DNA of 54,637 nt, filler included, from Bipalium vagum (Eukaryota), in NCBI GenBank assembly GCA_037834085.1. It is 3 parts of 3 records of this genome, joined end to end, with 100 filler letters (N's around TTAATTAATTAA, not from the genome) between each part and the next. Parts side by side here need not be neighbours in the genome. Positions count along the whole stretch, not along the records: positions 19,838 to 38,146 come from JBBMKC010033330.1; 2 more parts are not named here. One strand, written 5' to 3'. How positions within the stretch are numbered: position 1 is the first letter of the stretch; each line of letters begins with the position of its first letter. Position numbers and translations under genes: made by a program. The notes under the pieces are model-generated. The model saw only the letters and a program-made list of their open reading frames with translations, did no database searches and was not told the origin of the DNA. Positions 1 to 54,637 of this stretch are shown here, in pieces.

Positions 1-11063: not shown

Positions 11064-12704
11064 CTGATTTTGTTTAATCACATTAATAAATTTAATCTTT
11101 ATTTATGAAAATGTTTCACTGAGATTTTTATCGATCTGATGTTAGTTCAAGAGAAATGAATAATTTATATTGATATCAGATTTTCAGTTTTTTTTATTAA
11201 AAAACTAATTTAGTAGATCAGATCCCAATGGCTTTCAGCGTTCATATGATCATTATTGAACTAGTTGTATTTTACTAAAATGTACATTGAAAAGGTAACC
11301 TTCGAGTTACATACACTTTCATCCTAAAGATTAAGAGAAATAATTTTTCTGCTGTTTTTTAAACTTTCAGTTAGAATTAATTTTATATTTTTACATCATT
11401 AGATATAAACTTGATATTCAAACTAAAGGTTTGACTAAAATAAATAATATATATTGGTACAAAAATGAAAAGGAAAAAATATTAAATATATAAATGGAAT
11501 ATATAAATAAATACATATAATAATTAAATAATTAAATAAAATAAATTTGAAAATGAAATATATTTTAAGATAAAAAAAACTCTTGTGTAGTATTAAATTA
11601 TAAATATGATAAAGAATGTTAAGGAATAGCTTTTAAAATTTGTTTATATAAAAAATTTACTATTTTAATATTATTTCTATAAAAAAGAAATGATCCAAAG
11701 AGAAAATTCATGACTAGTCAAATTAATAAAATAATATATTTATTTAAATGATAATAATGTTTTAAATGTTTTCCTAAATGTTTAAATGTTTTCCTATTCA
11801 AAATTTCTTATCAGTGTATTAATAAATCTTAATTAAATGGATATTAAATACACAATTAATATTATTTACATTATCCATTATTTCTAGTTATAAATGTATA
11901 ATCATTTGGAATATATCTTATTTCGTCCTTTTGAAAATTCTGAAATAATGCTCAATTATTTCATAATATTTAGATTTCCAGAAATAATAATATTATTTCT
12001 GGAAAAAAAACAGGGGCTGGTTTAAGTTTCTTTTTATTGTTTTAGGACAGAATTAAAACTTAGAAGTCGGCTAATTAGCTGAGGTGTTTAAAGTAGGCTT
12101 CCTTTTTTCACACTTATTTTAATCATTTTGTTGTAAAAATATAATGTATGATCATGAACTATGATTGTCATTATTATGAACATAGATTTGATTAAATAAG
12201 ATAGAACTGAAACACCCTAATATAAGATTTGAAAAGGACAATCGGAATGTGTCCTGCAGCAGCTGTGTTTGACAGACAGGTCTATAATGATAGACTCTAT
12301 TACAGTAGTGAAAAAGAATCCTGTATCATAAAGAAATATAAAAAGAAAAGGTCTGTTAAAATTTATACCAGATATAAACGGATATAAAATTTTATAAATA
12401 CTTAAAAAGATATCACAAGGAAATTAGGAAAAGTTTTTGAGAGAATTAAAACTTTGTGGAAATTGAAAGTAACAGGGTCATAATTTTAATTTTAAAATCA
12501 TCAGTTAAATAAAGCAAATAATAAAAATTTTAAAGTTAAAAAATGTTAGGTATGCTAATGAAAAAATTATAATAAATAAAATAACATTAAATGAACAAGT
12601 AACTTGAATAATTAAATTAAACTAATATACTTTGTTGATTATCAAATGAATTATAAATTTAATAATGTCATAATTTAATTGCTTAATTTAATTTCCATTG
12701 CTTA

Positions 12705-13283
12705 AATTGAGTTTTGCTTTCTGGGGCGTAGTAATGAATCCATGTCTCATCTGTGGTAACAAATCTTCGCACAAAATCAATTTTTTCTCTGCAAACGTGC
12801 CAAACACTCTTGAGAAAGGTTTATTTTTACTTGTTTTTGTTCAACTATAAACAAACGCTGCACCCATCTTGCCGTTAATCTTGGAGAATCGCTTCATGTA
12901 TTTTTTGAACGATTTCCGGAGTACAAGATGATTTTTGGGATCATCTGTCTTTGTACAACCCTGTCTAAATTCCGTAGCCTATTTATGGGCCGTGGTACAT
13001 TATAAGATACCATCGCTCAATGTTTCTACCATGTCTTGATGGATTTGGGTACTTGATTGCTTTAATCAAATTTGATCACTGCTCAGATTTCAAATTTGTT
13101 CATTTTCTAAAATAGTCAAAACTAGTTAATTTAAATTGATGTAGAAAAACAAATACTTTACCAATTGATTTGATGTTTTAAAATTTATTAATATTAATAA
13201 TGTAGTTTTACGATAAACATGATGCCTTGGTTACACACATTTTTCTTTATGCATCATTGTGCGAACATTTCAAACCACCCACG
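12705..13283 (-). mobile_element. mariner element, 5' half
   Basis: Left TIR TA-CGTGGGTGGTTTGAAATGTTCGC; transposase motifs RWVQRLF and DFVRRFVTTDETWIHYYAPESK, truncated after this. Confidence 0.85.
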
Positions 13284-16200
13284 TATATATATTCTATCAG
13301 AACCAAAATTGTGGATAGTAAAACTTTTAATATTAATTGTAATAATAATAGCAAAAATAAATAAATAATAATTGTTACTGCTATTATTACTTGATTCTTT
13401 TTAATATTACTGATTGCCTTAATATTAGTTTTATTAAGGAGATTAGTCAATATACATTGCGAAAAGTTAAATGTAAAAAAATCAATCCACACCAACCACT
13501 TTTTAACAATCGTTAATTTATACTCAATATGCTAATCAAACTTTAACAGATCATGATATCAGTGTATTCTGGCACTACAACTGATTTTGGATGCGTTCAA
13601 CAACAAACTGATGATGAACCATGGAAGATATGTAAGAACTTTGTCAGGGGATTCATCACTAAAAGCCGAATTAATCAATCCACCGCTATTAAGATCTACA
13701 AGTTAATTTCAATTCTATACTGAGAAAAAACTTTACCTTATAAACACATTCTCATACTTAAATATTAAAAATCAGATTTTTTTCATGAAAATATCAAATT
13801 ACATCTAGCTAAAATGTTATTCTCAGTTTTCAATACATGTCAAAGAAATTTACTTTTTTATTTATGTAAAGGTCACAATAGGATACCGTTCAATATGGAT
13901 CAGTTCAAAGTTAAAAGCAATAATTATGACATAATTTTCCTTCTAAAAATTAATGCTGTATTCTTTGCTTTTGTTAATGCCTGTCATAAAAAAGTGAGTC
14001 ACATATGCATAATGACGCCATCCATCATAGATTACATGTTTCTACCATATAAATCTCAAACTCAAAATAAGTAAGATTATAACCACTTCTCTGTAACTGG
14101 CAATCAGCAATTCTGCGACAGTAATTAGGAATAATAGAAGGATCGTGAGGAATTTCGTTTTTCTATTTTAACCTATTTTTTGTATTTATTCAAGTATAGT
14201 CGATTGAAATGCAATTCTATCTGAGGAACTCTTCAGTTACTTCAAAGAGAGAGATTACTCTTAACTTTAATTAAAATTATTAAGCTTATATTTGTTAAAA
14301 AAACAAATAAAAATTTTTATCAATAAAACTCTTATTTAACCGAGTTATTTTTTATTAGTGGAACCGTTTTTTATTAACATATATAATTCTTTTGGAGTCA
14401 GATTTATATTGCTAGTTTCCATAAATAATGTTAACCGACAATCAATATTTGACCCGGTATAAGACAGAGTTTGTATTGTTTGCGCTACGTAATAAATCTT
14501 TGAGTTTGACCGATCAAATTTTAATGAAACCTCAAACTTATTATTAATAATATTAATTCTTTTCTTTCTATAACTTATGTACACGTATTTATCTTTAAAG
14601 TAGTTCTTATTTTTATTTTAATTTATTGAAAAACAAATTCATTTTTACTTTTTAAGTTTATTTTTTTATCAAGGAAAATGTTGCGGATTTATTTACACTT
14701 TCACAAAATAAGAAAAATATAAAATTGGAAATATATTTTTTGAAATCCAATAATGTTTAAACGATTTCACTAAAACAAACCAAACCAAGAAACAATCCAA
14801 TTAAGAAAAGTATAATTGACATGAATAATTTCAATTACATTTCATCACAGTTTCGAATAAATTATTTAAGAAAACTAAAAAATTATAATTATAATTATAA
14901 TATTCTTTGAGCAGACTCCGTAAATTGACTAAAATGAAAATGGGATGGTTGATTGTTCTTGCGTTGCAATTTTGTGCCCACTTGAAAATATTTTCACAGA
15001 TTGCTAATATAATAATTAGATTCCCTTGTGTTCTCTCCCTGCCCAACCTCAAACGCAAAAAGTGGGAGAATCAAGTTGTAAAAAGATATTATTTTCCTAA
15101 ATAGAACACCATTATTTATATTTTATATTTTTGATTAATATTAATATATACGTACAATTTTGTATTTTTAATCAATTCGATATTGCATTGTGTGTTACCC
15201 TTTCTGCGTTATTTGGTCTCATCAGATTATTTTTTTTTGCTCAACACTTTGGCATTTTATATATTTTTGAGCTTCTATTTGACCTTTTTTTTCTAACTAA
15301 ATAACTTTATCATTTATTATCTTATTGGACTTCCATGTCTCGATTATCCATTCAAATTCCAAACACAATTTTCCCATTCATAGGACTATCACTAACTTTT
15401 TATAATGTTGTGGAATACGATCAATTTGAGAAAAGATTTGCTGGTACTGTATTCAAACTATCAGTCAATTGGAAAATTTCAAAATTTCAAAATCCTTTTA
15501 TGAAAATTGTATTGTTATTACTAATAATATTATGATTTAAAAGGCGTGAGAAATTCATTTTTCCTTAAATACCGAAATTCCCTTTCGATCCAATATTGAA
15601 TAGCTCCAAAAAGTTAAAGGTCGATGCTGTATTCGTTTGCTTAAGACATGTGGCGAAAAGAGAATGAATTAAGATGTATACAGTATGTATGATGAGTTGA
15701 TCAATAATTAACTTATGGACACAAAGTTCGCCAAGGAAAACTTTTTAATATAGATTCAGAAAGGTTTTCATAAGGAAATAATAACTATATTACATAAAAA
15801 AGGTTTTTCTTTTATTATAAGCACTTAGAAGTTGTCTAATTGAGGCTGATCAACTTATATTATGAAATGGTCCAAAATATTAGAATACGTTTCAGAGTTT
15901 TGACAATGTGGATAATAAAATGTCTTCATTATAGCACTGTTAAAAATATGGTGACAAGATTAAAATTTACGATTATTTACATTTTCTGAAATATTATTAA
16001 TAGAAATTATAATACAGAAAGGTCGATCAGTTTATGGAAGAAAATTAAAATAAATTTTCCAAGGCAAGCAAGAATATTTATTATTTATTTATTTATTCAG
16101 TACAAGCTGCCCGTTTCATGGCTCTTTTCGATACTCTTTCGAGCAATTTTCCTTAGACTGAAAAGTTTTTCCATCTAAACCATTGCACAAAAAATGATAA

Positions 16201-16639
16201 TTTGAAGAAATAATATACAGTTTTAAAATTTTCGCAGTCAATTAATGCTACCTGAGGCCTGGTGTTAACATGTTAGATATTTTCATATCGTTTTATAGCT
16301 CCATCTAATTTAGGCCTATGGAATCCATAACACTGTTACTGATATTATTAATTGTTCTGCACCTTAAGAAATAATACATTTCCAATCACACGAATTGAAA
16401 CTAAAAATAATTTGGAATACAACCATGTTAAAAGTTGCATTGGAAAATCATTTGCCTTTAATATTTTGTAAACCATTTCCAATTTTATCATGACATGTTT
16501 TGTTAAAATTTCATCCTTCCTTTTCTTTTGAGTCTTGAAAAAAATCACCTACTTTATATTTTGATAACCACCACTATTTCTAATTTCAACTCAATCAACA
16601 GAAGAAATCTCAAAAAGTATATTTTGCATTGTTTATGCT

Positions 16640-17060
16640 ATTGCGATTTCTTGGCTAGATGATTTCGAAAGCATGTCATTTCTTATTTCTGCTAAATTTT
16701 ATTCCAGCCCATTCTTCAACAGTTATATATGGAAAGTATATGAACTACGATATAAATTACTTTCTCATCCACTGTACTACCCCAATTTGTCACCGAGAGA
16801 TTTATTTTTCCCTCCAAAAAAAAGACTTTCTGGAAAACGATTCAGGTCAAATCTGAAAGTTCAAAAGCAAAACTAAAGAATATTTTGAGTCTTCATAAAT
16901 CATGCTATTTTGATGGGATTAAAAGACTTGAATATCGTTTGAATAAATGTATTGTATTTCAGGAGACTATGAAGAAGTCTATGGAAAATAAATATACTTT
17001 TGTCAAAAAGTTTATTCTTTCTTTGTTTTGAAGAAAAAACTTCTTTTCACCCTTGCACAC
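16640..17060 (+). mobile_element. mariner element, 3' fragment
   Basis: PAHSSTV, ELRYKLLSHPLYYPNLSP (HPPYSPDLAP-like), GIKRLEYRLNKCI..GDY. Confidence 0.75.
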
Positions 17061-18504
17061 TAATGGTTATTAATTACTTTGATTTATGATGTAAAGTTAA
17101 ATTTTGAATAATGTTGTTTTTAATTACTTAGGAATTACAGATTATTATCGTTACATATTATCTTTATCTTCATATATTTAATAGTGCACATTGAACTCCT
17201 TTGACAATATGAAATAAATAATTAGGTAATTAATTTATTCGTTGTTTAAATGATTCATGTGATTAAAAAATTTATTAATGATCAATTTTAATTTATGCTT
17301 GAATTATTTGATAGAAGAGATATCATGGTTGACTTTAAAGGATGCCAAATAAATATCTCCTTTATTATCATACAATATTATTATACTGAATTTTAAGAGA
17401 AATATATAATGATCAGAGTCACCCATTAACCAGATTTTATCATTATTTTATTTTCCGTAATTGTTCTTATGTCAGTGCATTCTTGATGATAGGACAGGCA
17501 AAATGAAAAATTTAACTAAAACATTTCTTAAATATCCACAAATGTTTATTTGTCATTATAGTACAAGTTACTTATTAATTGGAAATTAATTTTTTGATAA
17601 TTATCTGAAGCCTATGATTATGTATTATTTTGTTTGGATCAACCACTATAAAAAATTTAAATAATATCTTTATGGAAATTATCAAACTGAATCAACCTCT
17701 GTCTTCAATGGAGGCCTTAAAGTCAAATGAAGGATGAAAAATATAATTGCAGCCTTAGGGAAAATGCAAAGTAATGAATTGAATTTTAAACCTTTGGTTT
17801 TATGTAGATCAATGAGGAGATAGTGAAATATTTATAAATTATCAATAAAATAACTAAAAATAAATTATTGAAAAGAGCTTGCCTTAACCATTATAGAAAT
17901 AAAAAAATTCATATAATATATTTTAATTAAATTGTAATATAATTATATAAAAATTATTTGAAAAAAGTAATATATAAAAAGGTCAAAGCTCAGGTGCGAT
18001 TCTATTAATTCTATTGAAATCTTTATGAAAATCGCGAATATAAAATTTTGAATTTATTAAATTTTAATAAAAATAAATTATCGTAGAAAAATAATTAAAA
18101 TGGAAATAATTTTTGTTTATCACTAAGTAATAATAATAAATAATAATATTTCAATTATTAATTATTTCATAATTTAACGATTATCTACATTAAATAAATA
18201 TATTTTATAAATTTTATTGAATTTTGTGTATATAAATAATTAAAGTAAAACTGAAATTGGAAATTTCATTTTTTTAACTATTACTAAATTTATAATTTAT
18301 AGACCTTCACTGTTTAAAATAATGTCGAAATTGCTTTTGTCATAATTATATTTGAATAAAAATAAAGTTTTGGATAATTCGAAATTCTCCATATGAACGT
18401 TTTTCAATGAAATATGTGGTGCAAAGTTTGTACTATTTGTTTCATGCATTATTACAGAAAGTAATTGCCTATTAAAATAAAATAATGCTTTCATATTTCT
18501 AATA

Positions 18505-18770
18505 TGTAGATGTCAGACGTTAAAAAGATAGAATTGTGGAGTTGGCCAAGGACACATTTCTGTAAATTGTAAAAACCGCAATAGTGTCTCGCTTGTAATA
18601 ATATTCATAAGAATAATTCTTATAATGATAATAAAATTCTAAAAATAATAATAATAACAATAATAATAATAACAATAATAAAAATAATAAATAATAATAA
18701 TAATAGTTACATGTTATGTAATTATGTTTTGTTTGAATAAATACTTTTTTATAACTCTGACGTCTTTTCA
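18505..18770 (+). mobile_element. 5' LTR of the adjacent Ty3/Gypsy element
   Basis: Short inverted ends TGTAGATGTCAGA / TCTGACGTCTTTTCA, AATAAA at 18736 and an internal AAT tract; followed by a degenerate PBS-like TGTGTAGTAAAG and then gag. Confidence 0.55.
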
Positions 18771-19737
18771 ATGTGTAGTAAAGAAGGCGATCACATCGAA
18801 AATGTACATGATATAACCAGAAGTACGAAAAAAATTAGTCATGGATGCGTTACTAAAAAATGCACAGGAAATTTTGGGATTTCAAATCAAACGATATAAC
18901 GGCAGAAGCTCTACTGAAGCGGAAAGATGGTTGAAAGATATAGAGGAATGGCTCAGTATAAATGACTTATGCCTTGTCGGCGTATTTGATTTGCTATTAT
19001 TCGACGAAGCCTCAACCTTATGGAAGTTTCAAGACAGAAGCAACAACAAAAGAAGAAGCCAAGTCTTGGTTTGCTGACACATTTATGGAGAAGAAATCAA
19101 TAATCGATTTAATTTGCGAATTGTCAGAAGTTAGGCAAAATTCGGATGAACGATTTGCAAATTTTGAGATCCGTAATCGAAATTTAATGAATGACATACA
19201 GTGAGTGCCGATAGAGTCAGAACTAACAAGAAGAAGATTGAAGAAATAGTGAAAGCAAAACCGCCGGGTTGCGTGTCTCAGTTGAGATCATTTCTTGACT
19301 TGACAAACTATTACCGACGTTTTATTGCCCATTATGACGAAGTAGCAGCGCCCTTGTACGCTGCTATATCAAGTACCGATAAACAGCTTCATTGGACGGA
19401 ACAATGCCAGAATAGTTTCTAAGCACTGAAGGATAAACTTTGCCAAGCACCAAACCAATACTGGGTTTTCCAAACAGAGACCGTGTTTTTATATTTGATA
19501 CAGATGCAAGCTTTGGAGCGATTGGATCTGCTTAGAGCAGATCGTGGTAGATGTTTTATGGAAAAAGCAGCGGCACACTACAAATAGGTGGTTGTCATTA
19601 TTGACCGTTTTAGCAAACTAGTGAGTCTATGCGCGATGTCCAAACTTGATGATCAATCAGTCTTCAAGGCAATAATGAACCATTGGATTTATAGATTTGG
19701 CAAGCCGAAGAGTATTTTAACAGATCGAGGAAAGAAC
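18771..19737 (+). mobile_element. Internally deleted Ty3/Gypsy retrotransposon (gag, RT C-terminus/RNase H, integrase core), running into a gap
   Basis: gag-like YNGRSSTEAERWLKDIEEW; RT thumb QLRSFLDLTNYYRRFI..AAPL..WTEQCQNSF; RNase H FIFDTDASFGAIG; integrase IIDRFSK..WIYRFGKPKSILTDRGKN. The RT-RH-IN order is Gypsy-type. Confidence 0.9.
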
Positions 19738-19837
19738 NNNNNNNNNNNNNNNNNNNNNNNNNNNNNNNNNNNNNNNNNNNNTTAATTAATTAANNNNNNN
19801 NNNNNNNNNNNNNNNNNNNNNNNNNNNNNNNNNNNNN
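19738..19837. other. Artificial 100-bp contig join with six-frame stop linker
   Basis: N44-TTAATTAATTAA-N44, identical to 38147-38246. Confidence 0.95.
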
Positions 19838-19912
19838 AATATATTTTTCTGTAAAAAAGCAGTCTTTGTTTTTCTAATAAAAAAACGCACGAACTTTCCG
19901 GACAACCCAATA
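19838..19912 (+). mobile_element. mariner right end (TIR) emerging from the gap
   Basis: CGCACGAACTTTCCGGACAACCCAATA is a typical mariner TIR (reverse complement TATTGGGTTGTCCGGAAAGTT); a related decayed TIR lies near 44735. Confidence 0.6.
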
Positions 19913-20887
19913 GTTTGAGTGGTTAAACGTTTAAGTCCTATGAAGCCGTTTAAACATTTTAAAAGGAAAACCAAGAAAATTCTATCAAAATCGGTTTGAA
20001 CAGCTTGTAGCATGTTGGAAAATATTTTATAGAAGGGAATTGTGATTGTGCAATTAATTAATAAATTTGTTTTATTTAATTCCAGTATTTAATCGTTTTA
20101 ATGCAATGATTTAATATTTAAACCAATGACATTTTTAAACTTTTTGATTATAATTTTTAAAGTAATATTTTATATTTTTAGAAAATATTTCATTTTCGGA
20201 AAATCCTCTTTAAAATGAGTTATTTTAGTTTAATTTTTTTAAAATGCTCAGCTTGTAACATAATAAGTAATGAAGAATTGAAAACCTCATTCTCTCCTCA
20301 TTTTTACAAAAATGTTCAAAAGGAGGAACGGATGTATATTTTTATTTAACCAAATGAAACCGTAATTCATTTGAAACTGTTTATCTATTAAAATTTAAAA
20401 ATTCATCCGTTACATGACCGTTATTCATAGAATTTGTCCTGGAAATTGGTCTTCCAAAAGTTCTTTATTTAGTATATTCTTAAACTTTCTCTATTATTTG
20501 CATTACACATGTGATATATTGTGTACTATTTATATTATTTTGTGATACTTTAGCAGTCCTAATATCAGAATGGTTTAAAGTTAAAATAAAAGATTTATAG
20601 TTGAAAGTATTCTACATAATTTTAAGCAATAATAAATGCTTGTAATGTTTTATTATTATATTAAATTATTTATTAATTTATAATAGAATAACCTTAATAG
20701 TATTGCTAACGTTATTATACAGGAACGATTAAGTGAAAAATGTATACTTATGGATATACTTTTTTTTCTTACATTCTTATTTTCTAAATATAATAAGTCA
20801 AAATAAATTTCAACATAAATCAATTTAGAATTATTATTAATAGTAATATTAAAAAATCATAATAATAAAAAAGATAATAATAAATTG

Positions 20888-20940
<53 letters not shown>
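20888..20940. repeat. (AAT)n microsatellite
   Basis: Perfect AAT run of about 17 units. Confidence 0.95.
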
Positions 20941-23929
20941 TTATTTTAAAATGAAACTTTTTAGAATTTATTTTTTAATGCTTAAAGTTCTCTGTATTTA
21001 TATCAGAAATCATTGATTATCCTGATTTTCATACATTTTTTCATTGTATAAATATATCACATTCGACCACTTTATTTCAACATTTCTGTACGCTAAAATA
21101 ATGTCTTCCAATAGTTAAATGGACACAAATTAACATTAAAACACCAAATCTATAAAATGCATCTCTGAAAATCTCTGAAAAATTTTAATAATTTATTAAA
21201 AAGATTAATAATTAATATTTCTAAAGTTTTAGACCATATTCAGAAATTTAACAACATTCGATTAGTTAATTAATTACATTTCATTACAATATAAGGAGCT
21301 ATTATCATACCATGAGAATCTCTATTTTTAAATCATAAAAGCCATAATATAAATTATTATAATAATGAGGCAAAGTTATATAAAATAATCATTAAATCGA
21401 TAACTAAATTAAATTAAATCAGTAAATTAAAAAAACTCTAGAAAATATTGATTCGTTACATTTTAGTATTATATTTCTAATTTTCTTTCCATTTATTTTT
21501 ATTAATTTTTTATTAAAGACTTATTTTATATAATCAATTACGAAGTGATGTTTTGGAAGAGTTCTAAGTATAATTTGTGGTTATCTGTGATATATTATTA
21601 TAGATCATTTTCAGTCGTGTTTTTTGCTTAATCTTTCATATAAATAATATTCAAAATTGTACAGTTATGTGAGAAATGAATAAAATTTATGTTTATTTAT
21701 TACAACCTATGGATGTATCAGAAGATAATTGTGATAAATAAATACGCTGTACACAATTATTGTCAGTTTATTTATTTTAATTCTCATTGGTTGATTTAAT
21801 TATAAGAAAACGAATTTACCTCTCTCATCATTCTTGGTGGTTTTTACTGAAGTTTCTCAACATTATCTTCTTTCTTTATTGTTGTCAAACTTGCAATGGA
21901 TTACTTTAATGACAACATAAAATGTTGGTCTATAAAATTAAGCCAGAAGATAAATTACAAATTAATCTTCTAACTTATCTATAAGAGTATGGTATAAAAT
22001 GTACAATAAACTTTAATACCAAAAACCAAATAATAAAAACAGATGATAAAATAAATAAAGAAACTTGTACTAAAGCCTATATCTATACCCTATATTGTGG
22101 TCTCGATAATTTTACGAGCAATGTTAATTTAATACCAAATATTATTAATAATTTAAACTAAAAAATGTTTAAAAATAAGTTACAATAAAAAAAGTTATTA
22201 ATCTTCCGAAATCCTGGTATTAAGAAGATTAGTAATAATAATTATAAAAATTCTCATAGAAAACTGTTTGTATATATAGCACCTAAAATATGACTTTTTA
22301 ATGTTTCTTTTGTTCCCAGAAAACATTTGGAATTAATTTTTTAAAACTTAACGTTTCTAACTCAACCGACTTTTATGTTCTGTTACAGAAATTGGAGAAA
22401 TTTTAACCTTTTTTTTAAATTTATTTTTCTAAGCTAAACTAGGCTTTTTTATTCTTAAGTTTTAAATCATTAGTGCAATTTGAAGTGCAAGTAAGCAAAG
22501 CCATTAAGATGATCCTAGAAAATGATGTTTATCCTCATTAAACAGAACAAATCTTCTTGATGTTGTTCTCTTTCTTTCTATATGACGGGAGATCTTTTAC
22601 CGGGGAAAATTGGGATTTATAGTTATACTTTTTTGAGAAATTTTGTAGAAGAAAGATAAATGAGTTCAGTTAACAGAGGAAATTGATTTTATCATTTCAT
22701 CACACAACATTATTTTTCTTTTTTTTTACCGAATTTTATGATATATTTCTTTAATTTCTTTTCCAGTGAGAAAATCTTTGGTTTCAATGGTGTGGGGTAC
22801 ATTTTTCCAACAATCTTTATTTCACCTTTACATGAAATTATCAAAGACTGTCAGAAACAGAAGCTCCACAATTATTTTCAATAATATATTTTTAATACAT
22901 GATGTATTAAATTTAATGGACAAGAAAATTTTTCTGAAATTATTAATAGAACCTTAATTGAAAACATGCCTTAATAAAATAATGAAAGAAATAATTAAAT
23001 AAAAATTGTTTAGAAAACAATTAAATAATTTATGTATTGTTAATTTTATCATAAAGCAAATTTGTGGTGTCAATTAAAAATATCAGGCGAATTCTTTGTA
23101 AATTAAAAATTAATTATATTTTATTGGTGATCCGTTATCGGAATTGACAATTTTCTATTGCTTATTTATATTATTTTAATTTCTGAATTTCAATCTTAAG
23201 GACTTTAAAAATAAGCTTTAATTCCTCAATTCAAGACAAACTATCTAATTTTATTTCTGAAAAATAATAATAAAAAATACTAATAATAAATAACAATAAT
23301 CAAAAATAATAATAATAATAATAAAAAATAATAAATTTATTGAAAAGATAATGGTTTGGTAAATATGAGACTGAAAGTTTTGGGCTTCTTCAATATTTTC
23401 AAAGATTCGGTCTACTTCTTGTCAAATTCTTTGTCAACTTCACAAACTTTTTAATTTAAGGTCTCATGTCAAAACCCACAATTTTTGAACTGCAGTGAAA
23501 TTTCAATAAAAAGTTTAATTACAGCTTAATTTTGATTCTCGCTATAAAAGTTATCTTTTTCTCAAATATTGCAAAATAAAATGCAACAGTGGCTTTCTTT
23601 TATTGTCAGACAAACTGTCCAGAAAAATATCAATATATATATTTATAGAACCGTTAATGATTTGAGCATAATAGGCTTTTAATTTATTATTTTTCGGTTT
23701 TTTCTTTTAATTTTAATACGTTGGATATTTTTAAAACTGTTAATATTTTTTATTAAATGAATCTATAAAATCTGGAATTTTAATGATTAAGATCATGTGT
23801 CTCATCAGTAAAAACTAAAAAAAAATTATTATTATTATAAATATTATTAATAGCAATGTTAGGTGGTAATAAAGAATCTATATTTTTTTAACCAAACTTC
23901 AAAATTTATTTTAAAAAAATGACAAAATA

Positions 23930-24900
23930 TTCAGTCAAAGTATTCACTATTGTTTTTGATCACTTTGATGAATTCCCTCTCAAAAATTTCTGTCTACCTG
24001 GATACGAAAAAGTGGTTAAACCATTTTCGGATTTAAACCAATACTCTGAAGTCTGTATTTGAATACAAGGTGTTCTGCATTGACCGGAATAAATGAAAAT
24101 CAATTGGGCACGTTTCATTATGGTCTTTGAAAAAAAATGCGACCTTGTGCTGTCATCTAAAAATTTAACGGGACGGTTTCCTTTTCCAGAATATCAACTT
24201 TTCAACTCCAGATTTTGACTCAATATAAATAATTGATCTTATTAGCGATTGGCAGAAGCTGTTTCACCGGATTCCAACAGCTCGTAATTTAGTTCTCTCT
24301 TTATATCCTACCAGGTGCAGAACATTACCTTATGTTCTAAACAAGTGGTCTTCACCATCGATATTCTCAAGAGCATATCTAAAGATTTCCTATTCTTCGT
24401 ATTTTAATGATTTTCACACTGATTTTCCACATAAAATTTTATTTAGAAGTGAAAGACACGATGCCAAACGTTGATCTTTTTAGGTTCGGCTAAGATTATG
24501 TGAGATCCATTTTCTTTCTTTTTGGATCTTTCCAGTCTCATATAAATGATTGGAAGAGTTTTCTGAAAAACTCATCACTGTTGTGTAAGCCCTGTATTTG
24601 TGCCACATTATCGGACAGCAGTTTCTTCAGATCTTCATTGATATATATATATACTAGGAGCACCAGAACGTGGTCTGTCTAGGAGACTAAATTCACTTTC
24701 TTTGAAGCGTTTGAACCAAAAAGTGCACATATTGTACGTTGCAAATTCATTGCCAAAGACAGAACAAATTGATTTAATTCTCTTGTTACATTTTTTTTAA
24801 TGTGGATCTTGTCTGTTCTACTGTGGAACATTACTGGAAAAGCATTTATTGAAATTTCTGCCATATTATTTTTGAAACTATTTTACAATTGATTATTTGA
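23930..24900 (-). mobile_element. Decayed mariner element
   Basis: KVMFCTW*D..YELLESGET, VKFLDDSTRSH, DFHLFRSMQNTL, RKWFNHFF, VIKNNSEYFD*. Confidence 0.8.
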
Positions 24901-25993
24901 TATGAAAATCAATTTCAAATTGATTTTGTAAAACAATTTTACAACTTACATTATATAATAAAATATAGATTATTTATTACTAGACTTAATATTATACTCT
25001 CAAAATCGGGCTAATGTCTCGAAAATTCTTTACCACCCTTCAACCAATTTCAATACCAAACCTCAAAAAATGATATACTTATGATTATAAATATTTTATT
25101 TTATTTTTATAAAACTGACTGAATATTTTGGAAAATAAAACCGGTGAAATAAAATAAAACTAAATTTTTATTTATTTATTAAATAATTATTATTTATTAT
25201 AATTCAAATTATCCTGGTTAGAATATTAAATTATAAATTCCATCATAATAAAAGACGTTGGGAAAATAATTAGAAAACAAGCACATTGCAAGCCAGCCTG
25301 TGTGAGAAATTACCAAAATAAAAGTGAAATTCAATTAATTAATTAATTAATTTCATAAATTAGGTGAAATATTGAGGTAATAATTTTAAATGTAGTCCAT
25401 TTCTTATTGAAGAAAATAACTAAAAAACCAGATACATTATTTACTTTCAATTAATTAATATCCGGTAATGCCAATTTATTAATAATTAATTTGTTCCAAT
25501 ATTATAAAAAATACTTTTTCGAGAATTTTTTCTTTTTTTTCCAGGAAAAACAAGCAGAAAAAAATTTAATTCACATTTCAAAAATTTTCCTTTTTTTAAT
25601 TTATAAATAAATAAATAAATAAAATTTTAAAAAATCGAAAAAAGAATATATTCCTTTTCTCTGATTGTTGTCCGCAATTTTGAAAAGAAATAAAAATAAA
25701 ACCATTTTGAAAAATGTCAGATTTGGATATTTATATCTAATTTCCTTTTTTTATTCTAAATCCCACGGCCATTAACAGTTTTTTGCTAATAATAATAATC
25801 TTTTAATATTGTTAATAAATGAAAATAATTATTTATTTAAGAACCCATCTGGAAATTTTGCAATAAAATTGGCATATTACACTGCTAGCGCTTATCGTTA
25901 CTTTCCCACTTCCCATTAATATTTTTTGTTTATTTAGACGAAAATAGATTTTGTTTTGTTTCAGCCTAAATTACCTATTTAAAATTAGAAAAT

Positions 25994-26137
25994 ATGATCA
26001 GACTAACATTATTTATTTTATTTTTGCTTATTGCCACTGATGGTGATGATTGTAAAATTGTAAAAAATGAAAAAAAATCTATAAAAAGAAATCCAGAGAA
26101 CGAAGAACAATCGTACCTTATGGAAGAGACGTTTTAA
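25994..26137 (+). CDS. Candidate 47-aa secreted small peptide precursor
   Basis: MIRLTLFILFLLIATDG|DDCKIVKNEKKSIKRNPENEEQSYLMEETF*: signal-peptide-like start plus KK and KR sites. Could be chance from T-rich DNA. Confidence 0.22.
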   Translation: MIRLTLFILFLLIATDGDDCKIVKNEKKSIKRNPENEEQSYLMEETF

Positions 26138-26459
26138 ACAAAATCAATCGTCTTTTCATTTATAGTGGAATCCGTTTTATTGTTATAATTGATGTTGGTA
26201 AATATCAATTATTAAATATTGACTGGCATTTTTGTTTTAATGTTTTTACAAGCAAGAGATTAACGCTTTTTAAGAACAACACCAATTTCAAATGGTTAGA
26301 GAGATCATAAGAAACCACTTGAATAATTGGTTAGCCGATTGAGAGTGAGTAGATTATGACAATTTAAGATGCAATAGTCGCTAAACCCATAAATATTTGC
26401 TTTCGTTTCAACTATCTATTTACGTAAATAAAAAATAAAATCGTTGTTTTATTGTTCAG

Positions 26460-26569
26460 GATTGCGTTCTACGGAATCAAATATTGATATATCGAGAATC
26501 CCTTGCCGGGTTTGTGGCGGAAAATCATCCGGATTCCACTTCGGTTCCCTAACTTGTGAAGGGTGCAAG
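26460..26569 (+). CDS. Nuclear receptor exon: first C4 zinc finger with P-box CEGCK(G), 2DBD-NR second-DBD-like
   Basis: TTGTTCAG| acceptor; reads [36 protein letters not shown]; |GT donor at the common CK/GFF intron position. Confidence 0.93.
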
Positions 26570-26812
26570 GTTGTCTATTATCAATTTATATATTTATGTA
26601 ATACCCTACCATGAAAATATTTAAATTACCATAAAATAAAATAATAATATTAATATAAAATAAAATCTAATAAAATATAAATAATTATTTTTTTTAATTT
26701 TATAAAAAATAAAAAAATAAAATTTTTAGTTTTTTAAAATTAAATTTTTTTTAATTATAATTTTTTAATAATTTTTAAAATAAATAAACTCGAACTCCTA
26801 ATTGTTTGATAA

Positions 26813-28243
26813 CACTGGCCAACAAAAAAATTTCATCAGAGATGAAATTAGATGTTCCAAGTAGAGCTGGAGAAAGTGAAAAATTATAAATGGGATCATA
26901 TTCATAGATTGTCAGAATATGGGAAAGGCAGGAAACGTGTTGTCAGAAAATAATGTTTAAATTGATTTGATTTGTTAATATGAAATTATTAATATTATGC
27001 AAGATAATTCTACCAATGAATTGTGTTTATTTGTTTTTAGATATTTCATTAATTACAACTTCACATTACTGTTTTCATTGATTTTGCCCAAGACAGTACA
27101 GAAACAATCCAGATATTTTGTTGTTTGTGGGTCATTTACTACAACATTACAGCGACATTCAATCACATCAATTCTTAGTCATGTTTATCGCATATGCTTT
27201 GGATGTCCACTGGGAACCCAATGACAAATCATGGGTATCTCATGTCATCTACTCACCTCCAGTAATTTGCGTGACTGGATAAACAAACGGAAAAAGTCAA
27301 TATCATTTACTGTATGTCGTGAACCAAGTAACCATTGCAGTGACTTATTTTAAATGTTGAACACAGTCTGTTTCTCAACATAAAATAAGCACAAATTTCT
27401 TTAACTAAATTTTACTTCTGCTATGAGGCCCGTTCTTCATGATGATTCCCTATCAGTTCCATACCATCAATAGACGGAATAAGTTGTATTGACGATGTAG
27501 AAGGAATTGTTGAAAGTGCAACAAGTGATGATCTGCAATCTACTGTAAGTGATGCTTACTATATTCCATCAGAAGCATTAGAGTCTGAATCATTTACACA
27601 AGAAGAGTTAAATGACTTAGTTCATGATATGTATTTGTCTAAGGAAAAGGGAGAACTTCTTGCTTCACAACTAAAGCAAAAAAATCTACTTGCACATAAT
27701 ATTATAATACATAATAATATAACTGGTTTTGTGAATCTTTGTCAACTCCACATGGCGCATGTTTAATAATTCGTCGCAAATGATTCTTCAGACAGTTCTG
27801 TTGCATAATGGAAATACTGAACACTACTCCTGTTGCTCACTCTGTTCAATGATGAAAGAATTATGAAAACATTTCGGTTTTGCTTGAGATAATTATACAC
27901 AATACTCATTTACGGTGATCCTACAGTAATTAGTATGTTCATGGGTATGCAAGAAGATTTCGCAAAGAACTGCTGTTTCTTATGACTCTGGAATAGTGGA
28001 GCTATGAATGAGCTTTATGAAAAAGTGGCAGGCAATGTGTGTCTTCCTTTGGTTTATCGAAAATAAATATTTCAATCATTTCTTCACATTAAGTTAGGAT
28101 TAAACAAAATTTTTAGGAAAACCATAACCAAGACAAAATTATAAAAAATTAATTAAAAAATTTTTAATCTTTTTGTTAATATTTCAATTTTTAAAGCATT
28201 TTTTATCACTCTGATTAAAAAAAGATTTTTGTTCAGAACAGTG
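26813..28243 (+). mobile_element. Internally deleted Chapaev3-like (CMC superfamily) DNA transposon in the receptor intron
   Basis: Termini CACTG..AACAAAA..ATCAGAG on both ends (right end ..GTTCAGAACAGTG); motifs REPSNHCSD, SAMRPVLHDDSL, FTQEELNDLVHDMYLSKEKGELLASQLKQKNLL, VLLHNGN, GMQEDFAKNCCFL*LWNS. Confidence 0.8.
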
Positions 28244-28689
28244 ACGAAAGGGTTTTATTTTGGTCTAATATTCCACATTTCACGTTTCTCAGATCAGACA
28301 GTTCTGATCTTTCAGATGTTTCTAAAAATCAATAAAATTAAAAATCCACGTGAATGGATTAGATTGACAGCAAATGAAGCTACATAGAAATTTATTTTTA
28401 CAATAATAATAGTATAAATTCTATGAAAATAATCGATATCACTGTTCAGGATAAATAAATCTTCCGTTTCTCGAAGAGGTCAACGTTTCTCATTAGCAAA
28501 ATGCTCTAATCGAAAACGACACTTACAAATTGTCGATATATTCCCCAAGAGTTATTTATAAAAGTATACATTAGAACGACCTTTATACATTTATCTAAGA
28601 AAAAAAACCCGAGATATTTTTACAAAAAGTTTCAAATTCGGATATACTTATTATTTTAAACATCTTTTTTTGTTTTTCATAATATTTAA

Positions 28690-28855
28690 NNNNNNNNNNN
28701 NNNNNNNNNNNNNNNNNNNNNNNNNNNNNNNNNNNNNNNNNNNNNNNNNNNNNNNNNNNNNNNNNNNNNNNNNNNNNNNNNNNNNNNNNNNNNNNNNNNN
28801 NNNNNNNNNNNNNNNNNNNNNNNNNNNNNNNNNNNNNNNNNNNNNNNNNNNNNNN
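28690..28855. other. Assembly gap
   Basis: N run. Confidence 0.99.
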
Positions 28856-29329
28856 AAAATTAAAAAATTTTTTTTAAAATAAAATGAAAAAAGAAATTTT
28901 GTTTTACATATTTACAAAATTTATCCGATTTCATTATTATTAAAGTGTAAAAATCAATAAAAAGATAAAAAAACTTTTATGAAAATATTAATGATTTATG
29001 TGATAAGTGGATCTTTGTTTAACCTATACGGCTTTTTTTGCATAAATTCGCTTAAAGATTGATTACATTTTGAAAAAACAAAATTCATAAACCATTATCT
29101 AAAAAACTGAATATTTTTAGAAACAAGAATTTTTAAAAAAGCCAATTAAAATTATTTTAAAATTTAATATTTTTTAAAAATTTTAATTTTAAAAGAAAAT
29201 TTAAAAATTTATTTTATTAATAATATTGAAATGTGACATTTTTACATTATAAGTAGGTGACATCCTTTAATAATCATTCCCAGAAAATGGTAGGTCTCAG
29301 AAAAATTCCAATTGTTTTTCGCTTTATTT

Positions 29330-29892
29330 TCAATGACAACTACCTACAATCGGATGTCCAAAATGTAGTTCAAGTTTAATGGGATGGGGTGCCATCAGCT
29401 CCAGTGGTAAATCTCCTTTGATTGTGAACAGTTTAAAGTATCAAAAGATACTTACAGAAACAAATCTTACCATGGTGGCTTTGTATCCAAGGTTCGTGTT
29501 TCAGCCAGATGGTGCATCGTGTTACACATCAAAATCAACACAAAGTTGGTTCAAGGCAAGGATGTTTCGGACTGACCACAAAAGTCTCCAGATCTGAACC
29601 CGATAAAAAAAAAGATTGTGCAGAAAGAAAATCCACTAAAGTTGGAAGATCTCGAAAGAATTGTCAAGAAAATCTGGGAAACTCTTTCTACCAGCTACCT
29701 AGTCATTTTGATTAATTCGATGCCAAGTCGTCTTTCTAAATGCCTTGAGTTAAATGGTGATCTAACTGGATAATAACTTTTGTTTATTATTTATAGATGT
29801 TATGTGTTATTAAAATAAAGTGAGCACTTTAATTTACAGCATCTTTTTAAAAATAGCTTTATTATCGGGGCAAGTAATTTTTGCTCTGTGTA
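29330..29892 (+). mobile_element. Tc1-like element, 3' half
   Basis: MGWGAISSSG, NSLKYQKIL, FQPDGASCYTSKSTQSWF, *PQKSPDLNPI, SMPSRLSKCLELNGDLTGY*. Confidence 0.8.
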
Positions 29893-30699
29893 TTAAAGTT
29901 TGAACATTTGAGACTTACAACATTTATAAATAATCTCATTCTATTTGAAAAGGACGTTGGTTTTCTGAACGATACTCTGGACCACTTTCGTGTTTATTTT
30001 CATATCTCATATGATGCGATATATGAAAAAAAATCAATAATATTATCCCCCAGAATTTTTTTTTATTTTTCAATCATAAATATGGTGGTTTTTGACTGGT
30101 GATGTATTGTTCCTGTAGTCAAAATAAGTGTATTTCATAAATAGGACTTTTGACCGAATAATTTGGATATCTTTCGAAATTGATGTGTATATATTGACAA
30201 AATATAAATAAATAAAGTAAAATTAGAATGTGAAAGTTTACAGAGAACGGCAGTGTAATGTATTTGACAGTTCAACTGAGGAGACAATCAAAAATTAAGG
30301 TTACCTCTCATGGTTTTCTAAATTGATATTTGTTTAGTTTCATTTTGACATTTTAATTGTGTTTTCATTATTGTGTTGATATTATTTTGGAAAAATATAT
30401 AAAGTTTATATTTTTTGTATAATTATGTTATAAAATATTGCCAATGTGCCAAGATAAAATTTAAAAGTCAAAAAACATTTTTTTAATTGTAAATTTTACT
30501 AAATCGTTCCAATATAATGTGGATTTGTTAATTTGAATAGGCATTTGTTTTATATACATATTCTCTAAATGTTATAAATTTCTTTTAATTTATCCAATGT
30601 ATACTCAAAGACAATTAAGCTGCAAATTTAAAATGTCTCTTGCAGTCATTCATAGGATTTTGAAAAATGAGAAAATGATTACAAGTCAAAGCAAAATGA

Positions 30700-31300
30700 A
30701 TATGAAGAAATGAAGGACTTATTTTAAAACACAAGAGATTGATTCTCATCTGTTCGAGTGGTTTATTATGAAACGCCAAAAACATATTAGTGTAACTGAT
30801 GATAATGTGACAGCTATGGGTCTTAAGTTAGCTACAATTTAGGCATTAGATCAAGGTATAATTTGGTCTTTTAAGCAGCAGTATAAAAAGATTCTAATCA
30901 GAAATTTAATTTTTGAATCGGAAAGCACAAATATTGATTATGAATCGTTTGTTAAAATGTTAAATTGATGGAGTTCATCTCAAAATGGGGTAATTAATTA
31001 ATTGGGGTAATTATTAATTCCTTCAACCATTCTATCAAAAACGCACAGGTAGATTATACATTGATAACGATTAATAAGAGCGATTATATTGACTTTCCGC
31101 GATATGATCCATTGGAATATGACTTCATTTCAAAAATTAATGCGGAAATTTTAAATGATAGTGACTCTATAAAGAAGTCAGTACAGAATTTCCCCTCTGA
31201 AAATGACGATATAACTCAATATGATGTGAATTTAAAAATTAGAAAATGTTTTTCCTGGAAAATATTCCAGATAAATTGAAAACAATATAAAAAGTCAAAG
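30700..31300 (+). mobile_element. Decayed pogo/Tigger remnant
   Basis: ALDQGIIWSFKQQYKKIL near 30843 (QPLDQGII..FK..Y motif) with an acidic tail downstream. Confidence 0.5.
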
Positions 31301-31349
31301 ATGAATTTTTGGCCGAAAGAAAATCAAAAGTCTTAGGATGTTTGATGTC

Positions 31350-32400
31350 TTAATTAGGAATAAAAATCGTCGTTTTTTTCGTTGGATAATAAAAATTGTT
31401 ATGTAACAAGTTCAATTTGGTGAATTCTAGTGTTTCTTATAGACAGGTCCGACTGTATCTGTTATATAATATTTTAGGAAAACTTTGGAAATCCGAATTT
31501 GGATTTATTAATCAAAAAATATCATACTCAAACTTCATGACAAACCACATACCGGTCGGTCATCCAGTTTTTTATGATGACCAATTCATCACTACCGTGA
31601 TAGAGAACACCCGTCAAACATTCCGAGACTTGTCTTAGAGAATGCATACCAATTCAATAGCAATCTACTATCACTAAATTTCAAATGAGTATTATCCAAA
31701 ACTCAGTGCTTGTTCGTAATATCGGCTGAACGAAGCAATCCAAGAAACTCCTTTAAAATTGCTGCTCAAAATTTTGCCAGACACTGAGAAATAATTTTTA
31801 TCGAATCATTACGGGGTTGAGAAATTGTGAACTTTTGAATCACATGAAGTGGTGCTTGACTCCTGCTTGCACAATAACGATCAGAATTAAAATAGATTTA
31901 CATGCCAAGTTTGTTTGATGGAGTTTGGTAGGTCTCATACACTTGGAAATGATACAGAAAACAAAACAGTCAATAAACATCTATGCATGAATCAATTGCG
32001 TCGAGCAAACGACATTATGAAAGAGAAAAGACAAGATAAAATCAAAGTAATTCCTCTCCATGATAGTGAGAAACCACAGAGATCGAATATCGTCTAAATC
32101 ATCATTAAAGAGCTCGATTGGGAGTTCTTCAACATATTCTGTATTCTGAAGACATTGTACCCCAAGAGATTTCTGCTTGTTGTCTAACCAAATGAGAGGC
32201 ATTACTTTTGAGAAGGAGTACCTTAAAAAGTGGTTGACCAATTTCTAAGTTAATCTAATGATCTCTAGAATAAAGGTTGCAACAAACTGTTGGAAATATG
32301 GGAAAAGGTTTTACATAATAACGGAAATTACATTATCTATTGATTTTTCCTTAATATTTGTAAAAAAATGTTTTACTATAAATCTTACCTATTTATTATT
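31350..32400 (+). mobile_element. Decayed mariner element
   Basis: GHPVFYDD (GRP-like), NQLRRAN, VIPLHDSEKPQ, IKELDWE, LKKWLTNF, WEKVLHNNGNYIIY*. Confidence 0.7.
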
Positions 32401-32663
32401 AAAGTAAATAGCTTCAACTTTTAATGAGCGAAGGTAGTGTATTTTTTATTAATTTCCAAAAAATATAATTTCGAAGATTAATAATTTATGAATATATAAA
32501 GAAAATTATTTTATAATTTTACGACTTAATAAAATATTATAAAACATTATCTTAATTTTTTTTGTGAAAAAAAAGTGGTAATTTTTTTATAAATCTGATT
32601 TTTCTTTTTTTATTAATAAAGAACTTTCACAACTTAATTTATTATTAAAATAATTATTTAAAG

Positions 32664-32808
32664 GGCTTTTTTCGGAGGGCAGAATCTGTGAAGGATAGGC
32701 TGGAGTGCATCACAGGAAAATTTAATTGCAAAATTGACACATCCCATAAATTGCTCTGTAAATCTTGTCGATATCGCCGGTGTATTGAAGTCGGAATGTC
32801 GAAGATAG
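32664..32808 (+). CDS. Nuclear receptor exon: recognition helix, second C4 zinc finger and GMS
   Basis: AAG| acceptor; GFFRRAESVKDRLECITGKFNCKIDTSHKLLCKSCRYRRCIEVGMSKI; G|GTATGA donor; joins 26460-26569 in phase 0. Confidence 0.95.
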
Positions 32809-32878
32809 GTATGATTTCGGTGTTTTTACTATAATTTTTTTTAACTACAATAATAATTAATATGAATAATAATAGCAA

Positions 32879-33380
32879 TATTGGGTCATGTAATAAGTAT
32901 TTCGTATTTTGGGTAGTATATTTAAATCAACATAGAAAAATGTTTTTGAATGTCAATCAATGATATATTCTCCATCAAACTGTACAACGTGTAACTATCT
33001 CTGAGTTAGTGCTTTATTTCCTCTGCGATTCCTCTCATCAAAACATTTATAACTTTTCCCGAGCAGTATGTAGTTTCGCATTGTCGTGTTATAGTATCAC
33101 ACCTTTTCAATTTCTTAAAATAGACCTGATATTTTGACTCACTCTCTATTTGTTTAGAATAGAATCCAGCATTTATAATATTGTTATTTTTCAAAAGATC
33201 CCAATATAAAATACCATGGATATTCACCAAACAAAGAATAACACCTTTTTAGGCTGTGGACCAGACTATACAGTGGGGAGAGAAACTTGGTTAGGATTTA
33301 ATCATTGCCTATCTCTTTTGCTGTTGATGTAGACAATCCATTTCTCATTTCCAGTCATCAATCGATAAAGAAGTGAATTA
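32879..33380 (-). mobile_element. Internally deleted mariner, 3' part (same family as 53107-54000)
   Basis: RLMTGNEKWIVY, PKKVLFFVW, GILYWDLL..INAGFYSKQI, GEYIID*; end TATTGGGTCATG..TTTCGTATTTT..ATATTTAAATCAACA shared with about 53107-53160. Confidence 0.8.
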
Positions 33381-35399
33381 GTTTGTAATTATATTATAAT
33401 ATATTCCCAAATGCTCAATTTGCTGATCTTTTCAATACTTTTTAAGACTGTGTTGAAATAAAAATGAAAGGTCCGTTTCTGTTGACCAAAGCCGAACATT
33501 ATACCTTTGCTTATTACAATGAATTAACATTAAATTAGAAAGAGCTGTCATTTGTAAAATAGGTTTTTTTGATGAAGAATTTTCTTAAGTGATGAACATT
33601 GAAAGATTTGAAATGAAAGAAAATATAAAATATATTCAAGAACACCAAAATTGTTTTAAAAAAAGTCGAAATAGATAAAACTTGGTAGATGCATGAGAAT
33701 CGGTAGAGAAAAATAATCATAAATCACAACATTCTAGTCTATTAAACTGAACTTGGTCTTAAGTTCACAAAGAGAGGTTATTCAAGTCCAACTATTGAGT
33801 TATGAAATCACCGATATCAGTCTCAAAATAAAACGTATTGAATTTTTTCAATGATTTTGACCCCTGTGAGAAATGCGTGATATGTTGTCACTTGTTAATT
33901 ATTAACACCAGAATCCATCAGTTTCAAATCAACGAAAATAAAAACAGAGGCAATTGGATCGAGTGGAAAACTGATCGGTTTCGCAGCCGCTCAACTCGTA
34001 TGCAACGAATTATTTTCCCATATCTTTTCCCGTAAGATCTTATGGGCCATTACTAGCGTTAATTTCTAAATGGAAAGATACATTGAAAGAAAACACGGAG
34101 AAAAATGTAACGATTTCATTAATCAGTTATATATTCAGATAATGTAATGAAATTTAATGAACGAGCCCACGACTTAAAAAAATTAATCATTAAATTATTT
34201 TTGTTTTAATCGATCAAATCTTATCGATTGGAAAAGAGAGAAAGGAGAATGGTTCTAAGAAAATTAATTAAAAGCACGATAATTTAATTAATCGTGATTT
34301 TAAAGAGAAACTCACAATGTTTAGTGGATAATAGATCATTAGAGAAAATGTAACTTTGACGTTCTCGTTACATTTCAAGGTTTAATTCGCTAATGACTGA
34401 AAGTATCGAACTGGTACGGTTGCTGCTACCCAATGGTCTGAGATCAATAAAAATCCGATATTATTTAAACGATATTTGAGAAATGTTACATTGGTTTTGG
34501 TGGTTGGTTCATACGAAATATTTTCGGCGAAATCTGAATGAACGTGATTAAATCAATTTTTTGTTTAACATAAAACCAAAGGTTTAAATTTCCCAGCTTA
34601 TTCAATATGACTACTTCACTGGGTAGAAGGAGTTGTGAAAAGTTCGATTTGTTTGGAAAAATATTAATGTGTTTCCGTTTTGTTTTAATCAACTAAAAGT
34701 ACATTTCAGCTTAATTCAATAGCAGAATAATATTATCTTCCTAATAGGAAACGAAGGAGCCTTTTCATCAAATATTTAAATTATTATGGAATGAAGATGA
34801 AGATTGGATAGAGTTATTTTTTCTTGTTGAAAAATCAGGAAAATAGTTTCCAAGTTGTGAGAAAAACCTTGAAATTATTGTGAAAAATATAGAAAATCAG
34901 TTCTTAGGTGGACAGGCATTGGTGAAGTTAAGGACTTAAGTAGTGGTGGTTATTGTTTAATCTACATTAAAAGTAATGTATCTCCCTATTGATTAATCTT
35001 CACATGAATAGTTAAGTTACGAAAATCAATCACAAGGGTCTATGTTTCATTGTGTACAAATCTAATGAAAAATTGTCACAAAAATTCTTTTTCATTGATC
35101 TATTATTGTGAAATTATTATTTTAACAATTTGAAATATTTTCTCAACAAATATTGTATTAGGTTTAATAATAATGAAAAATATTAAGTTATATTATTAAA
35201 AAGAGATAATTTGTGTTTTTAATAATAAAAGTCTTGATTAAAAGTGTCGGTTCAAAATTTGACTGATTAAAATATGAATTTTGTAGAAATAAAGATTTTG
35301 ATTTATCTGGAATTAGAATTTTTTAGACTATAATGTTCTGGAAATATAAAAATTTCTCATATTTCTGAACGACTTTTTCAGTCTTTTGTCGTTTCTTTT

Positions 35400-36017
35400 A
35401 TATATAGTATTTCTCATCTGAGAAGAACCTTAAATGTCCGGTACTGTCATGTTTTATGTCATTAAGCGAAGCCAGTGCTTTAAGTTTTCGGCTTGACTTC
35501 AATCTTTCTGTTAACAGTTGTCGACATGGGAGACCATTAGATTTGTAGAATATATCTTGCTTTATTGCTACGATAATTATTGACAAGACCAAGTTCATTT
35601 CCTTGGGGAGATCAGCAATACTTTTCGAGCCATCAGCATCAATTTTCTCTTTTAAATCGGAAATGAAAGTTTCATTTCTTTTTGAGTTAGAGCGTTTGAT
35701 GTGACCCTTTCTTTTAATTTATATTGTCCGTGTCTAGATTTTCCTTAAACATTTTGGCGAGATTGTATACTATTTTTGTGGTGTAACCAAACCAATTGAT
35801 AATTCGTTGGGGTGTTTTCTGGCGCGAAGCGATTCGAGTAATGCTGTTCTTCTGTCGTATTCCGAAGAAATATCTAAAACGTTAAAATTTAGTTTTGATA
35901 TATTGATATTATTGATATATTAGCTTACTTTAACAAATAAAAGTCAGATGGATTATATAGAAATATTTATATAATATTAGTTTGAAAATATTCCCGATTT
36001 ACCTCAAACACCATGTA
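35400..36017 (-). mobile_element. maT (DD37D)-like Tc1/mariner element, 5' half
   Basis: End TACATGGTGTTTGAGGTAAATCGG; N-terminus EYDRRTALLESLRA..WFGY; RQLLTERLK..RFFSDEK. Confidence 0.7.
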
Positions 36018-38077
36018 CTTATGAAATATGAATATGAAAATATTTTAAATATTTGTTTATAATATCAATATCAACCAATAATATCCAATTATCAATATTA
36101 AAAGTAAATTCAATTCATAAATAATTTTCTAATAAACATATGTCACTTAATAATTGGACTTAATCAATAAACAATTAATCTAAAAAATGTTTATTTTATT
36201 ATTTATAATATTTAACAGATTTATTTAATTTATTTCTTATTCAAAAAGAACGAATTCTAATACACCAATACCATTAAAAAGGTTTTATATTGTACTATGA
36301 ATTTTTTCTGTCAGACTAAAGTGAAAAAAATTAATTTTCACTATTTTATTTTTGTAATCGGTTTAAAAAAAGAAATCTTCTTTTCTAATATTCATCTACA
36401 ATTAGATTTCCCACTTTTTAATTAATTAAGATTAAAAATATTTATTTATATTTTATTTGGTATTACTTTGTATTTTGATAACGTTTCAAAAATAAGAAAT
36501 ATTTTTATCCATTTAAGAAATGAATTTTGAAAAATAAAGAGTTAAACAACGAAGCCTTTTTTGGAGATCAAAATATTGTTAATCCCTGATAAAAATAAAT
36601 AATAATAATAATAATCATTTTATATAATCTGGAACCAGAAAAATATTGCGTTTTGCAATGTGGGAGAAGTAGATATATGACATTATAGCATAAAATGATG
36701 AAAGAATTGATTTAACTATGATTGACTTTTATAATTGAGACATTTTATAAGACGTTTACGAATGTATGTGGGATGTGGTTTTGCTTCATTTCTTTGGTGT
36801 TCGGATAAGAATACTTATATGAATTAAAACGAGGTTTTAATATTGAAATCAGTGCTCAGCTCGAAAGGAATGTTTATGTATTACATGTATTTGTTATCAT
36901 TATTTGCTTAAAGACCAGATTAATGAAATCCTTATGAACTTCAATTTATGAACAACGGATTTATCTTCAAAGAGAAAAAGCCCGATCAATTTTACGTTTG
37001 TTAAATAATGATTAAAATGTATGGATTATAATAATCTCAAATCAAAACGGATTTCAGAGTAAGAAAGTTTGAAGCTTCACAAATGATATTCTTTGTAGAG
37101 ATAATTTAAAATGAGATTGTACTTTCAGTCTGTTGGGTTTACTAAGATTTGAAATATTGCACAATAAATGCTGATGTTTATATTCAACAATTAGCCAAAC
37201 TGTGAAAAAAAGAAATTAAGGAAAACCTACCAAAATTGGTTTAGCACTGATTTAAATATTGATTAATAATAATAATTAATAAAATAATAATTATTGATAA
37301 TAATGATTTAAATAAGAATCGAGAAATAGATATTTTCAATTTTCAAAACTTGGCGATTTTTTAAAAAAATATTTTTTACTTATTTTGGTTTATTTGATTT
37401 TTTTTAGTTTTAAATTGAAAGCTAAAATCATCTTCAAAATTTTTTAATTAACCATTATATATTTTATTTTATTGGATATTTTTAATTTATTTTTCCCTAA
37501 AATCGTGTTAAACAAAAAGACACCGCATATCCTTAAGATCTTTGAGTCTGACATATTTTCATATTGTTTTTCTTCCTTCTCGAAATCTTGAAGTTCCTCT
37601 CAATCTGGAAACGAAAGATCCCAATTTCAATGATCGTATTCATAAGTAATCAAAGATGTGACAAGTTTTGTAACACGTTTTGCTACCTTAAAACTAAAGA
37701 AAGAATGTATAAATAAATATGTAGAAATATTTATAATATTTCATATTATTCGAATTATTTTTTATTTTATTTTATTATTTTTATTATTATTTTATTTTAA
37801 AATATTTCCATAAAAAATAATAATTTTAAAACCACATTTAAAAAATCTTAATAAAATAAAACTGGTCCTAAAAATTTAATATAATTTTTATTAGTTATTG
37901 AAATCAATAAGAAACAAATTTTTTATTTAAATTCTTCCGACATGGATCGATAAAATTATTATTGATATTTTTTCAATTCAATATTTTACAAAAATATTTT
38001 TTATTATTCTAAAATTTAATTTAAAAATATTTAATTTGTCTTTTAAAACTTTGTAATTTATATATTAAATTATTTTA

Positions 38078-38146
<69 letters not shown>
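38078..38146. repeat. (AAT)n microsatellite abutting a gap
   Basis: Perfect AAT run of about 23 units. Confidence 0.95.
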
Positions 38147-38246
38147 NNNNNNNNNNNNNNNNNNNNNNNNNNNNNNNNNNNNNNNNNNNNTTAATTAATT
38201 AANNNNNNNNNNNNNNNNNNNNNNNNNNNNNNNNNNNNNNNNNNNN
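38147..38246. other. Artificial 100-bp contig join with six-frame stop linker
   Basis: N44-TTAATTAATTAA-N44. Confidence 0.95.
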
Positions 38247-39830
38247 AACTGTTATTTAATTTTTACGGGAATATGGTTCTGAAATATCAACTAAATATTA
38301 ATGGAAAATTTTCTTTTTGGGAGTGATTAAAATTTTTCCCTAGTTTTGATTGGTTGACTTTTTTCCATTTTTCACTATCAACAAAACTTTAAATTTTTGG
38401 TAGTAACTGAAATATCCCATTTTATTATATCACTTTATTATTTTTATTTACGAACAGACTTGAAAATACTTTCTGTTTTGGATTTTCATACAGTGATATG
38501 TTATCTTCGTTGATTTGGTATGATTTATATTTGGATTTTTATACAATTATATGTAGATATGGTTACCAAACTTCATTCAAACGTTAAAACTTTCTTATAA
38601 AATGATAATATCATTTTTTTCATAATCTATAATATGTAAGAAAATGTCCAATGTGAAGTTTTTCAAAAACCGAAGAATTAGAGAGAAATAAAAAAAATGC
38701 CTTTGTTAACTATTTCAATGAAACCCTTTTAAGAAATTGATAAGATATGCTTAAACCTTCTTTGGCCACATATCCTTTTCATCATTGAAAAATGCAGATT
38801 TTTTGAGACTTTCTTTAATTTTAATACTATTTCATATCGACATAATATGATAAAAACATCCATTTATTTTTATGTCTGCTTTATATTATAGAAAAACCCT
38901 TTTCCATTTAATCTCAATAAAAAATCAATATTGCCAGACAGATAAATAGGAATTGTTTGATTTATGTTTTATAATATTTAAAATAAATATGTTTGATATT
39001 TAATAAATAGTTTTGAATGACCTTCAAAACTCGATATATTATAACAGCTGAGCGTTAGGGCAAGACTTTCAACTTTTGAGATTTTCGTTTTTCATTGATT
39101 GATCTTATTATTTTCTTTGATTTTTTTCTCAATATCTGTTTTGTCAAATATTTAAAATAAATAATAATTAACATTTTATAATTTTACAAATCTTTAAAAT
39201 AGAATTTCTAAAACTATTATTAAAATATAATAAATAAAAATTAATTTTAATATAATTATCAGAAATATAAATTGCATAATATTGATATTAAATATTAACA
39301 AATAATGAAATTATATTTTTATTAATTAATAAATTAATTAGGCTCAAATCTTAATTATAAATGAAAAATGTCTATAATTTTATTTATCAAAATGTGAAAT
39401 GTAAGTGGTAAATTTTTAAAATATTTTAGTCACGATTTTTCAAATTTTCATTTTTGTTTAAATCTATAAAAAATTAAATATGGACAAATTCACATTTTAT
39501 GCCTGAAAAAAATTAGAAATTAAAACATGACTTTCATTGGTGAATAAATTTTAAAATAAAATTAGACAATTTAATTTTAAAAATATTTATACTATTTAAT
39601 GAATTTTTATGCAAATTTATTTAATTTAACTTGATAAATGATCTTAAGTTTTTTGTAAATTTTAATTTTTGGAATATGAATTGATGAAAATTCAATAATC
39701 AATGATTTTATATTTCCTCCTCATATTAATATTCTATCTGTTTTGTTTTACTACTATGGTTTCTTTCATATTACGTCGCAAATAAATATTTTTTTTCAGA
39801 TTTTTGTTTAACCCATACCTTTCCTTATAT

Positions 39831-40851
39831 TATGGTGGGTCAAAAGGCTTTTCCCATAATGTTATCGATATCTTAGTTTAAATATTTCATATGGATAATA
39901 AATAAATCAATACATTTGAATAAATCAACTTCAAAGTTTAAATAAAGAATTTATTTATTTTCAGTTAGTAATCAATCAGTTAGTTTTCAGTGAGTTTCAG
40001 AAAAATCAACAATTCAAATGACGTCAAAACAGACGTCAATTCCAAGGTGGCAACTGAAAAGTTATGTTCTGTAGAAGGTAATTCAGTGTTTGATAGACTC
40101 ACAGAGTTCAGTTGGTTTAAAAGCTTCAACGAAGAAGACTTGTTAATATTGCCTTTACAGGTAATAGTTTCACATAAAAGTTTGAGAAGTTTAACAGCAC
40201 AACTTGGACAAGTCAAATATAATATAAATAGACTTTTAAAGAAGCTTGGGTTTTCCAGAAGAGTTCGAAAAGAAGATCTACTTGAATTAAGAAAAAGATC
40301 ATGACTAGTAATGAGAAATGGATATTCCTCCACAATTATGACAGGAGAACTCAATGGTCATCGGCTGGCCAAAAAAGAAACGATTTTGAAAAAGGATTCA
40401 GTTAATGGTACGATGAAACTATTAAGAAAATTGTCCACTTTAAGCTGGTTCATAGAAGTGATTCATACTTAATTGTACGCTGAGGTATCTACACTTTAAA
40501 CAAATTTAAACAGAAAACCCGCTCTGTTCCAACATGATAATACTCCTAAGCATCGACATCTTTTGATCACAGCTCGAATTCAGAAAATGCAATTGCCTTC
40601 ACATCCACCACTCGTTTTATGGCTGTATTTATTCGGGATTGACACTTTGAAACAGTGAAAAATATCGAAAATACTTTCAGTGAATTTATAACTCCATAAC
40701 CAAAAAGTGGTATTTTCATCAGATTGGACAATTAACAGAGAGATGGTTTAATGTCATTGAAAACAAAGGATTATATTTCAAAAATTAATCATCTTTTGTT
40801 CTTTTAAATTAATTTTGTGTTATGGGATAAGTCTTTTGATACATACTTATA
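39831..40851 (+). mobile_element. Internally deleted mariner with both TIRs
   Basis: TIRs ..TCAAAAGGCTTTTCCCATA / TATGGGATAAGTCTTTTGA..; motifs SWFKSF, SLRSLTAQLG..LKKLGF, LFQHDNTPKH, VIENKGLYF. Confidence 0.8.
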
Positions 40852-42919
40852 GTTGAAAACTTTGTTCATTCTGTTGTAATCTTCTCCAAATCACTACTAA
40901 AGTCAGTACTTAGTTCATCCTATAAAAACCTTTTCAATACTTTCTTCAAACCGATATTGAATATGCTCTTATTTGTAATGCAATGTTGGATTTTTCGTTG
41001 TTTGAGTTATTAAAATAAAATGATTTTTCTTCGGTCACAAGTTTTCCAAACACATATTCAACCAATTTTCGCTTCTTTCAGTCGATTCTATATCTCGGTA
41101 AAATAAATCATTAATATTAAGAATTTAATAATATAGATAATAATAATAATAAATAAATAAATAAAATAATAATCATAATATTTAAAGATTCCAGATATTT
41201 ATTTCATGGATTTTAAATGAGTTTGAACATTGAGCTAAGATTTTAAATGAAGAAATCCATTTTCCATGGATTTTTCACCTTTGCAGTGTATAGTTCTTGA
41301 TGGCTTACATATTTGTTAAAATTAAAAATTGTAAAAGTTCTCAAGTTAATGCAGCCCCCGATAATATTAAAATACAGCAATCTATTCATGTGACAGTATA
41401 AAAAAAGTTAATAATTTTTAATAAGAATATAATAAAAAATGAAATTACAATATGACGAAAACTATTCATTATTTAAAAAAAAACTTTTTATTGTAATTCA
41501 GGATTATGATGGTTTCTGATAATAATCATGGAAAAACCAAAATGTCAAAAAAATTTCAAAATAATTATGGAGAAAAAATTAATTTTCATATTAATTTCAA
41601 TATTTAATGACACGAAAACATTATTTTTCCATTTATATTTTCAATTTATGAGATTAATTTGCTTTCATAAAAGATATTTTCTTTATTATGTAAAATTTAT
41701 ATTTTTCCTTTTGTAAATCTGAAAAACTGGTCCTTTCAGTAATTTTTATTACAACGAAAAAAGATTTTCTTGGATATAATAGATAAAATGATTTTTCCTA
41801 GAAAATCTCTTTTTATTGATTTTTTAACATATTTTTTTTATGAAATATTTATTCCCTAATTCTATAATATTTTTACAGATATATATATATACAAATATAT
41901 ATGAAGATAGAGAGAATCGTTCTCTAATAGTCTGTTTATAATAAAATATTTGTGATAATCAGTTTATTTTGTAGGGCTTTTGGTCTAATGAATATACATC
42001 TTAAGATTATTTATAATTCCGTATTTTGCACCACTGGAATTATTGATAAATAATTAATACTTTCTAAGGAGATTTTTTCGGAAAAGTAATTTATTCCTAT
42101 TGTAGATCTTAAATTTTAATTAAGAATAATAATGAATCTTCAATTCAAAGTATAAACAAATCTTTTTTGTTCTTGTAAAAGATAATGATTTATATTCTTT
42201 TATATTTCTTCTAACTTATAATTAAATTTGATATCATATTTGATAGTGCAATGCTTTTAAATTTCCAACATCCTCTTTAACAATGATGAATATGTTAAAT
42301 AAATATAAATTATTGTGTAAATATATAAATTATTATTGTATATTTTATTTTTATTATTATATATATTGAATGTTAACAAAATTTCAATTTTTCAAAGCTT
42401 TTACGGATTTTAATTATACATCAAATAAAAAAGTAATAATCAACAAAAGATATGACTTTAACCATGAGAATTTGAATTGGTAAGTTTTATTTAAAAAAAA
42501 ATAGCTATAATGTTCATCAGTTTTCTCTCAGCCAATCGGAATTTTCCAAAAAATTATCAAACCATCAGATTTTCAAATCGTTATTTTTTTAAATTTATTG
42601 ATTTAATTTTACTAATTCTTTAAACATATAATTGTTAAATTTAGTTATTTAACCTTTTATATTATTATATCTTTATATATTATACCTGTATCAAAATATT
42701 TCTTTTATATTTTATTTTTATTATTTAAATAAAGAATGGAAAATAAATAAGTTCCATTGAATGACTATGACTTAAAAGTAAAATAAAACATTTCTTTTTA
42801 CTGATCTAATTTCGATTAATAGATCAATGACTTAGTAGACCTAAACTGAGAATAACGTGAAATAATGCATAAATATATAAAATAAATATCAAGGAAACAA
42901 ACCATAGGCAAAAAACATG

Positions 42920-43487
42920 TTTGCCACAAAATCCTGACACTGCTAAATTTACAGACCAATTTTAACTCCCTCCTTATAATATTCTGGCTTTAACTCATAA
43001 ATCAGTTGTATTTTATAAGATTTCAACTTCTGATCTTTCAAAACTATTTGAATCGAGATTGGTAGAATATTATTTTCCGCGGATAATCTTTGAATGAACT
43101 TTTTACCGTCATGATCATCCAATGCATCTTTAATAACATTTTTAAGTCCATTGACCAAAGAAACCATATCATGAGGTACATTGAGTACACTGCTGGCTGT
43201 CTCAAATTTCCGAATAAGTTTGGTTACTGCTGAACAGGTTCATGGGTTTTTGAATAAATTTCTTTCCCTCTTGATTTGCCTAATGTTGTTGAAAAGTTTG
43301 AATTTGCAAAATAACATCGAATGATGTCAATTTTCAAATCGATATTCATATTTTTTAAAAATATATTATTGAAACAAAATCTACTTTAATCAATTTAAAT
43401 TTAATGTTTTTAAAATAAATAAAATATGGTTTGCAAAAACAATTGAAAGTCAAAATAACTTTTTCCTTATTTTTGGAACAACCTGTG
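42920..43487 (-). mobile_element. rosa (DD41D)-like Tc1/mariner element, 5' half
   Basis: End CAGGTTGTTCCAAAAATAAGG; MNIDLKIDIIRCYF, KLIRKFETASSV, LKSYKIQLIYELKP. The catalytic triad is absent, so the subfamily is inferred. Confidence 0.6.
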
Positions 43488-44734
43488 TAATAATATATAA
43501 TACAAATTTCATTCTATTAATTTAAAATTCCCAGGGCTTAACTAAATTAATTTGAATAATTCAGATTTTGGATAACATTAATGAATTATTAAAAATCTTA
43601 CAATTATGGATTATAAACCGATACATGACAATTGTATAAAGGTCTATGTAGTTACAGAACTATAAATAGAAATAACTGGATTTATGATTTTAAATGTATT
43701 TATAATATTTTTTACTGGTTGCATCACTTAAGAGTGATTACTTTGATGATAATTAAGAGATTGTTTTAATTATTACACTTTTTAACAGATCACATAACCA
43801 TTTAAGGTTCCACAGGTTCGAATAAGAATAATAATATTAGTATCTGAACTGCAGAAATGATGTATTTTTATGAACCTTGTATCTTATAGATAAAGATGGT
43901 CAATATCAAATATGTGTTACGACAAATTGAAGAAACTTGACAAAAACACCAATTTCCTTTTATTAATAAAAATATTTAACATTGAATTATATCAATAGTC
44001 AAAAAGTACATTATTCTTAGAAAAGCTTCCATATCCAATTATAAAGACTGGATTCGTATGAAAAGTTCCGAGTCTGCTGAAAAAGACAAACTGAAATATA
44101 AATAAAGGAAGAATTTAAGAAACCTTTCCAGAATTTGGAGATATAATCTAAATTATTTTTGGGGAGATGAAAGAATTTTCAAAGTAAAATGTAGACAAAA
44201 ATATTTCTTCATTACTTCAATCGATTTAAAATGAAAAATTTATAACAAACAATAAAAGACTTCTTTTTTACCAATACCGAAATGGTAAATTGAAGGAAGA
44301 CTTTACAGAGTTTGATCTCAACAATCATTAGCACTGTTGCCATATAACCGAAGTGATATTTTCACTAATAATGGCAAATCAAAATAGCAACGACTTCATT
44401 TTGAAATAATTCAATAATTAAATAAAATTCTAAATTGATTAATCCGATTATGATTTTATATTTGGAAAAATATTTACCTTGAAAGATGAAGTAAAATCGT
44501 CTGAGCAGGAAATCGAATTTCCAATTAAGAAATTATATCGTAAATAAATAAAAATATATCGCACAGCTCCAGTTTAAAATCTCCCAGCTCAACAATAAAA
44601 TATATAATTTTATTAATTTGACATGTTTTTATTTATTTTTCTCTTATTCAAAATCGAACTCCTTTTTCCGCAGTGAGACATTTTAATTTATATAATTACT
44701 TTATTTATATTAAAAACATGTTTGGAGTTTTTAT

Positions 44735-45330
44735 TTTTAAGTTATCCGAAAAGTTTTCGATTCGAACGCAGTAAAGAATTTTATTGGTATGTATGAGTGC
44801 TATGAACAGTAAATGTGTCTTTACTGCTTATTATTTCTATGTTGCGAACATCGAAGTGAATGTTCGAAGCATATTTGAAATTATTAAATCGAAAAGATAA
44901 AATAAATTCAAAAAATTTCAACTCTGTGCAGCTTATGAGGAAAACAATGAAATGGAACACACTTACGAGATATAATTTAGAAAAATTTGTTTTGGAAATG
45001 TTTTATTTTAATATATATGCGCTCATCAGCCAATGAGAATTAATAAAGACCTTAATTGAAACTGACCGATACATTATCATCTGTGAGATCGCAAAGAAGT
45101 GAAATTGATCCAGAACAACAATAATGATCAATTGAAAAGCCTGGAATGTATATAAAAAAATCTTCAAATTGGGGTTTCACAAAATTTCATTTTACTCAGC
45201 CAATCTAAATTTATAACTTGTATTTCATACTTATCCAAATCAGTCAGTTTTTGAAACCATGATAACTGGTGATGAAAAATTGATTATTTACAATGAAGGT
45301 CAACATATGAGATGATGATCTAAGTCTGCT
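44735..45330 (+). mobile_element. Decayed mariner element, 5' part
   Basis: TIR-like GTTATCCGAAAAGTT; LCAAYEE, CEIAK, ITGDEK.IIYN. Confidence 0.6.
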
Positions 45331-48129
45331 AAGTAAACATAAACAATATCATATCTGTAATACCTGATATGAATCAATCAGCTACGACAGAACACATTAC
45401 CATAATTCATTGGTCGCTTATTACTAATTATTATTCTTATAGTCAATATATTTTAAAATTATATTATTTAGGTAAATGACCTAGTTTGCTTAATTTAAAA
45501 ATAAAAACATATTTAAAATTAAAAATATTGAAAAAACAATTTTAATTAAACTATCTATACTCCAATGAAAATTATTATTATTTAATTAATATAATAAGGT
45601 GAACAGAATATAATTAATTATAAATTTGAGTGACTTTAATTATAATTATTTTATGTATTTATAGTGCAACTTTTAAATGATTCACTTTTAAAAAATATAA
45701 TAGTAATATTTTATATCAATAATAATGACATTTATTATAAATATCTGTATCCATGTATTCAAGAATCAATTAATTAATGTTGATAACATTAATACTAATT
45801 ATACTGATTATACTTAGAAATGTTATTTTGATAATAATTAATTAATCAATTAATTAGTATTTAATTTATTCGTCTATTTAATCCAATTAGAATAATTCAG
45901 ATATCAATTAACAAATTAAAATGGAATAATATGATAATGGGTTTTTATGGGGTATATAAAATACAGCTTTCTTCACTCAATTATAATAAAAAAGAATCAT
46001 TTTTTATTTAAAAATAATATAATATAAATTTAAGTGAAATAAATTAGTTTCTCAATTTCTTTTACACTTTATACCACCAGACATAATTTTTGATATTTAT
46101 ATTATTAATTTATTAAATTTTATATAAATATTAAATTCTATATCCACAGTTCATTATCTGTTTTACAATGAAGCAGTGTCTTTTTTTATTAAATTTTAGA
46201 GAACGCTAAGGAATTAAGTGATTGCTAAAAATCAATATTTCCATTTTAATTTTGTTTAAACTCAACAAGAAGTACTTATATAAATTTTAGCATATTTAAA
46301 ATTTATAATAAATTCAATACTTAATCATTGATAATTTTGAATAAATGTTAATTCTAAATAATAAATAATAATTTTTAAAAAATTTAAATAAATCCAAAGG
46401 AAAATCAAAATAATGAACATCATTGTGTTTTTTAATATTAAATTTTAAATATATAAATAATAAAAAAATAATATTTCATAATATTTTTTATTATTTACAG
46501 AATTAGATATTAATTTTAAATCAATAATTTTCTTTTACATTTTATTAAAATGCTGAAATTTACTTTATTTCACTAATTTTATCAACGATTAGATAAGTTA
46601 ATTAGGACGTTTTTATCACTAAAATCAAATCAATATTAATCTTTTAATATTTGGATTGTTTTAAACAATTAAAATCTATTTGAAAATTTTCAAAAACATT
46701 CCAAGAAAAAGAAAATAAATAAATCATATAAAATAGTTCAGTAAAATTTTAAACAATAATATAAAAAGAGAAAAATATTTTTCTATAAATTATGTTCAAA
46801 TAATTTCAAAAAAATAAAGCATTTATAAATATATTGATTTATTTAAGTCCTATCAAAGGTCTTCTCATATGAATTAAAATGTTAGCCCGTGAAAATATTT
46901 AAGTATTATATAACTAAGTATTCGTCTGTAATTATGTAAACTTATGAGTAACTTCGTGAGTGCACTATTAATCATCTGTCATCCTATGTTTAGAGATATA
47001 GAAGTTAAAAGTGTAAAAGTCTGTTTCCTTTTTTAAACATGTCTTCGAAATGATACGAAGGCTAAAGAATATTACCACTTAATATTCAACGACTCAGTGT
47101 TCCTTAGTACCATTTACCGATACCATTCAAACTTCAATTTGGACAACACATTTCTTTAGAAGAAACTAACAGATCCAGAATAACTATCGTAATTCTGTAG
47201 TTTATAAATGGGAGAAGTATAATAAATATTTTATTATTAACAAAAGAAAATTATTAATACAATGTTTTTATATATTTACTGAAAATTTTATATTTAATAT
47301 TATATTACAATATATTATATTATATTATTATAAATTAATATTACTATCAATATTTATTTTCAAATATAAATGAGGGTTATTGATTTTATTTAAGTAATAC
47401 TTTTTTCTCCTCAAGGAAATATAAATTTTCCTAAAAAGAATTTTAATAAAATGCATAATTAGATTTCTTATAAAATGAAAATTGAAACCCAAATTTTGTT
47501 ATTTGCAAAATTTCCCAAACTGAATCCAAAAACTAATGTAAATCGATCCAGAGAAAAGAAGGCCAAAATTGCTCTGTGTAACCCTTTAATGTAAAGGAAT
47601 CATCAAAGTTAATTATATCCGATTAAATTAGTGTTATGTTAGAAGTATTATTTTCTTTTCTGAAAGTGGCTCTTATTTTGAATATTTTTTTATTTTGTTC
47701 TTCAGTTCTAGATTAATAATTATCATTAATTTATTCAAATTTGATTAGTTAATTAATTAATTGTTCATTAATTGTTTTAGTTAATGTTTAATCATAATTT
47801 TTCGTTTTTTCTCATTTTATACTAATCGTGATTAGCATAGGTAATCGACATTTGCCAATTTCCTTAAATTTTATAATAATTTTATTATTATTATTATTTA
47901 TAAATATAAAATAATAAAATTCATATTTTAAATGCTTTACTTAACGGATGGAAATTACTTTCAATTGGTTTTTTTATTATTTTCAATACAACCTGACAAG
48001 ATAAACTGATTGATAATGATTATTGTAAATAATTTCGCTAATTATAACATTATTGATCATCGATTGAAGTGTCGAAAGAAGACAATGGATCACTGAGATT
48101 TTTACAAGGACCGCCATTAGAGATTGGTT

Positions 48130-48240
48130 TAATAGCTGAAAATTATTATCCCTACTTCAACATATGACAGTGTGAATAGGTACGTTGTTGAAGAACGTTA
48201 TTATGCTTTGAGAAGAACTGTAATCCATTCTTTGTAAAGT
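48130..48240 (+). mobile_element. Possible hAT transposase C-terminal (dimerisation) remnant
   Basis: LKIIIPTST...ERYYALRR resembles L.IP.TS...ER.FS.LR. Confidence 0.3.
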
Positions 48241-48295
48241 CATCTAAGGATAAAATCAATATAATTAATGATATCTGAAGTGTGAAGTTGTTATT

Positions 48296-48487
48296 NNNNN
48301 NNNNNNNNNNNNNNNNNNNNNNNNNNNNNNNNNNNNNNNNNNNNNNNNNNNNNNNNNNNNNNNNNNNNNNNNNNNNNNNNNNNNNNNNNNNNNNNNNNNN
48401 NNNNNNNNNNNNNNNNNNNNNNNNNNNNNNNNNNNNNNNNNNNNNNNNNNNNNNNNNNNNNNNNNNNNNNNNNNNNNNNNNNNNNNN
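48296..48487. other. Assembly gap
   Basis: N run. Confidence 0.99.
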
Positions 48488-49065
48488 TTGATATCAAAGA
48501 AATGAAGTGTTTCAAATTTTCTTCAGAAAATTGTTGTTGAATCTGACTTTTGGGCATAGCAATTAAGAAATTTTATCGGTCTAATTGTTTTTTCAAGTGG
48601 ATAATGTCTACATAAACAAAAACAACCCGCTCTGAAACGTCTGTACGAAAAATTAAAAAAAGAATTATAAAATATGAAAGTTTTTTTTTGGCAGTAAAAT
48701 GTTATGGATTTTTCAGAATTTTATTATATTTAACATTAAAAAATAAAATCCATTTTACGAAATCTTTCACTAACATCAAAAAGCAGTCAATAATAAGATA
48801 ATAAAAGTCGTACAGATATTTAGGTAAATATTTATCTTAATTCCATGTATAAAATATTATTTATTAACAATTTATTGTATAGAGGTTTTTGGTGGGTTCA
48901 CATATTTTTCAATATTATTATTATTACTACTATTATTTGGCTATAATCGATTTTAAGTTTTTATTACTTAATAAAATCAAACATTATTATTTTATATATT
49001 TATAAATTTATATAATATTTATTTTAATTATGCATTTATAAATTATTAATTTGTATGTTTTTATA

Positions 49066-49809
49066 CAGTAATTTAGCAACTATAAGACGGTCTGGCTTTT
49101 AGTTATCAAATCCTTACACATAAAATAGTCCCTATATATAAGGCGGCATTAAAAATTTTTGTTTCATTATAAATTTGTTTTAAATTAGTAATTAATATTT
49201 TATTAAGAATTTTAAAAATGTCACAAAACACATATCAATAATGAAATTAAGGAAATGATTCAAAATATTCAAAACTATTTGTAATTCTCGAAGGCTTAAC
49301 AACGTGCTTGCAGCCATTAGATATAACCGTTAAAAAATCTTTCAAATTATTAATGAAAAAAGAATAATAAAATTAGATAATAAAAGGGGACCATACGTTT
49401 ACGAAAAGTAATCAAATGAGACGTGCAACATACGTTGATGTATGCACTTTGATTGTTAATTGTTGGGAAAAAATACTTTCGAGTGCATTCAAAATGGTTT
49501 TAAACGCGAAAAATTAGACATTTATGATAATGAAGACTTTGAAATTGATAATGGCAATACTGAAAGTGAAACGGAAACGGAATTAGAATTAAATGATCAT
49601 ATTGAACATGCCAGTGAAAATATGCTCCTATCTTAAAATCATTTCATGTGGTATCTGTGGATGAATATTTTTGTGGTTTTTAAATAAATTTTCTTATCTT
49701 GGTAATGAAATTTTTCATTTTATCTTCTATATATAAAACGGTTTAAAAAATTCAAAATATTATGGTTTTAAATTTTTATAAGACGCGTCCTATAGTCACT
49801 AAAATACTG
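49066..49809 (+). mobile_element. Non-autonomous pogo element with both TIRs and TA target duplication
   Basis: TA|CAGTAATTTAGCAACTATAAGACG ... CGTCCTATAGTCACTAAAATACTG|TA; GLTTCLQPLDITVKKSFK, HTFTKSNQMRRATY, acidic tail. Confidence 0.88.
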
Positions 49810-49900
49810 TATTTCTTTATATAAAAAATTTAATTTTTAGAAAACTTCAGTGGTTATCAAATTTTATGAAAATGTATTTTAATGTGCATAAAAAATATTA

Positions 49901-50570
49901 CCGTATTTTTGAGCAAAAAACCCACTGGTTATAAGAACATTTTGCATATTCCGCAGAGGATGTGCGCGCTATAATAGTTTTTAAAAAGACATTCAAGCAT
50001 GGAAAACTGTTCCTTAATAACTATGAGAGAAGACAAATAAGAAAATATTATATCATAACCAATAAAAAAAACTTTGAAAAAGTTGACAATCACTTTAATA
50101 TATTTTAGCAACAAATTTATATTTCAAATAACTTCAGTAGCTTCAAAATTTTGGAACAAAAAAATGTTGTCGGACCTCAGGTAAACATTTTGCCTAACTA
50201 GTCCGTCCTTCTTAACCTGTCTCTAATTTTATTCCAATTAAAGCATCAATTATCCATATAAAAATTTCAACATAGGTTGTTTTTTTTTGTCTTCCATATG
50301 GGTTTGAAGAATGCGCACCATTTTTCATCCAATTATCCTAGACAGCTCGTATGAATGACTTAAATGGGTGATTAATTGCGATATCTAGGGCTTGAAGTTT
50401 GAAAGTTAATCTACCAGGAATTACTTTCAAATGTGCAACAGCTACATTTAATGCTGCTTGGACTTCACTTTCTTTGTGTGTTGTAATGGAATCTACTACT
50501 AATAAAGATTTAGGTGAGAAAAATCCTCCAGATCGTACTCTGAACATTTGGATATCCACAATTAATAATC
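49901..50570 (-). mobile_element. pogo element, 3' part
   Basis: TIR TA|CCGTATTTTT; LLVVDSITTH, VIPGRLTFKLQALDIAINHPFKSFIR. Confidence 0.85.
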
Positions 50571-51550
50571 AATTAGTATTTATTATGTAATTTAAATGTG
50601 GAATTTGAGGGTACAGGTTATATAAGACTTTTTACACAAACCAATAAGATGTATTGGAATTATAAGGGAGCAGGTTACATGTGTGTGTGCGGATTTCTTG
50701 AGGAAAAATAATATGTATATGTAGTTCAGAATTATGTACCAGATAACATAATTCAAAATTGGGTATTAATCGAAATTTAAATAATTTATGATTAGGTAAC
50801 ATGCATAAATTAAATATATTACTTAAATACTTTAATTAAATCAGAAAACCAAAGGTCCAGAACTCCCGAGTTTTATGTTACCAACATTGATAAACTTATT
50901 TCTCAATACCAAATACTTCTGATTCTAACGTTATTACTTTTCTTTACAAAAGTTCTTTTGAATTGACTCATGATTGATTAAACATAAGATAGAAAAAATG
51001 ACATTTCATATTGAACAACGTAACAGATTATTATTCTTATTATCCTTAGTCATTGACATAAAATATTAATATAAAATAAAAATATTATTATTAAGTTATT
51101 ATTATATATATTATTAAATTTGATAAACAAGAATATTTCAGGCAGAACAGTTAAGATTGTTCCGCAAACATGAAATACTGAAAGAATATAATATGATAAC
51201 ATTTTTTCTTAATTAAAGAGATCTCATGAAAACTGATAGAAAACTCATTATGATCATTACCAATGTTATTAATATATCATTAAAATAACAAGAATTGTGA
51301 TGTCGTATGATAAAAGAACGGTAATACTGCAGAAAGATTATCAATTTAGTGTAAAATAACTCATTAATATTTACATTTAAGCACGGAAAGAGAAAAGGGA
51401 AAACATCAGAGCATTGTAAAAATGGATTGGGATGCGATTGAACATGAGAGGCTTTAATAAGAGATTTGATTTGATTTTAGAAAAACCATCAATAATTTAG
51501 AATATATAAAATAATTGCCGACTCGAGTTGGTTTTTATTTATTTTTCCAG

Positions 51551-51685
51551 GGAAAAGCAGTATTCTGAAATCGGCCCTGTGCTCTAATAAGTACGCTTTG
51601 AACAGCCGCAGTAACTTGTCGAAGTTGGTCGTCGATTTTCGTCTGAAATCCCAATTCAATTGGAGTTGGAATTTGGAAATTAAAG
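51551..51685 (+). CDS. Candidate internal exon (phase 1-1) of an unknown gene, possibly a downstream receptor exon
   Basis: Strong TTTATTTTTCCAG| acceptor and AAAG|GTAATT donor, 135 nt open (KSSILKSALC...WNLEIK), GC-rich island; no homology recognised. Confidence 0.3.
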
Positions 51686-53106
51686 GTAATTTTCTTTTGT
51701 CTCGTGTTATATATAAGAAGTAATGTGAGGATTGATAACGGTTCTCTTTCCCGATTGCTTAGAAATAAGGAAAATTTGAATTATGATCCATAAGATTATG
51801 CCTACCTTTCCATTATTATTTATATAAGATTAGTTTTATGATTTTGTTTAAATTACCTTACAAAGTATACTTTGCACGTCTTGATGTTTAAATACATTAT
51901 AAGTCTAAGTCTAAACCTTTTGTTATTGCAAGGTTCCATTGGGAAACTATAATCTAAAAGCATCTTTGAACCCTGGCTTTCTGATTATACTGAATTAATT
52001 CAATTTGATCGATTTATTTGTTTAATAATCTTATAAATGAAAATTAAAACAAATTCCGAAGGTCACATTAAAATATTAATCAAGATATTATACATGGACG
52101 AGAATAAACCTTTGTGGCAAGATTAGAATGTTTAGATTTACTTTTTACTCATTCAATTTTATTGGTATAACTTGGGTACCATATTCAAAGTTAACATTTT
52201 ATTTTATATTATTATTAATTCATTATAATTTCCAAAGATTTTTTCTTAGATTCCTGTAGAAAAGATTCAAGATTTTTGAAGACGAAAAAGATGCTACATT
52301 CCTTTTTACACATGATTTCAGATTTCTGGAATATGCGTTCTCTTCATAACTTTCAGAATCGATTTCCTTAGCTGTAACCTTAAATATTAAAAAATTAAAA
52401 CAATTATCTCATTCTTTTTTTTCCCTTTAAATTTTACTTTTATTATAATTTTTTTCCACGAATTATCTATTTTTATCACATGTTTAACATTAATTGTCCT
52501 AGGCAAACCCAAATTTCACCTTCTTCCTGATAGGCATTGTGACTTTTGACAAGAGATTGACGAAAAGAACGATAAATTAATGATAAAGTAAATATGAGAA
52601 TTGTTAACGAGTTTTATTTCATTTATTCAGCTTAAGAAAAATCATTTAATATTAATATTTTATTTTTTAATAATATAACGTAATAAAAAATTAATCAAAA
52701 TATATTTTAAAGTTTGAATATATTAAATATTTTAAAATTAAAAATTAATATTAATATTTTTTTGTTTGAATATGTAAAAAATATATTAATTATTTACTTA
52801 AATTTATAAAACTTAAAAAACGCACTTTTATTTAAAATATATTACATGATAATTATTAATTTGCATATAATGATAATATTTTTTCAATTAAATAAATATT
52901 TTTAAAGTGCTTATTGAAATTTTATTTTTTATGAACTCAAAAAAATTTTTAAAAATATATAAATTTTTGATTAATTGCTAAGATAAAGAAATATATTTAA
53001 AACTTATTTCGTCTTTATTTCGTCTTTATTTCGTCGTACATCATATGGGCAGTAAGAATAATAAAGAAATCAAAACTCACTTTCTGTTATTTGTTCATCT
53101 TAATAA

Positions 53107-54000
53107 TATTTGGTTAAGGAATCGGTAATTTCGTATTTTTGTAATATATTTAAATCAACACGGAAAAACACTTTAATATTAATCAGTTTTCAGTCGGACT
53201 GGAAGACCTGTGACTTCTGAAGAGTACTTCAATGCGATAAATTTGGATTTTTTTTAATCGAAAAAGGTCGATGTGGCTTCTTTGATTTTTCATTTTAGAA
53301 AAACTACACATTCAAATAATTCTAAAAAATCGAAATCAGTAATAATCCCATGAAGAGGTAACAGGAAAATATGATGGATATGGGAAGAACTCCCATACAA
53401 GGTTTTTTTTCTTCTCTGAATCAATCAAATAGTATGTGGTATTGCATTATCGTGTTGCAGGATCACATCTTTTATTTCTTAAAATATTGACCTAAAATAT
53501 TTGATTTAGTCACTCAGATTGTTGAGAATAGAGTTCTGTATTCATATTGTTATTGTTTTCCAATCGTCCCGAATAACAATGTTATAGATATTACATTAAG
53601 TGACAATCATACTTTTATAAGTTTGCACCAAATTTTGCAGTGTGGAGAAGTACTTGGTTAGAGTTTAATCATTGCTTATCCTTTTGTTGCACTTAGAGAA
53701 TCCATTTCTCATCTCAAGTTATCAATCGACCAAGAATCTGTAGAATAGTGCATCATAAATAATAGTTCTTCGAATTCAATTCTCGTTTGTTAATTTGTAC
53801 GGGACCCAAACACTCCATTTACTGATCATCCCATTGTTTTTCAAATAATTCCAAATGGATTTCTGAGAAATATTGTCTCCATTTTGGTCACCTTTCAACC
53901 GAGATGATGGAAAATAAGGAAGTCCTTTTGATATTGTAAATTTCAAGAAAATATTTAAATAAGAGTTAAATACAGTCTGATACATTAAATTGTTCAGCAC
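53107..54000 (-). mobile_element. Decayed mariner element
   Basis: SIWNYLKNNGMISKWSVWVPYKL (WVPHEL-like), VILQHDNAIPH, WEFFP; end shared with 32879. Confidence 0.8.
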
Positions 54001-54159
54001 AAAAATTCAACACTTTATCAATTATATAAGACTGTTTATTATGTAGTTGTCAATTCTAATATAAAGTTTTGTAATTCATTTTGTTAAACCATGTAAGTTT
54101 TTTTTGCTTTATAATTCAACTAGAATATTAGTTTAGTTTAATTTTCAATATATTAGTCA

Positions 54160-54637
54160 AATTATGCGTGGTTTCGATTTAACGCCTTTTGACAAAGGAC
54201 AGATTAGTGCATTACACAAACATGCGGAATGGACATATGAACAGATTTGACACTGTCTGCTGTGAGTAAATATTGCCAGCAAAACATCAATATTGAAACA
54301 TCCACATGAAGGAAACCAACATCCGTTCAAAGAAACTCGACGTGTAGCATCAGACTTATCTGCTATCCAAAAAGTATTCACATATTAATCACATTAACAG
54401 AACTGGAGCTATATCAGCTCCTTGTCACACTGCAAACATTGTCCGCAAATGTTTCACTGATAACATAGTAAATGTTCTTTCAAATTGGCCATCCAATTCA
54501 CCAGGCTTAAATGTTATTGAAAACTGCTGGTATATTATGAAGCAAAAGGTTGCTGCCCACCAACCAACTTCTGAACAGCAACTAATACAAATCTTGAAGC
54601 AAGTGTGGAGAACGGAGATAACGCCAAATTATTGTAA
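54160..54637 (+). mobile_element. Internally deleted Tc1-like element running off the window end
   Basis: MRGFDLTPFDKGQISAL; NWPSNSPGLNVIENCWYIMKQKV..LKQVW. Confidence 0.8.

Follow-up and report, generated by a model that had tools for sequence, protein, structure and literature searches.

Nuclear receptors of the 2DBD-NR type (Wu and LoVerde), group A, carry two DNA-binding domains (DBDs) in tandem, the first with the P-box CEACKK and the second with CEGCKG, and members of the 2DBD-NR family at large have been reported from amphioxus, echinoderms, and nematodes (PMC10497141). The alpha receptors of Schistosoma (Sm) and Echinococcus (Eg) are reported to homodimerize through the ligand-binding domain (LBD) without forming an RXR heterodimer (PMC10497141). 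Genetic data on function come from one member, planarian nhr-1 (2DBD-NRA1, gamma), which the reproductive organs and lipid metabolism are reported to require (bioRxiv 10.1101/279364). A further Schmidtea mediterranea gene, nhr-6, is also named Sme2DBDa3 (PMC8363021 S2 File) and Sme2DBD-NRA3 or NRA3b (PMC10497141), and a 2023 nomenclature table files it with the beta receptors.

We found two exons on the plus strand of the window (the whole 54.6-kb stretch of DNA that was analyzed) which together encode a domain of this kind. Exon A (26460..26569, 110 nt, 46% GC) contains the last 15 codons of a predicted inter-DBD linker, followed by the second DBD's finger 1, with the cysteine pattern C-X2-C-X13-C-X2-C, and its P-box. 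Its acceptor is T-rich and ends in CAG, after which two nucleotides of a split codon follow (phase 1), and its 3' end lies in phase 0 at a GT donor, directly after the P-box lysine. An upstream exon is required, since exon A starts in phase 1 and lacks an in-frame ATG. Exon B (32664..32808, 145 nt, 42% GC) begins in phase 0 after an AG acceptor; its 3' end is in phase 1, where the donor reads GTATGA. It encodes the remainder of the recognition helix, finger 2, and the start of the C-terminal extension. The D-box of finger 2 is C-X6-C, compared with the usual C-X5-C, a feature absent from the first-pass annotation. The predicted GT-AG intron between the exons (26570..32663, plus strand, 6,094 nt, 28% GC) splits the P-box helix and contains a gap of 166 N (28690-28855), so exons A and B are joined by scaffolding.

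The joined domain is free of stops and has all eight zinc cysteines, and the P-box CEGCKG is followed by FFRR when read across the predicted junction. The first-pass annotation had proposed that the two exons splice in frame, and this agrees in coordinates, strand, GT-AG ends, and compatible phase; the spliced peptide it gave is identical to the translations of exons A and B. With the junction predicted from sequence, splicing of exon A to exon B is likely. Both exon peptides match the Pfam zf-C4 profile above its curated cut-off (E 3.5e-08 for exon A at profile positions 2-24 of 70, and E 1.9e-10 for exon B at positions 25-70), and the two matches cover the profile contiguously, with neither gap nor overlap. 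The unshuffled window contains one finger-1 pattern and one finger-2 pattern; in 100 block shuffles of the window, the finger-1 pattern occurred in one, the finger-2 pattern in five, and both together in none. The position of the intron after the P-box lysine is conserved and is not diagnostic of 2DBD receptors: many library fragments, including those of ROR/HR3 type, read through at this point into nonhomologous sequence.

Database comparisons pointed to the alpha-type second DBDs. When 1.84 billion proteins were searched with exon A, the best ten matches were all proteins whose first finger carries CEACK and whose second carries CEGCKG. A word-index protein search with exon A and five upstream codons gave one match from one candidate, an alpha-type fluke protein, and the same type of search with exon B gave no candidate. 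Among the matches carrying names in the protein searches, none was named as triclad. The 13 best global scores among all extracted domains belong to alpha-type second DBDs; the best score per class is 263 for alpha (44/67 identical), 241 for beta, 234 for other second DBDs, 204 for remaining domains, and 176 for first DBDs. The NRA2 (alpha) receptors of flukes and tapeworms (for example, P0155 of Hymenolepis diminuta, P0153 of Heterobilharzia americana, and Sm2DBD-alpha) share with our sequence a 67-residue second DBD, the C-X6-C D-box (9/9), a similar linker end, and the intron layout seen in read-through fragments. They are identical to it at 41-44 of the 67 residues; our sequence is about 35% divergent from them, lies on a long branch, and has an exon linker part one codon longer. 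Planarian nhr-1 has the same family and P-box but is another paralogue, with a 68-residue second DBD and a C-X5-C D-box, and the best flatworm gamma score is 226 versus 263. The function of nhr-1 should not be transferred to this gene.

The first-pass annotation had also named, as a mark of second DBDs, a phenylalanine where most receptors have tyrosine. Among 86 second DBDs defined by position in the protein, 85 have H-F-G and 69 have F-H-F-G, so the trait holds for the family; however, it is not exclusive, as one of the 14 single-DBD receptors shown also has F-H-F-G (P0197, which we take to be a knirps-like sequence). An ordinary single-DBD NR1 receptor (ROR/HR3, E75, or HR96/PXR type) might have reached F-H-F-G by convergence. 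ROR/HR3 (NR1F) receptors have the CEGCKG P-box, I-P-C before finger 1, and the intron after the P-box lysine; among solved structures, exon A matches ROR-gamma best; and PXR-type DBDs also have C-X6-C. However, no match in the solved-structure-type searches is labeled as two-DBD, so these searches gave no comparison. ROR/HR3 receptors have H-Y-G (H-F-G in our sequence), possess one DBD, and are identical at 31-33 of the 67 residues, and the single-DBD rows listed reach 27-36/67, compared with 41-44 for alpha second DBDs and 54 for nhr-6. In view of these counts and the phylogeny below, we regard a single-DBD origin as extremely unlikely.

Three trees were built. One had 81 rows (our sequence and 80 of 210 distinct domains, after thinning) and two had 35 (our sequence and 34 hand-picked rows), one of them with the linker and one with the DBD alone; the rows included neither triclad sequences nor true HR96, and the alignments had 66-80 columns. 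In all three, the sequence fell inside the flatworm alpha + beta second DBDs (100/97 with 81 rows, 96/91 with 35 rows, and 87/93 with 35 rows and linker), and the support reached the starred level in two of them (81 rows, and 35 rows with the DBD alone). Our sequence sits on a long branch (0.62), and the bootstrap of the 81-row tree stopped short of convergence. AU tests rejected grouping with ROR/HR3 on the DBD alone (P = 0.017; P = 0.075 with the linker) and grouping with E75/PPAR on DBD and linker (P = 0.006). Some single-DBD groupings were left unrejected: PXR/EcR (P = 0.28 and 0.25), knirps-like (P = 0.28), and all ten single-DBD rows together (P = 0.075), as was flatworm gamma (P = 0.12). 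With 66-80 columns, such tests have little power, and long outgroup branches can shift beside our sequence. The identification as the second DBD of a 2DBD receptor, already proposed in the first-pass annotation, is upheld by tree position and scores, which narrow it further to the flatworm alpha/beta subclade. It had further been suggested that 2DBD membership places the organism in or near Spiralia. Membership alone is insufficient for this, since deuterostome and nematode members are described (PMC10497141); it is the alpha + beta subclade that indicates flatworms.

Within this subclade, our sequence grouped with alpha in two of the three trees (100/85 with 81 rows; 93/86 with 35 rows and linker) and with beta at 62/67 in the 35-row tree of the DBD alone, and AU tests rejected neither placement (P = 0.39 and 0.52). 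A second DBD of 67 residues with a C-X6-C D-box was taken in this analysis as a mark of the alpha lineage: C-X6-C is found in all nine alpha second DBDs, in none of the nine beta, and in one of 68 others; our sequence likewise has six residues.

Among the four 2DBD genes of S. mediterranea, the closest to our sequence is nhr-6, with which it shares private motifs. By hand count, our second DBD is identical to the one in published Schmidtea nhr-6 at 54 of 67 positions without a gap, including all of residues 1-29, and to that of nhr-2 at 48/67 with one gap; the best database domain reaches 44/67. Exons A and B, taken separately, each match nhr-6 best. The C-X6-C D-box and an S-H-K motif are common to both sequences. 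The six-residue motif F-G-S-L-T-C is present a single time in the five supplementary files of PMC8363021, where DBDs of 33 flatworm species are included, and a single time in the five files of PMC10497141; in both cases it belongs to nhr-6. The 13 substitutions relative to S. mediterranea nhr-6 all lie beyond residue 29 and show that this is another species.

Another gene of the same flatworm alpha/beta clade, either the orthologue of nhr-2 or an additional paralogue specific to the lineage, appears unlikely as the source. Besides the 48 identities, several residues that follow the recognition helix, belong to the D-box, or precede the last cysteine pair are common to our sequence and nhr-2 and different in nhr-6, but such residues are expected of ancestral states in two sister paralogues. 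Moreover, the match to nhr-6 is higher and ungapped, and the finger-1 serine, the alanine after FFRR, and the S-H-K motif match nhr-6 only. No neighboring gene was recognized in the window as a synteny marker. Based on these observations, we are fairly confident that exons A and B form the second DBD of a flatworm 2DBD receptor. This receptor is likely orthologous to planarian nhr-6, and its remaining exons are probably in unassembled or separately assembled DNA. The source is most likely nhr-6 of a triclad or a close relative, and, since that planarian gene is already catalogued, the exons likely belong to an ordinary new member of the family.

The D-box also bears on how nhr-6 itself is filed. 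In published sequences, C-X6-C is present in nhr-2 and nhr-6, and the one-residue insertion that these two genes and our sequence have in common with the alpha receptors of flukes and tapeworms is missing from the published alignment. This common insertion argues for an alpha-like nhr-6. We lean toward the view that nhr-6 is a second alpha-lineage paralogue, that planarians lack a true beta orthologue under that name, and that it is misplaced in the 2023 nomenclature.

S. mediterranea nhr-6 has a first DBD and an LBD, neither of which lies within this window. Tblastn with 150 proteins, profile searches, and motif scans revealed no exon for the first DBD (CEACKK), G-box, or LBD in the 54.6 kb, so the two-DBD architecture of this gene is deduced from its orthology. 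Receptors of the family possess a single LBD with a Ti signature and AF2; profiles from 18 and 7 reference LBDs gave no match below E 2 in the window, and LBD motif matches were isolated and lacked context. Several candidates were rejected. A stretch at 12732-12818, considered as an exon for the first DBD (E 0.004 by tblastn and 0.89 by profile), reads on the opposite strand as what we presume, from a motif, to be a decayed mariner-like transposase; a possible LBD exon at 39991-40160 gave a weak Mos1 HTH match (E 0.015); and two motif matches, RIGR (33696) and an AF2-like one (34583), each lie in a short stop-bounded frame with no receptor context. Rfam gave no matches and ARAGORN no genes in the window.

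The exons lie in a block bounded upstream by an artificial 100-bp join (19738..19837), composed of 44 N, a self-complementary linker of 12 bp that has stops in every frame, and 44 N, and downstream by an identical join (38147..38246) directly after an (AAT)n run. Sequence of the same block extends only 6.6 kb upstream and 5.3 kb downstream of the exons. The 15-codon linker part of exon A has a mean identity of 6.0/14 to alpha and 5.75/14 to beta, versus 1.75/14 to domains outside the DBD1/DBD2 classes. The inter-DBD linker has 17-22 residues in 78 of 86 reference sequences, and the rest of the linker of this gene would be on the missing exon. According to our reading of read-through fragments, the linker of alpha, beta, and gamma genes is interrupted by an intron 14 codons ahead of the first cysteine, one codon off the position seen here. 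The phase-1 end of exon B falls at the point where the glycine preceding a G-box, RXGRQ(P/S) in the C-terminal extension, would start.

Two other readings of the missing exons can be weighed. A derived nhr-6 which has lost the first DBD, the LBD, or both, and acts as a single-DBD or knirps-like ligand-independent factor, would fit the lack of a DBD1 exon in the 26 kb of the window upstream and of G-box or LBD exons in the 22 kb downstream. If true, this would be a natural two-DBD to one-DBD reversal and a direct test of the purpose of the extra DBD. Considering that only 6.6 and 5.3 kb of this belong to the same block and that the one measurable intron is already 6.1 kb, that the linker end shows conservation, with phase 1 at both outer exon ends as in complete genes, and that S. 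mediterranea nhr-6 has a first DBD and an AF2 motif, such a loss seems improbable. A dead gene fragment, or exons of different paralogues united by scaffolding, is suggested by the 166-N gap and by the absence of the remainder of the gene from the window. We consider this very improbable, as the exons have no stop or frameshift, the eight cysteines and splice sites are intact, and order, strand, and phase are correct. In addition, the 13 differences from nhr-6 are mostly conservative, with none in the first 29 residues, and each exon separately is closest to nhr-6.

For the nhr-6 orthologue, we infer by analogy with the family a full protein with the order A/B-DBD1-DBD2-hinge-LBD. The P-box CEGCKG, common to NR1 receptors, reads an AGGTCA-type half-site, and the second DBD would be predicted to read such a site, with the G-box on the next exon making minor-groove contacts next to it. 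A second site, its distance constrained, would be read by the first DBD, from which 17-22 residues separate the second DBD. The LBD would drive homodimer formation, and the extra D-box residue would be predicted to change the dimer loop of finger 2.

As it stands, the significance of this finding is modest: it adds one species to nhr-6, which is on record from Schmidtea and Dugesia. It also supports the flatworm identity of the genome and may be of some use for the book-keeping of the 2DBD family.

The window that holds the receptor exons is DNA of animal type, with 25% GC and few long open frames. Exon A (26460-26569, + strand; 46% GC) follows a T-rich acceptor ending in CAG, opens in phase 1 with two bases of a split codon, contains no ATG, and closes in phase 0 on the P-box lysine, which a GT donor directly follows. 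Exon B (32664-32808, + strand; 42% GC) has an AG acceptor, enters in phase 0 and leaves in phase 1 at GTATGA. The predicted intron between them is 6094 nt long (28% GC). Exon A matched Pfam zf-C4 profile positions 2-24 (E 3.5e-08) and exon B positions 25-70 (E 1.9e-10), so that the two pieces abut exactly; each exon, searched separately, also matched solved receptor DBDs. In a chance control, none of 100 block shuffles of the window contained both finger patterns together. Both exons, placed at these coordinates by the first-pass annotation and now backed by sequence signals and domain coverage, are real and intact-looking, and the splice that joins them is predicted from sequence signals rather than RNA.

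Searched against 1.84 billion proteins, exon A had 799 matches at E <= 0.001. In each of the best 10 among the 150 that were listed, the first finger is of the CEACK type and the second of the CEGCKG type. The listed matches and 90 further ones yielded a comparison set of 210 distinct DBDs. Within this set, the 13 top scores to the joined domain (the predicted splice product) belonged to alpha-type second DBDs (DBD2) of flukes and tapeworms, with 41-44 of 67 residues identical; the single-DBD receptor rows listed had 27-36/67, and the best first DBD had 32/67. The unnamed rows called ROR, HR3, E75, EcR and knirps here carry the labels we take their sequences to indicate. Labels for the flatworm 2DBD lineages (alpha, beta and gamma) were assigned by motif, using S2 File of PMC10497141 as reference, because database names are unreliable for these proteins. 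Such names were often wrong by sequence (e.g., P0154, P0162, P0165, P0031, and P0183): alpha- or beta-type proteins are called "2DBD gamma", and mollusc 2DBD receptors are called ROR or HR3.

A flatworm alpha+beta clade contained the joined domain in three maximum-likelihood trees, with support of 100/97 (81 rows; bootstrap not converged), 96/91 (35 rows), and 87/93 (35 rows plus linker). AU tests, based on short alignments of 66-80 columns and a row set without a true HR96, rejected a grouping with ROR/HR3 on the DBD alone (p 0.017) and with E75/PPAR on the DBD plus linker (p 0.006). They did not reject ROR/HR3 with the linker (p 0.075), PXR/EcR (p 0.28 and 0.25), a knirps-like grouping (p 0.28), all single-DBD rows (p 0.075), or flatworm gamma (p 0.12). 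The best scores and the three trees, all pointing to flatworm DBD2, bear out the suggestion that the gene is a member of the 2DBD family, which a protein search and DBD tree had been proposed to check. The further suggestion that membership places the organism in or near Spiralia needs correction, as 2DBD receptors are also reported from amphioxus, echinoderms, and nematodes (PMC10497141).

The published DBD sets contain a match that is far closer than those among database proteins. By hand count against S2 File of PMC8363021, DBD2 of Schmidtea mediterranea nhr-6 is identical at 54/67 positions in an alignment without gaps, including all of the first 29 residues, and that of nhr-2 at 48/67 with one gap. 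Exon A alone and exon B alone each lead to nhr-6. In the supplementary files of PMC8363021 and PMC10497141, five for each paper, F-G-S-L-T-C appears a single time per paper, in both cases in nhr-6. The 13 substitutions relative to S. mediterranea nhr-6 indicate another species, and with nhr-6 as the closest match, the source animal most likely belongs to the triclads or to a closely related group.

The lineage of nhr-6 itself is named differently in the two papers: it stands with alpha as Sme2DBDa3 in the 2021 file (PMC8363021) and under NRA3, the beta orthologues, in the 2023 table (PMC10497141). The second finger of the joined domain reads C-X6-C-X9-C-X2-C. Among 86 DBD2 that were delimited by position and assigned to a class from their own first DBD, a six-residue D-box was found in 9/9 alpha, 0/9 beta, and 1/68 other sequences. 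As given in S2 File of PMC8363021, nhr-2 and nhr-6 also have six residues, and the first DBD of nhr-6 carries the alpha-type H-H-G-A-Y. In the 2023 S2 File (PMC10497141), the second D-boxes of alpha, nhr-2, and nhr-6 have five residues, whereas the 2021 file and database proteins show one more, and this alignment thereby hides the shared C-X6-C character. That character is not unique among receptors, because PXR-type receptors carry it as well. The query grouped with alpha in two trees (100/85 and 93/86) and with beta in one (62/67), and AU tests of alpha versus beta gave p 0.39 and 0.52. Thus, the D-box indel leans toward an alpha placement, which the trees and AU tests do not decide.

No exons for the first DBD, G-box, or LBD were found in the whole window by tblastn with 150 proteins or by splice-anchored and motif scans; profiles likewise found no DBD1 halves or C-terminal extension (36 proteins) and no LBD exons (18 and 7 proteins) there. 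The gaps at 19738-19837 and 38147-38246 are identical: each is exactly 100 bp and consists of 44 N, a 12-bp linker that has a stop in every frame, and 44 N. We read them as artificial joins of unknown size, across which sequence neighbourhood should not be trusted; on the block that holds the exons, therefore, just 6.6 kb lie upstream of them and 5.3 kb downstream, each roughly the length of one intron. That this gene has lost its first DBD or LBD is very improbable, and the apparent loss is best explained by the assembly being broken at these joins. Over its first 15 codons, exon A is similar to the final part of the inter-DBD linker in alpha and beta receptors. In read-through fragments from genes of all three lineages (alpha, beta, and gamma), an intron lies one codon from exon A's own, and the phase-1 end of exon B falls at the point where the glycine preceding the G-box would start. 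Orthology and exon layout suggest a two-DBD architecture.

Elsewhere in the window, decayed DDE transposase fragments were identified by Pfam at 8892-9224 (+), 33009-33248 (-), 39984-40301 (+), 50341-50568 (-), and 54348-54635 (+), from the families Transposase_1, HTH_48, DDE_1, DDE_3, and HTH_24. Putative mariner/Tc1-like pieces were seen by eye at 12660-13120 (-) and, within the receptor intron, at 29337-29594 (+). Broken frames at 18817-19737 (+), gag- and reverse transcriptase/RNase H-like by eye, are putative pieces of an LTR retrotransposon that run up to the first artificial join; the three frames searched had no Pfam match. The longest open frame (7209-7910, +; 234 codons, ATG at 7236, lysine-/isoleucine-rich) matched nothing in Pfam above cut-off and gave no usable hit in the ESM Atlas, with a low recognition value; it may have arisen by chance in AT-rich DNA or be left over from a mobile element. 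A short island of ~59% GC amid 25% GC DNA (1969-2229, +) had no Pfam match.

The CEGCKG P-box of NR1 receptors reads AGGTCA-type half-sites. By analogy, this DBD2 would read such half-sites, the G-box would contribute minor-groove contacts, and the short inter-DBD linker would set the distance from there to the site bound by DBD1. Homodimers would form through the LBD, in line with reports on the alpha receptors of Schistosoma and Echinococcus, for which modelling proposed unsaturated fatty acids as ligands (PMC10497141). A search of the open-access literature, mostly at the level of listings, found no functional study of planarian nhr-6. A reproductive role has been shown for nhr-1 (bioRxiv 10.1101/279364), which is a different paralogue. 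One subgroup of neoblasts has a "2dbd" gene as its marker, described in passages of PMC10238425 that do not specify the paralogue. A Dugesia ryukyuensis homologue of nhr-6 is listed as not enriched in sexual worms (PMC12654950). With nhr-6 already listed in that species and in S. mediterranea, the present gene is a further member of a known family.
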